A stretch of DNA of 64,000 nucleotides from NCBI GenBank assembly GCA_963840035.1, contig CAWIXE010000001.1, positions 332,503-396,502 of the forward strand, written 5' to 3'. The notes below the pieces were generated by a model, which saw only the letters and a list, made by a program, of their open reading frames with translations, ran no database searches and was not told the DNA's origin. Source of the stretch: a candidate division FCPU426 bacterium. Its GTDB lineage: Bacteria > Oederibacteriota > PGYV01 > Palsa-1178. The position numbers and the translations under genes are program-made. Position 1 is the first letter of the stretch, and each line of letters starts with the position of its first letter. This document shows, in pieces, positions 1 to 64,000 of this stretch.

Positions 1-675
1 ATCGCCTCAGTACTCTTCATAGACACCACAGACGGCCTGCCTGTAAGGACAACGCCATGCAACACATACGCAGGCAGCGTCAACATAACCGCGAACTACG
101 CCACTGATAAAGCACTGCGTTTCTATGTCAGCGACACAAACCAGTATATGACAGCAGGGACCCTTGTTGTTCAGGGGCCGCTCATGCTTATCGGCGACAG
201 GCCTGATAAAATAGCGGCGCCGGGCGGTTTTATCTGGGGCTACGGCTTCGGGTCAGGCACCACAGCGGACGATATCTGGAACGTAAAGCACCCTGATAAT
301 AATTACTACCCTCAAAATAACGACGGAGCCCATTATGTCAGGAACTTTGCGGACGACTCCCTTTCACGCCTTGAAAATGTCAAACACTACGGCACCATAT
401 ATATGGGCGGCGAACTGCGCATAGGCGGCCCGCGCACAGCCGGCGCTCCTGTTTCCAACGTGTGTATCTACGGCGCCATTTACCTGGATCCTCTTGGAAA
501 ACTCAGCATGGAAGGCGAAACAGCCACCACATATGACAATTCCCTTCTTTATGTTTACTATAACAGGGATTTTAATTCTTTCGGCATGCAGGGCGGCTCG
601 GTTGAAGTGGTCTCTTTCAGCGAATTTACTTTCCTTATACCCACTCCGAACCCGGTTTATCCCGCTTCCTTCTGA
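1..675 (+). CDS. C-terminal part of a hypothetical protein (5' end outside the window), Gly/Tyr-rich, possibly secreted
   Basis: Frame 1 is open from nt 1 to the stop at 673-675. The ORF track shows only the Met-initiated part (148-675). No recognisable motif. Confidence 0.4.
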   Translation: MASVLFIDTTDGLPVRTTPCNTYAGSVNITANYATDKALRFYVSDTNQYMTAGTLVVQGPLMLIGDRPDKIAAPGGFIWGYGFGSGTTADDIWNVKHPDNNYYPQNNDGAHYVRNFADDSLSRLENVKHYGTIYMGGELRIGGPRTAGAPVSNVCIYGAIYLDPLGKLSMEGETATTYDNSLLYVYYNRDFNSFGMQGGSVEVVSFSEFTFLIPTPNPVYPASF

Positions 676-678
676 TAA

Positions 679-2445
679 ATGGCAGCCATGCTGAATAAGG
701 CCTTAAAACTTTCGCCGCTTTTTTTTATTCTATCAATGCTTTTCTTTTCATCCAATTTGTATGATTCGTTTCAGCTGGCAAAAACCGCGGCTCTGGCCCT
801 CGGGCTGGTTTTTTTTCTGATTATTTACCTTATCTCCGGCAGCAAACCCATGTTTTCCTTTTCCCTTGCGGCCGCGTTCCTGCTTTTTTTATGGTTCTCA
901 TTCTCCCTTATTTCTTCGCGCAATAACCCGCCGCTTTTTCAGGGGCTTTTGTTTTTAGCCCCGGCAGCGTTCTTTGTTTTTTACCTGAAACCTCCCCATA
1001 TCCGCAGTCTCCTGCTTGCCTTAAACCTGACGGCCCTCACAGCCATGGCATACGGCCTGTGGCAGTTTTCCTTTGGAGGGCAGTCAAGGCCGTACTCGTT
1101 TTTCGGCAACCCTATTTTTTTCGCCGAATTCTGCGCCGGGCTGCTCCCTTTCATGCTTGCCGGCCTGATAATACCCGGCAGGCACAGGATTTTTTCGCTT
1201 GTGAATGTTGTCCTTTTTCCGGCGGTGCTCATCGTGTGCTCTTCAAGGGGCGCAGCCATTTCCTCTGCGGTATCGTTGGCGGTGTTCATATACTATTACG
1301 CGCGTTCGGGATATAAGAACGGCCCAGGCTTAAAAACAGCCGGTATTATTCTGGCCTCTTTTCTTGCCGTCGCAATTTTACTGCCTGGGTTTTCCTCTTC
1401 CCTGCAGTCAGCCGTATCCAGGGCAAAATTTCTCATCTCCTCCTCAAACCCGGAAATTAAGAACAGGATATTGATGGTAAAAACAGCCGCTGAAATTTTT
1501 AAAACATCCCCTGCCGCGGGCGCCGGCGCGGGCGCGGTCAGGCTGCTGCATCCGGCCATGCAGGCAAAGGAAATAAAGAACAACCCCGGATTTGATTATG
1601 TCAGCACTTCCTACTCCCACAACGACTACGCCCAGCTCCTGGCTGAGACAGGCGCCGTGGGGCTGCTGCTATACCTTGCCTTTATATTCTCCGTAATGGC
1701 AGGCGCTGAAAAAGCGGCGCCGTACATGGATAAGGACAGCCTTATTATTTCCTCCGCGGGCGCGTGCTCCATTCTTTTTTTCATGTGTGAATCATTTTTC
1801 AATTTTCCCCTTTTTTCCATGCCCTCCGCGCTGCTGCTTTTCGCCGTCTGCGGCATTACGGCCTCCATCACCCTAAAGTTCACTGAAAAAATCATAATAC
1901 TGCCCCGCGCTGTAACTGCCGCGGCTGTTATCGTCATACTGACCATAACCGGTTTTTGCGCTTTCCGCGGAGCGGGCCCTCTTGTGTCAAATTTTTCCCT
2001 TAAATACGCGCAGGCCCTGGACGCGCAGGATAGCCCCTACGCGGATGTTTACTATAAAAAAGCCATAAAGCTTGACCCGTCCGGTTTTTACGCTTATGCG
2101 GCCTTCGCGGATTACCTTGCCAGGTATAAGGCGTTAAACGAGGCCTTTGACATGTACGCGTTGGCCTCAAAAATAATGCCCTATTCCTCCGACATGATAT
2201 ATAATATGGGAAACATGCTTTTTATGCTTAACAGGCCTGAGGATGCCGTTGCGTACTATGAGAAAGCCATATTTTATTTCCCGGCGTTCGCGCAGGCTCA
2301 TTACATGATGTACAGGTCGCTGATGGCCCTTAAAAAGGAAAATGAAGCTGTTAAATTCCTGCAGGCCGCCATCAAAGCCGACCCTTCAGTGGTAAAAAAC
2401 TCATTCAAGGGGCAGATAATGTATTTCGGGGAAGTGACAAAATGA
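679..2445 (+). CDS. O-antigen ligase (Wzy_C/WaaL-like) polytopic membrane protein with a C-terminal TPR region
   Basis: About 10 predicted TM helices. Wzy_C-like loop motif SYSHNDYAQLLAETGAVGLLLYL. The C-terminus has TPR-like repeats (AYAAFADYLARYKALNEA..., AVAYYEKAIFYFPAFAQAHYMM). Confidence 0.6.
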   Translation: MAAMLNKALKLSPLFFILSMLFFSSNLYDSFQLAKTAALALGLVFFLIIYLISGSKPMFSFSLAAAFLLFLWFSFSLISSRNNPPLFQGLLFLAPAAFFVFYLKPPHIRSLLLALNLTALTAMAYGLWQFSFGGQSRPYSFFGNPIFFAEFCAGLLPFMLAGLIIPGRHRIFSLVNVVLFPAVLIVCSSRGAAISSAVSLAVFIYYYARSGYKNGPGLKTAGIILASFLAVAILLPGFSSSLQSAVSRAKFLISSSNPEIKNRILMVKTAAEIFKTSPAAGAGAGAVRLLHPAMQAKEIKNNPGFDYVSTSYSHNDYAQLLAETGAVGLLLYLAFIFSVMAGAEKAAPYMDKDSLIISSAGACSILFFMCESFFNFPLFSMPSALLLFAVCGITASITLKFTEKIIILPRAVTAAAVIVILTITGFCAFRGAGPLVSNFSLKYAQALDAQDSPYADVYYKKAIKLDPSGFYAYAAFADYLARYKALNEAFDMYALASKIMPYSSDMIYNMGNMLFMLNRPEDAVAYYEKAIFYFPAFAQAHYMMYRSLMALKKENEAVKFLQAAIKADPSVVKNSFKGQIMYFGEVTK

Positions 2446-3926
2446 AGGAAAAAAAAGGAAACACCGGGGTTGAAAAACTTTTTTCATACGCTGAAAACTA
2501 CCCCATAACGCCCGCGGCCTACATGGCTGTGTTTTTATGCATTTCATTCATAAGGAATTTTATGGAAGGAGCCCTTGAAAAATCCCGCTCCATCGGAACA
2601 CACCCCGCGTCCATAGATACGACATTCATGCAGATGGGCGTGCTCTTTAACCTGGAGTGGATAACCCTTCTGGCTGCCATTGCCCTTGCCGTACGCGCCG
2701 CCACAGGCCAAAAAATAGCCGCTGTCATGAAAGTCATTCTTTTTTTCTACGTATGGATTGCAATTGTCCCCTTCTTTGATTTTTTCGCCTATTACCCATC
2801 CGGCTGCTCCATTGAATATCTTTATACCTTTAAGGACTATCTGAACGCCCTGGCCTTCTTTTTTGTCCCTTTTAAGGACGCGGGCGTATGCGCCGGCATC
2901 AGATTTGAGGTTTTTGCCGCCTTTATTTTCTGCGCCGCCTATGTTTTTATCAAAACAAGATCGCTGTTAAAATCATCATCCGCGGCGCTGGCGCTTTATT
3001 TTCTGGCAGTCTCTTCCATGGCTTTCCCGGTTTTCATACTCCTGCCCGCGCTTCCCTTTAACATGCCCAGCAGCGACAGCTTCATAAAGACATTTTTCTT
3101 CGGAGTTTCATACGGCCCGGACTTTTTTGGCAGGGTTTCCCTTATGATTATTTTTCTTCTTGTCCCTGTATTAACGGCGGTTTTATACCTTCACAAAGGC
3201 GCGGCTGAATTTAAAAAAACCATATCTTCGCTTTTTTCGCCTTTTGCCCTGGCTTTCCCCGCGCTTTATCTTGCCGGAGCGCTTCAATATAAAGGCGGCC
3301 TTGAGCTTCCTTTCTTATCCTATCCCTTTGACCCGGCGTACCTTGCGGCAGGCCTGCTCGGCGCCCTGCTTGTCGGGTTTTTTGTGGAATCTTTTTCAAA
3401 ACAGGCTGGCGGGTTTTCCGCTTCTTTTATCCCGGCCCTTGCCGGATTCCTGTTCGTTGCGCTTTCATTCAGGGTCTTCCTCGTATATGTTTTTATCATG
3501 AGCCTTGTTTATCTTTTTTACTCCGCTCCGTTTAAGCTTTCGCGCTTTAAGGGTTTTGAACCCCTGTTTTTTGCCCTGATTTTCCCCTGCGTTTTTTTAT
3601 CAGGCTACGCGTCCGTCGCCGGCGCCTCATTTTTATCGCTGAACCTGCAGCTGGCTGCCTCGATAATTCCACTGTGCCTGTTTGCGTCATTAAAACCAGG
3701 CATACTTCCAAAATCCGCCCACGCTTCGCTTATGATGCTTTCATGCCTGATGATTCCTGTGGCGGCGCGGGTTCCTTCGCTATTTTTCCCGGCAATCGCC
3801 GCGGCCCTGATATCGGCGGCAATAGTCTTCATAAAAATCCCCGACAACCGTAAGAAGACGCTGCTTTATACCTTGCTTTCATTATTTATGGTGATGCTGG
3901 GGGTTTATATTAAGTTTGGTGGGTAG
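2442..3926 (+). CDS. Polytopic integral membrane protein, function unknown
   Basis: 494 aa, hydrophobic throughout with at least 12 TM segments. An ATGA start overlaps the upstream ligase gene, which suggests an operon. Confidence 0.5.
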   Translation: MKEKKGNTGVEKLFSYAENYPITPAAYMAVFLCISFIRNFMEGALEKSRSIGTHPASIDTTFMQMGVLFNLEWITLLAAIALAVRAATGQKIAAVMKVILFFYVWIAIVPFFDFFAYYPSGCSIEYLYTFKDYLNALAFFFVPFKDAGVCAGIRFEVFAAFIFCAAYVFIKTRSLLKSSSAALALYFLAVSSMAFPVFILLPALPFNMPSSDSFIKTFFFGVSYGPDFFGRVSLMIIFLLVPVLTAVLYLHKGAAEFKKTISSLFSPFALAFPALYLAGALQYKGGLELPFLSYPFDPAYLAAGLLGALLVGFFVESFSKQAGGFSASFIPALAGFLFVALSFRVFLVYVFIMSLVYLFYSAPFKLSRFKGFEPLFFALIFPCVFLSGYASVAGASFLSLNLQLAASIIPLCLFASLKPGILPKSAHASLMMLSCLMIPVAARVPSLFFPAIAAALISAAIVFIKIPDNRKKTLLYTLLSLFMVMLGVYIKFGG

Positions 3927-3938
3927 TGGGTGGTGGCG

Positions 3939-4142
3939 CTGCCGGCGGCGGGAGTGGCTGGTGTTTTTTGATACAGCACAGGCTCAAACTGCTGCTTCAA
4001 GTAAACTCGCGACATTTTCTCCGGCACGTGCGGATACTCTCAAAGTAACCCTCTGAACCTCACGCGTGTTATATTCCCCACTTTTGGATAACCTCGCCCA
4101 ATTAAACCCGTATCAAAAAAACAGCAGACGCTCACACCGACG
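3939..4142. repeat. MITE-like element family A, copy 1 (about 200 bp, terminal inverted repeats)
   Basis: Left end CGGCGGCGGGAGTG. Right end CGCTCACACCGACG, close to the reverse complement. The body is nearly identical to copies at 4208-4412 and 15384-15587. Confidence 0.6.
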
Positions 4143-4207
4143 GCTATGGGATGTGGGTTGAAGGTAAGGTCAAAAGTGGACAGGATATGGCAAAAATAAC
4201 CGCAACG

Positions 4208-4412
4208 CTGCCGGCGGCGGGAGTGGCTGGTGTTTTTTTGATATAGCACAGGCTCAAACTACTGCTTCAAAATATCTCCCGCAAATCTCTCCGGCACGTC
4301 CGCACACCCTCAAAGTAACCCTCTGAACCTCACGCGTGTTATATTATCAACTTCCGGATAACCTCGCCCAATTAAACATGTATCAAAAAAACAGCAGACG
4401 CTCACGCCGCCG
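4208..4412. repeat. MITE-like element family A, copy 2 (in tandem with copy 1)
   Basis: Same termini (CGGCGGCGGGAGTG ... CGCTCACGCCGCCG) and internal sequence as copy 1, about 90 percent identical by eye. Confidence 0.6.
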
Positions 4413-4504
4413 TACAATGGGCTATGTGTAATATTTTTCCGGGTTCCAGCGTGCGGGCCGCCACATGGGGCGGCCCCTACATGGTAAGTAATAATTCATA
4501 AAAC

Positions 4505-4537
4505 ACAAAAGCGGGCTTTCGCCCGCTTTTGTTTGTT
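4505..4537. terminator. Bidirectional rho-independent terminator
   Basis: AAAAGCGGGCTTTCGCCCGCTTTTGTTTG. A GC-rich 7 bp stem is flanked by an A-run on the 5' side and a T-run on the 3' side. It lies downstream of the minus-strand gene 4614-6401 and the plus-strand gene ending at 3926. Confidence 0.55.
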
Positions 4538-4613
4538 TCTATTTTATTCTTTCTTCTGGTTTTATCTTTACTTCTGTCTCTTGTCTCCTGACTCTTGCCT
4601 CCTAAAATTTTCG

Positions 4614-6401
4614 CTAAACGAAAATTTTAGCGCACACCATGTCAGGGTTATTGCCCAGCACCCTTTGTATCACGGCGTCTTCCTTTACTATCTTTTTTAC
4701 CATTTCCCTGCCGGCTTCCGCGCTTCTGTTGGTGTACTTCATGATAGTGTCCCGCACTTCCGTGGGTTCTGACTGCGCCACGTACTGAAGCAGCAGCTTT
4801 ACGTTATTCTCTATCGAATAAATGGTAGCGTACCTTAAAAGTATGTTTATGCGCCTTTTTGACATCTTAGGCGGCGGCCCGAGGCCGTTTAAGCAGTTGA
4901 ACACAAAGTCCATGTAATTGGCGACCGCGTCGTCGCGCGAAGCCGCGTCGACAAGTTCCGATGATATGACCATGTTCATTTTCTTGTCCTGGCCGGTCCA
5001 CTTTACCTGTGCCGTCTTTTCAATTTTTCCGGTATAGTCTCCCATGAACGTGCCTTCATTTATTTCGCCGCGGTAATCAAATATTGCGTCCTTGGCAAGG
5101 TACATGCCGATGGCTTTCATGACCTGAAAATCAATCGGTGAAAATGAAACTTTAGCGCCTTTTTTGCCCGGCTCGCCGGTGACAAAACCCATGATAAACC
5201 TGTCTTCAAGGAAATCAACGTAATTCCTGATGGGTTCTATTAGGATGGGCGGTATAAGCCAGTTGCCATCCTCATCTTTAGGGAAGGCGTTCGTGTGTAT
5301 GGCAAGAAGTTTTTTAAGCGATTCCATTACCGCGCCCGGCGTGCAGAAATAGGAATCATTCGCGCGCGCAAGATCCGGTATCTGCGAGTTTAAAAGTATC
5401 CTGGCCCCTGAATAGGGCACCCTGTTTCCTGACTTTTCCGAAGCGCTTACTATGAAGCTGTTGATTATGGATACGTCCCGTTTTATAAGGTCCGTATGCT
5501 CCGATGTAAAGGAATCCACGGCGCTGTTATCCTCGGCCGCGACAGCCGATGAAGCCTTCATTATCTCCAGTTCCTTCTGCTTTATGTCGTCTATCTTTTC
5601 CTTTATCTGGTCCACGCATTCCTGCGACCTGGCGAAAGCCTCGGCGTAAAGCTTTGTGAAGTCCGAGAGCATTTTTGCCATCATGTCGGTCCTTGCCGCG
5701 AGCAGGTCTTTCATTTTCTTTTCCTCGGGCGCAAGCTTGTTTCCCTTGCCGAGTATCCCCAGGTATGTGTTAAGGCCGTCATAATTGAGCTTTAGATTTT
5801 TCAGCTTTATGGCGTCTATCTGGCTTATTTTGTCGAAATATGAACCCAGCGTCCTTATGGTGTTCGCGGCTATCTTTAAACTGTCGTTTTTCTTCCATTC
5901 AAGCGCGGCTTTGAGTTTCTTCGGGTCAACCTTGTCTTCAAGCTTTTTGGATTTTCTTTTTCCCGAGGTGTCTATGAGCTCTATCTTTCCTTCCGCTATG
6001 GCTTTCATCTTGTCGGTAACGGAATAAACTATGTTCGCGAACGGGCTGTTTTCCTCTTTTTTCCAGAAATCCGCGAAGAGCTGCGCGTAAACGGCCGGGT
6101 CCATGAGCGTTACCTTATTGCCGTTAAAGTCCACAGTGTCCGCTATGGCGCCGGTGCACATGAAAAGTTCCTGATGTTTGTTCATGGTGTTCATTTTTTC
6201 GTTTATCAGGGCCGTCACAAGGGTGTTGTACGCGTTCCTGAGCTTGTTTACCTTTACCACATCCTCTATCTTGTTTCCATTGTCTGATTTTTCCTTGCCG
6301 AAAAATTCCAGCGCGGTCATCACGCTTTCTCTAACGGCAGGGTCCAGCCCTTCAAAAATGTGATTTATTGCTTCTCCCTCTTTTACCTGCGTTGCTTCCA
6401 T
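4614..6401 (-). CDS. Hypothetical soluble protein (595 aa), no recognisable domain
   Basis: Long clean ORF with K/E/D-rich composition and no TM segments. It follows the cNMP-binding gene on the same strand, which suggests an operon. Confidence 0.6.
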   Translation of the reverse strand: MEATQVKEGEAINHIFEGLDPAVRESVMTALEFFGKEKSDNGNKIEDVVKVNKLRNAYNTLVTALINEKMNTMNKHQELFMCTGAIADTVDFNGNKVTLMDPAVYAQLFADFWKKEENSPFANIVYSVTDKMKAIAEGKIELIDTSGKRKSKKLEDKVDPKKLKAALEWKKNDSLKIAANTIRTLGSYFDKISQIDAIKLKNLKLNYDGLNTYLGILGKGNKLAPEEKKMKDLLAARTDMMAKMLSDFTKLYAEAFARSQECVDQIKEKIDDIKQKELEIMKASSAVAAEDNSAVDSFTSEHTDLIKRDVSIINSFIVSASEKSGNRVPYSGARILLNSQIPDLARANDSYFCTPGAVMESLKKLLAIHTNAFPKDEDGNWLIPPILIEPIRNYVDFLEDRFIMGFVTGEPGKKGAKVSFSPIDFQVMKAIGMYLAKDAIFDYRGEINEGTFMGDYTGKIEKTAQVKWTGQDKKMNMVISSELVDAASRDDAVANYMDFVFNCLNGLGPPPKMSKRRINILLRYATIYSIENNVKLLLQYVAQSEPTEVRDTIMKYTNRSAEAGREMVKKIVKEDAVIQRVLGNNPDMVCAKIFV

Positions 6402-6447
6402 TTTTTCTTTCTCCTTCCATTTTATAAGAAAAGAATTTTAGTCTGTA

Positions 6448-6870
6448 TTATTTTTTTGCGCGTCTTTTAGCGAGAACTTCGTTTATTATCGCGGCGATTT
6501 TCGGGTTGGAAAGAAGTATTTTTTTAAAGTCCTTTTTATAAAGTATGAAAAGTTCCCCGGATTCCACGGTGGTGACTGTCGCGGTCCTTGGAAGGTCGGT
6601 GACAAGCGCCATTTCCCCGAAGAAAGCCCCCTGCCCGAGTTCCGCCACTTTTTTGTTGTTTATTGTTACGGCGAATGCGCCGGCGCCGATCAAGAAAAAT
6701 TTATCGCCAATCTCGCCCTGTTTGATTATGACTTCGCCCTTTTTTGCCATCCTTTTTTTCAGGGATTTTATAAGCGCGTCAAGGTCGGAAATATTCAGCG
6801 AGTAAAAAAAATCGACCTGTTTTAATGAATCCCTTAACATTGACATGTCGTCTAAAGCCATTGCCGTCAC
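6448..6870 (-). CDS. Stand-alone cyclic-nucleotide-binding (CAP effector) domain protein
   Basis: Canonical cNMP-binding signature GEIGDKFFLIGAGAF...FGEMALVTDLPRTATVTTVESGELFILYKKDF. There is no HTH or other effector domain. Confidence 0.7.
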   Translation of the reverse strand: MTAMALDDMSMLRDSLKQVDFFYSLNISDLDALIKSLKKRMAKKGEVIIKQGEIGDKFFLIGAGAFAVTINNKKVAELGQGAFFGEMALVTDLPRTATVTTVESGELFILYKKDFKKILLSNPKIAAIINEVLAKRRAKK

Positions 6871-7414
6871 CTCTATGCAGATAGTTTAACCCCGCCGGTA
6901 AGCCGGCGCGCCGCCTTAAATAACCCCCATGGCTAAAACCAGCGGCACGGGTTCTTTTCACGCCAAATTCCTTTTAAAACAACAACAAAATCCATTTTAT
7001 ACCTGTTTTTTTACTTTGTCAACGGTGTTTTATAATAGGGAAAGGGGGTAGTAAAACCAAATATAAGTCATAAACCAGGAAGAATCTCAGACCGGATGTC
7101 CGCAAGGATGTGATAATAATCGCTTTATTTGACAACAAATAATAATATCATTATATTTTATTAGGGTTTATTTTGATAATGTCTTGAATCAAGGCACAGT
7201 GTTGGGTTTGTTGGCTTGCGGTGTTCGGCGGGTATAAGAAGAATAATTTTATTCCAATTTTGTAAGTTTTACATGCATTTGCACATTGTGCTTTATTTAT
7301 AAGGGTGTTTTTCTGCCATTGTCTATTGTCAAGGCACGATGTTGTGTTGTTATTAATCGCACTTAATGTGCGAAAAATACTTGATGTTATCTTCATTTCC
7401 GGTTGTTTTCCCGA

Positions 7415-8137
7415 TTAATCAAGATCAAATGGGAATTTTTTAATGGGCACAAATACAATTACAAAAAACGCAAATAACAATCTTAAACTCAATAATATTT
7501 TTGCATTATTATTGATACAACTTCCAAATATTTCTTCAACATTTGCCAACATAAAAAAAACAAGAAAAACAAAAACCATAATTATTCGAAAAAATATTTT
7601 ATAGTTTTTTCTTCTTGAAACTGCTTTATCAAAGTTATCTCTTAGCATTTCAAGCTTTTTCAATTTATTAATTATTCTGTTATTTTCCATTATATGTGCT
7701 TTGCATTTATTTAATACTTCAAAAAAGAAAAAGTTGCTGTTGAATAGACCGCTTATTTGTAAGTTTTCCTTGTCGTTGTTTTTGTATAAAATTTCTAAAC
7801 CATATGAATCAAACATATCCGAAAGCATAATTCCATAAATTTTATTGTATTGAATCTCATTTCGTAAAGTTTTTCCACTAAATAACAACTGTACAATTGT
7901 AAACCTATCCTCTTCCATTTCTATCCATTCCCTTCCAACCCGTCTTAAAAACTTCCCGTCATAAATCATAATTATAATACTTGCCACAGCCATACCGAAT
8001 CCTGACTTATCTCTAACCGCATTATCTATACCAAATATTAATATTTCAAAAACTAATATAAATACAGCAAATAATACCATTAACATTAAATATTTGTACC
8101 TATATAAATCATACTTGTATTTTTTAATCATACTCAT
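7415..8137 (-). CDS. Small polytopic membrane protein, candidate immunity protein for the upstream RHS C-terminal toxin
   Basis: 240 aa, AT-rich codon usage, 4-5 TM helices. It starts 1 nt after the stop of the RHS-tip ORF, a typical toxin/immunity arrangement. Confidence 0.5.
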   Translation of the reverse strand: MSMIKKYKYDLYRYKYLMLMVLFAVFILVFEILIFGIDNAVRDKSGFGMAVASIIIMIYDGKFLRRVGREWIEMEEDRFTIVQLLFSGKTLRNEIQYNKIYGIMLSDMFDSYGLEILYKNNDKENLQISGLFNSNFFFFEVLNKCKAHIMENNRIINKLKKLEMLRDNFDKAVSRRKNYKIFFRIIMVFVFLVFFMLANVEEIFGSCINNNAKILLSLRLLFAFFVIVFVPIKKFPFDLD

Positions 8138-8782
8138 TTACTTTCCTTCTATACATATAGGTTTAATTATAAAATGATTTATTAATGCGATACTAAGCGG
8201 AATTTCTGGTGCAAATAAAGACGTTACAACCATAGCAACTGAAACTGTACATTCATAACTCATTTTATAAAGTGCTTTTTTAGGATCTTTTTCACTTTCT
8301 TGTATATATTTTAAATTTGAATCAAGTGAAATGGCTTCAAATATTCCACCTTCTAATTTAAAAATTCTACTAAGTTTAAGAAAATTCGCTTTTTTAATCA
8401 AATGTGCGCTTTTTTCAAGTGAGTATGAAATTAATATCGTTCCGAATGAACTTTCCTCAACAAATTCTCGACTATAATTTTCTGTAGCTAATCCTTTATC
8501 CCCATCTTCGTAATTTTCCTTAACTTTGCTTCCATTTTCTTTACTTTGTTCTTCAAAATCAGCATCTAAATGAGCCTTCATTGCTTTTAGCGCTTCTTTA
8601 TAAGCATCACTTCCTGGTTCTAATGTATTTATTCCATATGAGTCTGAATTATATTCCCCAGCAGCAACATTTATATAATAACGCCCATTCTCATCATATG
8701 CTTCCCCATATTTATCAGTTAATCCTAAAGGATTGTTGTTACAATACTCATAACTATTTATTATATTATTTTCATTCAGCAC
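8138..8782 (-). CDS. Orphan RHS/YD-repeat C-terminal toxin tip (no RHS body)
   Basis: It begins with the end-of-RHS-core motif NIINSYEYCNNNPLGLTDKYGE, followed by a unique 190 aa C-terminal domain. Confidence 0.6.
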   Translation of the reverse strand: MLNENNIINSYEYCNNNPLGLTDKYGEAYDENGRYYINVAAGEYNSDSYGINTLEPGSDAYKEALKAMKAHLDADFEEQSKENGSKVKENYEDGDKGLATENYSREFVEESSFGTILISYSLEKSAHLIKKANFLKLSRIFKLEGGIFEAISLDSNLKYIQESEKDPKKALYKMSYECTVSVAMVVTSLFAPEIPLSIALINHFIIKPICIEGK

Positions 8783-8823
8783 AGGATCAATTTCTTGTCC
8801 TGCCTGTCAATTATTGTCACTTT

Positions 8824-9681
8824 TTACCCCGCAAATTGGTTGACATTTTGTTCTCCGGATTTGATCAAACACAACCCCATATCTACAACTGATTTTACCA
8901 CGGCCTTCCTCACAACGTCAAGTTTATCCAGTCCCGGTATTTTCTGTTTTTCAATTTCCGCAATCGCATTTTCAGCTTTTTTAATTAGCTCATGCTTTTC
9001 TTCGTTTTTGTATATTTCTCCGTTTTTGAAAACTTCAGCGCTTGTTTTGCCGTCAAATATACGCCGCGGCATTTCGTGATTAATCTCATAAATCGCTCTT
9101 TCAAATTTGGCGTATACTTTTTCGTAATTTAACCCTCCTTTTTCAGTTTTCAGATATTTCTCAAATATCTGATTTTCGCGCTCCAGTTTCCCGTTGAAAA
9201 GCGGATAATGCCCGGGGCTGGGCATCGTGAGAATCTCTTTTTCTTTCAAATAACTTATTAATACTTCGTTCTGAAACTCAGAACCCCTGTCAGTTTTAAC
9301 CACAAGCGGTTTTATTCCCTGCTCGTTCATCACGCGTTCAAGCAGGATTTTCGCCTTTTCACCGGTATTTGAATAACTCATAATCCAACCAAGCACACAC
9401 CTTGAGTACTCCTCAAATACCAGCTGAACATACACATACCCTTCTTCGCAGCGTATTTTAATCGTATCTAGCGCCCAGCTGACATGCTTTTTTAGCCATT
9501 CAACTGACTTGTACTCTTTCTTTCCCGCTTTTTGCTTTTTCCTGGGCCCAAAATACTCATAAACTATTTTTGCAACGCTGCTTGGCGATATACCCGCTTT
9601 TATTGCCAAAACATAATTAGTTGATATTTCCGAAAACCTCCGTTTTAATTCCAGCACCCGGAGTATTGTTTCACCAGACAA
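8824..9681 (-). CDS. IS3-family transposase OrfB (integrase core, DDE)
   Basis: rve motifs VVKTDRGSEFQN and PSPGHYPLFNGKLERENQ. The frame is open upstream as far as the A9 site at 9865-9873. Confidence 0.7.
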   Translation of the reverse strand: MSGETILRVLELKRRFSEISTNYVLAIKAGISPSSVAKIVYEYFGPRKKQKAGKKEYKSVEWLKKHVSWALDTIKIRCEEGYVYVQLVFEEYSRCVLGWIMSYSNTGEKAKILLERVMNEQGIKPLVVKTDRGSEFQNEVLISYLKEKEILTMPSPGHYPLFNGKLERENQIFEKYLKTEKGGLNYEKVYAKFERAIYEINHEMPRRIFDGKTSAEVFKNGEIYKNEEKHELIKKAENAIAEIEKQKIPGLDKLDVVRKAVVKSVVDMGLCLIKSGEQNVNQFAG

Positions 9682-9788
9682 GGCCCACGGCGCATGTTTC
9701 GGCCCTGTCTTTTGGGGTTCCAGGGTATCTTTCTTTTTCCACGCATAATAATACTCCCTTGGAACCCCGATTGAATCAAAATACGCCT

Positions 9789-10295
9789 TTATACTTCCTC
9801 CGTTTTGTACGGTTTCTTCGGCACTTCTGAGTATATTTCTTTTAACACTTTCCGCATATTGGCGTTTTTTTTTGCGCCGTCTTCATCGTTTTTTTCAAAG
9901 AAGCTCGTTGCTTTCCTGGCTATCTGCAGTTCCTGTGTCGCCTTTTTCTTTTCTTCCTCCAGTATCCGGATCTTTTCCTCCAGCTTCCGCTGTTCTTCCT
10001 GCGCCTTTGTCACTGTTTCCCTCAGATCCTCTTCCTTCACGTAGTTCTTCGGCTTCCTGCCTCTCTTCTCCGTCTTCAGGAACGCCCTGGCTATCCCTTC
10101 CAGCGCTATTTTCTTCCACTCCCGGAACGTCTCCCTCGATATATCCATCTCCTCGCAGACCTGTTTCACCTTCTTTTCCTTTGCCATTACTTTCAGTACT
10201 GCCTGAAACTTCACCTCGTATGGGATTTCCCTGTAGTACTTCGTGGATTTCTGTTCCATCATTTCCTGCTGAATTTTCTCCTGTTCCATTTTCAA
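9789..10295 (-). CDS. IS3-family transposase OrfA (HTH plus leucine zipper)
   Basis: YREIPYEVKFQAVLKVMAKEKKVKQVCEEMDISRETFREWKK is HTH-like. A coiled-coil heptad region follows. The probable ATG is at 10289, preceded by an AAGGGGG ribosome-binding site. Confidence 0.7.
   Translation of the reverse strand: MKMEQEKIQQEMMEQKSTKYYREIPYEVKFQAVLKVMAKEKKVKQVCEEMDISRETFREWKKIALEGIARAFLKTEKRGRKPKNYVKEEDLRETVTKAQEEQRKLEEKIRILEEEKKKATQELQIARKATSFFEKNDEDGAKKNANMRKVLKEIYSEVPKKPYKTEEV
9865..9873 (-). promoter_or_regulatory. Programmed -1 ribosomal frameshift site (A9) joining OrfA to OrfB
   Basis: On the minus strand the zero frame reads GGC GCA AAA AAA AAC (GAKKN). I translated the -1 frame from the A-run and it stays open through ...PREYYYAWKKKDTLEPQKTGPKHAPWAL into SGETILRV of OrfB. 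Confidence 0.55.
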
Positions 10296-10299
10296 TTAC

Positions 10300-11469
10300 C
10301 CCCTTATTTTCTTTATTTTCCTTTTTTTCCTCCACTGCATCTAACCCCTCAACCATAACACTTCCTTCTTTTGCTATTACCCGTATTTCTTTTCCGCCTA
10401 TTTTTCCGATTAAATACATAGGCTCTTTTAATTTTCTCGGGTCAACAATTAGCGCGTCTTTTACCATTCCTGCCCCTTTTTCCATAACTTCACGCACCGA
10501 CTTTTCAACGCTGAAAAACCTGTCAGCAGGCAGTAACCCATCAATCCCCTGATGCGGCCTTTTGAAGTTATACCATTCCACCCATTTTCCTATCTTTTCC
10601 TGCGCGTCTTCAAAGCTGGATATCGGCTCTTTACTTAGTAATTCCTGGTACATATTCCGCCAGAGCGATTCAACTTTTCCGCAGGTTTGGGGATGATACG
10701 GCCGGCTTCTCAAATGGCTTATTCCGCTTCTTGTAAGGAATTTTTGAAATGTGCTTTTCCCCCTCCAACTGGCAAACTGCCTGCCGTTATCAGTAAGCAC
10801 TTCTTTTGGCATGCCGTACTTTTCTATCGCGTTTTTTAGCACATCCAGGACCCTGTCGCTGGTTTGGTTCCGAAATACCCCTATACTGACGACAAACCGC
10901 GAATAATCATCCAGACATGCTATTACATATATCCGGTACAGCCCCTGCAGCATAAATGTCATTATATCCATCTGGTACATGTCGCCGGGTTTGCTTCTTT
11001 CAAAACGCTGCGGTTCCTTTTGACTATTTCCATGCCGCAGGCTTTTTTCCTGTACCATTGTTGCTGTCTGAGGGTCGGTTCGGAGGACTTTTTCAATACC
11101 GTCGCGGCATACTTTTACGAACTTATTGCGCATCAAATAATCCCCGATTTTCTTAACTCCAATTCCGGGATTTTCCAGCTTTAATTTGACTATTTCCGCT
11201 TTTACCGCTTCCGGTACTTCCTGCGCTACTTTGCCGCCGCGGTTATCTTCCAGCCCCTCTTCACCGCCTGTTTTGTACCTTTCTTGCCAGCTTTTAAAAG
11301 TACCGACGCCCATTCCATACCACTTACAGAACATAGTAATAGGCGCACCTATCTGTTCAAATTCTTTTAGCAGTTTTAGTTTTTCTTCTTTTGAGTAGAT
11401 TTTACCGGCGGAGTCGCTTTTTGTGTATTTTCTCTTTCCCTTTTCTTTCTTTTTCTTCATGAACCACAT
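10300..11469 (-). CDS. DDE transposase, IS481-like (N-terminal HTH plus rve core)
   Basis: Motifs VLTDNGRQFAS and SRPYHPQTCGKVESLWRN. The ORF-track frame (9895-11469, 524 aa) continues as low-complexity G/E-rich read-through across the IS3 OrfA region. The true 3' end probably lies near 10300. Confidence 0.65.
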
Positions 11470-11525
11470 ATATTTTACCTCCTCTTTCGTTGAATTTCCA
11501 GAGGTAAAATGTCAACCTATTTCAA
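10300..11525 (-). mobile_element. IS481-like insertion sequence (single DDE transposase); its 3' end abuts or is cut by the IS3 element
   Basis: The transposase ATG at 11469 is preceded by an AGGAGG ribosome-binding site. The left boundary is inferred from the abrupt end of the helicase fragment at 11530. Confidence 0.5.
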
Positions 11526-11529
11526 TGGG

Positions 11530-11712
11530 TTAGCAGTTATGATAATTGACGGCTAGGATAACCCTTGTCTTCCCGCTTCCGGCGCCGGCAAGAATCAGTA
11601 TGGGCCCGTCCTTGTGCTTTACAGCCTCAAGCTGTTCTTTATTCATAAGTTCATTAATATTGCTGTTTGTCAATGCTTTGGCTCCATGTTTTTTTCCTGA
11701 GTGGTCATACAA
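11530..11712 (-). pseudogene. Stub of a UvrD/PcrA-like helicase N-terminus (60 aa, Walker A only)
   Basis: [32 protein letters not shown] is the helicase motif I region. The ORF ends about 5 bp from the inferred IS481-like edge. Confidence 0.5.
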
Positions 11713-11855
11713 TTCCTAAAGATTATATAATGGAAAGGAGTTTTGTCAAGCAAGGATTAAAAACATTTCTAATCTTATTTATATATATAATTATATTTCT
11801 CGTAATTTATTTGGTTGCGTTTCTTTGAAACTGAGTATTAACGCACGAGTTAGAT

Positions 11856-12305
11856 TTAAGTATTTGTGCCCTTCCGTTTCCTTAAAACTGTTGACATACA
11901 ATCTATTAACAACACACTTAGCGACATACCAAATATGCATGTTATTATTCCGATTTTAAATGCCATCTGAAAAAACTCCCTATACTTGATAAATTTTTTT
12001 GATTCCTCTATTAGGTCGTTGTTAAAAATTAAAAACAAAAAAAACACCGCGGATGTAATTATTATGCTTATAATAATTCTTGCATATCGCCGTATTTTAT
12101 TTTTATCCCCCAAAACAGAGTAAGCATCCTCAACAAAAAACGGAATTAATATAACAAACATAAGGTATGTGGAAATTAAATAAGAAATATATTTTTTAAA
12201 TCCAACTTTTTCCAATAACAATGATAATACAACACAGCTTATTAACACACAACTATATACAATAAATTTTAATATTGCCTTTTCGTTTTTTTTAGGTTTG
12301 TTCAA
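11856..12305 (-). CDS. Small membrane protein, candidate immunity protein for the upstream RHS C-terminal toxin
   Basis: 149 aa, 4 TM helices, AT-rich. It starts 7 nt after the stop of the RHS-tip ORF. Confidence 0.45.
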   Translation of the reverse strand: MNKPKKNEKAILKFIVYSCVLISCVVLSLLLEKVGFKKYISYLISTYLMFVILIPFFVEDAYSVLGDKNKIRRYARIIISIIITSAVFFLFLIFNNDLIEESKKFIKYREFFQMAFKIGIITCIFGMSLSVLLIDCMSTVLRKRKGTNT

Positions 12306-12311
12306 CTCAAA

Positions 12312-13147
12312 TCATCTCCAGCCTTCAATAATATCCGTTAAAGCTAAATAACCACCTTGTTCTATTAAAATAAGTCCTGTCCCCTTTGCAAGGAATCCTG
12401 GCAATCCCGGTATATTGGTTTTAAGCAATAAACTTCCAGCTCCGATCAGGTATGTTTTAAGCTTTCCGTCACTCATGTCAAATGGATCAAATTCTTGTTT
12501 AACTAATGGTTGTGTCATTAAAACCGCATCAAATATCAAACAAGAATTATCGTAAAAGTCCGAAGAGAAAAAGTCATTGTCTGTTGTTTCTAAGTAATTG
12601 TTGTCACTAATTACTTTATCATCACCATTTATATACTCAATCTCAGCTTCGTTGGGACAAGAAGTATTATAAGGATTTCCATAATTATCATTATTCGGGT
12701 CATCATACATATTCGTTGATTTTGGATTTCTCCAATCGTTTTCTTCATCAACTTCATAATCAACATCATTATTTGAAGTAGCTTCCTCCTCAGATCTCAT
12801 TTCCTCACAATCTGCCTCAATATGAGTCCATCCATCAGAATCAACATAATCCTCTCCATACCTATCTATTAGATTTGTGGGATTGTTTGCGCAATACTCA
12901 TACGTATTAATTATGTTATTTCCTTCCAACACAGGATCGTTTTCAATAAATCTCCCCGTATTTGCATCATACCACCTTGCGGCAAAGTAGTAAAGCCCGG
13001 TGTCGGGGTCGTACATGTTTGAGGACAGGCCGAATTTGCTTATGCCGTTTCCTGTCCTTTTCCCGAACTCATCATCTGTTTCCCTCTCCAGCACCTGTCC
13101 TTTCTCATCACAGACCATATATACGCTTCCTATGCGGTCGGGGTATT
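12312..13147 (-). CDS. Orphan RHS core-end plus C-terminal toxin domain fragment
   Basis: Contains ...RIGSVYMVCDEKGQVLERETDDEFGKR...DPDTGLYYFAARWYDANTGRFIENDP...NTYEYCANNPTNLIDRYGE, the conserved RHS core terminus. An acidic, unique C-terminal domain follows. The frame opens only at about 13147 (TAG upstream), so no RHS body is present. Confidence 0.65.
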
Positions 13148-13318
13148 GCTAAGACAGCGTCTTCAGTTCTACTTCCAAATAATGGGCGAGGTATTTCAGA
13201 AACTGGCTGTTGTCAGGTAAAAAAAAGGTGAATTTACGGTTGTTTTTTCCGATATATTTAATAGTTGCTATTTTAAAACATATGGCTTAAAATTAAAAAA
13301 GTAAAAATTACGGGGTGA

Positions 13319-15289
13319 ATGTTGAAAAAGTTCATGTTTTCCGCGGTATTCATATGCTTTTTAAGCGGCTTTTCGTTTGCCGGCGCCGAGCTTGTCGGCA
13401 CAACAAGCGAAAATTTCAGCAAGATACCCCCTTTTGCCAGGGCCGCGGCCATGGGTGAGGCTTTTACGGCCGTGTCCGACGGCACATACGGACTTTATTA
13501 CAACCCCGCCGGTATGACCCTTATATCGGGTTATGAGGCGCAGCTAACGCATATAGCCTGGTTCCAGGACATTAATTATGAATTCTTATCTCTTGTCGCG
13601 CCTTTTCCCATGATGGACTTTGGGAAGATAGGCCTTGCGCTCGCGTGGTTCCGCGTGGACGAGCTTACAAAAACATCCGCTCTTGCTTCATACGACCCGG
13701 CATACCTTGACACTGTTGACTACTCCCAGTTCACGGAAAAATTTTCCCCATTTGACCTTTCAGTCACCCTTGCCTACGCCCTGGACCTCAAGGAAAACTT
13801 TTCGGCCGGCGCTTCGCTTAAATACACCTCGCAGTTCATAGACAAATTCAACGGCTCCAACATTACCGCCGAGATAGGCTTCCTGTACCGCGTGATATCA
13901 TACGGCAATTACCTCCGCCTGGGAATTGATATGACCAACCTGGGCTCTGACTTAAAGCTGCACGACATAGGTTTTGAGCCGCCGAAACTTTTAAAGGTCG
14001 GCCTCTCAGACCAGCTGCAGATATGGAACGGCACCATGTTAATCGCGGCGCAGGCGGTCCTACCCGCGGATTACGCGCCGGTTTATTCCATAGGATTTGA
14101 ATACTGGCTTTTTGACATGGTGGCTCTGCGCTTCGGTTATAAGACAGGCGGCTTTGACCACCCCACCTTTGGCGCCGGTTTCCGGTATAATAATTTTGAA
14201 ATTGATTACGCTTACATACGTTACGATGAGCTCGGCAACACGCACAGGTTTTCCCTTCTTTACAGCTGGGGCTCGCCCGCGGTAAAGCTTAAAGTTACCC
14301 CGGCCCTTTTCTCGCCCAATAAGGATAACTTCCTTGATACTGTTTCATTCATACCCGTGTTAAAAAACCCGGAGAAGCTCAAGGCCCTTAAGCTTTCCAT
14401 ATTCGGCGGCGATAAGGAAACCGCGCTTGCCTCATTTAATCTCCAGGATAAGGCGGCTAAGTCTGTGCCGTGGGGCGGAAACACTAAAGCGGGAGTCCTC
14501 CCTGACGCTGTTTACCAGGCCTCCATCACCGCCGAGTATGATAACGGCACCTCCGAATCAAACCGTGTCTCAGTTGAGATAGACAACACGCCGCCGGTAA
14601 CAAAAGTGGACGGCGACCCGAAGCTGTTAAAACCCGGGCAAAAAGACTCGCTCATCATACCCGCCACATTCACTTTCTTCGCGCAAGACAGGAATAAGGT
14701 TTCGAAGTGGCAGTTTGTAATATGGGATTACGATAAAAAAGTGTTTTACTCCACACAGGGCAGCGGCGAACCTCCGCTCTCCATAATATGGGACGGCAAA
14801 AGCAACGACGGCTCATACGTAAAAACAGGCGAAGTTTATCATTACAGCCTTATCGCCTATGATACCGTGGGCAACCGCGGGCAGACAGCGATACAGTCAG
14901 TGGTTGTGCTCTTAAAGGAAATAAAGCTTACCTTCGCCTCAGACGCGCTTTTTGACCTTGGCGAGGCGGACGTTAAGATCTCCGCATACTCTGTCTTAAA
15001 AGATATGAAAAAGACCATAGACGCGCACCCTGATTCGGAAATAGTTGTCGCCGGATATACGGATAACATACAGCCCAGGGGCATAAAGTATAAGGACAAC
15101 ACCGAACTTTCAAAAGCGAGGGCCGACGCTGTCAAGTTCTTCATGGTAAACCTTCTTGAATACGATGAAAAAAGGATCAAGACCGAGGGTTACGGGGAGC
15201 TTATGCCCATTGCCGATAATAACACGGAAGAAGGCAGGCTGAAAAACCGCAGGGTGGATATCATCATACGCAGTACCATTTATAAATAA
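13319..15289 (+). CDS. Outer-membrane protein with an N-terminal beta-barrel (PorV/FadL-like), a FlgD-Ig-like middle domain and a C-terminal OmpA-like peptidoglycan-binding domain
   Basis: Signal peptide. ARAAAMGEAFTAVSDGTYGLYYNPAG barrel motif. WDGKSNDGSYVKTGEVYHYSLIAYDTVGNRG matches the FlgD Ig-like fold. The OmpA C-terminal signature is AGYTDNIQP...LSKARADAV...GYGELMPIADNNTEEGRLKNRRVDIII. Confidence 0.6.
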   Translation: MLKKFMFSAVFICFLSGFSFAGAELVGTTSENFSKIPPFARAAAMGEAFTAVSDGTYGLYYNPAGMTLISGYEAQLTHIAWFQDINYEFLSLVAPFPMMDFGKIGLALAWFRVDELTKTSALASYDPAYLDTVDYSQFTEKFSPFDLSVTLAYALDLKENFSAGASLKYTSQFIDKFNGSNITAEIGFLYRVISYGNYLRLGIDMTNLGSDLKLHDIGFEPPKLLKVGLSDQLQIWNGTMLIAAQAVLPADYAPVYSIGFEYWLFDMVALRFGYKTGGFDHPTFGAGFRYNNFEIDYAYIRYDELGNTHRFSLLYSWGSPAVKLKVTPALFSPNKDNFLDTVSFIPVLKNPEKLKALKLSIFGGDKETALASFNLQDKAAKSVPWGGNTKAGVLPDAVYQASITAEYDNGTSESNRVSVEIDNTPPVTKVDGDPKLLKPGQKDSLIIPATFTFFAQDRNKVSKWQFVIWDYDKKVFYSTQGSGEPPLSIIWDGKSNDGSYVKTGEVYHYSLIAYDTVGNRGQTAIQSVVVLLKEIKLTFASDALFDLGEADVKISAYSVLKDMKKTIDAHPDSEIVVAGYTDNIQPRGIKYKDNTELSKARADAVKFFMVNLLEYDEKRIKTEGYGELMPIADNNTEEGRLKNRRVDIIIRSTIYK

Positions 15290-15383
15290 GTTGTGCTTGT
15301 TCCAGAAATCCCTCTCTCATCTCCCTTTCTAAAACAAAGGGAGACGATTACGGTACTTGTATTTATCGTTGAGGCGGATGGAC

Positions 15384-15587
15384 CTGCGGCGGCGGGAGTG
15401 GCTGGTATTTTTTTGATATAACTTTGGCTCAAACTTCCGCTGCAAGTAGACTCCCGGAAATCTCTCCGGCCCGGTTGAATACCCGCAAAGTAATCCCTGA
15501 ACCTCCCGCGTGTCATATTATTATTTTCCGGACAACCTCGCCAAATTTGACATATTATCAAAAAAATAGCGGACGCTCACGCCGCCG
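15384..15587. repeat. MITE-like element family A, copy 3
   Basis: CTGCGGCGGCGGGAGTGGCTGG ... CGCTCACGCCGCCG. Same terminal inverted repeats and internal blocks as the copies at 3939-4412. Confidence 0.6.
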
Positions 15588-15646
15588 TGTGGGTTTTGGT
15601 TTGAAATTTGGAGATGTTTGAATGGTATTGATTTAATCACTGGAAC

Positions 15647-16081
15647 TTATTTCTTCTTTTTCTTTCCTGTTTGTTTCTTTTCTGTTTTCTTTTCCGGTGT
15701 GGGCTTGTATTGCTTGTTCAGGGCTTCCATCTTTGCCGCTGTCTCGTCGCTCATGTGGTGTTCCATTCCGCAGGATTCCTCTTTTGCTTTTTCCGGGTCG
15801 GATTTTAAGACGTTTGTGAGGAATTCAAATAACGCCTTGTTCTTTGCCAGTATTTTTTCCGCGATGGACTTTCCGGCCTCGGTTAATGTTATAAAGCCGT
15901 AGCGTTCGTGGGTTATGAGCTCGTTTTTCTTCAGGTATGTGACTGCCGCCACCACGCTGGCTTTTTTTACGTTTAAGTGCCTGCCTATGTCTGAAACTCT
16001 CGCTACTTTGCTTTTGTTTTCAAGCTGGAGAATTGTTTTTATATAATCTTCCATTGCCGCTGAAAGATTTACATCCTGCAT
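15647..16081 (-). CDS. DtxR/MntR-family metal-dependent transcriptional repressor
   Basis: MEDYIKTILQLENKSKVARVSDIGRHLNVKKASVVAAVTYLKKNELI is the DtxR-type HTH. A dimerisation helix and a K-rich tail follow. Confidence 0.75.
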   Translation of the reverse strand: MQDVNLSAAMEDYIKTILQLENKSKVARVSDIGRHLNVKKASVVAAVTYLKKNELITHERYGFITLTEAGKSIAEKILAKNKALFEFLTNVLKSDPEKAKEESCGMEHHMSDETAAKMEALNKQYKPTPEKKTEKKQTGKKKKK

Positions 16082-16222
16082 CGAACACCGCCCTTAACTT
16101 CTAAGTTATATCTGCCTAACAAATATTGTAATACTCAAACAAAAAATGTCAATAGTATTTACTTGCATAAATTCATTTTGTTTGTTTTTTGATTTTTTAA
16201 CTTGACATTTAGTCCTGCTTTT

Positions 16223-17935
16223 TTATGCGGCTTTTTTATTTTTCACGATGATATATATATTGACGCATATTATTACGGCGCACCAGGCCGCTATTATGCC
16301 GGGCCTTATTTTTCCGGCATCCCATAGCTGCGGGAATATCCACGATATGTCAGACCGCGCTGCCTGGGATAAAAATTTCATGACCCAGTTTACGCCGTTC
16401 CCTTTGTTCCACCTGAACCACGGTACCAGAAGGATTATGTACGTCATAAACAGCCCCCAGCATGCCGCAGCCTTAAAAACCGCTTTTTCAATCTTCCCTT
16501 TTGCCTCTTTATAAACCGCCGCGATAAAGAGCGAGAATATGAATATTACCGCCACCATGAACCGCGAAGATGCGCCGCCGCCGCCGTTCCATACGACCCA
16601 CGAGGAAACAAGCGCGTAGTAAGGCACTATTAAAAGCAGCGTGTAATAGAATACCTTTTTGCTTTCCCTGTATAAAAACCAGGCGCCGACTAAGAAAAGC
16701 ATGTACACGGGCGTGTAAAAGAAAAGCCCGAACTCCTGGTCCAGAAGCGTCCCCAAAAACCCGTTTATGCCCGTTAAAAACTGCTTTGATATATCCGCAG
16801 CCTGCTGGGTCTGCCTCGGTATCAGCTGCCTGAAATGGGCGTAATTAAAGGAAAACAGGGCCGCCAGGGAAATGGCCTGAAAAAGGAGGAAAAATGCGGT
16901 TTCCTTTATCCTGGCGCGGTTCTCCCAGACAAAGATGGCTGCCAGAAACGCCCACAAAAATCCGTTGCGGACATGCGCCCACGGCGCCAAAGCCAGGATA
17001 ATCGAGGCAAAAACAGGGTGCTGCTTTTTATACAATATCATGTAGAAAGCCGAAACCACGATAAGCCCGCTTAAGGATTCGGCGCATATCTGGTTTGCGT
17101 ACATTATCACAGGCATGGAAAGCCCTGTAATGAGCGCCGTATGCGCGGCAATCCTGTTATCCTTAAAAACAGCCGCGACCAGCAGGAATATTATTGCCAT
17201 ATAAAGCGCCGTAACAAAGTCTGTTAATAATGTCGCGCCGAATCTGCCTGCTGCAAGGTAAAAAGGCTGTATGATGAATGATATCAGCATGGGGTGGTAC
17301 GGATAAAGTTTCCCGGAGACTTCTATCTCCTGCGGCGCGAGTTCTTTGTCATAAAACCCCAGGTAGTCCCTGTTTTCATAATTATTTTTCAAGTCTATGT
17401 CCCTGTCATGGATCATGCTGTGCGCCGCAAGCAAGTAAACAGGCTCGTCGCCGGTCGGCTGGTTGGCGTAGTTAAACCACAGGGTCACGCCGAAATAAAA
17501 AACCATGAAGAAAGTAAAAATGGAAATAAACAATTTTTTTTCCGTGGTTTTCATGTAATCCGCGGACTTATTTACCATGAAAATAACCTGGCCGGCTAGG
17601 ACAGCGATAAAAGTGGCGTATGACGCGCCGAGTAAAAGTTCAAACTTCCTCAGAGTAAAATTATGCGGGTCCGGAAAAACAACTTTCATGACAACGGGCG
17701 CAAGGAAAAGTATTAAAAATGAAAATGTTGCCGGCGAAAGCTTTTTAAAAATTTTGAAAAACCCTTCCTTGGTCCAGCATCTGACGCCTGCAGCTGCCAG
17801 CGATAAAAAAATATATACTGCCGCCGGGAGAATATAAACCGGATATATGAACCCTCCGGGATTGTTCAGCGCGAATGCTTTCATGTAAACAATATAACTT
17901 ATGACAAAACATATGTTTGCCGCAAGCGCGAGCAT
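16223..17935 (-). CDS. GT-C fold membrane glycosyltransferase (PMT/ArnT-like, COG1807 family)
   Basis: About 13 TM helices. First periplasmic loop motif PTGDEPVYLLAAHSM. A paralog lies at 53038-54924. Confidence 0.6.
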   Translation of the reverse strand: MLALAANICFVISYIVYMKAFALNNPGGFIYPVYILPAAVYIFLSLAAAGVRCWTKEGFFKIFKKLSPATFSFLILFLAPVVMKVVFPDPHNFTLRKFELLLGASYATFIAVLAGQVIFMVNKSADYMKTTEKKLFISIFTFFMVFYFGVTLWFNYANQPTGDEPVYLLAAHSMIHDRDIDLKNNYENRDYLGFYDKELAPQEIEVSGKLYPYHPMLISFIIQPFYLAAGRFGATLLTDFVTALYMAIIFLLVAAVFKDNRIAAHTALITGLSMPVIMYANQICAESLSGLIVVSAFYMILYKKQHPVFASIILALAPWAHVRNGFLWAFLAAIFVWENRARIKETAFFLLFQAISLAALFSFNYAHFRQLIPRQTQQAADISKQFLTGINGFLGTLLDQEFGLFFYTPVYMLFLVGAWFLYRESKKVFYYTLLLIVPYYALVSSWVVWNGGGGASSRFMVAVIFIFSLFIAAVYKEAKGKIEKAVFKAAACWGLFMTYIILLVPWFRWNKGNGVNWVMKFLSQAARSDISWIFPQLWDAGKIRPGIIAAWCAVIICVNIYIIVKNKKAA

Positions 17936-17937
17936 CG

Positions 17938-19575
17938 CTATTTTAACTCCAGCAAAAATATATCATCAGCATAAAAACTTTCCTTCTTTGATACCTTATA
18001 ATACCTGCTGACCCACGGCAGTTTATTTATGTCAGGCGGCTCCCCTGAATCATAATTTGAATTCCATATATTTCCTATCGGCAGCCATATTTCTTTCATG
18101 CCTATCTTGTTGTCCCTGACAAACCATACCCTCCTGTATTTCCCCGGGAGACCCATGGCGTCCTGTGAAGTCAGCGTGTTTTTGTCAAAACCCGCGTATA
18201 TATCCATCCCGAATTTCTTCAGCAGCACTTCATTCTTGAAGGCCCTCCACATGTCCCTTATTTTAAACCTCAGCCCGCTGCCTTTAAATTCAGGTATTTC
18301 GCCCATGAGCCTGTTGGATATTTTAGTGTTGCTCATGTACCTGCTGTAGAATTCAAATGACGAGTATGAAGCCATGAAGCTGTGGACAATGACGTCCCCT
18401 TCCCTGAAATTTTCAGCTACCTGCGTGTACTGCTTTTTATAATCCGCTTTCTGGTATTTTTCCACAAAATAATAATTGTATAAAGCCAGCGAGTATATCC
18501 CGAACATGACTGTCATGGCCAGTGTTTTACCCTGCATAGACATATATGATATCCCTATGGAAAGCAGCACGATGATAAGAGCTGAAACAAGTATGAACGT
18601 CCTTTCCGAGTATATGGACTTCCCGGTCAGAACCGATATGATCCACGGAAACAACATGAACCCGGCCGAGACCCAGAATATTATGCCTGTTATTTTTATG
18701 GATTTTTGCCTGTAAGTAAACGCGCCTATTATGACAAGGTAAAGGGCCGCGACAAGGGCTATGACCGTGAAAATACCCCAGTCAAAAGTCATGCCGAAGA
18801 GGTAATTTTTCATGGAATAAAACGGGGCTAAAAACATCTGCATGTTGTGGTAGTATGACTCCGCGGAAGAGGCTTTAAGCAGGAACATGAACATCGGCAG
18901 GAGAAAAACGGCTATTACTGCCTGCGCTTTAAGCCACAGGTTGAGCCTTATCTCCTCCCTGTATCCTATTATAAGCACTCCATTCATCACCAAAAGCAGT
19001 ATGACGGCAAAAGCGTGCGTATATATTCCCAGCACGCTCCAGAATACGAAAGGCCCCGCCATGAAGGAATTGTATTTTATCGACATCAGGAAGTAGTACA
19101 TCATGAGCATGGATACCACCAGGAACATGGTATAATTTCTGGCTTCCTGCGCGTAATATATCTGATACGGGTTCAGGCAGAAAAGCGCCGTGGCAATCAG
19201 GCTCGTCTCCTCGCTAAAAAACGCCCTCACAAATCTGTAGAAAACAAACATGGAAATGACGCCGAAAACAAACGGCAGGAACCTTAAACTGAGCTCGCTG
19301 TACCCGAAGATGCCGCAGAAAATATGCTCAAGCATGTAAAACATTGGCGGATGCATGTCCTTGGCAAAAACGTCCCAGAAGACCATGATCAGGTCCTTAT
19401 TTGCGGCAAACCGCGCCGTGCAGAACTCGTCTATCCAGACAGACTGGCCGCCCAATTTAAAGAACCTTAAAAATATTCCAATTGCGAATATGATTATGAG
19501 TATGACCGTACTCTTGTTTTTTATTTGTATTACCTGTTTCATTTTACACCTTTCAATGCCGTTATTTAATATCAT
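17938..19575 (-). CDS. GT-C fold membrane glycosyltransferase (PMT/ArnT-like)
   Basis: Polytopic. Loop motif GGQSVWIDEFCTARFA (a DE-x-x-T/Y type). The start possibly lies at the internal MKQV. Confidence 0.55.
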   Translation of the reverse strand: MILNNGIERCKMKQVIQIKNKSTVILIIIFAIGIFLRFFKLGGQSVWIDEFCTARFAANKDLIMVFWDVFAKDMHPPMFYMLEHIFCGIFGYSELSLRFLPFVFGVISMFVFYRFVRAFFSEETSLIATALFCLNPYQIYYAQEARNYTMFLVVSMLMMYYFLMSIKYNSFMAGPFVFWSVLGIYTHAFAVILLLVMNGVLIIGYREEIRLNLWLKAQAVIAVFLLPMFMFLLKASSAESYYHNMQMFLAPFYSMKNYLFGMTFDWGIFTVIALVAALYLVIIGAFTYRQKSIKITGIIFWVSAGFMLFPWIISVLTGKSIYSERTFILVSALIIVLLSIGISYMSMQGKTLAMTVMFGIYSLALYNYYFVEKYQKADYKKQYTQVAENFREGDVIVHSFMASYSSFEFYSRYMSNTKISNRLMGEIPEFKGSGLRFKIRDMWRAFKNEVLLKKFGMDIYAGFDKNTLTSQDAMGLPGKYRRVWFVRDNKIGMKEIWLPIGNIWNSNYDSGEPPDINKLPWVSRYYKVSKKESFYADDIFLLELK

Positions 19576-19644
19576 GCATACATCTATTTTAACAAAACAA
19601 AGAATTAATTCAATTTTTATTATGTCTTTTATGAATGGATCTGC

Positions 19645-20781
19645 CTACGGAGTCGGTGTTATAGTGGGAGTCGGTGTTACAGTTGCGGTCGCTGATGTTA
19701 TCAGATCCACCTGCAATACCTCATTTGTATAAACACCGCCGGCTTTTAATCCGGCTGTCATCCAGTATTGCCCGTTCAGGTCAACTAGCCCCTGAAACGC
19801 CCTTCCTGTGAAATCTTCGTCCTGTGTCTCGCGGACCCAGTTTATCCCGTTATCCGTCGACCATATCTCTCCATATTGTGTTGAGGCATCCGCGCCTCCT
19901 ACCGCCCATAGTCTTCCATTTGCGCTTATCAATCCCATTGCGCACCTCGGACTGAATCCGGGCGACGCCGTTGCTCTGCTCCATGTCGCTCCATCGGTTG
20001 AATGCCACACTTCGCTGCTGTACGACCCTCCACCGAAATTGCCGCCAACAACCCATATCTCTCCATTGAAAACAGCACATCCTATCAGGTCCCTCGGCGT
20101 GAACCCGGCTGATGACGTCTCCTGCATCCATGTTGTTCCATTGCTTGAGCTCCACACGTCATTTTTCATTACACCGCCGGTCGTATTTCCGGCTATTATC
20201 CACATTTTCCCGTTGAATACCACACTGCCGTGGTTTGTCCGGTATCCTACTGACGTAGTAGAGGCTTCCAACGCCCATATCACTCCATCTGTGGAACTGT
20301 ATATGTCCCTCTTTATCGCTCCTGAATATCCTCCCATGATCCACATCCTGCCGTTATATGCCACTGAGGAGTGACCGTACCTTTCGGAAAATGCCGCGGA
20401 TCCTGTTGCCTGCGTCCATGATACCCCGTCAGGCGAATACCAGACATCGTTCATGTCTCCGCCAACGCTGCTCGATCCCGCTATTATCCATATCTTATTA
20501 TTGTATATCAGGGTCGTATGCGCCGCCCTTCCCGGTAACGTCGCTGTAAAAGTCGGGGTAAAGGTCCTGGTTATCGTGCTGGTTGGAGAAAATGTTCTGG
20601 TGTTTGTTTGCGAAGGTGTTTTTGTTGTAAAAGTCAAGGTCGGTGTTATCTGGGTTGAGGTGAATGTTAGGCTCGGCGTTGGAAATACAGGTGACGGAAG
20701 GTTTCTTTTAGAACTGCATGCCTGGAAAAAAAATATGGCACACACCAATAATAATATCGCTGTCCTCAAGAATTTAGCCAT
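19645..20781 (-). CDS. Secreted or lipoprotein Kelch-like beta-propeller with Thr/Pro-rich linkers
   Basis: Signal peptide ending in QACSS. PT-rich linker PTPSLTFTSTQITPTLTFTTKTPSQT.... Six repeats of about 48 aa of the form DVW-S-DG--W...F--R--H..V-FNGKMWIIGG. The C-terminus ends in TPTPTITPTP. Confidence 0.55.
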   Translation of the reverse strand: MAKFLRTAILLLVCAIFFFQACSSKRNLPSPVFPTPSLTFTSTQITPTLTFTTKTPSQTNTRTFSPTSTITRTFTPTFTATLPGRAAHTTLIYNNKIWIIAGSSSVGGDMNDVWYSPDGVSWTQATGSAAFSERYGHSSVAYNGRMWIMGGYSGAIKRDIYSSTDGVIWALEASTTSVGYRTNHGSVVFNGKMWIIAGNTTGGVMKNDVWSSSNGTTWMQETSSAGFTPRDLIGCAVFNGEIWVVGGNFGGGSYSSEVWHSTDGATWSRATASPGFSPRCAMGLISANGRLWAVGGADASTQYGEIWSTDNGINWVRETQDEDFTGRAFQGLVDLNGQYWMTAGLKAGGVYTNEVLQVDLITSATATVTPTPTITPTP

Positions 20782-20940
20782 GAAAACACCCTCCAATTAT
20801 TTATCGTTTTTATATTATAACATATCAGGAAATGATATGGGCATATGTTTTCTGATATATATGCATAATGATGTAATATTTAAATTAACTGGGGTTTAAT
20901 GATTGATAAGAATTTTCGGAAAGTTTGTATATTTGCTTTT

Positions 20941-22083
20941 TTATTGTGCTAGTTTTGCATATATTTTAAGAGTTTCTTCCGCAGTCTCTTTCCATGAAAA
21001 TTTTTCCGCCTGCTTAAACCCCTTTTCCTTCAGGGACTCCCTTTTTGACTCGCTCTTTTCAAGCTCATCGAGCCCGCGGACAATGTCCTCCACGGAAAAA
21101 GGGTCTATGAGCATGGCCGCGTCCCCGGCCACCTCTGAGAGCGACGTATTGTTTGAAGTCACCACAGGCAGCCCGCAAAGAAAAGCCTCCAGCACCTGCA
21201 GCCCGAAACCTTCCCACATGGAAGGGAACAGGAACATGAACGCCGCGTTATAAAGCAGGATCATGTCCTCCTCGGGCGCGTACTCTGTTATAATCACGTG
21301 CTTTTCCAGGTTCAGTTCCTTAATTATATCCGCGATATTCGTGGTGTCCATCTCTTTTTTTCCGATGGAGGTGATCACCAGCTGGTATTTGAATTCCGTC
21401 ATGTTATTGAACATGTTAAAGGCTTCAAGCGAGCGCGCAGTGTTTTTCCTCATGTCGGAGGCCGCGCTTAAAAGTACAAACGGCTTTGTGATGCCGTATT
21501 TCTGTTTTATGCCGGCAATCTTTTTTTCGTCGTTTATGACGCGGTATTTTTTATCCGCGGCTTCCTTTATGACTGTCACTTTTTCTTCTTTGACGTGCAT
21601 GTGCTTCATAATGTCCGATTTTGAATATTCGGAAACAGTTATTACATGGTCCGCTATCCTGCCGGAATGGGGTATTGAAAATTTATTATACGCGTCCACC
21701 ATGCGCTGCTTGAACGTCGGTTTTGATATTGCTTTTGCCAGCGGCCGCACGAACATGGTGTCGTGTATGGTCACTACCTTTTTTCCCTGATAGTAAGGGC
21801 TTAAATACGGAAGCGTATTGTCGGTCCCGTGCAGTATGTCGAGCTTATCCTTCGCCGCTTCCATAGGAAGCAGAAACTGCTCATATAAAAGGGCGTTCGC
21901 GGTATTTAACCTCTTGAACCTGCAGTTTTTCGCCGCTATATATTCATTAAGGGTGGAACGCTTGTCCAGGTAAACGATGTATTCGTTTTTTTTGTCTATC
22001 TCAAGGAGGTTCTTAACCAGGTTTTCAATATACCTGCCCACACCCCTCTTGAAAATTATCCTGGCGTCAATTCCTATTCTCAC
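20941..22083 (-). CDS. Glycosyltransferase family 4 (GT-B fold)
   Basis: E-x7-E motif EGFGLQVLEAFLCGLPVVTSNNTSLSEVAGDAAMLIDP. Confidence 0.75.
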   Translation of the reverse strand: MRIGIDARIIFKRGVGRYIENLVKNLLEIDKKNEYIVYLDKRSTLNEYIAAKNCRFKRLNTANALLYEQFLLPMEAAKDKLDILHGTDNTLPYLSPYYQGKKVVTIHDTMFVRPLAKAISKPTFKQRMVDAYNKFSIPHSGRIADHVITVSEYSKSDIMKHMHVKEEKVTVIKEAADKKYRVINDEKKIAGIKQKYGITKPFVLLSAASDMRKNTARSLEAFNMFNNMTEFKYQLVITSIGKKEMDTTNIADIIKELNLEKHVIITEYAPEEDMILLYNAAFMFLFPSMWEGFGLQVLEAFLCGLPVVTSNNTSLSEVAGDAAMLIDPFSVEDIVRGLDELEKSESKRESLKEKGFKQAEKFSWKETAEETLKIYAKLAQ

Positions 22084-22150
22084 AATTCACCGCTTTTTTG
22101 TTCATTGTTCCTCGTTCATTGTTCTGTTGCCACCCTCCACTCACCACCCA

Positions 22151-22927
22151 CTACTCACAACTTTCTATACCCTTCTTTCTCCCCACCACTATAAACCCTC
22201 CGCCTTTTTCCGGCAGAAGTTTTGTCATTATCGCGTCTATGGCGTCAAGCTTCCAAAATATGAATTTTTCCGGCAATTTGCCTATGATATTCTCAAGGCC
22301 CTTGGGCATCCTTAAATAATTTGTTGATATGGTCTTTTCCACTTCAAACCCGGCCTTATACATGAGATCTTTTACCTCTTTCGGGTTGAAGTTAAAAAGG
22401 TGGTCCTTGTGCTCTATCTCCAGTTTTTTCGCGTGCTTTTTAAACATGAGCTTATAAAACGCGTCCTTGTTGGTGAGGGTTACTATTATGATGCCGCCTT
22501 CTTTTAAGGCGTTGTAGGCGTTTTTTATGACCTTGCCGGGCTCATAGGTGTGGTCAAGGACTTCCTTTATCAGGCAGGCGTCGTACGCGCAGGATTCCTC
22601 CAGCGTCTCGCCTGTGCCGTGCCTTAACTCAAAATCCTCTTCCTTTATCTCGTCATGAAGCATGTTCTCGGATGGCTCTATGCCGGTATATTTTTTTACA
22701 ATATCGCGCGAGAGCTTGTAAAAATCCCCCCTGCCCGCCCCTATATCCAGCAGGCTTAAGTACTCATTGCGCGCCACGACTTCCTTGGCCAGTATGGAGA
22801 TGACGGTCTTATTGAGCCTTTTCCACTTTTTTTTCATCATCTCTGTGGCAGAGCTCTCCAGCAGCTCGGTATCATCCCACTTAAGCTGCGTCTCTTCCCA
22901 GGCTTTTACCTTATCGTCGTTTTCCAT
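22151..22927 (-). CDS. Class I SAM-dependent methyltransferase
   Basis: Motif I LLDIGAGRGDF. I place the probable start at MENDDKV (22927). The longer ORF-track start (23068) reads through the REP element. Confidence 0.7.
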   Translation of the reverse strand: MENDDKVKAWEETQLKWDDTELLESSATEMMKKKWKRLNKTVISILAKEVVARNEYLSLLDIGAGRGDFYKLSRDIVKKYTGIEPSENMLHDEIKEEDFELRHGTGETLEESCAYDACLIKEVLDHTYEPGKVIKNAYNALKEGGIIIVTLTNKDAFYKLMFKKHAKKLEIEHKDHLFNFNPKEVKDLMYKAGFEVEKTISTNYLRMPKGLENIIGKLPEKFIFWKLDAIDAIMTKLLPEKGGGFIVVGRKKGIESCE

Positions 22928-23010
22928 AAATCTCCCGGCTGTTGTGTTGATATGACTTATTTTAACAAAAACAGAGGTATATTTAAAGGTGTAATAAGGG
23001 ATTTTATTGT

Positions 23011-23179
23011 TCTCGTAGAGAGGGGGCTTGCCCCCTCTCAAACGCAGGCCTGCCTTGAGATCCAGCAAGCCGGCTCTCTACAGTTATATAAAACCACAAC
23101 AAAGTTCTCGTAGAGAGGGGGCTTGCCCCCTCTCCAGCGCAGGTCCTGCCCTGAGAGGCAGCAAGCCGCCTCTCTACAG
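23011..23179. repeat. Two REP-pair (BIME-like) units downstream of the RAYT gene
   Basis: The unit CTCGTAGAGAGGGGGCTTGCCCCCTCTC...CCGGCTCTCTACAG occurs twice (23011-23093 and 23106-23179). It has a GTAG head and hairpin stems. Confidence 0.65.
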
Positions 23180-23698
23180 GTTCTCTAACTTCTTCCGTTC
23201 CTCAAACAATTCATACCATTCCTTCTCTTCCATGCCGGGTTCATAAACCATTGGGTTGTTTAATATATACTCACTTGCAAAAAAATACTCAAATTCTCCC
23301 CGTATTATCCTGTCATAAAACCCTTCCTGCCAAAATTTCCTGCCGGGTTTCTGTTGTAATTTATTAATTGCTATCGTTGATTTTGATTTAAAAACGCATA
23401 TCATATCGTGGAGTGTTTTGCCTGTTTTCCTGCCAATCCGGATAATACCGTGCATATGATCCGGCATAAACATAAAATCGCCAAGAGCAATGTTTTCAAA
23501 CTTACTTTTTAGTTCGATCCAGCATGCTGTTGCCGCCTTTCCGGCGTCTGACAAAAACATTTTTCGGTCTTTTATAGAACCAAAAAAGTTATGCCGTTTA
23601 TCAAGACAGATGGTGACAGAATAATCCCCTTCCGATGAATAGTCATATTCTTTTAAATGATTTGATTCGATACGGTATTTGTTGTTGTAAAGCGACAT
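23174..23698 (-). CDS. REP-associated tyrosine transposase (RAYT, IS200/IS605 TnpA-like HUH enzyme)
   Basis: HUH motif FMPDHMHGIIRI. Catalytic Tyr region FWQEGFYDRIIRGE. 174 aa. Flanked on both sides by inverted REP pairs. Confidence 0.75.
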   Translation of the reverse strand: MSLYNNKYRIESNHLKEYDYSSEGDYSVTICLDKRHNFFGSIKDRKMFLSDAGKAATACWIELKSKFENIALGDFMFMPDHMHGIIRIGRKTGKTLHDMICVFKSKSTIAINKLQQKPGRKFWQEGFYDRIIRGEFEYFFASEYILNNPMVYEPGMEEKEWYELFEERKKLENL

Positions 23699-23744
23699 AT
23701 AAACCCCTCTATTTTACGATTTATATCCCCAAAATACGTTTTAC

Positions 23745-23894
23745 TTGCCCCCTCTCAAACGCAGTCCAGCCCTGAGAGCCAGCAAGCCGGCTCTCTACAG
23801 TTTTATAAATACAAAACAACGCTCTCGTAGAGAGGGGGCTTGCCCCCTCTCAAACGCAGGCCCTGCCCTGAGAGCCAGCAAGCCGGCTCTCTAC
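23745..23894. repeat. REP-pair (BIME-like) units upstream of the RAYT gene
   Basis: A partial unit plus a full unit of the same 75-85 bp repeat as 23011-23179. Confidence 0.65.
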
Positions 23895-23906
23895 AAATTA
23901 TATATA

Positions 23907-24974
23907 TTATTTAACTTCCGCCTTATACTTCACCAGCCGCTGTTTTTTCTTCCCTTCCAGCATCTCCAGCGCGAGCCTTCCTATGAACTCAGCTGGTATT
24001 TCCAGGCATTCCTTGTAAATGTCCTTCCTGTTGCATATGGCAAGCCCGCACGGGCTGCATTTGACGTGCCTGTCTACTATTACGGCCTTGTCTCCCATGG
24101 CTCCCCACTCCTGGTACCTTGCGGAACCGCTGAATATGGTGAGCGACTTTACGCCGAAAGCCGCCGCGATATGGACGGCCGCGGAATCATTACCTATGAC
24201 GAGAGAGGCGTGTTTTATAATGGCTTTCATTTCCTTTAAGTTGAGCATACCTGCCAGGTTTACCACGTGCCTGCCGCGTATCTTTTCTATGCCCCTGTCT
24301 TTTTTCCCGCCGACTACGACGGTCTTTATGCCGCGCGACATGAATTCAGCCAGGCTGTTGTACTTTTCCATGTCCCAGTCTTTGGACGTGTGCCCAGAGA
24401 CAGGGTGCATGACTATGTATTTCGTGACTTTTCCTTTTTCAAGAAGGGCTTTTATGTTGTCTTCCGATACCTTATCTGTTTTAAGCGCTGTTTTTGCTGG
24501 AAGCTTTACGCCTGTTATTTCTTTTAGCAGGAGCATGTTTTTTTCCGCGGCGTGGGATGAGATCGGCGGGTGGCTTACAATATGGTTGATGCCAAACCCC
24601 ATTTTGCCGGTATCGTATCCGTATTTGTCCTTTGCCTTTGCCATGGAGAGTATAAACGAAGTGAGCCTGTCCTGCCAGCGCATGCCAATTATCATGTCAT
24701 ACTTTCCGGCGTTTAAAAGGGATATGAGTTTGAATGCGGAAAACCATCTTACGAAAAACGGCTTTGGCTCGTACTTAAGCCATTGCGCGTCAAATGTCTT
24801 AACTTCATCAAAACACCCGAGCCCGTCTAAAACCTGCGAGCCCGCGGGGCTTAAGAACGCGGTGATGTGGGCGTCCTTAAAATGTTTCCTCAGTCCCAAA
24901 AAAAATGGAGACGCAAGTACTGCGTCTCCGATACCGTCTGTTTTTATGACCGCGATGCGTAGCCTGTTTTCCAT
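23907..24974 (-). CDS. ADP-heptose:LPS heptosyltransferase (GT9 family)
   Basis: N-terminus MENRLRIAVIKTDGIGDAVLASPFF. C-terminus GNDSAAVHIAAAFGVKSLTIFSGSARYQEWG. Confidence 0.7.
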   Translation of the reverse strand: MENRLRIAVIKTDGIGDAVLASPFFLGLRKHFKDAHITAFLSPAGSQVLDGLGCFDEVKTFDAQWLKYEPKPFFVRWFSAFKLISLLNAGKYDMIIGMRWQDRLTSFILSMAKAKDKYGYDTGKMGFGINHIVSHPPISSHAAEKNMLLLKEITGVKLPAKTALKTDKVSEDNIKALLEKGKVTKYIVMHPVSGHTSKDWDMEKYNSLAEFMSRGIKTVVVGGKKDRGIEKIRGRHVVNLAGMLNLKEMKAIIKHASLVIGNDSAAVHIAAAFGVKSLTIFSGSARYQEWGAMGDKAVIVDRHVKCSPCGLAICNRKDIYKECLEIPAEFIGRLALEMLEGKKKQRLVKYKAEVK

Positions 24975-25066
24975 GATGTGCCGCCCACAATCACAGATCC
25001 CAAATCACATATCCCAAATTATTACAAAATCTTTGGGATTTGTGATATGGGATTTGTGATTATTAT

Positions 25067-26806
25067 TTAATCTAAAAACCCTTTTAAATTCTTCGCCCTC
25101 GCCGGGTGCCTGAGTTTGCGGAGCGCCTTTGCCTCTATCTGCCTGACGCGCTCGCGGGTGACTTTGAATATCTTTCCCACTTCTTCCAGCGTATGCGGCA
25201 CTCCGTCGCCTATGCCGAACCTTAAGCGCAGCACTTCGGCTTCCCTATCCTTTAATGTGTGGAGTACTTTTTCAATCTGTTCCTTTAAGAGTACGTTAAC
25301 CGCTGCCGATGCCGGCGATACCGCGTCTTTGTCCTCTATGAAATCCCCTAAGTGCGAGTCTTTTTCCTCGCCTATGGGCGTCTCAAGCGATATGGGGTGC
25401 TGTGATATTTTCAGCACTGACCTTACCTTGTCGGCTGACATGGCCATCTTTTTTGCGATTTCTTCCGGCTTTGGCTCCCTGCCGAACTGCTGTACAAAAA
25501 TCCTGGCGACCTTGTTAAGTTTGTTTATGGTCTCTATCATATGGACGGGTATCCTGATGGTCCTTGCCTGGTCGGCAATCGCCCTTGTGATAGCCTGCCT
25601 TATCCACCATGTGGCGTACGTTGAGAACTTATATCCCCTCTTGTACTCGAACCTCTCCACCGCCCTCATCAGCCCGATGTTTCCTTCCTGTATGAGGTCC
25701 AAAAATGAGAGGCCTTTGTTTATGTATTTTTTGGCGATGGAAACCACGAGCCTTAAATTGGCCACCACAAGCTCTTTCCTGGTCTTCCTGGCTTCGAACA
25801 TGTTCTTCCTTATCATGTGCGCGAGCCCTTTTAAGTCCTCGTACTTCATGCCTATCTCGTTTTCTTCATTGCGTATTAAAGCCATAATCTCGCTTACTTT
25901 TGCCGTTATCTTCTTGAATTCCTCGCCCTTCATGCGTTTCTTTTTAAGGAGAAGCTTGAACTCTTTCCTGCTCCTCTGGAGGTTCTTTACCTCGGCCATT
26001 TTCATGCCGAAGCGCTTTTCATATCCCTGCAGTTCCTTCTCGTCCTTGGTTATCTTCGAGACCATGTTTATTATCTTTTTTGCTATGAGGTTTATCTGCT
26101 CGTTATTTAGCTTAAGCATGTGCAGGTAATCGCGTTTTTTCTTCCTGAACTTTTCGAATATCCTCTTGTACTTTTCCCTCTGCTTGGGCTTTAAGTTCTT
26201 CTTTTCAAGTTTTTCCTTTACGCGCTCTATTTCCTTCTGTGACTTTTCCGCCTGCCTTATGTATTTTTCAAAGCGCTCCTTGAGCCGCTCTTCCACCGAA
26301 GGCGGTATGTCGCCCTCGAGTTTTGTCTTGATGATGTCCGTGATGCGCACTGTGCCGTTCTTTAAATCGTCGTTTATTTTTTCAAGCTCGTCAAATCCGA
26401 CCTTTGTGTCAAAGATCGCGTTCTTCATGTTTATTTCCGCGTTCTCTATCTTCTTTGCTATCCTGACCTCGTCCTCCCTGCGCTCCAAAAGCGGGACCTT
26501 TCCCATTTCATGAAGGTACATCTGTACCGGGTCGGATGAGAAGCCTTCGGCGTCAAGGAAATCCACTTCCTCGGCCTTTTCAGCCTGCTTGCCGGATAGG
26601 ATCTTGTCTATCTTTCCTTCTTCCCTTATCTCAATGTCCATCTCGTCCATGATGTTTAACATGTCGTCGATGTCCTCGACGGATGTAAAATCCTGGGGAA
26701 GGGAATCGTTGAGCTCCTCGTAGGTTAAGAACCCTTTTTCCTTGCCTTTTTTTATCAGTTCCTGTACTTCAGGAAGACTCTTTAGATTCTTACTCAAAAT
26801 CGCCAC
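25067..26806 (-). CDS. rpoD: RNA polymerase sigma-70 factor RpoD
   Basis: Regions 2-4 are present, including [54 protein letters not shown]. It overlaps the dnaG 3' end, a classic arrangement. Confidence 0.9.
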
Positions 26807-28628
26807 CTCTTTGATTTAATATTTTTTGCAGCCTCTGTTTTTCAACCATGGCCGCCTTTAGTTTTTCCATGTCTCCCGAGCTTTCAGCCTGCATCATGGC
26901 CTCATTTACGCCTTCCATGTCCCTGGCCGCTTTTTCTTTCTGCAGTTTCTGGATCCAGTCTGAAATGGGCTTTAAAATATCCTGGCTTTGTTTCTTAAGT
27001 TTCGGGTCTTTTGCCTTTTCATCCATTTCCCTGCGGGCTCTTTCAGCCAGCAGTTCCGATATGATGGAATTTAAATCGTCGTTATCCACGTAATCCATCT
27101 CTATTTTCTTCAATATTTCCTTTTCGCCCGCGTTAAAGTAGGCCTTTATCTTCTGCATTATCTGGCTGTATGCCGTGTTCTTAAAATCCTCATATTTTAG
27201 CCCCGCCAGTTCCCTGCGCTCGGCTATGTGCCTGAGCACAGTAGCCTCATCGTCGGTTCCCAGGCAGTTTACTGCCGCGGATATTATATTTCTTTCCGCC
27301 AGCTTCATTCCCTTTTCGCTTAACACCCTGGTGTCGTCAACCATCTCATCGACCTGCGCGGCTGATTCCTGCTTTATATCCAGGTACCTTTCCACGACGT
27401 TAGGCTGCACAAAGAGCATGTCAGCCGTCTTCCTTACCGCGTCGCCGCGGACTATGGATGAGTCCGACTTTGATATGAGTGCCGCCACTTCCTTAATGAT
27501 CGTTTCCTTGTAATATGAATTATTCGCGTCCCCGTCTTTTTTCAGCTGGTTTATCTTATAGCTTATAAAGGGTTCGGCCTTGGCTATTTTTTCCTTAAGT
27601 TTTTCCACTCCGAACTTTTTAATATAATCGTCCGGGTCCTTTACCTCATCAAAGCTGACCACGTACGCGTCCATGCCTTCCGCGAATAAATGGTCGCCCG
27701 CGCGCACGGCGCCCTGCCTGCCGGCGTCGTCCATGTCGTACATGATGACCGCTTTTGCCGCGTATCTTTTTAAGAGCTTTGCCTGGTCCGCTGTCATGGC
27801 CGTACCCAGCGTGGCCACCACGTTCTTGATGCCCGCGCTGTAAACGCTCACGCAATCCATGTAGCCTTCCACTATTACCGCGGTCCCGTCCGTATGCTTG
27901 CGGGCGTTATTTAAGTTATATAGGTTCCTTCCCTTAATATAAATGGAAGTTTCCTTTGAATTAATATACTTGGCCGGATTGTCGTCCATGGCCCTTCCGC
28001 CGAACGCTATCGCGTCCCCGTAGATGTTGAATATCGGGAACATGAACCTGTCGCGGAATGTGTCATAGATGCCCGTGGTGCCTTTATTGACAAGCCATGA
28101 TTTTATCGCCGCGTCTTCGGTGATGCCTTTGTTTTTAAGGTATACGGCAAGCCCTCCTTCTCCCGGCGCGAAACCGATCTTGAAATCATCCAGCGCGGTT
28201 TCATTCAAGCCTCTTGATACGGCGTATGCCTTTGCCTTATCGCTTTTTAAGAACATCTCATGAAAATAATTTATAGCTTCCTTGTTCGCGGCGAGGAGTT
28301 TTTCCTTCTCGCTGTAATCCGTGGCGTTATAATTCCTGTCTTCGTCTATGTTTATGCCGGCTCTTTTCGCCAGCATCCTGACAGACTCGACAAAGTTCAG
28401 GTTCTCTATCCTTTGTATAAAAGTGAACGCGTTCCCGCCCTGGCCGCAGCCGAAGCAGTGGAATATCTGCTTTTCGCGGTTGACCATGAATGACGGCGTC
28501 TTTTCCTGGTGGAAAGGGCAAAGCCCCTTAAAACTTGAGCCTGCCTGCCGCAGCGCGAGGTAGCCGCCTATAACGTCAACTATGTCGCTCGCGTTTTTTA
28601 TTTCCTCGATCTTTTCCTGCGATATCAA
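26790..28628 (-). CDS. dnaG: DNA primase DnaG
   Basis: Zinc ribbon [36 protein letters not shown]. The Toprim region is EGYMDCVSV...DMDDAGRQ. Confidence 0.9.
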
Positions 28629-29089
28629 TTGCCTGCACCTGTTCCCTTTAAAATTGCTTTTTCTATTGAAGCTCCGAGCCTTTTGCGGTCGTCCGCCGTG
28701 TACGCTGACGGCCCGCTTATCCTCGGCTTGCCTTTTTTAGCGCGCATCGCTTTTTTTTCAATTGCCGCGATGTTTACTTTTCTTTCCAGTTCGTCCTCGC
28801 CGTAAATCCTGCCGCGCTGGCTTACCACAGTCACGCCTTTTGAAGCCAGAAATAACGCGAGCCCCGTATCCGAGGTAACCGCTATGTCGCCTTTTTCAGC
28901 GAGGTTCATTATCTTTATATCAGCTTCCTGCTTGCGGTTGTCCACAAGCACTGTCATGTCCGCGCCGATATCGTTTTCCGAGTAATGCGAGACGCTCATT
29001 ACAAAGAGCGTCTTTATCCCGTGCTTTTTTGCCGCCGCTGTTATTGCGTCCTTTGCCGGCTGCGAATCAGCGTCTACGATTATTTTCAA
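28625..29089 (-). CDS. YaiI/UPF0178 (DUF188) family protein
   Basis: MKIIVDADSQP...GDIAVTSDTGLALFLASKGVTVVSQRGRIY matches the DUF188 pattern. Confidence 0.6.
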   Translation of the reverse strand: MKIIVDADSQPAKDAITAAAKKHGIKTLFVMSVSHYSENDIGADMTVLVDNRKQEADIKIMNLAEKGDIAVTSDTGLALFLASKGVTVVSQRGRIYGEDELERKVNIAAIEKKAMRAKKGKPRISGPSAYTADDRKRLGASIEKAILKGTGAGN

Positions 29090-29092
29090 AGG

Positions 29093-30115
29093 CTACTTCT
29101 TTTTGTCCCTGCTGAATCTGGTAAAACCTGAAGCTTCAATAACTTCAAACTTGCCCAGTTTTTTCATCATCTTATCAAGCAGCACGTTCATGCCGAGCGA
29201 ATCCGATGATATATGGCCGGCTATTACGGCGTTTAACTGCGCCTCTTCTATGGCTTTCTTATGGTCTGCCGAGAAATGCATGCCCACGACCGTGTCCACG
29301 CCTTTATCGCACAGTTTTTTATAAACATCAGCCGGCCCTTCTGTCCCGCCTGTCATGTCCACGAATACTTTCTGCACCCTGCGGCTTTTATCGCCCACAA
29401 GGATAACCGGCGGAGCGCTGCGCTTTGCGGATTCCGCGTACTCAGGCTCCTCATAAAGCATGTCCATTATGTCGGATACCCTTTTTGGCTTTTCCTTATC
29501 AAACCTTTCCTGAAGGTATTTCACCACGCAGTTATCCGCGGGCGTATGCATGTTAAATATGGATAAGTTCAGCAGTTTTGCCGCGTCAGCTGTCTGATAG
29601 TGGTTTGAAGGCATGAAGCGCTCGTTGACGTCCCTCATCCTTTTGGAAAGCATGGATTCGGCCGACGAGATGGTAACGCCGAATTTATTGAAGATGTCTG
29701 ACTGCATGTTCATAACGTCAGTGAATCCGGCGGAGGCCTTGCCGCTGGGATGGTGCGCGAAAACAGCGTCTATCTTTTTTCCTTTTTCATTGAGCCTGTC
29801 GGCCAGCACAAGCTCGCCGACTTCCATGTCTATGCCGGCTATGACGCACTTGATATCCTTGCCCGAGTCAAATATGATGCGGGAGTCATTATAAGGGTTG
29901 GTAAGGCATTCTTCGTCAAAATACTTTTTTTCTTTTTCGGAAAGGGCTTCATATTTTTTTTTCTGGTTTTTAAGGTATTCATTAACATCCGCGGCGCTGC
30001 GCGGGTCCATGGAGATGCCTATTTCAACTGCCGCTGAGTAAAGTTGTTTTAACTTCATATCGCCTCCGGTGTTATTGTTGATAGTAGATTGTTGATTGCG
30101 GATTAAATTTCTCAA
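29093..30115 (-). CDS. Nif3-family dinuclear metal-centre protein
   Basis: KIDAVFAHHPSG (cf. the conserved ...THHP motif). C-terminus AGHISSDSLG (cf. GHY-TE--G). Confidence 0.5.
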   Translation of the reverse strand: MRNLIRNQQSTINNNTGGDMKLKQLYSAAVEIGISMDPRSAADVNEYLKNQKKKYEALSEKEKKYFDEECLTNPYNDSRIIFDSGKDIKCVIAGIDMEVGELVLADRLNEKGKKIDAVFAHHPSGKASAGFTDVMNMQSDIFNKFGVTISSAESMLSKRMRDVNERFMPSNHYQTADAAKLLNLSIFNMHTPADNCVVKYLQERFDKEKPKRVSDIMDMLYEEPEYAESAKRSAPPVILVGDKSRRVQKVFVDMTGGTEGPADVYKKLCDKGVDTVVGMHFSADHKKAIEEAQLNAVIAGHISSDSLGMNVLLDKMMKKLGKFEVIEASGFTRFSRDKKK

Positions 30116-30155
30116 TGAACCTGTTCATTAATCCGCATTCTTCAATCCAAAATCT

Positions 30156-30725
30156 TCAATTACTTACGTACTTATTTCCCTTTATCCAAAACCTCCACTT
30201 TAAGTGAAGGCCGTTCTTTATCCCTATCCTGGAGCCGCGTAAAATAATCACTTTTTCCTTTTTTCCTTCAGCCACGTAAAGCTCGTTGCCCAGCAGTCCT
30301 GCGTGGTTTTGTTCCCTGCTAATCCCAAGCGCCTGCGTCAGTTTGCCCGGGCCGTTGGTGAGTTTTTCTATGATTGCGGTCCTGCGTAATTTTTTCATGG
30401 TCTCAATGCCCGATACAGGCTCCAGCGCCCTGATAAGAACCGCGCCTGCTGTCCCTTCTTTTTCCGTCACTATGTTAAAGAGAAAATGGTTCCCGTAACA
30501 AAAGTAAACGTAAGCGACAGCGGGAGGCCCGAACATTACGGAGTTTCTGGGAGTTTTACTTTTATAGGCGTGGCTTCCGGGGTCATTTTTTCCGGTGTAA
30601 GCTTCCGTTTCGACAATTTTACCGGCCAGGATTTTTCCCTTGTATTTTCTTACCAGGTATTTTCCCAGGAGGCTCCTTGCGATTGTAACCGTGGGTTTTT
30701 CATAAAACCCGGGTTTGAGCTTACG
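30156..30725 (-). CDS. mpg: DNA-3-methyladenine (methylpurine) glycosylase, Mpg/AAG family
   Basis: I translated upstream of the ORF-track Met and obtained ...KLRKLKPGFYEKPTVTIARSLLGKYLVRKYKGKILAGKIVETEAYTGKNDPGSHAYKSKTPRNSVMFGPP..GPGKLTQALGI. No in-frame ATG is present at the 5' end, so the start is probably non-canonical and unresolved. Confidence 0.65.
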   Translation of the reverse strand, partial: RKLKPGFYEKPTVTIARSLLGKYLVRKYKGKILAGKIVETEAYTGKNDPGSHAYKSKTPRNSVMFGPPAVAYVYFCYGNHFLFNIVTEKEGTAGAVLIRALEPVSGIETMKKLRRTAIIEKLTNGPGKLTQALGISREQNHAGLLGNELYVAEGKKEKVIILRGSRIGIKNGLHLKWRFWIKGNKYVSN

Positions 30726-30744
30726 TAACTTGTTTGCCGTTTTA

Positions 30745-31191
30745 TTAACCCTTCAGCATTTCTTTTAATATGTTGTTAATCCGCCCGCCGTCAGCCCTTC
30801 CCTTGACCTTCGGCATTACCACGGCCATGACTTTTCCCATTTCTTTTATAGTCGAGGCGGCGGTCGATTTGACCGCCTCCTCAACTATTGTTTTAAGCTC
30901 GGCGTCAGAAAGCTGCTCGGGAAGGTACGCTTTAAGGATGGCCATTTCCAGCTCTTCCTTGGCGATCAAGTCTTCCCTGCCTCCCTTTCTGAAACTCTCG
31001 ATAGATTCCACATGCGATTTTGCGAGCGATGCTATGACATCTATGACCTCTGTGTCGGAAAGGTCCTTCTTTTTGGCGACTTCCTTTTTCATGACCTCGG
31101 TTTTAATCTGCCTTAGGCAGTTCATCCGGGTCTCATCTTTGGCTTTCATGGCTTCTTTTAAATCGCTGTTTATCTTTTCGAGTTGAGTCAT
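30745..31191 (-). CDS. GatB/YqeY domain protein
   Basis: The YqeY pattern runs along its length (...TEVMKKEVAKKKDLSDTEVIDVIASLAKSHVESIESFRKGGREDLIAKEELEM...). Confidence 0.7.
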   Translation of the reverse strand: MTQLEKINSDLKEAMKAKDETRMNCLRQIKTEVMKKEVAKKKDLSDTEVIDVIASLAKSHVESIESFRKGGREDLIAKEELEMAILKAYLPEQLSDAELKTIVEEAVKSTAASTIKEMGKVMAVVMPKVKGRADGGRINNILKEMLKG

Positions 31192-31195
31192 ATGC

Positions 31196-31387
31196 TTATA
31201 CCCTTCTTTTCACTTTTTTCCTTTTCTTGCTCGCTGCCCACATCTTCTGCTTGCGCTTGACTGAAGGCGGTTCATAGAATTCCCTTTTCTTCATTTCCTG
31301 GAGAATACCCGCGTCCTGGACTTTTTTCTTAAAGCGTTTCATCGCGTCGTCTAAGGACTCGTTCTCCTTGATAAGGATCTCTGTCAT
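31196..31387 (-). CDS. rpsU: 30S ribosomal protein S21
   Basis: [48 protein letters not shown]... Confidence 0.85.
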
Positions 31388-31443
31388 TTAAATCATCACC
31401 CGTCTTTCTATTATGAATTTAAGTTCTTTAATTCAACTTTGAC

Positions 31444-31509
31444 GTCATTGCGAGGAGCCGCTTTTATATTTATGGCGACGAAGCAATCTCTTCCTTACAA
31501 CGCAATGAC
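31444..31509. repeat. Family D palindromic element, short variant (GTCATTGCGAGG...CGCAATGAC)
   Basis: It shares the outer arms and the GACGAAGCAATC core with the full copies at 39569, 48501 and 52879. Confidence 0.55.
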
Positions 31510-31892
31510 AACTTAAAACCACACAAATAAAAAAGTAGCCTGTCAAGTATGCAAAAATCACGGGAAAACCCGCGAAATACTTAACAGACTGGTGTTACAG
31601 GTAAATTATACACCATAGAAAACGTAAGTCAAGTTTATTCTATATTATATAGGGGCTTTTCCAGATATTTCCCACATTAAGAAACTGATTTCTTAATATG
31701 AAACAAGCTATTTTGTTCCATATTTTAAAGGCCTTTGTATGGTTGTTTGTATAGATTTGTTCGCATCTACTAACATTTGGCGTCATCAGAAAAAAAATTA
31801 TATTTTGAGTTAAATTTGAATTCAACAGGTTAATGATGTATATTTTATACAGGGCATCCCTGAATCAAACCTATCCTTTATGGAGGTGTTTT

Positions 31893-32345
31893 ATGAAAGT
31901 TTATCTTGTCCAGCACGGCAAAGCGGCTGATGAAAAACAGGATCCCAACAGGCCGCTGACGAAAGAGGGCGTCGATGAAACAAAATCAGTGGCGCAGATA
32001 GCGTTGATGGGCATGATAAGGCCGGCCATGATATTCCACAGCGGAAAGATCAGGGCCATGCAGACCGCGGAAATATTTGATGACGCGCTGAAGCCCTCCA
32101 GGGGCGTGCATGAACTTGATTCCATGGCTCCCAACGACGATGTTTTAAGGGCTCTCGAAGTGATAAATTCCGAGTCCATTGACATCATGCTGGTGGGCCA
32201 TCTGCCGCACCTGTCAAAACTTGTTTCAAAACTGGTGACAGGGGATGAAAAAAAGAAAATTGTGTCATTTAAAAACTCAGGTATTATTTGTCTTGAAAAA
32301 CAGGAGGACTCATCCTGGGCAATAGTGCCCCTGGTTTTTTATTAA
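31893..32345 (+). CDS. sixA: Phosphohistidine phosphatase SixA (histidine phosphatase superfamily)
   Basis: MKVYLVQHGKA...RPLT. The start at 31893 is preceded by a GGAGG ribosome-binding site. The ORF-track start at 31833 is an N-terminal over-extension. Confidence 0.65.
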   Translation: MKVYLVQHGKAADEKQDPNRPLTKEGVDETKSVAQIALMGMIRPAMIFHSGKIRAMQTAEIFDDALKPSRGVHELDSMAPNDDVLRALEVINSESIDIMLVGHLPHLSKLVSKLVTGDEKKKIVSFKNSGIICLEKQEDSSWAIVPLVFY

Positions 32346-32365
32346 TCCAGAATTTAGAATTAAAC

Positions 32366-33766
32366 TTACTCAATAAATATCGAGCTCTTAATTACCTTTT
32401 CCATATGGGGGTATGAGGAATACGTCGCCATAATCCTTAAATTAACCCCGTAAGTATTCCCGCTTTTTAAAATAGAACTGTATACCGCGGGGATATCCCA
32501 TTCTATCGAATTCCTGCCCATCTCCAGACCCGTTGAATTGCACACCTCAACGGGTTTTACCCCGTCGTCCGGCGGGACCAGTTCAATGCATACATAACTT
32601 TTTTCCGTGAGCATGAAATCAAACCTCAGCCTGATTACGTCCTCTATTTTTGTGCTTCTGACGGTAAAATCCCTCGCGTCGCTGCCTATCCAGAAATATT
32701 GCGCGGATTCTTTGTCGGAAATAAATACCTGGCCGTAGTGCTTGTAAATGGCTATACCCGTCGGGTTCTCAAACTCATAGTCATTATTTCCGTATTTCCC
32801 GAACTCCGCGATGAAGCGCAGGTCAGGCGAAAATTTATATATCATGGAGTTTAAGGTGTCCACTATGTACACGTTGCCGTAATAGTCCTGTTCAAGCGTC
32901 GTTAAGAAGACATTCCTCCCGAGTATTTCATTGACCCTGATGGACTGAAGGAGGTTCCCGTTAAAATCAAATTTCTGCATCCTGTTGTTGTTGCCGTCTA
33001 TTATGTAAATGCAGTTCTGCCTGTATCCGGTGTAACGCTCGCCGTCATCGCAAACACATATACCCTGAGGGTTTAGAATCCCTTTTTCCTGCCCGATTGA
33101 AGCTAGGTACCCTCCGGACTTGCCGAAAAGCTGTATCCTGTTGTTCCCGGAATCGGAAACATAAATCCTTCCTGCTGAGTCAAGCGCCACATAGGAAGGG
33201 TTGAGGAACTTCCCCTTGTCGCTGCCCTTGCCGCCGATGGTCCTTATGAATTTTACTTTTTTTCCGTTGTTATAATAGCGTACTATCCTGTTGTTTCCGG
33301 TATCGGCTATGTAAATGTCCCCGTACTCGTTGCAGGCAATGCCCTTTGGGTCAAGCATCTCTCCCTCTCCGCTTCCGCGGCCGCCAAATACGGCGAGCGT
33401 GTGCATTGACGGGTTATAAATGACCTCTCCCCTGCCGGAATTTACCCCATAAACGGTCAGCTGCCAGTCGTCCTTATCCTTGTTTATCTTGCCGTAATCC
33501 TTAAGCAGTTTGGTGCACGCCAAATCCTGCGGCCCGTCAAAAAAAGTCCTGGTCCCGAGGAAAAGTTTTAAATGCATCTGGGTGCCTTTATGTATGCCAA
33601 AAGGGGTATGCCAGAAACTCGGGTAAATGAGGGTGGTGGGCTGGTCCATGACCGTGGTCATCTTGTTCTCGTCATCCTCCGCCGTGGAGGCTTTAGTGTC
33701 CTCCGCGAGAATAAAACAAGATGATGAAATAATCAGTGATAATATAAGCAGCAGCCTTTTTAGCAT
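32366..33766 (-). CDS. Secreted NHL-repeat beta-propeller protein
   Basis: Signal peptide. NHL repeats IYIADTGNNRIVRY, IYVSDSGNNRIQLF and VFISDKESAQ. Confidence 0.65.
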   Translation of the reverse strand: MLKRLLLILSLIISSSCFILAEDTKASTAEDDENKMTTVMDQPTTLIYPSFWHTPFGIHKGTQMHLKLFLGTRTFFDGPQDLACTKLLKDYGKINKDKDDWQLTVYGVNSGRGEVIYNPSMHTLAVFGGRGSGEGEMLDPKGIACNEYGDIYIADTGNNRIVRYYNNGKKVKFIRTIGGKGSDKGKFLNPSYVALDSAGRIYVSDSGNNRIQLFGKSGGYLASIGQEKGILNPQGICVCDDGERYTGYRQNCIYIIDGNNNRMQKFDFNGNLLQSIRVNEILGRNVFLTTLEQDYYGNVYIVDTLNSMIYKFSPDLRFIAEFGKYGNNDYEFENPTGIAIYKHYGQVFISDKESAQYFWIGSDARDFTVRSTKIEDVIRLRFDFMLTEKSYVCIELVPPDDGVKPVEVCNSTGLEMGRNSIEWDIPAVYSSILKSGNTYGVNLRIMATYSSYPHMEKVIKSSIFIE

Positions 33767-33791
33767 CCTTCACCCTGAATTGCATTTTTTT

Positions 33792-34105
33792 GTAGAGACA
33801 CAGCTTGCTGTGTCTCGCATTTAACGCCTGGAACCCAACGTCTGAGACGCAGCCATTCGATATGTATATGTCATGAGAGTATTATAGGACTCATGGCATA
33901 TGCAAGCTGCGTCTCTACAGAAAACTAAAAACACTACATTAACCGTTTATGTATTTCGTAGAGACACAGCTTGCTGTGTCTCGCCTTAACACCTGGAATC
34001 CAACGTCTGAGACGCAGGCAAGTCTGCGTCTCTACAGAGAACTAAAAGAACACTACATTAACCGTTTATGTATTTCGTAGAGACACAGCTTGCTGTGTCT
34101 CGCCT
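33792..34105. repeat. REP/BIME cluster (about 2.5 tandem units of roughly 120 bp)
   Basis: Forward REP GTAGAGACACAGCTTGCTGTGTCTC. Inverted REP GAGACGCAG...CTGCGTCTCTACAG. The first unit carries a roughly 50 nt insertion in the hairpin loop. The spacer AACTAAAA.ACACTACATTAACCGTTTATGTATTTC is conserved. Confidence 0.6.
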
Positions 34106-34130
34106 TTCAGTCCGCGTCCCTGGCAGAAAC

Positions 34131-34961
34131 CTAAAAATTATACGACAAACTAACGCCGTTCATCGCGGGCGTAAATGATACGTTCTTGGGCATGTCAAGG
34201 TTGTTTATGACTTTTCCCGTCACAATACCTATCACCGCGCCCAGAAGCACGTCCGATGGCCAGTGCGCGCCCCTGTAGATACGCGCGATCCCTGTCAGCG
34301 CTGCGGCCGGATATGTGATCCATCCTATGTCATACCTGTCGCCAATTATCGTCGCGGCCACAAATGCCGTTGTGGTATGCCCCGAAGGATACGCCGCGTC
34401 GTCAAACGTAAACCAGGTGAATGCAAGTGAGTCGTCAGTCTGCGACGGCCTTTCCCTTCCGCAGATTATTTTTATTACGTTTGTAATGGCCCCTGCCACC
34501 GCAAGCCCTTCAACCACGCTCACGGCGGTTTTCTTTTCTTTCTCCCCGCCGAGAGAAAATAAGAGGGCGTCCCCGGCAAGTACAGTCAGACCGTCGCCGC
34601 CGCGGTTGAAAATATCAAAAAAAGTGTCTTTAAATTTATTTGGCCCTGACCTTACTGTTTTTGATATCCACAAATCGTTTTTAATCAGAAGGTAAGTGGC
34701 CGCCCCGAACCCGGCCGTAATTAATCCTGTTTTTAAAGGGTCCTCAATCACCGCGCCGCCGATAGCCTTAAAATCATCAAAAAAAACGCGGTTCCATATG
34801 GTATCCTCCGCGAAAACAGAAGAATAAAAAAACAATAAAACCAGTATTGTTATTATTTCATACTTCAGGATAGAAGCTCCGGACTTTTTCATTTGTTCTT
34901 TATGCCCCACTTTTGACTTTTGAGTTTTGACATTTGACTTTACCTGCAGCCCGCCACTCAC
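34131..34961 (-). CDS. PAP2-family membrane phosphatase
   Basis: Motifs KIICGRERPS, YPSGHTTTAF and RIYRGAHWPSDVLLGAVIG. Confidence 0.7.
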   Translation of the reverse strand: MSGGLQVKSNVKTQKSKVGHKEQMKKSGASILKYEIITILVLLFFYSSVFAEDTIWNRVFFDDFKAIGGAVIEDPLKTGLITAGFGAATYLLIKNDLWISKTVRSGPNKFKDTFFDIFNRGGDGLTVLAGDALLFSLGGEKEKKTAVSVVEGLAVAGAITNVIKIICGRERPSQTDDSLAFTWFTFDDAAYPSGHTTTAFVAATIIGDRYDIGWITYPAAALTGIARIYRGAHWPSDVLLGAVIGIVTGKVINNLDMPKNVSFTPAMNGVSLSYNF

Positions 34962-34979
34962 TACCCACCACCCACTCCG

Positions 34980-35579
34980 CTATTTGTAAAGTTTCTGTTC
35001 CTTTATATACCCGCTCACCTTTGCCCCGAGCTCCTCGGTGCAGTCCTCGCCGCTTCTTAACCTGAACCTGATGTCTGTTGAGGATATGTGTATGAGCCCG
35101 GTGTGCGCCCAGAAAGCCGCGTTGGTGAGCTTCTCGAGCTTTTTGGCAATCATGTCCTTGGTAAAGCCCGCCCTGGGGAAAACTATGAAGTCTATGAGCG
35201 ATACGAGCTCCTGCGATTTTTTCCATGTATCTATGTGGAAGAAGGCGTCCGAACCTATGAGAAAGTGTATTTTTGCCTCCGGGAATTCCGTCCTGAAATG
35301 TTTTATGGTATCTATGGAGTATGATACCGACTTTTTATTTATCTCGTAATCCGAAAGTATGAAGTCCTCGTTGCCGTTTATAAGGAGCTTAACCATCTCC
35401 ATCCTGTTCTCGGCGTCCATTACGTTCCTGGGTTCCTTGTGTGGCGGGATGTAAGCAGGCACGAAAAATACCTTATCCAGGTTAAACTCGGTTTTTGCTT
35501 CCTTTGCCAGGGCGTAGTGTCCCATGTGGGGAGGGTTGAAGGTCCCGCCGAATATCCCTATGTTCTTATAGTTAGCCAC
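34980..35579 (-). CDS. nadD: Nicotinate-nucleotide adenylyltransferase
   Basis: IGIFGGTFNPPHMGHYALAKEA. Confidence 0.8.
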   Translation of the reverse strand: MANYKNIGIFGGTFNPPHMGHYALAKEAKTEFNLDKVFFVPAYIPPHKEPRNVMDAENRMEMVKLLINGNEDFILSDYEINKKSVSYSIDTIKHFRTEFPEAKIHFLIGSDAFFHIDTWKKSQELVSLIDFIVFPRAGFTKDMIAKKLEKLTNAAFWAHTGLIHISSTDIRFRLRSGEDCTEELGAKVSGYIKEQKLYK

Positions 35580-36831
35580 GTATCTGCCCGCTTCCCCTTA
35601 CTATGTACTTCTCAGAGGTAAGTTCATTTAATCCCATGGGCCCGCGCACGTGGAGCTTCTGGTTTGAGATTCCCATCTCGGCGCCGAGCCCGAATTCAAA
35701 GCCGTCGTGCAGGCGCGTCGAGGCGTTTACAAAGACAGCGGCCGAATCCACCTCGGCCTCAAAACGTTCCGCTGCTTTTTTATCCCTGGTGATGATGGCG
35801 TCTGAGTGGTGCGAGCCGTACGTGTTTATGTGGCTGATGGCCTCGTCAAGCGACGCCACAACCTTTATATTAAGTTTTAAATCATTGTATTCTTTCCTGA
35901 AATCCTCATCAGCCGCGTTTTTCGCCGTAGGAAGGAATTTTTTAGCCGCTGCTTCGGCCTTTAACTCCACATTCCCGTTTAAAAATTCCTTTTCCGCCAT
36001 AGGCAGGAATTTTTCAGCTATGTCCTTATGCACCAGCAGCGTCTCCATGGCGTTGCATGTGGAGGGCCTCTGTACCTTCGCGTTATATGATACCTTTATT
36101 GCCATTTCCAGGTCGGCCTGCTTATCCACGTAAGTGTGGCATATGCCCGCGTCATGGTATATTACCGGTATCATGGAATTCTCCGCGACAAAATCAACAA
36201 GCCCTTTTCCTCCGCGCGGGATTATGACGTCTATGTAGTCCTTTAATTTGAGCATCTCGGCTATCGCGTCCCTGTCCGTGGTTTCCACGACTTCGACGCA
36301 CCCTTCAGGCAGCCCGGCTTTTACAAGAGCTCCGCGTATTATTTTCCCGAGGCACATGTTGGAATTATAAGCGTCGGAACCGCCGCGCAGTATCACGCTG
36401 TTTCCTGATTTAAGGGTAAGCGATGAAGCCTCCACACCGACATTGGGCCTTGATTCAAATATTATGCCGACCGTTCCCAGGGGCATCCTGACCTTCATTA
36501 CCCTCATGCCATTCGGGCGTTTTACGCTTGATGTTACCTTACCCACGGGGTCAGGCAGTTTTATGACGTCCTTAACAGACTTTATCATGGTGTCTATGTA
36601 TTTGTCGTCCAGGGTAAGCCTGTCTATGAATGCTTTGGTAAGGCCGCTTTTTATCCCGGCTTCTATGTCTTTTTTATTCTCGGCGATAATTACAGCCCTG
36701 TTCTTATCAAGCTCTTCTGCTATGGTGTTTAAGGCCGCGTTCTTTACCTTGGTGGCTGTCTTCATCAGCACATAAGACGCGTCCTTCGCCCTCTTTGCCT
36801 GTTGTAGTATCTTTTCCTTAATGTCCGCCAT
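35572..36831 (-). CDS. proA: Gamma-glutamyl phosphate reductase
   Basis: An aldehyde-dehydrogenase-family protein with the ProA pattern. It overlaps nadD by 8 nt. Confidence 0.85.
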   Translation of the reverse strand: MADIKEKILQQAKRAKDASYVLMKTATKVKNAALNTIAEELDKNRAVIIAENKKDIEAGIKSGLTKAFIDRLTLDDKYIDTMIKSVKDVIKLPDPVGKVTSSVKRPNGMRVMKVRMPLGTVGIIFESRPNVGVEASSLTLKSGNSVILRGGSDAYNSNMCLGKIIRGALVKAGLPEGCVEVVETTDRDAIAEMLKLKDYIDVIIPRGGKGLVDFVAENSMIPVIYHDAGICHTYVDKQADLEMAIKVSYNAKVQRPSTCNAMETLLVHKDIAEKFLPMAEKEFLNGNVELKAEAAAKKFLPTAKNAADEDFRKEYNDLKLNIKVVASLDEAISHINTYGSHHSDAIITRDKKAAERFEAEVDSAAVFVNASTRLHDGFEFGLGAEMGISNQKLHVRGPMGLNELTSEKYIVRGSGQIRG

Positions 36832-36840
36832 GTTTCATCC

Positions 36841-36960
36841 TTTTTGTTTTGTAAAACCTTAACCCTTATCCTCATCCTTATCCTAAGCCTGTAGCTCTTG
36901 CTTTTAGATCTAAGGCTAAGTGCTAAGGGTAAGGATTAAGTATAAGGATAAGGTTCTTCC
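36841..36960. repeat. Family C CT-rich palindromic repeat, single diverged copy
   Basis: TAACCCTTATCCTCATCC...AGCCTGTAGCTCTTGCTTTTAGATCTAAGGCTAAG...AAGGATAAGG. Related to the tandem array at 38110-38830. Confidence 0.55.
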
Positions 36961-36969
36961 TAACCCTTG

Positions 36970-38091
36970 TTAAAAGAACTTCTGTATTATCTCATTTGAT
37001 ATCAAAAAGCCCTTCCTGGTCAGGCTGAAGCTTTCGCCGCTTTTATTAGCCAGCCCTTCGTCCGCCAGTCTGGCTACAATATTACTATATTTTGAATAAA
37101 AATCATATTTAAAAATCCTCTCAAACTCCTTAAAATCAATCCCTTCGCAGGTACGGAGCTTGAGCATGATGTATTCTTTCCGGGAGTTTTCCGGGGTCAC
37201 GGTTTCCGTAATATCCGCCGGGTCGTCGGATTTTTTCAGCCTTTTAATATACTCCGCGGGTGACGTTGTATTTGTGTACCTTTTGCCCTGGAAAAACGAG
37301 GAAGCTGCCGAGCCTATGCCTATGTATTCCCCGGAATCCCAGTAGTTAAGGTTATGCACGCATTTCTTTCCGGGCATGGCGAAGTTTGAAATTTCATACT
37401 GCTTGTATCCGGCTTTTTCAAGCTCTTCCGCGCCCCTTAAATACATGTGCTCTAAAACCTCTTCATGCGGCAGGTTTAAAAGCCCGCTCTCCGCCTTTTT
37501 ACCGAAAGGCGTGTGTCCGTAAAGGGTCAGCATATAAAATGACACGTGCTCCGGCTTTAACTTTATCGCCTCACCTATGTTGTGGAGCACGTCAGCCGTG
37601 GACTGCCCTTCTACACCGTACATAAGGTCTATATTTATGTTCTTTATATTCTGTTTCCTTAAGAGTTCATAAGCGCTGTATATGGCCTTGGTGCCGTGTA
37701 TCCTGGTGAGCTTTTCCAGGAACTTGTCGTGAAAACTCTGGCACCCCAGGCTTACCCTGTTTACATTCGCTTCCAATACCCTGGCTTTTCTTTCCGTAAT
37801 GGTCTCGGGGTTTGCCTCTATGGTGATTTCCCTGAGTTTCTTCCTTTCAACCATGCCGTATATACCGGTAAAAAGCGAATCAAGCTGCTTGTCGGTGAGC
37901 ACCGTGGGCGTCCCGCCGCCGATGAATAAGGTATCGAATGATATTTCAAAATTATTCCTGTAATACTTAAGTTCCCTTAACGCGGCTTCTATGTAGTCGT
38001 CGGCCAGGTATATGACATCGTCATAAGAGGAAAAATCGCAGTACTCGCATTTTTTGACGCAGAAAGGGATGTGCAGGTAAAGGCCGGGCAT
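36970..38091 (-). CDS. hemW: Radical SAM HemW/HemN-like protein (heme chaperone / coproporphyrinogen oxidase-like)
   Basis: CxxxCxxC motif YLHIPFCVKKCEYCDFSSY. The start at MPGLY (38091) has a GGAG ribosome-binding site. The longer ORF-track start runs into the repeat array. Confidence 0.75.
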   Translation of the reverse strand: MPGLYLHIPFCVKKCEYCDFSSYDDVIYLADDYIEAALRELKYYRNNFEISFDTLFIGGGTPTVLTDKQLDSLFTGIYGMVERKKLREITIEANPETITERKARVLEANVNRVSLGCQSFHDKFLEKLTRIHGTKAIYSAYELLRKQNIKNINIDLMYGVEGQSTADVLHNIGEAIKLKPEHVSFYMLTLYGHTPFGKKAESGLLNLPHEEVLEHMYLRGAEELEKAGYKQYEISNFAMPGKKCVHNLNYWDSGEYIGIGSAASSFFQGKRYTNTTSPAEYIKRLKKSDDPADITETVTPENSRKEYIMLKLRTCEGIDFKEFERIFKYDFYSKYSNIVARLADEGLANKSGESFSLTRKGFLISNEIIQKFF

Positions 38092-38109
38092 ATTTACTCC
38101 TTGTGTTTT

Positions 38110-38830
38110 ATATAAAACCTTAACCCTTACCCTCACCCTTATCCTTAGCCTGTAGCTCTTGCATTTAGATTTAGAGCCAGAGCCAAATGCTAAGGTTAAG
38201 AATTAAGGATAAGGGTTAAGGTGCTACTTAACCCTCACCCTTAGCCTGTAGCTCTTGCATTTAGATTTAGAGCCAGAGCCAAATGCTAAGGTTAAGAATT
38301 AAGGATAAGGGTTAAGGTGCTACTTAACCCTCACCCTTAGCCTGTAGCTCTTGCATTTAGATTTAGAGCCAGAGCCAAATGCTAAGGTTAAGAATTAAGG
38401 ATAAGGGTTAAGGTGCTACTTAACCCTTACCCTTACCCTTAGCCTGTAGCTCTTGCATTTAGATTTAGAGCCAAAGCCAAATGCTAAGGTTAAGAATTAA
38501 GGACAAGGGTTAAGGTGCTACTTAACCCTTACCCTCACCCTTAGCCTGTAGCTCTTGCATTTAGATTTAGAGCCAGAGCCAAATGCTAAGGTTAAGAATT
38601 AAGGATAAGGGTTAAGGTGCTACTTAACCCTTACCCTCATCCTTATCCTTAGCCTGTAGCTCTTGCATTTAGATTTAGAGCCAGAGCCAAATGCTAAGGT
38701 TAAGAATTAAGGATAAGGGTTAAGGTGCTACTTAACCCTTACCCTCATCCTTAGCCTGTAGCTCTTGCATTTAGATTTAGGCCCAGAGCCAAATGCTAAG
38801 GTTAAGAATTAAGGATAAGGATTAAGGTGC
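38110..38830. repeat. Tandem array (about 7 copies, period about 95-102 bp) of family C CT-rich / AG-rich imperfect palindromic repeat
   Basis: Unit TTAACCCTTACCCTCACCCTTAGCCTGTAGCTCTTGCATTTAGATTTAGAGCCAGAGCCAAATGCTAAGGTTAAGAATTAAGGATAAGGGTTAAGGTGCTAC. The copy number of the CCCTTACCCTCAC sub-block varies. Confidence 0.7.
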
Positions 38831-39546
38831 TACCTGACTTCCACCGCTGCCGCATTATTCGCCGTATTGCTTTTTACGTCGGCGTCTATAAAGTACTGCT
38901 TTACGACCGTCCATCTTTTCGGCGGCCAGTAAACCAGCCACGCCCTTCCGCGGAAATACTCCCCGGGCAAAAAACCCCAGTGGCGCGAATCAGCCGAATT
39001 ATCCCTGTTGTCGCCCATCATAAAATAGGAACCTGCCGGAACTTTTATCGGCCCGAAATTGTCCCTGTATGAATCACCGTATGTTTTTTTATCGCTGTGC
39101 CACACATAAGGCTCTGATATTATTTTATTATTTATGAATAGCTGTTTGTTCTTTACCTGTATGATGTCCCCCGGCAGGCCGACGCAGCGCTTTATGAACA
39201 TTATATTAATATCCTGGGGATAGCGGAATATAGCGATTTCCCCCCTTTTTGGCATGGGAAACTTTACTGCTTTTTGCGCCTTTTCCGGAAGCAGCGAGCC
39301 GTATGCCCATTTATTAACGAGCAGCTGGTCCCCTTTAAGGAACGTATGCTCCATGGATTCCGAAGGTATCCTGAAGGCCTGTATGAAAAATATCCTTAAA
39401 ACCGCCGCCACGGCCATGGCAAAAAACGCCGGCTCCACCCAGTCCCGCAGTTCTGAATCCTTTACGCGTAATATGAATACGATAAGTATCTCAGCGAGGA
39501 AAAGCGTGCCGAACAGGGACCAGAAAATTATTTCCGTTACTTCCAT
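38830..39546 (-). CDS. lepB: Signal peptidase I
   Basis: SPase I boxes GDNRDNSADSRHWGF and the Ser/Lys regions. I place the start at MEVTEIIF (39546). The ORF-track N-terminal extension reads through the family D repeat. Confidence 0.8.
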   Translation of the reverse strand: MEVTEIIFWSLFGTLFLAEILIVFILRVKDSELRDWVEPAFFAMAVAAVLRIFFIQAFRIPSESMEHTFLKGDQLLVNKWAYGSLLPEKAQKAVKFPMPKRGEIAIFRYPQDINIMFIKRCVGLPGDIIQVKNKQLFINNKIISEPYVWHSDKKTYGDSYRDNFGPIKVPAGSYFMMGDNRDNSADSRHWGFLPGEYFRGRAWLVYWPPKRWTVVKQYFIDADVKSNTANNAAAVEVR

Positions 39547-39568
39547 GGCATCTCCACTTGTTTTTTTT

Positions 39569-39676
39569 GTCATTGCGAGGAACAGCATTTGTTCCATGGT
39601 GACGAAGCAATCTCTGTATTTTACCGATATAACAGGGATTGCTTCGTCGGCATACTTCAAAAACGCCTTCTCGCAA
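39569..39676. repeat. Family D 112-bp double-stem palindromic element
   Basis: GTCATTGCGAGGAACAGCATTTGTTCCATGGTGACGAAGCAATCTCTG...GGGATTGCTTCGTCGGC...CTCGCAATAAC. Confidence 0.6.
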
Positions 39677-39919
39677 TAACACCCGCATAAATACAAAACC
39701 TTGTGTCATTTTAAGTAATTTTACCTGCCCCGTCAATGCATATCTCCTCAAGTAAACGCTGTTATTAAGGAATTATTAGACTCAAACCCGACTTTTACCG
39801 TAATGCGGTCGTTATTACCGGTATTTTTATATTATAACCCAATAAAATAGGCAGTTTTTTTATTGACATCCGCTATTAAATGGGTTATAACTAAGCATAA
39901 CCAAAAAAACATAACGTAA

Positions 39920-40564
39920 TTGATTTCTTTTTTAAGGAGACTTTTTTTGCCAAAAGCAGGAAAAAGGGAAATTCGCTCCATTTTAAAGGATCTGAGCCAG
40001 AAAATCCTGGCTCCTGTTGTTGTTCTTTTAAAAAAAACAGGAATAACCCCTGACATCCTTACCTGGACAGGGTTCCTGCTGAACTTACCCGCGGTTTACT
40101 TCATTATTAAGGGTAATTTCGCAATAGCCGCTCTCATAGTTCTTTTTGCCGCCATTTTTGACATGTTAGACGGCGCTTTAGCCCGCATGGGAAACATGAA
40201 GACCAAATTCGGCGGGTTTCTTGATTCTACGGTGGACAGGTTTATAGAGGGAATTTTGTACTTCGGACTTCTTGTATACTATATTGAAACCGGAAATAAA
40301 TACGGCATCATGTTAAGTTACGCGGTGTTGTTCTTTTCCTTTCTTGTCAGCTATTTGCGGGCAAGGGCCGGAGGGCTTAAGATTGACTGTGAAGTCGGGA
40401 TCTTTACGCGGCCTGAAAGGCTTGTTGTTCTTATATTAGGGCTTCTTTTTAACCTGGTTTTTTATGTGCTGGTTATACTGGTTGTGGCGTCGTTTATCAC
40501 CGCGGTACAGCGCATGATGCTTGTTTATGCTGAGGCCAAAAAGTTGGATAAAAAAAGGAAATAA
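39920..40564 (+). CDS. CDP-alcohol phosphatidyltransferase, candidate phosphatidylinositol-phosphate synthase
   Basis: Motif DMLDGALARMGNMKTKFGGFLDSTVDR (D-x2-DG-x2-AR-x8-G-x3-D-x3-D). Six TM helices. It lies immediately upstream of the myo-inositol-1-phosphate synthase gene. Confidence 0.7.
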   Translation: MISFLRRLFLPKAGKREIRSILKDLSQKILAPVVVLLKKTGITPDILTWTGFLLNLPAVYFIIKGNFAIAALIVLFAAIFDMLDGALARMGNMKTKFGGFLDSTVDRFIEGILYFGLLVYYIETGNKYGIMLSYAVLFFSFLVSYLRARAGGLKIDCEVGIFTRPERLVVLILGLLFNLVFYVLVILVVASFITAVQRMMLVYAEAKKLDKKRK

Positions 40565-40579
40565 TTTCAAGGAGGGTTT

Positions 40580-41665
40580 TTGAAGATGGAAAAGAAGAAA
40601 ATCAGACTCGCGATTGTCGGACTCGGAAACTGCGCCTGGTCTCTTATGCAGGGGCTGGAGTACTATAAAAACGTAAAAGATGACGCGCAGATACAGGGAT
40701 TAATGCACGCCAACCTCGGCGGTTACAGGATTAAGGACATAGAACTTGTGGCCGCGTTTGATGTTGATTCCAATAAGGTCGGTAAGGACGCCAAAGAAGC
40801 CCTTGAATCACCTCCGAACAATACCATTGAATTCGCGAAATTAAAAAAGACCGGGGTTAAGGTCATGATGGGAAAGACCCTGGACGGCCTCGGCAAATAT
40901 TACAGGACCGTCGTAAAAGAAGCCACGGCAAAACCCGTTGACATAGCAAAAACATTAAAAAAAGTTAAGGCTGATGTCCTCGTATCATACCTCCCTGTCG
41001 GCTCGGAAAAAGCCGTTAAATTTTACGCTACCGAATGCCTGAAGGCAAAGGTCGCTTTTGTAAACGCCATCCCGGTTTTTGTCGCCTCAAACCCGGAATG
41101 GGCTGAGAAATTCAAAAAAGCCGGCGTGCCTATTATCGGCGACGACATCAAGTCGCAGGTCGGCGCCACCATAGTACACAGGGTATTAACGCAGCTGTTC
41201 GGAGACAGAGGCTGCAAGATTTACAGGACATACCAGATAAACTTCGGCGGCAATATGGACTTCATGAATATGCTGGAGAGGGAAAGGCTTTACTCCAAGA
41301 AAATATCCAAGACTAACGCCGTGCTAAGCCAGATGCAGAACCCGATAAACGCCGCGGAAGACGTCCACGTCGGCCCGAGCGACTACGTGCCGTGGTTAAA
41401 GGACAGGAAATGGTGCTATATAAAGATAGAAGGCTCCAATTTCGGCGAAGTTCCCATCGACATAGAGCTAAAGCTTGAGGTCTGGGATTCCCCCAACAGC
41501 GCCGGAGTTATCATTGACGCTGTAAGATGCGCGAAGATCGCCCTGGACAGGAAGATCGGCGGCATACTTGAAGGCCCTTCGGCGTATTTCATGAAAACGC
41601 CTCCCAAACAGTACAACGACTCAAAAGCAAAGCAAATGGTCGAGGACTTCATTAAGGAAAGATAA
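40580..41665 (+). CDS. ino1: myo-Inositol-1-phosphate synthase (bacterial/archaeal type)
   Basis: [24 protein letters not shown] (cf. the mycobacterial Ino1 VGVGNCASSLVQG). A 361 aa NAD-binding Rossmann protein. Confidence 0.75.
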
Positions 41666-42532
41666 ATGTACATACTGCTCAAACTCACAGAGCTGATAAT
41701 ACAAAATATCCCGCGTAAAGCGGGATATTTTATTTTTACCGTTTTTTCAAAAATGTCATTCATCTTTAACAAAAAACGCAGGGAGACTCTCCGGGAAAAC
41801 TTGAGCGCAGCCATCGGCGCGGATAAAGTAGATGACGCGCTCTTAAAAAAGGTATTTGTCAATTACGGCAAGTATTACTGCGACCTTTTCATGAAAACCA
41901 CCAGCCTGCAGGCCTATATCCCGGCGGAGTGCGGCAATTATTTTCGTGACACCATTGTTCCCGTTGTAAATTCATACCTTACCAAAGGGCGCGGCGTTAT
42001 TTTTGCGTCCATGCATTACGGCAGCTGGGACATAGCCGGCAGTTTTGCCGCCGGGTACTTTAAGGGAAAGCTCAATGTTGTTGTTGAAAAGCTCTCAGGC
42101 GGTATGTTTAAATGGTTCATGGAGAAACGCGGCGTCCTGGGCATGAAGCCGATCGAATCCACCGACATCAAATCCATGATCAGGGTTTTAAAAGCCGGCG
42201 AAATACTCATCTTAATGGCCGACCGCGACCTGGACAAACGCGGCTATAAAATGGATTATTTCGGGAAGAAAGCGTGCATCCCCAGCGGCCCGGCGAAGAT
42301 ATCGTTAATGGCTAAAACCCCGATATTCATAGGCGTGGCACCGAGGGATAAGGACGATAACTTCTGGCCAATGCTTAACATACCGCCGATTAACGCGGAA
42401 TGCGTCGAAAGGTCGGAAGAAGCGGCGGAAAACATAACAAAACAGCTTGTCGCCGCGATGGAGAAGTTCGTAAGAAACGACCCGTCACAGTGGTGTATGC
42501 TGCAGGAGGTCTTTGTAAAGGAAGATAAGTAA
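41666..42532 (+). CDS. LpxL/PatA-family lysophospholipid acyltransferase
   Basis: HX4D motif SMHYGSWD. 288 aa. Confidence 0.65.
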   Translation: MYILLKLTELIIQNIPRKAGYFIFTVFSKMSFIFNKKRRETLRENLSAAIGADKVDDALLKKVFVNYGKYYCDLFMKTTSLQAYIPAECGNYFRDTIVPVVNSYLTKGRGVIFASMHYGSWDIAGSFAAGYFKGKLNVVVEKLSGGMFKWFMEKRGVLGMKPIESTDIKSMIRVLKAGEILILMADRDLDKRGYKMDYFGKKACIPSGPAKISLMAKTPIFIGVAPRDKDDNFWPMLNIPPINAECVERSEEAAENITKQLVAAMEKFVRNDPSQWCMLQEVFVKEDK

Positions 42533-42607
42533 TAGAAAAACGGAGCTGGATTATCACTTCTCCTGTCTCCAATCTCTTGTCTCTTAACCTCTAAGGAGCA
42601 ACAACTT

Positions 42608-43747
42608 TTGACAAAAAGTAAAAGTTTTAAAAAAATAGCCATAGTAACGCCGTACTACTACCCGCTGTTTGGCGGCGTACAGGAGTATGTCTATCACTTA
42701 AAGAAAGAATATAAAAAACTCGGCTACTATGTCCGCGTTATAACCGGCACTTTTAAGAGGGAGCACAGCAAGGACGAGAACGAGGTCCTTCGCATGGGGC
42801 TCGGCGTGCCGATAAAGTTTAACGGCTCGGTAGGCAGGATCATCATGATACGCCGCGGTGAAAAGGTCAGGCAGACCCTTGATTATTATAACTTTGACAT
42901 CATCCACCTCCAGGAACCCTTTGTTCCCTTCCTTTCGCACGACGTTATTAAGTATTCAAAAGCCGTCAATGTCGCCACCTTCCACGCCAATTTTGAGACA
43001 AACTTCTTTTACAGCTTTGGCAGGGTTTTCCTCCTGCCTTTGTGGGACAGGCTTGCCGGCAGGATAGCTGTATCGCCTTCGGCTAAATCAAGCATTACCA
43101 AATATTTCAGCGGCAAAGATGTTGAAATAATACCCAACGGCGTTGACACTTCCCGCTTCACGCCTAAAAACAAAAAGATAAAGAGATTTGATGACGGTAT
43201 GACAAATATTCTTTTTACAGGCAGGGTGGAAAAACGCAAAGGCCTGATATATCTGCTCCAGGCTTTCGGCGGGTTAAAGAAAAAACACCCGAAGATACGC
43301 CTTATAGTCGTAGGCAGGGGCCCTCTTTTAAAGCATCACAAAAAATATGTAGAAGACAATAAAATCAAAGACGTCCACTTCGAGGGTTTTGTTCCCATAG
43401 ACGACCTTCCGCGTTATTATTCCACGGCCGACATCTACTGCTCCCCGGCTTTATTCGGGGAATCATTCGGCATAGTCCTGCTTGAGGCCATGGCCTCGGC
43501 GGTTCCTGTTGTGGCTTTCAACATAAGCGGGTATAATGACGTGGTCTCGAACTTAAGCGACGGCCTGCTCGCCGAGCCGCGAAACATACACGACCTGGCA
43601 GAAAAGCTGGAACTGCTTATAACCGATAAGAAACTGCGGCGCACTCTCGGGTCAAACGGCCTGAAAAAAGCGCGCAAATTCACATGGAAAGAGATAGCAG
43701 CGCGCAACATTGCGTATTATAAAAAACTCTGGGAGAACAAAAAATAA
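42608..43747 (+). CDS. GT4 glycosyltransferase, PimA-like candidate phosphatidylinositol mannosyltransferase
   Basis: E-x7-E motif FGESFGIVLLEAMASAVPVVAFNISGYNDVV. GT-B fold. Confidence 0.7.
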   Translation: MTKSKSFKKIAIVTPYYYPLFGGVQEYVYHLKKEYKKLGYYVRVITGTFKREHSKDENEVLRMGLGVPIKFNGSVGRIIMIRRGEKVRQTLDYYNFDIIHLQEPFVPFLSHDVIKYSKAVNVATFHANFETNFFYSFGRVFLLPLWDRLAGRIAVSPSAKSSITKYFSGKDVEIIPNGVDTSRFTPKNKKIKRFDDGMTNILFTGRVEKRKGLIYLLQAFGGLKKKHPKIRLIVVGRGPLLKHHKKYVEDNKIKDVHFEGFVPIDDLPRYYSTADIYCSPALFGESFGIVLLEAMASAVPVVAFNISGYNDVVSNLSDGLLAEPRNIHDLAEKLELLITDKKLRRTLGSNGLKKARKFTWKEIAARNIAYYKKLWENKK

Positions 43748-44616
43748 TGTATTACATCCTCCGCTTTGCCACCTGGTTCATCTGCCTTTTCCCCATTAAG
43801 CCGCTTTACGCATTCGCCGGCTGGGCCACTAAAATAGTTTTTAAGTTCTGGAAGGAAAAACGGGAAAACATCCATAGAAATTACTCCGTGATTCTGTCAA
43901 AAAAGTACGGAAGGCCGGCCACTGGAGAAGAGATTAATGCCGTAATGGAGGATAACTACATCAACTACGGCAAGTTCAATGTAGAGTTCCTCTATATGAA
44001 CAAGCTGATAAAAATGTCAAACCTTCCGCCCGCAAGGAATATTGAGCGCATTGACGAAGGCTTAAAACCCGGCAAAGGCCTCATGATATGTACCCTTCAC
44101 TTTTCCAACTGGGACGTGGCAGGCGCCATCATATCCGGCCATTATAAAGATAAATGCGAAGTCTGGGCCATAGCCGACGACTTAGGCGGCGGTTATTCAA
44201 AGTTCATCCAGGATTCCAGAAACCGCTACGGCATCAAGATAGTTCTGGGTAACAAGAACATAAAAGACGCCTACGGCTGCTTAAACAGGGGCGGCATATT
44301 GAACGTGCTCTTAGACAGGCCATTGCCCCGCACAGACAAAAGCGGCGTTGAAGTGGAATTCTTCGGCAAAAAGATATGGGTAGCCTCCACAGCCGCCCGC
44401 ATAGCCCTTAAAACAGGCTGCAGGATGTTAGTAGGCTACGCAGTAAGGGAAGGCATGTCCTTCTACGGCCAGCCCGGCCCGCTGCTGGAATACACCCTCA
44501 CAGGCGACAAAGACAAGGACGTCCAGATAATCACCCAGTCAGCCATGAGAGACGCGGAAAAACTCATCATGGACCACCCGGAACAGTGGTATATGTTCAG
44601 GAATATGTGGACTTAA
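43747..44616 (+). CDS. Second LpxL/PatA-family acyltransferase
   Basis: HX4D motif CTLHFSNWD. 289 aa. Its start overlaps the stop of the GT4 gene. Confidence 0.65.
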   Translation: MYYILRFATWFICLFPIKPLYAFAGWATKIVFKFWKEKRENIHRNYSVILSKKYGRPATGEEINAVMEDNYINYGKFNVEFLYMNKLIKMSNLPPARNIERIDEGLKPGKGLMICTLHFSNWDVAGAIISGHYKDKCEVWAIADDLGGGYSKFIQDSRNRYGIKIVLGNKNIKDAYGCLNRGGILNVLLDRPLPRTDKSGVEVEFFGKKIWVASTAARIALKTGCRMLVGYAVREGMSFYGQPGPLLEYTLTGDKDKDVQIITQSAMRDAEKLIMDHPEQWYMFRNMWT

Positions 44617-44753
44617 AACAAATTTTCAATTCTAAATTTTCAATTTTCAATTAAATTCTTGCGTTTTAATAATCGCACTGTATAATGTCTTTTGTTATTA
44701 TTTGTTATTAATTGAAAATTTAAAATATAAAATTGAAAATCGGAAGGTTGACA

Positions 44754-45482
44754 ATGCCAAAAAAAGTATTTAAAAACAACAAACTACCAAAAGGTTTTTC
44801 AAAGGCCGACTACCACATCCACACCTCCATAGGCGACGCGGTAATGACGCCTCAGGAGCTGGTTGACTTCTGCGAGCATAAGACCGACTTAAAAGTAATC
44901 GCCGTCACAGACCACGACCAGATAAAAGGGGCCATAGAGGCTCAGCAGTACGCCAAAAAGAAAAAGTACAAGCTGGAAGTCATAGTGGGTGAGGAAGTCT
45001 CCACACTTAAAGGCCACCTCATAGGCCTCTTCATGAAACAGCGCATCAGAAGGTACACGACGCTCCCCAAAACCATAAAGATGATACACGAACAGGGCGG
45101 CATAGTCATAGTCCCCCACCCATTGTCATGGTTGACCACCAGCGTGGGTGAGATGGCCTTCAGGCAGATAATAAAGTCAAAGGATCCCAACATATATTTC
45201 GACGCTGTAGAATTAATAAATCCGGCGATAGCCGGGAAGATAACGGACGGAAAGGCTCAGAAACTTAACGATAAAGTTTGGAAACTCCCCGTCACAGGCG
45301 GCTCAGACGCCCACTCCATAGACGGCATAGGCTCAGCATACACAATCTTCAAAGGCAAAACCGCCGAAGACTTCCGCAAAGCGATCTTAAACGGCACAAC
45401 CACATACGGCGGTTGTTACTGGAACTTCAGGGAGCATTGGGATTTGTTTGTGGAAAAATTTAAAAAGTTTAAAGTTTTTTAA
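44754..45482 (+). CDS. PHP-domain metal-dependent phosphoesterase
   Basis: YHIHTSIGDAVMTPQELVDFCEHKTDLKVIAVTDHD...GGSDAHSIDGIG. The ATG at 44754 has a GGAAGG ribosome-binding site. The ORF-track start at 44733 is an alternative TTG. Confidence 0.65.
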   Translation: MPKKVFKNNKLPKGFSKADYHIHTSIGDAVMTPQELVDFCEHKTDLKVIAVTDHDQIKGAIEAQQYAKKKKYKLEVIVGEEVSTLKGHLIGLFMKQRIRRYTTLPKTIKMIHEQGGIVIVPHPLSWLTTSVGEMAFRQIIKSKDPNIYFDAVELINPAIAGKITDGKAQKLNDKVWKLPVTGGSDAHSIDGIGSAYTIFKGKTAEDFRKAILNGTTTYGGCYWNFREHWDLFVEKFKKFKVF

Positions 45483-45644
45483 TTTAATATTTCTATTAAA
45501 CCTTTAATATAAAACATTCCTGCGTTTCAAAACATAACATTTCTGTTCTATTTTTTAACATTTTCCGTTCTATTTTTAAACACTTTTATCCACATTTCCC
45601 CATTATAAATCACAAATAGTAAATTTTAAATGGGTTTTTCACTC

Positions 45645-45660
45645 TGGCACACCCCTTGCT
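45645..45660 (+). promoter_or_regulatory. Sigma-54 (RpoN) -24/-12 promoter upstream of hsp20
   Basis: TGGCACaccccTTGCT matches TGGCAC-N5-TTGCW exactly (GG-N10-GC spacing), about 60 nt upstream of the hsp20 ATG. Confidence 0.55.
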
Positions 45661-45718
45661 TTTTAATAATTTGAAACCGCTAACAATGGCGGGAATAAAA
45701 AACAAGGAGGCGAGTTGT

Positions 45719-46153
45719 ATGAGACATCTTGAAAGGCACGACTTACCGGTTTTAAGAAGTAACACCTTTTTTCCCAGCTTTTTCGACGACTTTTTAGGGA
45801 AAGAGGACTTCATGGGGCTTTCGAAGTTTACGCCGGCGGTTGATGTCGCGGAGGAAAAGGACAGGTATGTTGTGAAGGCGGATTTCCCGGGCATGAAACA
45901 GGAAGACATCAGGGTTGAGGTGGACGCTAACACGCTGACTATCTCGGGGGAAAGAAAGCACGAGAAAGAGGAAAAAGACGACAAAAAACACTACCACTAC
46001 TATGAGCGCAGCTACGGCTCTTTCGAACGCACCTTCACCCTCCCGCACGACGCTGACGGCGACAAGATCAAAGCCAAAGTGGAACACGGGGTCCTCACGG
46101 TTGACATACCGAAATCAGAGACGAAAAAGGCTAAGGAAATAAAGGTGGAGTAA
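45719..46153 (+). CDS. Small heat-shock protein, Hsp20/alpha-crystallin family
   Basis: Alpha-crystallin domain: VDVAEEKDRYVVKADFPGMKQEDIRVEVDANTLTISGERK...AKVEHGVLTVDIPK. AAGGAGG ribosome-binding site at 45704-45710. Confidence 0.85.
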   Translation: MRHLERHDLPVLRSNTFFPSFFDDFLGKEDFMGLSKFTPAVDVAEEKDRYVVKADFPGMKQEDIRVEVDANTLTISGERKHEKEEKDDKKHYHYYERSYGSFERTFTLPHDADGDKIKAKVEHGVLTVDIPKSETKKAKEIKVE

Positions 46154-46173
46154 CGCAAGGACAAATGAAACCT

Positions 46174-46208
46174 GAGGGCGCATAATATGCGCCCTCTACG
46201 GTTTTATG
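46174..46208 (+). terminator. Rho-independent terminator after hsp20
   Basis: GAGGGCGCATAATATGCGCCCTC (9 bp stem) followed by TACGGTTTTATG. Confidence 0.5.
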
Positions 46209-46249
46209 AATTGTCTTCCTCCTAAACCCCTAATCCTTACCCTTATGTT

Positions 46250-47333
46250 CCTGCCTTGAGACGCAGACAAGCTGCGTCTCTACAATGGTTGTAAATATTT
46301 CAGCTGTGAAAACCCGTAGAGACGGGACCCGTGCCCGTCTCCGCGCTGCTGCGTTGCTGCCCTGAGACGCAGACAAGCTGCGTCTCTACAGTGTGCGTAA
46401 ATATTTCAGTTCTTAAAACCCGTAGAGACGGGACCCGTGCCCGTCTCCGCGCTGCTGCGTTGCTGCCCTGAGACGCAGACAAGCTGCGTCTCTACAGTGG
46501 TTATAAATATTTCAGCTGTAAAAACCGTAGAGACGGGCCTTGTGCCCGTCTCCACGCTGCTGCGTTGTTGCACTGAGACGCAGACAAGCTGCGTCTCTAC
46601 AGTGGGTGTAAATATTTACAGCTGTTAAACCCGCAGAGACGGGACCCGTGCCCGTCTCCGCGCTGCTGCGTTGCTGCCCTGAGACGCAGACAAGCTGCGT
46701 CTCTACAATGGGTGTAAATATTTACAGCTGTTAAACCCGTAGAGACGGGACTCGTGCCCGTCTCCGCGCTGCTGCGTTGCTGCCCTGAGACGCAGACAAG
46801 CTGCGTCTCTACAATGGTTGTAAATATTTCAGCTGTTAAAACCGTAGAGACGGGACCCGTGCCCGTCTCCGCGCTGCTGCGTTGCTGCCCTGAGACGCAG
46901 ACAAGCTGCGTCTCTACAATGGTTGTAAATATTTCAGCTGTGAAAACCCGTAGAGACGGGACCCGTGCCCGTCTCCGCGCTGCTGCGTTGCTGCCCTGAG
47001 ACGCAGACAAGCTGCGTCTCTACAATGGTTGTAAATATTTCAGCTGTGAAAACCCGTAGAGACGGGACCCGTGCCCGTCTCCGCGCTGCTGCGTTGCTGC
47101 CCTGAGACGCAGACAAGCTGCGTCTCTACAATGGTTGTAAATATTTCAGCTGTTAAAACCGTAGAGACGGGCCTTGTGCCCGTCTCCGCGCTGCTGCGTT
47201 GCTGCCCTGAGACGCAGACAAGCTGCGTCTCTACAATGGTTGTAAATATTTCAGCTGTTAAAACCGTAGAGACGGGCCTCGTGCCCGTCTAAACCCCGGA
47301 TCGATCCAGACCCCCACGAGGGGCGTCTCTACG
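46250..47333. repeat. Tandem array of about 10.5 BIME-like units (period about 105-108 bp), each holding two inverted GTAG-headed REP hairpins
   Basis: Unit GTAGAGACGGGACCCGTGCCCGTCTCCGCGCTGCTGCGTTGCTGCCCTGAGACGCAGACAAGCTGCGTCTCTACAATGGTTGTAAATATTTCAGCTGTGAAAACCC. The spacers are not unique, so it is not CRISPR. Confidence 0.75.
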
Positions 47334-47339
47334 AATCTC

Positions 47340-47368
47340 TTGCATTTTCCTGTCACCTGCAATATAAT
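47340..47368 (+). promoter_or_regulatory. Candidate sigma-70 promoter for the DUF1844 gene
   Basis: TTGCAT, then a 17 nt spacer, then TATAAT. A GGGGAG ribosome-binding site lies 6 nt before the ATG at 47399. Confidence 0.4.
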
Positions 47369-47398
47369 ACATTCATATTAAACAAACGGGGAGATTAT

Positions 47399-47791
47399 AT
47401 GATAGACAACAAACAGGAAGACAACATAGACCTGATTAACCTTGTGCTCATGCTCAATCAGAACGCCTTAATATCTTTGGGTGAGGCTTCGCGGTTTGCC
47501 GGCGGGAAAAAGTCAGAGAACCTTCCCCACGCGCGGCAGGCCATCAACATGCTTAAATCCATACAGGAAAAGACCAAAAACAACCTCACTCCCGGCGAGA
47601 CAAAGCTTATTTTCAGGCTGCTGGGCGATTTGCAGGCCAAGTATGTGAAAGCCGCCGGGCTCGACAGGCCGGGGGAAGTCAAGTCCTCAAACCCCAAACG
47701 GGATAAGCTCGAAGCGGCACTGGATAAGTTCAAGACCGATGACCTTGCAAAGATACTCGCTGACCTCGCCAAAAAATCAGCAGATAAATAA
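47399..47791 (+). CDS. DUF1844-family protein
   Basis: DLINLVLMLNQNALISLGE...NLPHARQAINMLKSIQEKTKNNLTPGETKLIFRLLGDLQAKYVKA fits the DUF1844 pattern. Confidence 0.6.
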   Translation: MIDNKQEDNIDLINLVLMLNQNALISLGEASRFAGGKKSENLPHARQAINMLKSIQEKTKNNLTPGETKLIFRLLGDLQAKYVKAAGLDRPGEVKSSNPKRDKLEAALDKFKTDDLAKILADLAKKSADK

Positions 47792-47797
47792 TACCTG

Positions 47798-48298
47798 ATG
47801 CTTCAATATCAAAACATAAAAAAAATAGGAGTTATTTCGGATACCCACATACCCACGCGCGCCGAGAGCCTTCCTGAAAAAATATCTTCAATTTTTAAGG
47901 GCGTTGACCTTATAATTCATTGCGGCGATATTGTTTCCGATGACGTTCTTGTGGAACTCTCTTCCATAGCGCCTGTGGCCGCTGTAAAGGGCAACATGGA
48001 CTCATACGGAATAAGCCTTCCTGTTGAGGAAATCATAAAAATAAATGACACCTTCACCATTTGCGCGTCCCACGGCGCGGGTTCTCCTTTTAGCATTAAA
48101 GAACGCCTTTATAAGGCCTTTAAACAATACGCCCCGTCCTTGGTCTTATACGGCCACACGCACATAGCAGCGAAGGATGAATACATGGGCATACCATTTT
48201 TTAATCCGGGCAGCCCCACGGCAGGCTCTTCTTTTGACTCCGTGGGCATTATACTTATAGAAGAAAATATATTAAATACAGAAGTTATAAAGCTCTAA
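47798..48298 (+). CDS. YfcE/MJ0936-type metallophosphoesterase
   Basis: IGVISDTHIP...DLIIHCGDIVSDDVL...VKGNMD...GHTHI. Confidence 0.7.
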   Translation: MLQYQNIKKIGVISDTHIPTRAESLPEKISSIFKGVDLIIHCGDIVSDDVLVELSSIAPVAAVKGNMDSYGISLPVEEIIKINDTFTICASHGAGSPFSIKERLYKAFKQYAPSLVLYGHTHIAAKDEYMGIPFFNPGSPTAGSSFDSVGIILIEENILNTEVIKL

Positions 48299-48500
48299 CT
48301 TTTGAAATACGTTTACTTATTGTGAATTCGTACCTTTGGGGGCATTACCAACCAATAAAACACCTTAAAAATATAGCATTTATTATACTGGTGTTATTGT
48401 GTATAAGTGTTAATTGATTGTGGATAAGTAGGAGTTTGTACGAAAATTTCCGAAAACACATAATACCTTATTTTCTACGATTTTAGTATTTGTTAGGATT

Positions 48501-48612
48501 GTCATTGCGAGGAGCCGTATTTGTCTTATGGCGACGAAGCAATCTCTGTATTTCGCCAGTAGAACAGAGATTGCTTCGTCGGCGAAATTCAAATTCGCCT
48601 CCTCGCAATGAC
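48501..48612. repeat. Family D 112-bp double-stem palindromic element
   Basis: GTCATTGCGAGGAGCCGTATTTGTCTTATGGCGACGAAGCAATCTCTG...GAGATTGCTTCGTCGGCGAAATTCAAATTCGCCTCCTCGCAATGAC. Confidence 0.6.
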
Positions 48613-48623
48613 GTCTATATATA

Positions 48624-49841
48624 CTACTCTTTCGCCCTTATTATCGAATATGGCCCCGGGACTTCATTTGACCCTATTTCAATTACATAATCTTTATACT
48701 GCTTTGTATGCGTGTATTCCATTCCATCCGTGTCCGTAATCCCCTTAATTACAATATTAAATGTTTTACCCTCCGGCGTATACACTTCAAAGGTATCGCC
48801 TATCTTCATGGTGGCTTTCACATCAGCTAAAAACCTGTTCTTATCCCTGTTCTCCCTGATAAAACCCGCGTATCTGTACGTGGCCTGGTAGTCTGATGAT
48901 TTGTAATTCTGGTTTATCCCGCCATCAGGAAAATAAAGCCCGTCAGTGAATTCCCTGTGAGAAACTTTTTCAAGTTCTTTTATGTATTCAGTGTTAAAAA
49001 CATATCCGCCGGGGTCTTTCATGTATGAGTCCACGATGCTCCTGTATACCGAGGCTGTAACCGCCGCGTAATGTGACGACTTCATCCTTCCTTCTATCTT
49101 GAAACTTTCAATCCCTATCTCCATAAACTTATGCAGTTCCGGCGCAGAGCACAGGTCTTTTGAGTTGAATATATAAGTGCCTCTTTCATCCTCCATGACC
49201 GGCATGTATTCTCCCGGCCTTTTTTCCTCCACCAGTTTATAGCTCCACCTGCACGGCTGGCTGCACTCGCCCTTGTTCGCGTCCCTGCCTGTCATATAGT
49301 TTGACATCAGGCACCTGCCGGACAATGACATGCATATGGCGCCGTGGACAAATACCTCAAGCTCCATGTCCGGGCACTTTTCCCTTATTGTTTTAATGTC
49401 GGCAAACGGAAGTTCCCTGGCCAGCACCACCCTTTTCGCGCCCGCCTTCTGCCATGCCTTAACTTCCATATAGTTCATATTGTTCGCCTGCACTGATATG
49501 TGCGCGGCAAGAGAAGGAGCCTCTTCTTTGAGCAGCTGCATGACACCGGGGTCTGAAATGATGACAGCGTCAACCTTAAGGCTTTCAAGATAACGGAAAT
49601 AAACCCTCATGGGTTCTATGTCGCTGTTATACGGGAAGATGTTGGCGGTTATATAGATTTTTTTTCCGGCGGCGTGTGTTTTTTCAACCGCGGTTTTTAA
49701 TCCGTCATGGCTGAAATTTCCCGCGGAAGAGCGCAGGCCGAAGTTTTCGCCCGCGGCGTACACCGCGTCAGCTCCGAAACGCAGGGCAAACTCAAGTTTT
49801 TCCAGGTTTCCGGCGGGGGAGAGTATCTCAGGCTTTTTCAT
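48624..49841 (-). CDS. Peptidase U32 family protein
   Basis: U32 signature region ...HGAICMSLSGRCLMSNYMTGRDANKGECSQPCRW. Confidence 0.75.
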   Translation of the reverse strand: MKKPEILSPAGNLEKLEFALRFGADAVYAAGENFGLRSSAGNFSHDGLKTAVEKTHAAGKKIYITANIFPYNSDIEPMRVYFRYLESLKVDAVIISDPGVMQLLKEEAPSLAAHISVQANNMNYMEVKAWQKAGAKRVVLARELPFADIKTIREKCPDMELEVFVHGAICMSLSGRCLMSNYMTGRDANKGECSQPCRWSYKLVEEKRPGEYMPVMEDERGTYIFNSKDLCSAPELHKFMEIGIESFKIEGRMKSSHYAAVTASVYRSIVDSYMKDPGGYVFNTEYIKELEKVSHREFTDGLYFPDGGINQNYKSSDYQATYRYAGFIRENRDKNRFLADVKATMKIGDTFEVYTPEGKTFNIVIKGITDTDGMEYTHTKQYKDYVIEIGSNEVPGPYSIIRAKE

Positions 49842-50453
49842 TTAAAACATTTCTTTTCTTTCAATTATTGCCTGCCCCAGGGTTATCTCGTCGGCATAGC
49901 GTATATCCGAACCGGTTGGAAGCCCTTTTGCGAGCCTGCTGATCTTTACATTCAGCCCCGCGTCCTTAATGAGCCCTGACAGATATAAAGCCGTGGCGTC
50001 GCCTTCGACGGAATGGTTTATGGCAAGTATGAGTTCGGTTATTGTGTTTCCTTTTTCCCGGATCCTTCCCATTAGCTCTTCTATGCGGAGATTATCCGGC
50101 AGCATGTTGTTTAACGGGTTAATGAGCCCCTGAAGTATGTGGTAGTAGCCCTTAAACTTGCCCGTGCGCTCCACTGTAATGACGTCCTCGGCCGACTCCA
50201 GCACGCATATTACAGTCGCGTCCCTTTCATCGTCGGCGCATATGGTACAAAGGTCCCCTTCGCTGACATTAAAACACTTTTTGCAAAAACGCAGCTGTTT
50301 TATCTCTTCCAGGGTGTTCTTGAATTCATCCAGGTATTCGTGGTCTTTTTTAAGCATATGAAGCGATATTCTTTCGGCCATACGCGGGCCTATGCCCGGT
50401 AGTTTTGATATTTCGTTTATGAGTTTCTGGAGTTTATGCGGATAAGAAAACAT
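49842..50453 (-). CDS. recR: Recombination protein RecR
   Basis: C4 zinc finger CKKCFNVSEGDLCTICADDERD plus a Toprim domain. Confidence 0.9.
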   Translation of the reverse strand: MFSYPHKLQKLINEISKLPGIGPRMAERISLHMLKKDHEYLDEFKNTLEEIKQLRFCKKCFNVSEGDLCTICADDERDATVICVLESAEDVITVERTGKFKGYYHILQGLINPLNNMLPDNLRIEELMGRIREKGNTITELILAINHSVEGDATALYLSGLIKDAGLNVKISRLAKGLPTGSDIRYADEITLGQAIIERKEMF

Positions 50454-50461
50454 TTAACCCT

Positions 50462-50785
50462 TTAGAACAAGCCGGGAATATTCAGCCCGCCGGCTATCTT
50501 TTTTGATTCCTCATCCATCATGGCCTGAGCCTTGTTCATGGCCTCATTTACAGCCGCTTTAACGAGGTCCTGTAGCATTTCATTGTCCCCTGATGACGCG
50601 AGTTCCTTGTCTATCTTTATATCAAGCACCTCTTTGGCGCCGTTTACCTTTACAGTCACAGCCCCGCCGCCCGCGGAAGCTTCCACTTCTTTTTTCTTAA
50701 GGTCTTCCTGCATCTTTGCCAGTTCCATCTGCATTTTCTGGGCCTTCCGCATCATATCGCCCATATTGCCCATTCCTCCGCGCAT
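50462..50785 (-). CDS. ybaB: Nucleoid-associated protein YbaB/EbfC
   Basis: MGNMGDMMRKAQKMQMELAKMQEDLKKKEVEASAGGGAVTVKVNG. Confidence 0.85.
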   Translation of the reverse strand: MRGGMGNMGDMMRKAQKMQMELAKMQEDLKKKEVEASAGGGAVTVKVNGAKEVLDIKIDKELASSGDNEMLQDLVKAAVNEAMNKAQAMMDEESKKIAGGLNIPGLF

Positions 50786-50931
50786 AATATTACCTCCTCA
50801 AGTATGTCATCTCGCCTCCACCATCACCCCATTCATTTTCCCTCTCCTTTAAGGAGAGGGCCAGGGTGAGGTGAGCATCTGGTGGCGAGCGTTTGATCTG
50901 CCTTTTTTCCATATTCCCAATTACCCATTCC

Positions 50932-52641
50932 CTACTTCACGTTTTTCTTTACCTCAACGCTTGATACCTTGAAAATTGTGCTCAACTGTTTCACTACCGG
51001 GTGGTTCTTGGCTTCTTCCTCCGCCACTTCATGCTTTGCCTTGTGCTTTAAATTATATTCGCTTTTTTCAAGTATGCTCAGCGAGAAATCCCTTTTCAGT
51101 TCCTCTTTTAGAACTTCTTTAATCGCGTCTGAATGTTTTTTCAGTATGTCCGTAAAAAATTTATTCTCGCCGGTTATCAAAAGCGCCGGCTCGGCATACG
51201 ACACGACTCCTGCCGTTGTCATGGACTGGGCAAGCTCTTCCAGGTCCTGCTTGCCCTTTATCCTTTCAATTATTGAGTCCCAGTGGTGCTCTATGACTTC
51301 CCTGGTGACTTTTAATATCTTCTCTTCCTCCACTATCTCGTCGATTAACATCGCGCCACCCTGGGGTTTTTCTTCCTCAGGTTCTTCCGCTTTTATTTCA
51401 ACAGGCGCTGCCGCTTCCGCGGTTTTAACCGGCGCAGGCGCCGCCTTTATTTCAGTTTTTACGGGTTCAGTTTTTGCCTCAATTTTTTTTTCAGCGGGTT
51501 TTTCCGGCAGGCGTATTTCCGCTGCCGCGGCGCCCGTGCCCAGGGAAAATATCATGTCAGCCGCCATGGCTTCCATTACTATGGCGGGCATTGACGTCCT
51601 GGAAAGGAGCTGTTCCGAATCAAGGGCTTTCTGAAGCATATAAAGTATCTCTTCCTTTGTGACAGCGGCTGTAAGCGATTTTAAAAATTCATATTCCACG
51701 CCTGCCGCCTCTATTGTTTCCCTGCTGTCTATTGTTTTAATAATCAGCATTGACCGCAGCGACTCCACAGTATCCTCAAGGAACCTCTTTAAGTCATATC
51801 CTTTTTCAAAAACGGATTCCATGGCTGCCATCGCGGCTTTTATATCTTTGCTCATGATTCCGGCTAAGAGCCTGTTTAAAAGATCAGTATCTATCTCTCC
51901 GAGCATTTCCGCGGCCATGGCTGTCGTGATTTGTTCGCCGCGCGCGTAAGTCACTGCCTGGTCAAAAATCCTCTGGCCGTCGCGAAGCGCGCCGTCAGCG
52001 GCCCTTGCCACCATGTAAAAAGCCTCTTCCTCGCATGAGACATTTTCCTTGGACGCTATCATCTTTAAATTTTCAACTATCAGGTTTACCGGCATCCTCC
52101 TGAACCTGAAGTGCTGGCAGCGCGAGAGTATTGTGGCCGGTATGTTCTGCGGGTCAGTGGTGGCGAATATGAATATGACATGCTTGGGCGGCTCTTCGAG
52201 CGTTTTTAAGAGCGCGTTAAAGGCTTCCTTGGTTAACATATGGACTTCGTCTATGATGTAAACTTTATACCTTGAATGCGCCGAAGCCAGGCCTATGTGT
52301 TCCCGGAGTTCCCTGATTTCGTCTATGCCCCTGTTTGAGGCTCCGTCTATCTCTATTACATCCAGCGAATTTCCCTCGACAACCGCCACGCATGACGGGC
52401 AAACGTTACACGGGGTTACGGTCGGCCCTTTTACGCAGTTTACGGCCTTTGCAAAGACCCTGGCCGTTGTGGTCTTGCCGACGCCCCGGGGCCCTGAAAA
52501 GAGGTAGGAATGCATGATTCTGCCCTGTTCTATGGCCCTCTGAAGGGGTTCCGTGACCTGTGTCTGGCCTATTACGTCCTCAAAAAGCTGAGGCCGCCAT
52601 TTTCTGGTATATACGAGGTACTTATTATCGTTGTCGCTCAA
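50932..52641 (-). CDS. dnaX: DNA polymerase III subunit tau/gamma
   Basis: AAA+ motifs GPRGVGKTTTARVFAKAVNC and the C4 zinc module. Conserved dnaX-ybaB-recR gene order. Confidence 0.9.
   Translation of the reverse strand: MSDNDNKYLVYTRKWRPQLFEDVIGQTQVTEPLQRAIEQGRIMHSYLFSGPRGVGKTTTARVFAKAVNCVKGPTVTPCNVCPSCVAVVEGNSLDVIEIDGASNRGIDEIRELREHIGLASAHSRYKVYIIDEVHMLTKEAFNALLKTLEEPPKHVIFIFATTDPQNIPATILSRCQHFRFRRMPVNLIVENLKMIASKENVSCEEEAFYMVARAADGALRDGQRIFDQAVTYARGEQITTAMAAEMLGEIDTDLLNRLLAGIMSKDIKAAMAAMESVFEKGYDLKRFLEDTVESLRSMLIIKTIDSRETIEAAGVEYEFLKSLTAAVTKEEILYMLQKALDSEQLLSRTSMPAIVMEAMAADMIFSLGTGAAAAEIRLPEKPAEKKIEAKTEPVKTEIKAAPAPVKTAEAAAPVEIKAEEPEEEKPQGGAMLIDEIVEEEKILKVTREVIEHHWDSIIERIKGKQDLEELAQSMTTAGVVSYAEPALLITGENKFFTDILKKHSDAIKEVLKEELKRDFSLSILEKSEYNLKHKAKHEVAEEEAKNHPVVKQLSTIFKVSSVEVKKNVK
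51483..51491 (-). promoter_or_regulatory. Candidate -1 frameshift site (A9) in dnaX that would give a gamma-like short product
   Basis: On the minus strand the zero frame reads GCT GAA AAA AAA ATT GAG (AEKKIE). The -1 frame reads AAA AAA AAT TGA, which is an immediate stop, at about residue 383 of 569. A 6-bp GC stem (CGGCGC/GCGCCG) lies about 25 nt downstream. Confidence 0.3.
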
Positions 52642-52878
52642 ATTATTCTCCTGTTGTTATTGTATGGTTCTGTAGTGGCAATTCATGAATTGCCGATCCT
52701 TCCCTGGGCGATTCGTGAATCGCCCCTACAAAAACAATGCTCATTTTTAAATAAAGCCGGGTATCCGATAACTCCTTCCGGGCATCCGGTACCGTTGCTT
52801 CCTTCCGGACCTGGCGGGGTTGCGGAGCCGGCAAGCGCATCAGACCCGGCCTTATTTTGTTTGTTTTGTTTTTATATT

Positions 52879-52990
52879 GTCATTGCGAGGAACCGCATTT
52901 GTTCTATGGTGACGAAGCAATCTCTGTATTTTACCAATAGAACAGGGATTGCTTCGTCGGCATATTACTAAAACGCCTCCTCGCAATGAC
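52879..52990. repeat. Family D 112-bp double-stem palindromic element
   Basis: GTCATTGCGAGGAACCGCATTTGTTCTATGGTGACGAAGCAATCTCTG...GGGATTGCTTCGTCGGC...CGCCTCCTCGCAATGAC. Confidence 0.6.
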
Positions 52991-53037
52991 AATAAGCTCC
53001 CTGAAATCATACAGTATACTTTTTATATGGTCAATGT

Positions 53038-54924
53038 TTATTTGTTTTTTGCCTTTGTTATATAGCCGAAGGCCATAAGTATCGCGGCGAAATATACCAG
53101 TGCCATGATATCCATTACCGGCGGGTTTTTGGCAAACGACGGGAATATCCACAGCAGTATTTTATCCGCCGAGCCTATTGCCGCGTATATCTTTTCTTTT
53201 GAAACCGCGTAGCGCAGCGGCGGAGCCGCCATCATGGCAAATGAAGAGACCAGCGTTACCCCGAGCATAATCATAAATGTTTTTGTCTTCTGGAATCCCA
53301 TGGCGTCCATAAAGTACGCGTAAAAGACAGCCCACATCATGGCCATGGGCACCATCTGCCTGGCCGGTATCATGGAGCCTGTCCAGTCGCTCCAGAATAA
53401 AAAGAGGCTGTAATACGGTATGGTAAAGGCAAATACCAGCAGCAGCCTGAAATTTTTCCTCTGCCACGCCAGCATGACGCCCCACAGGGATATGATGAAA
53501 AGCGGATTGTAGATAAATAGCCCGTAATTCCTGTCAAACATCATGGCAAAAAAAGACTTTATCGCGTTCCATAAATCAAAGACAAAAAAGTAAGAGGTGT
53601 TCTCGTGTATGGATTTTATCCCTGACAGGGCAAAAACCCCGAATACCGAGTAATAATAAAATACAAAAAGGCCCCCTATAATTCCAAGCGTTGCGTTATT
53701 TGCAATTTCCGACGGGGCTTTGTATGCTTTCTTCCTCCAGGTCACGGCATAATACGCGGCGTAAAATATAAGCGACATTATGGCCAGCTTTGAGTGGAGC
53801 CAAGTCATGCATCCGATGCAGGCAAAATAAATTATTGAGGCGCCTTTGACCCTTATACCCGCCAGGTCAATCTCATAAAAACCCTCATTTTTTTCATATA
53901 TGGAATAAATATACGCCGCGCAGTACAGGATAAGTATTGCGGCGGGTATTTCCGTTAACGCGAGCGAAGAGCACATAAGCACGGGCGACGTTATGGAAAA
54001 TATCATGGAGGTAAATACCGCCGCATTATTTTTAATGTTAATTTTTATAAGAAAAATAAATAACAATGCCCCGAGGAACGCGGTTAAGGCGTTCATCAGC
54101 AGCCCCACTCCCAAACGTCCGCCGGCTTTTAGAAACGGCGCCATGAGGAAGGATACTCCGGCGTTATGCGTGGAATAAAGCCCTGTGCCGCCCCTGCCTT
54201 TTGTATTATGGAGGTTCTCATATTCCAGCTCCACCGGGTAAAAACTTTTATATGTCTTTCCCGTCACATACTGGTTTTCAAGGTTTACATCCAGGTCGTC
54301 TCCCAGACTTTTGGCTATTGTCAGGTAATGCGGCTCATCACCTGTAGGGGGGTAAATCACCGTAACCCATGATGTGGTCACTGCCGTAAAAAGGAATATT
54401 CCGAGGAATATCATTTTTGCGGTTTTTATCGCGCCGAATTTTTCCGACGCGTCATGCGTCATCTTTATAAAACGTATCATTATTGGAAAACAAAGCAGCA
54501 TTATGATAACGGATATCGCTGTCAAAATAAAATAACCCGAAGCCGTGAAATGTGTAAATCCCCCGGCCGGCTTATAAACCCAGCCGAGCACTTTCAGGTC
54601 AAGTGTAGATAATCTGTCGTTTAGTTTAAAGAAAACCGGCAGTAAAAGAAACGCAAGCGACGGCAGGCCGAATATAATGGAGTTTGTTTTCATCTCGTCG
54701 TGCGGGTCGGTCCCGAAAACCTTCATGAACGCGGCTGAAATAAAAAGCCATAGTATTGAAAAAAGTATTGAATAGGAAATTATGGATAAACAAAGGCTGC
54801 CCGGGTTTATGGCTGATACCAGAAAGGCCTTATCCCCGGCCATGGACGCGGCTATGTATGCGTAAATACCTGTTATTCCGCCTGATAAGGCAGGCAGGAC
54901 CGGATACAGCGGGTTGTTTTTCAT
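53038..54924 (-). CDS. GT-C fold membrane glycosyltransferase (PMT/ArnT-like), paralog of the 16223-17935 gene
   Basis: Polytopic. Loop motif YPPTGDEPHYLTIAKSLGDD. The probable start at MKNNPLYP overlaps the stop of the upstream 3D-domain gene by 4 nt. Confidence 0.6.
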   Translation of the reverse strand: MKNNPLYPVLPALSGGITGIYAYIAASMAGDKAFLVSAINPGSLCLSIISYSILFSILWLFISAAFMKVFGTDPHDEMKTNSIIFGLPSLAFLLLPVFFKLNDRLSTLDLKVLGWVYKPAGGFTHFTASGYFILTAISVIIMLLCFPIMIRFIKMTHDASEKFGAIKTAKMIFLGIFLFTAVTTSWVTVIYPPTGDEPHYLTIAKSLGDDLDVNLENQYVTGKTYKSFYPVELEYENLHNTKGRGGTGLYSTHNAGVSFLMAPFLKAGGRLGVGLLMNALTAFLGALLFIFLIKINIKNNAAVFTSMIFSITSPVLMCSSLALTEIPAAILILYCAAYIYSIYEKNEGFYEIDLAGIRVKGASIIYFACIGCMTWLHSKLAIMSLIFYAAYYAVTWRKKAYKAPSEIANNATLGIIGGLFVFYYYSVFGVFALSGIKSIHENTSYFFVFDLWNAIKSFFAMMFDRNYGLFIYNPLFIISLWGVMLAWQRKNFRLLLVFAFTIPYYSLFLFWSDWTGSMIPARQMVPMAMMWAVFYAYFMDAMGFQKTKTFMIMLGVTLVSSFAMMAAPPLRYAVSKEKIYAAIGSADKILLWIFPSFAKNPPVMDIMALVYFAAILMAFGYITKAKNK

Positions 54925-55628
54925 TTTATCTTCTTCTGGTCGTCTGTTTTTTTCCTGTAATGGCTCCACGGCTTTGAGCCAAGAACATACACCCTTACTT
55001 TTTTCCTTCCCCATTTCAGGGCTTCCTTTGTGGTGTTATAGCACAGGTCTATCCTCTTTCCTTTAATATCGCCGCCGGTGTCGCCGGCCCATGCAAAGCC
55101 GTAGCCGTCAACGTATATAAGCGAGCGCAGCGCGATTATCCTGGGGTCCACAGCCGCTATGCCGTAGCGCGTCCTCCAGCCAAGCGCGGTAATGCCCGCC
55201 CATTCCACCCCGTTTGACTCGGGGGACGGGTCATACGCCGTGGCTTCCATGTCATATGTATAATGCGCGTATGTTTCCTTAGGGACGGTGACGGGGTTTG
55301 TTTTTTTTGAATGACCCAGGACAAGCATGGCTTCAACGGGTTTTTTCAGGACGCCTGTTTCAAATATTATATTTTGCTTTACCGGTATTCCGGCAAATGA
55401 AAAATTTTCAGTCACCGCGTTTTTATACCCGGGGGAGCCTTCCTTAACCCATACTTTCCAGCCTTCCTGAAGGAATCCGCTGTGTTTTTTCTTTATTTTA
55501 TACTGGATCGACTGCCTGCCTATAGAGTATGAGGATGAGGAAAACATGGCAAACAAGGACGTACCAAGCCACAAAACCAGCATGACAGCGCAGGCAGCTG
55601 TTATAAATGACCTTTCTTTTTTTTCCAT
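54921..55628 (-). CDS. 3D-domain (MltA/YuiC-like) cell-wall-binding protein
   Basis: GIAAVDPRIIALRSLIYVDGYGFAWAGDTGGDIKGKRIDLCYNTTKEALKWGRKKVRVYVL. It has an N-terminal signal or TM segment. Confidence 0.6.
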   Translation of the reverse strand: MEKKERSFITAACAVMLVLWLGTSLFAMFSSSSYSIGRQSIQYKIKKKHSGFLQEGWKVWVKEGSPGYKNAVTENFSFAGIPVKQNIIFETGVLKKPVEAMLVLGHSKKTNPVTVPKETYAHYTYDMEATAYDPSPESNGVEWAGITALGWRTRYGIAAVDPRIIALRSLIYVDGYGFAWAGDTGGDIKGKRIDLCYNTTKEALKWGRKKVRVYVLGSKPWSHYRKKTDDQKKIK

Positions 55629-55637
55629 GACTTCCCC

Positions 55638-56705
55638 TTAAAAAAGCATCTTTCTTGTCTTTACCGAATATATATTAAACAATCCTGTTTTCCCTTTTAC
55701 TTCCACAGGCGGCAGCACGTCAATCTCTATCATATGTTCCATTATCTTGTATATGTCATCTGATATAAGCACCTGCCCGTTTGCCGCTTTGCTGCAGAGC
55801 CTGCTGGCAAAATTAACCGTATCTCCTATTACAGTATACTCCATGCGCTCTTCGCTGCCGATATTTCCGGCTATAACTTCGCCCCTTGCCAGCCCGATGC
55901 CGAGCCCCAGGTTAAGGTCCGGTATCAGTTCTTTTTTCCACTTTTCCATGAGCACGGTAAACTGCGCCTGAATGTCGATGGCGGATATTATGGCCTTATC
56001 CGGATCCGAATAATCCCTGTATTTTGCCTGTTCCTCAAAAACCGCCATAACAGCGTCACCGATATATTTATTTACCCTGCCGCCGTTCTTGTCTATCATT
56101 TTAGTGGCCATGGAAAGGTAGTCGTTAAGTATTGATATTACCTTTGCCGGCTCATAAGTCTCGGTAAGCCTGGTAAACCCCCGCAAATCGGAAAAAAATA
56201 CTGTCATTGTCTTCTTTTTTCCGCCGATGTATATCTCGCCTATGCCCCTTCCGTCTATTTCTTTTTTCAGGTGCGGGTCGAGGTAGGTTTCCACGGTCCT
56301 GGCGAATTTGTCCTTGTCCTGCTTTACAGTAACAAAGGCCTGAATGAAAGAATCAAAAATATTAATGATGTCATGATATGTATGCTTAAAACCCATGCTT
56401 TTATGCGGCTTGAATTTTATAGGAAGGAGTTCCTTTGACCTGAGTTCCTTTACCAGGTGGGAAAGCACGTGCTTTGAAAAAACGCCGAGCATTGACATTA
56501 CGAAAAAGTAAATGAGTATCCCGAAATATACAATTCCCATCACCGAGATTGACGCTATGTCCACCCACGGCTCTATTTTCAGGAATTTGTTTATGGTGGA
56601 GGTGACAAGGCTGTTTAAAGGGACATAACCGAAAGCTATCAAAAGCCCTATTATGACGCTTGCAAGAAAGATCCCGGTTACAGGAGCCTTTGCTTTGCGT
56701 GACAT
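55638..56705 (-). CDS. Membrane-anchored class III adenylate/guanylate cyclase
   Basis: Two N-terminal TM helices. Cyclase homology domain (CHD): FSDLRGFTRLTE...YIGDAVMAVF...GDTVNFASRL. Confidence 0.7.
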   Translation of the reverse strand: MSRKAKAPVTGIFLASVIIGLLIAFGYVPLNSLVTSTINKFLKIEPWVDIASISVMGIVYFGILIYFFVMSMLGVFSKHVLSHLVKELRSKELLPIKFKPHKSMGFKHTYHDIINIFDSFIQAFVTVKQDKDKFARTVETYLDPHLKKEIDGRGIGEIYIGGKKKTMTVFFSDLRGFTRLTETYEPAKVISILNDYLSMATKMIDKNGGRVNKYIGDAVMAVFEEQAKYRDYSDPDKAIISAIDIQAQFTVLMEKWKKELIPDLNLGLGIGLARGEVIAGNIGSEERMEYTVIGDTVNFASRLCSKAANGQVLISDDIYKIMEHMIEIDVLPPVEVKGKTGLFNIYSVKTRKMLF

Positions 56706-57388
56706 GTCAGCGCTTCCTGAATAATGAATAAAGCTTCTTGATTGAGAAGCTCCTTAAAATCCCTGACCTTCATATCCGCGCCTTTGATGTCGTGGCTTGT
56801 GTCCCTGTTTATGGCCACGCACCTTATTTTGGCGTTTACCGCTGCGTCAATGCCTATCTGGGCGTCCTCAAAAACCACGCAGTTCTCCGGTTTAAGGCCG
56901 AGCCTTTTAGCGGCGGTTAAAAATATGGACGGATGCGGCTTGCCGTACTTTAAGCTCGCGCCCTCCACCTCAGCGTCAAAATAAGGGTATATGTTCACCT
57001 TTTGAAGTATCGGCCTGGCGTTTTTACTCGATGAGGCCATGGCCAGCTTGAACCCTTTTTTCTTGAGGAGTTTTATAAAGTTGAGGGTGGATTTAAAAAC
57101 TTTTATTTTTCCGGTTTTTAAAATTTTTTCAAACTGCACCTGTTTTGCCGCGCATATCTTTTCTATCTCGGAATTAGGCAGGTCGGGCATGATGGTCTTC
57201 GCGCCTTTGGCGCGCGGCTTTCCGTCAACCTTGCTTTTAAAATCCTTAAATGTAAAATTAACGCCGTAATTTTTCAGGACAATTTCCCATGATTTGTGAT
57301 GGATGTGCGCCGTGTCGACTATTACGCCGTCCACGTCAAATATTACACCTTTAAAATCAGCTTCGCTTCCAGCATGCTTCCCGGTCAT
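56678..57388 (-). CDS. HAD-superfamily hydrolase (beta-phosphoglucomutase-like subfamily)
   Basis: Motif I GVIFDVDGVIVDT. Later motifs are present. Confidence 0.7.
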   Translation of the reverse strand: MTGKHAGSEADFKGVIFDVDGVIVDTAHIHHKSWEIVLKNYGVNFTFKDFKSKVDGKPRAKGAKTIMPDLPNSEIEKICAAKQVQFEKILKTGKIKVFKSTLNFIKLLKKKGFKLAMASSSKNARPILQKVNIYPYFDAEVEGASLKYGKPHPSIFLTAAKRLGLKPENCVVFEDAQIGIDAAVNAKIRCVAINRDTSHDIKGADMKVRDFKELLNQEALFIIQEALTCHAKQRLL

Positions 57389-57404
57389 TTTTACTGCCTT
57401 CCCG

Positions 57405-58085
57405 TCATACGCAGAGTTCTTTTAAGCGCTCAAGGTCTGTTATGACAAGTTTCCTGTTTTTGGCCTGAAGAAGGCCGTCGTCTTCCATTAATTTAAGAGT
57501 CCTGGTCGTGGTCTCGCGCGTTAAACCGGCTAAGTCCGCTATCTCCTGATGGGTAAATTTCGTGCTTTTTATATCATCCGCCAGGTCAAGCATGACGCTT
57601 GCTATCCTGGCCCTGGCATCGCCTAAAGCAAGGTTTTTAATGTCCCTGTCCGCCTTGGCAAGCCTCTCAGAGAGTGTCTTGATGATTTGCATGGGTATGG
57701 ATGGTTCCTGCTTGATAAGCGTCTCAAAATCTTCCTTTGAGATGCTCACCGTTATGACATCCTCAATGGCTTCCACGGTGGCCGACCTTACGTCTTTTGT
57801 GAGTATGGCCATCTCGCCGAAGCTGTCGTTTTCCCGCAGGATTGCGAGTGTCTTTGTCTTTCCGTCCTTATTATATTTTGTTATTTTAACTTTTCCCTTT
57901 TTTATAAGGTGCAGCGTTTCGCCGCTATCGCCTTCTGAAAAAACAATATCGCCCTTCCTGAACTTATTTTCCCGCGACTGCCTTGCGATAAGCGCCAGCC
58001 CTTTTGTCGATATCTCTTTGAAAAGCCTTGTTCCCTTTAAAAACGGGATAATGTCTTTAATGGCCATAAAGCTCCTTAACAACAA
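57405..58085 (-). CDS. Crp/Fnr-family transcriptional regulator
   Basis: N-terminal cNMP-binding domain (FGEMAIL...RSATV) plus C-terminal HTH (HQEIADLAGLTRETTTRTLK). Confidence 0.75.
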   Translation of the reverse strand: MLLRSFMAIKDIIPFLKGTRLFKEISTKGLALIARQSRENKFRKGDIVFSEGDSGETLHLIKKGKVKITKYNKDGKTKTLAILRENDSFGEMAILTKDVRSATVEAIEDVITVSISKEDFETLIKQEPSIPMQIIKTLSERLAKADRDIKNLALGDARARIASVMLDLADDIKSTKFTHQEIADLAGLTRETTTRTLKLMEDDGLLQAKNRKLVITDLERLKELCV

Positions 58086-58138
58086 ATTTTCAATTTTCTA
58101 TTTTAAATTTTCTATTAAAATCAATCAGCTTCAAAGCA

Positions 58139-61009
<2,871 letters not shown>

Positions 61010-61028
<19 letters not shown>

Positions 61029-61291
61029 ATGATTTCCGTGACGGTTTCTTTCCTGAAATAATTGTTAATTTTCTTCATTAATGCCCGTTTTTTATATGTT
61101 ATTTCACTCATTATAACACTATTCTCAGCGTAAATAAATAGTTTCTTTTTATCGTATTTAAAAGGCTTTGTGCCTTTTGCCAGCATGCCAGCGACCGCGT
61201 CCCATTTATCAAATATTACCCCGCCGGCGTCCTCCTTGCCTATCTCGTTTTTCTTAAGGAAACCTTCCAACAGATTTTTAATATGGTCCAT
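61010..61291 (-). CDS. DUF721 (DciA-like) protein
   Basis: FDKWDAVAGMLAKGTKPFKYDKKKLFIYAENSVIMSEITYKKRALMKKINNYF resembles the DUF721 core. Confidence 0.5.
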
Positions 61292-62681
61292 TTAAGCCTT
61301 TTGCGTCGACAAAAAACGGCGTATCAAAGTACAGGTTCCCTGAAAGCGTGACAAGGGGGTATAAAAAAGCCCCGTTATTCGGCAGGACACAGTTAAATGT
61401 GCCTTCCAGTTTCAGTGAAAAGAACTTCACAGGATAGTATTCAAGGCCGATTCCGCCCTGCGCCGCCAGGCATGGCTGGTTGTTCTTTTTTGTGGTCCCG
61501 TCGCTGAACTTGAACTCTTCCGACAATATTGCAAGCCCGAGCCCTATTTTTCCATATGGTATCAGGAACGCATTTTTTTTATATCCAAAATACCCGTAGC
61601 CGCAAAAAAGCAGGTCATATATGCTTACCGAGTGCCTGTATGTGTCTCCTTCTGTCTTGGAAAGCCATACTCCGCCAAGGTCAAGGCCGAAAAGGAAGGC
61701 CCCGGTTATACTGCATGTGAAAGTGCCGTTAACACTCAAACCCAGTGCGGCGTCTTTCTGCACACGCGGCGGCGTCAGCGGCATGACGGCGTTAAACGCG
61801 CCGCCGACGCTGACCCTGGATGGCTCTTCGTCCGGCCTTTTTAAATTCAGGTAAATCTTAACCAGCGATATGAACGCGTCCGTGGGTTCCCACAGCTTGA
61901 AAGGCCCCTTGGAATACGGTTCAAAGACCACCTTACCGGCTTTTTCGTTATTCTTTTTGTCAAAGATGAATTCATTTATTCCTTTTACTTCCGAGTATCC
62001 CCAGTAATTTTCTTTGGCATCAACATCCCAGGCCGAGTAATTTGTCAGGTTTACCTGGTTTTTGAAAAAATTATTGTTTTTTATAAGCATCTGGGCTTTT
62101 GGTATGTCCTTTAAATATACCGCGAACCTTCCGTTATTAAATGTATTTTGCTCTATGGTAAATTTCATCTCTTTTCCTTCGGCATAAACCCCGTAAGTGT
62201 CGTTATAAAAATAATTATCCTTGATAAGGGCGTTTGAAAAATGAAACAGTTCTATGCCGGTGGAATTAAGGATGTAGTTATTTGTTATTATTATGTTGCT
62301 GCCTTCACAGGATATGGCGCCTCTGATCATTATTGTAAACTCAATGGTGTTTTTGTAGCGGCTCTCGAACCTTATGCCGTCATAGAAACTCTCGCCGTCA
62401 AAAGGAAGCATTCGGACCGGATTTTTCGGATCGCCCTTGGAATAAAGCGCGCCCTTTACCAGAATTTTTGAGTCTTTTTTGAATTTTACCACAGTTCCGG
62501 GATAAATTTTCAGGAAACCTTTTTTATCAATGGTTAAGGTTCCGTCTACAATATACGGGGAATTTTTAGGGGTCCAGTTTTCCGTCTTATCTATGAGGGA
62601 AGGGGCATTCGTTTCGCCATACGCGCTGCCGCATATTAAAATTATGGCCAGGCTAAAAACTATCGCCTTGAAATTTTTCAA
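61278..62681 (-). CDS. Secreted or outer-membrane protein with right-handed beta-helix repeats and a C-terminal barrel-like region
   Basis: Signal peptide. Repeated N-x-x-N/D-rich rungs (NNYILNSTGIELFHFSNALIKDNYFYNDTYGVYAEG...). The C-terminal Gly/aromatic-rich segment ends in F/Y. Confidence 0.45.
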   Translation of the reverse strand: MKNFKAIVFSLAIILICGSAYGETNAPSLIDKTENWTPKNSPYIVDGTLTIDKKGFLKIYPGTVVKFKKDSKILVKGALYSKGDPKNPVRMLPFDGESFYDGIRFESRYKNTIEFTIMIRGAISCEGSNIIITNNYILNSTGIELFHFSNALIKDNYFYNDTYGVYAEGKEMKFTIEQNTFNNGRFAVYLKDIPKAQMLIKNNNFFKNQVNLTNYSAWDVDAKENYWGYSEVKGINEFIFDKKNNEKAGKVVFEPYSKGPFKLWEPTDAFISLVKIYLNLKRPDEEPSRVSVGGAFNAVMPLTPPRVQKDAALGLSVNGTFTCSITGAFLFGLDLGGVWLSKTEGDTYRHSVSIYDLLFCGYGYFGYKKNAFLIPYGKIGLGLAILSEEFKFSDGTTKKNNQPCLAAQGGIGLEYYPVKFFSLKLEGTFNCVLPNNGAFLYPLVTLSGNLYFDTPFFVDAKGLNGPY

Positions 62682-62695
62682 AACTTCACCCCTGT

Positions 62696-64000
62696 TTATC
62701 CGACGCCTTTGTCATCTTCCAGGTCAGGCAGCGGAGGAAGTTCGTCCGGAAGCTTTAAATCCTCTTTTTTCGCGGCCGGAGGCGCGGCTGGTTTGCCCAT
62801 AAGTTCCGGAGGCACTACCGTCCCCTTGCCTGGCAGCTCAACTTTTTTTGAATTCATTGACATGGCGTCAAAATTTAAAAGGTCATTTACCGTGGGAAGC
62901 TTTTCATCCGGTTTCGCTGCCGGGGCGGCCATTGGTGTGTCCATGGCATTTCTCTGAATTTTAAAGCCTCCCTGCTCGGGCTGCCGGGGAGTTGCTTCAG
63001 CGGCCTGTGGAAGCGGCTTAATTGCCGCGTCCGGCTGTGAAAGACCCGATGGCTTCGGCCCCTCGGGCGGCTTTATCGCGGCCGGTTTTCCGGTATCAGC
63101 GGAAGATTTCGGAAGCGATATGACAAATGTCTTTCCTTTTCCTATTTCAGATTCTATTGTTATTTCGCCGCCCATGTTATTTACAATGGCTTTTATTATG
63201 GGGAACCTTAAACCGCTGTTTACAAACTCAGGGCCTGCTCCGGATTCCGGCCCGTGGAAATTAACGAAAAGGACGCCCGCTTTTGACTGCGGCATGGACA
63301 TCCCGAAATCACTCACCCTTATTATTACGTTTTTGCCGTCTTCCTTTGTCTCCACCAGCACCTGTCCGCCCCTCGGCGATACCTTAATGGCCTGGTTTAA
63401 AAGCTGGCTTGTAACGCTGGATAACCTGCCGGAATCCCCGAACGCCGTGGGCAGTGTCGGCGAAAAATTCACTTTCATATCGACTTTTTTAATATCAGCC
63501 TGGGGCTGTATCGCGAATATGACATCCTGTATCACGGTGTTGATCTCAAGCGGCTGCCTGCCGAGTTTTATCTCCCCTTTTTCAAGCCTTGCCAGCTCCG
63601 TTAAGTCATTGATCAGCCTTTCCAGCCTTGCCGATTTATTTATGACAACCCCGAGAAACTGCTGCTGCGCGTCGGTTATCTTTCCTTCGCCGCCGAGCAC
63701 AGAGGAAATATATGTTTTAATGACGGATAAAACTCCCTTTAATTCGGTATTCATCATGAGGACCGAGTCCATCCTCATATTTTCCTTTTCAACAGGCACT
63801 TTTGATTCCTGGGCTTTTTTGAGTTCCTGTTTTTCCTTATCAAGGGCTTTTTCAGCGGCCGATAATTTCGCCGCCCAATCCGCCTTTTCAGACTCAAGTT
63901 TTTGCTCCGCTTCCTTTTTAACCTTCGGGACCTCGGATTTTAATTTTGCTATCTCATCCTCAAGTGCTGCCTTGCCGTTCTCTGCGATCTTAATGGCGTC
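62696..64000 (-). CDS. Histidine-kinase-like protein with degenerate catalytic motifs (5' end beyond the window)
   Basis: DHp/HATPase-like layout (LINDLTELARLEKGEIKL...GDSGRLSSVTSQLLNQAIKVSP...VSDFGMSMP). The H-box reads VVINKSARL with no His. The frame is open to the window edge, with a coiled-coil N-terminal part. Confidence 0.5.
   Translation of the reverse strand, partial: DAIKIAENGKAALEDEIAKLKSEVPKVKKEAEQKLESEKADWAAKLSAAEKALDKEKQELKKAQESKVPVEKENMRMDSVLMMNTELKGVLSVIKTYISSVLGGEGKITDAQQQFLGVVINKSARLERLINDLTELARLEKGEIKLGRQPLEINTVIQDVIFAIQPQADIKKVDMKVNFSPTLPTAFGDSGRLSSVTSQLLNQAIKVSPRGGQVLVETKEDGKNVIIRVSDFGMSMPQSKAGVLFVNFHGPESGAGPEFVNSGLRFPIIKAIVNNMGGEITIESEIGKGKTFVISLPKSSADTGKPAAIKPPEGPKPSGLSQPDAAIKPLPQAAEATPRQPEQGGFKIQRNAMDTPMAAPAAKPDEKLPTVNDLLNFDAMSMNSKKVELPGKGTVVPPELMGKPAAPPAAKKEDLKLPDELPPLPDLEDDKGVG

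Follow-up and report, generated by a model that had tools for sequence, protein, structure and literature searches.

A ~1-kb tandem repeat between hsp20 and a DUF1844 gene: a probable BIME-2-like array of GTAG-tagged REP doublets in an uncultured bacterium

Introduction

What is a 1-kb run of almost identical palindromes doing between two protein-coding genes, and how did it arise there? The window, the whole stretch of 64,000 nucleotides analysed here, contains an hsp20 gene (45719–46153, + strand; Pfam HSP20, E = 1.8e-29) and a DUF1844 gene (47399–47791, + strand; Pfam DUF1844, E = 1.1e-18). The repeat lies in the spacer between them.

Two kinds of known element frame the question. A short palindrome with GTAG at its 5′ end is the hallmark of the GTAG superfamily of repetitive extragenic palindromes (REPs), which stand most often in inverted pairs whose tags point outwards and whose spacer is conserved (Di Nocera et al. 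2013, PMC3733652). The BIME-2 of E. coli are found in tandem; copies at one locus resemble each other closely, and their number differs from strain to strain (Ton-Hoang 2012, PMC3333891).

We propose that the repeat is very probably an array of tandem REP doublets (BIME-2-like, or a tandem REPIN cluster) belonging to the GTAG-tagged family that goes with the RAYT encoded in the window. RAYT stands for REP-associated tyrosine transposase, also called TnpA-REP.

Structure of the array

Tandem Repeats Finder (TRF) reports a single array at 46247–47290 (period 106, 94% matches, score 1818) with 9.9 copies, a number that holds for the array as assembled, the interior not being spanned by short-read contigs. 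TRF, repeat families and the unit alignment together delimit the array, with a unit of 105/106 bp. Beyond it a single divergent hairpin forms the terminus and ends at 47332. A preliminary description of this DNA had counted about 10.5 units of about 106 bp, and the array that it described is real.

Each unit consists, in order, of a REP(-), a 32–33-nt AT-rich linker towards which the GTAG tags face, a REP(+), and a 22-nt conserved linker from which the tags face outwards. The 26-mer GAGACGCAGACAAGCTGCGTCTCTAC occurs ten times exactly, at a spacing of 105/106 nt, and a divergent 11th copy lies at 47307–47332. Interleaved with it are ten copies of a partner hairpin, GTAGAGACGGG-loop-CCCGTCTC. 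The ten REP(-) on the - strand are identical (GTAGAGACGCAG-CTTGT-CTGCGTCTC). The first occupies 46258–46283 and the others start, in + coordinates, at 46364, 46470, 46575, 46681, 46787, 46892, 46998, 47104 and 47209. The first REP(+) lies at 46316–46341 on the + strand, followed by starts at 46422, 46527, 46633, 46739, 46844, 46950, 47056, 47161 and 47266. Read on its own strand, with GTAG at the foot of the stem, the element is GTAGAGACGGG..CCCGTCTC on + and GTAGAGACGCAGcttgtCTGCGTCTC on -.

The REPs are 25–26 nt long, have loops of 4–7 nt and alternate strictly between + and -. All but one of the 21 carry a 5′ GTAG; the exception is the partner hairpin at 46633, whose tag is GCAG. The last partner copy ends in ...GTCTA. 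Both hairpins have perfect stems of 8–9 bp, so the earlier claim of two perfect hairpins in opposite orientation per unit is borne out. The window contains 22 occurrences of the 9-mer GTAGAGACG, whereas shuffles predict 0.13.

Grouped with their tags outside, the REPs form ten doublets of 67–74 nt each. At the end of the array stands a divergent doublet (47266–47332), composed of the last REP(+), a 16-nt linker (47291–47306) unlike that of the other units, and a REP(-), GTAGAGACGCCCCTCGTGGGGGTCTG; its arms are 81% complementary. The total is 21 REPs, that is, ten doublets and one REP. E. coli BIME-2 reach about a dozen REPs.

Variation between units is small and localized. Pairs of units differ at 0–14 positions, 1-nt indels included. 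In the unit alignment the REP(-) is invariant, and so are the stems of the REP(+), whose loops vary (ACCCGTG, ACTCGTG, CTTGT, CTCGT). The 22-nt linker is conserved in eight of nine copies, and the AT-rich linker is the most variable part of the unit. The differences thus fall in loops and linkers, which supports the preliminary view that they are variants and not spacers. Units 1, 7 and 8 are identical and units 9 and 10 nearly so, a pattern that supports recent duplication or conversion.

Regularly spaced palindromes could in principle belong to small RNA genes in series, to a degenerate CRISPR or to repetitive coding DNA, and mechanical ORFs of up to 137 aa do cross the array. For a CRISPR-like array the preliminary description had looked to unique spacers between units. 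Here all units share the same segments between hairpins, and successive hairpins point in opposite directions. Unique spacers are absent, and therefore the array is not CRISPR-like. Nor is it coding: with a period of 105/106, which is no multiple of three and is shifted by 1-nt indels, no reading frame is kept. Rfam, searched with the whole window at gathering thresholds and with the array at E ≤ 1, returned only sub-threshold matches to OxyS (the best with 22 bits against a gathering threshold of 75), and the small RNA array was dropped as a candidate. The array is also not conserved in relatives, as described below. None of these three readings retains any real credibility.

Assembly of the array

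Could the array be an assembly artefact, if not as a whole then in its copy number and order of variants? Two observations would fit. The short-read contigs of ERR11594406 stop at either edge and do not resolve the interior of the array, and several unit differences are 1-nt changes in the length of A, T or C runs, which are typical of long-read error. However, the same contigs (Logan) are 100% identical to the window up to where they stop, at 46286, and again from where they resume, at 47266. The first position is 3 nt past the first REP; the second is the GTAG of the last REP(+). Since the contigs reach both edges at full identity, both junctions between unique DNA and REP are independently reproduced. 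Furthermore, the source contig is 1.235 Mb long, the unit substitutions follow a non-periodic order, unlike those of a collapsed or artificially expanded repeat, and two further tandem clusters of small palindromes were assembled in the same window. An artefact is thus very improbable.

A true repeat of some 1 kb would defeat short reads in just this way, and the array repeat is genuine. The array accounts for both the 1-kb non-coding repeat and the breaks in the short-read assembly at this place.

Folding of the doublets

Both minimum-energy and centroid folds of the doublet give two separate local hairpins. The arms of the array doublets are 71–74% complementary, and the single long hairpin of a REPIN is not formed by the doublets in these folds. 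The unit hairpins are stable (z = -4.3 as DNA and -6.3 as RNA). The preliminary description had suggested that long-range pairing could zip the whole array; the minimum-energy folds contain local hairpins instead of such zipping.

The RAYT gene

A RAYT gene lies about 23 kb from the array, at 23174–23698 on the - strand (174 aa), and a profile built from its homologues detects only this one in the window. The protein carries the HUH motif PDHMHG (H81, H83) and the tyrosine motif EY144ILNNP; the HUH histidines and the tyrosine of EYILNNP are invariant in 16 homologues, several of which are labelled 'REP element-mobilizing transposase RayT' by JGI. It scores 28.5 bits against Pfam Y1_Tnp (cut-off 23). 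Against NCBIfam REP_Tyr_transpos (NF047646) it scores 56.4 bits (E = 2.9e-15), which fails the curated cut-off of 80, while the score against the IS200 model is far lower (20.1 bits).

A PDB sequence search with the protein gave zero matches, and we therefore turned to structure prediction and Foldseek. The AlphaFold model (pLDDT 83) has its best PDB match in 4ER8_A (E = 2.9e-7, TM 0.62/0.65). This entry is E. coli TnpA-REP bound to a REP hairpin, and it outranks the IS200/IS605 transposases. There is no tnpB beside the gene.

The RAYT gene sits among REPs of its own. Two doublets lie downstream (23015–23177; GTAGAGAGGGGGCTTGCCCCCTCTC, a 17–18-nt linker and ...CTCTCTAC), and one truncated and one complete doublet lie upstream (23745–23894). 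On both sides they are GTAGAGAG... doublets of the GTAGAGA type, and the gene's TAG stop codon coincides with the last three letters of the neighbouring REP's GTAG tag. Judged by its sequence layout, the segment 23015–23698 together with 23745–23894 is a REPtron, as described by Ton-Hoang 2012 (PMC3333891). The orthologues (64% identical; contigs L121 and L123–L125) repeat this layout: GTAGAG(A/C)GGCTGCTTGCTGCC... doublets stand on both sides, the stop codon TAG is the end of the next REP's GTAG tag, as in the window, and the chromosomal contexts are conserved.

Related REPs in the window

We searched the entire window for perfect hairpins preceded by GTAG. Members of the GTAGAGA-type family lie at three loci in the 64 kb, at 23.0–23.9 kb, 33.8–34.1 kb and 46.17–47.33 kb, and all of them are intergenic. 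The middle locus (33792–34101) contains three GTAGAGACACAGCTTGCTGTGTCTC REPs on the + strand. Two of these have a GTAGAGACGCAG-type REP(-) as partner, and 53 nt are inserted into the loop of the first REP(-). At this locus and around the RAYT gene, every REP starts with GTAG. Two GTAGGGGC-type GTAG hairpins (4455–4480 and 52706–52729) have a different stem and look like another family.

The array doublets align with those of the RAYT flanks, the 33.8-kb cluster and two relatives, and all follow a common frame: a GTAGAGA start, CTGAGA before the second REP and a TCTCTAC end. The GTAG-tagged alternating hairpins, the conserved linkers and a RAYT with related doublets in the window support the preliminary label 'BIME-like'. 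Within this frame the stems differ, with GAGACG... in the array and GAGAGG or GAGAGC around the RAYT gene, which makes them different subtypes. The cognate transposase of the array REPs could be a second RAYT elsewhere in the genome.

Separately, the window holds an unrelated palindromic element of 102 bp in seven copies (38129–38833), which has no clear REP structure.

Flanking genes and a possible function

The array lies between co-directional genes, and each has its own promoter-like site. By sequence reading, a sigma-54-type site (TGGCAC-N5-TTGC, 45645–45659) lies ahead of hsp20. A promoter-like TTGCAT-17 nt-TATAAT (47340–47368), read by eye, precedes the DUF1844 gene; the consensus scan did not flag it because its -35 hexamer matches the consensus at only three of six positions. 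A single REP-family hairpin (GTAGAGGGCGCATATTATGCGCCCTC, 46174–46199, - strand) follows the hsp20 stop codon at a distance of 21 nt, and a short T run comes after it on the + strand. The flanks are thus as previously described, with the refinement that the hsp20 'terminator' is itself a REP-family hairpin. A scan for sigma-70 promoters and terminators found zero per-unit promoters in the array, and its only terminator-like matches were the REP hairpins themselves.

These surroundings invite the idea that the same elements form a device kept by selection: a transcription barrier or insulator between the two genes, a stabilizer of the hsp20 mRNA 3′ end, or a site for gyrase or nucleoid proteins like E. 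coli BIMEs. The position between two separately promoted genes, two stable hairpins per unit, the REP-family hairpin that already serves as the terminator-like structure of hsp20, and the roles of this kind reported for REPs and BIMEs in the literature would all agree with it. So would the invariance of the REP(-) copies and REP(+) stems, although recent amplification explains that invariance equally well. Besides, a single hairpin would suffice for termination or stabilization. The array is already 3′ of a terminator-like hairpin and 5′ of a separate promoter-like site, which speaks against the insulator and mRNA-stabilizer roles raised in the preliminary description.

Orthologous loci in relatives

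Comparison with relatives also speaks against such a device. The relatives are orthologous DUF1844 loci obtained from a protein-guided scan of metagenome contigs. At the three closest loci (L126, L127 and L131; DUF1844 90–92% identical) the PHP gene abuts the DUF1844 gene, and hsp20, the array and GTAG hairpins are all missing. At L128 (DUF1844 80%) a GTAGAGAGGCTG-type doublet follows directly after the PHP gene, in a position syntenic to the array, and the gap is filled by other genes. The more distant L132 (DUF1844 67%) does have hsp20 upstream, but its 730-nt spacer contains an unrelated direct repeat of about 330 nt.

Because the array is absent at the closest orthologous loci, it is lineage-specific and not a conserved regulatory device. 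The REP family is common to the clade, but the array at this locus is not conserved. With both the array and hsp20 missing at the closest loci, a selected insulator or stabilizer role is unlikely, and we hold the whole idea of a selected device to be improbable.

Distribution beyond the window

How widespread is this kind of element? The pattern GTAGAGACGCAG-N4-8-CTGCGTCTC occurs at no fewer than 118 loci in a scan of a genome collection. Among the matches listed, the loci are labelled Acidobacteriota, Chloroflexota, Bacteroidota, Cyanobacteria, Spirochaetota, Patescibacteria and others, and the commonest form is GTAGAGACGCAGCATGCTGCGTCTC. The CTTG loop occurs, again among the matches listed, only in loci labelled Terriglobia or other Acidobacteriota. 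In those loci the elements are mostly single or paired. The largest cluster has 8 REPs and lies at a contig end, a maximum that is biased downward by fragmented MAG assemblies. The exact 34-nt linker pattern of the array has zero matches in JGI metagenome contigs, and the JGI metagenome scan found no dispersed copies of the exact array doublet outside the window.

Origin of the array

How, then, might the array have formed? By analogy with E. coli TnpA-REP, the RAYT may first have placed a REP doublet in the spacer between hsp20 and the DUF1844 gene, acting on single-stranded DNA. In vitro, the E. coli enzyme binds single-stranded REPs via the hairpin and the GTAG tag, and it cuts at nearby sites, namely CT dinucleotides 5′ or 3′ of the REP (PMC3333891). 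A 14-nt direct repeat on either side of the array (46222 and 47289) was considered as a target-site duplication and rejected, as we estimate that about three such matches are expected by chance in this region.

In a second step, a 106-bp block made of the doublet and its flanking linker would have been amplified locally. Once two copies exist, the simplest amplifier would be unequal recombination or replication slippage, accompanied by gene conversion between near-identical units.

Alternatively, the RAYT itself could be the main amplifier, by cleavage and strand transfer or by copying an excised doublet as a rolling circle. The E. coli TnpA-REP can join BIMEs in tandem by strand transfer in vitro (PMC3333891), and models have been published. 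The repeat period equals the distance from GTAG to GTAG on one strand, a RAYT gene is present in the window, and its own flanks are short tandem clusters of doublets. Yet the first position of the array (46247) falls within a linker rather than on a tag. Some identical units are separated by others, and the identity of unit 1 with units 7 and 8 fits conversion or unequal exchange. The unrelated 102-bp palindrome (38129–38833), also amplified seven times, points to a general tendency of this genome towards tandem duplication. For these three reasons we favour host recombination or slippage as the main amplifier. In addition, the array REPs are of another subtype than those flanking the RAYT gene. 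Amplification mainly by the RAYT is conceivable, but it is the less likely route.

It is most likely that the array arose as a by-product of the REP system, specific to this lineage, and is not a device selected at this locus; we infer this lack of function. Incidental effects on termination, on RNA decay (as a block to exonucleases), on supercoiling and on recombination are possible, by analogy with other REPs.

A bolder reading is that this uncultured lineage may possess an active REP/RAYT system whose local tandem amplification has gone unusually far. We consider it a long shot. It draws on the 21 REPs, the three-unit clusters at two other loci and the seven copies of the 102-bp palindrome. 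On this reading, either one RAYT would serve several stem subtypes via the shared GTAGAGA foot, or amplification would be uncoupled from RAYT specificity. If it were true, the presence of the GTAGAGACGCAG...CTGCGTCTC core in many phyla would indicate a REP type that is either very old or spreading horizontally.

The locus opens no new kind of biology. It does identify a REPtron in an uncultured bacterium. Moreover, three stem subtypes that share one GTAGAGA foot provide natural substrates for studying RAYT specificity and the unsettled amplification of BIMEs.

Comparison with known systems

The closest relatives of the array in architecture can be compared one by one. The transposase agrees with RAYT/TnpA-REP proteins (PDB 4ER8; NCBIfam NF047646) in its Y1 HUH fold, its HUH and catalytic tyrosine motifs and its length of about 170 aa, and its gene is flanked by its own REPs. 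It differs from 4ER8 in sequence, with 19% identity over the structural alignment, and it misses the NF047646 cut-off.

The REPs share several features with the GTAG-tagged superfamily (Di Nocera et al. 2013, PMC3733652). GTAG stands directly 5′ of a 6–13-bp stem with a short loop; dimers have their tags outside (HH) and conserved spacers from about 20 nt upwards, and include heterodimers; tandem-reiterated dimers form clusters; and GTAG repeats surround RAYT genes. That source distinguishes 24 families; the stem type found here is GTAGAGAC/GTAGAGAG.

With E. coli BIME-2 (Gilson, Bachellier; Ton-Hoang 2012, PMC3333891) the array shares extragenic GTAG-tagged REPs that alternate in orientation, and two REP variants per pair (a heterodimer, like y and z2). 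One short linker is conserved and the other flanking linker is more variable, tandem copies are well conserved within the locus, and the genome carries a RAYT gene between BIMEs, as a REPtron. The differences lie in the REP sequence, in perfect 8–9-bp stems that lack the bulge required by E. coli TnpA-REP, in the 21 REPs at one locus, and in the host, an uncultured bacterium with 45.5% G+C.

The REPIN clusters and REP arrays of Pseudomonas fluorescens SBW25 (Bertels and Rainey 2011, PMC3116915) likewise consist of near-identical REP doublets in tandem, flanks included. There, too, REP clusters lie beside each RAYT gene and several REP subtypes occur per genome. In contrast to SBW25, the doublets here fold as two hairpins and not as one REPIN hairpin, and the array is larger, with ten doublets and one REP. 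The maxima in SBW25 are 4 REPINs per REPIN cluster and 12 REPs per REP array (PMC3116915). The preliminary description had called arrays of this length unusual. The claim is partly right: REP doublets reiterated in tandem have already been published, but 21 REPs exceed both maxima. The array adds a long example to the BIME and REPIN clusters known so far, and its 21 REPs lie at the high end of their range rather than marking a different kind of thing.

A second tandem array and the locus of the REP array

The window holds a further tandem array, unrelated to the REP array, with seven copies of a 102-bp element (38129-38833, 93% matches). Its unit is a long imperfect palindrome made of CCCTTA/CCCTCA-like hexamers, and the motif occurs 22 times, where 1.3 occurrences are expected. 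A single copy sits between two genes at 36855-36960. Directly left of the REP array lies a fragment of the same element, CCTTACCCTTA (46222-46250).

In the closest relatives (metagenome contigs L126, L127 and L131), the interval between the PHP and DUF1844 genes, compared with window positions 45483-47398, lacks hsp20 as well as the array. A more distant relative (L132, 654-1388) has hsp20, and the spacer there carries an unrelated direct repeat (about 330 nt). One Logan short-read contig (L157) ends at 44650, within a small repeat of 4.6 AATTTTC copies (44621-44652). This repeat is a further breakpoint of the short-read assembly.

Hairpins within the window

In the cluster of intergenic REPs near 33.8 kb, one REP on the reverse strand has 53 additional nucleotides inserted precisely into the loop (33849-33901, between GAGACGCAG and CTGCGTCTCTAC). 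Read by eye, the insertion appears partially self-complementary.

On the reverse strand at 52706-52729 is a hairpin that bears the GTAG tag on another kind of stem (GTAGGGGCGATTCACGAATCGCCC). The SRP RNA gene (52752-52851, reverse strand) has its 3' end 22 nt upstream of this hairpin. A hairpin resembling it is also present at 4455-4480.

REPs in and next to coding sequences

The RAYT gene ends in a TAG stop codon that it shares with the adjoining REP, whose GTAG tag closes with these three bases (23174-23177). The same overlap is found in RAYT orthologues of 64% identity (L121, 10543-10546; L123, 10534-10537).

Two RAYT homologues, one from a Magasanikbacteria MAG with 33% G+C (L044, 6543-7250) and one from a Rhodothermales MAG with 69% G+C (L013, 4085-5755, reverse strand), contain an in-frame GTAGAGACGCAG-type REP right behind the HUH motif, which is translated as VETQ... 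A third homologue, read as protein (P0016), has a similar insertion, VETMHASFLQ, at the same place after the HUH motif.

In-frame GTAGAGACGCAG REP insertions, with the peptide VETQ.AAS.., are also seen in long ORFs at two loci with the REP core (L018, about 2158-2185; L075, 3174-3198). Judged by eye, the peptides around these insertions resemble a histidine kinase ATPase domain.

Spread of the REP core

The 21-base REP core, GTAGAGACGCAG...CTGCGTCTC, is found in MAGs from many phyla among the matches listed (loci L002-L119), and in these matches the loop sequence tracks the taxon. The CATG loop is widespread among them, and the CTTG loop occurs only in those titled Terriglobia or other Acidobacteriota.
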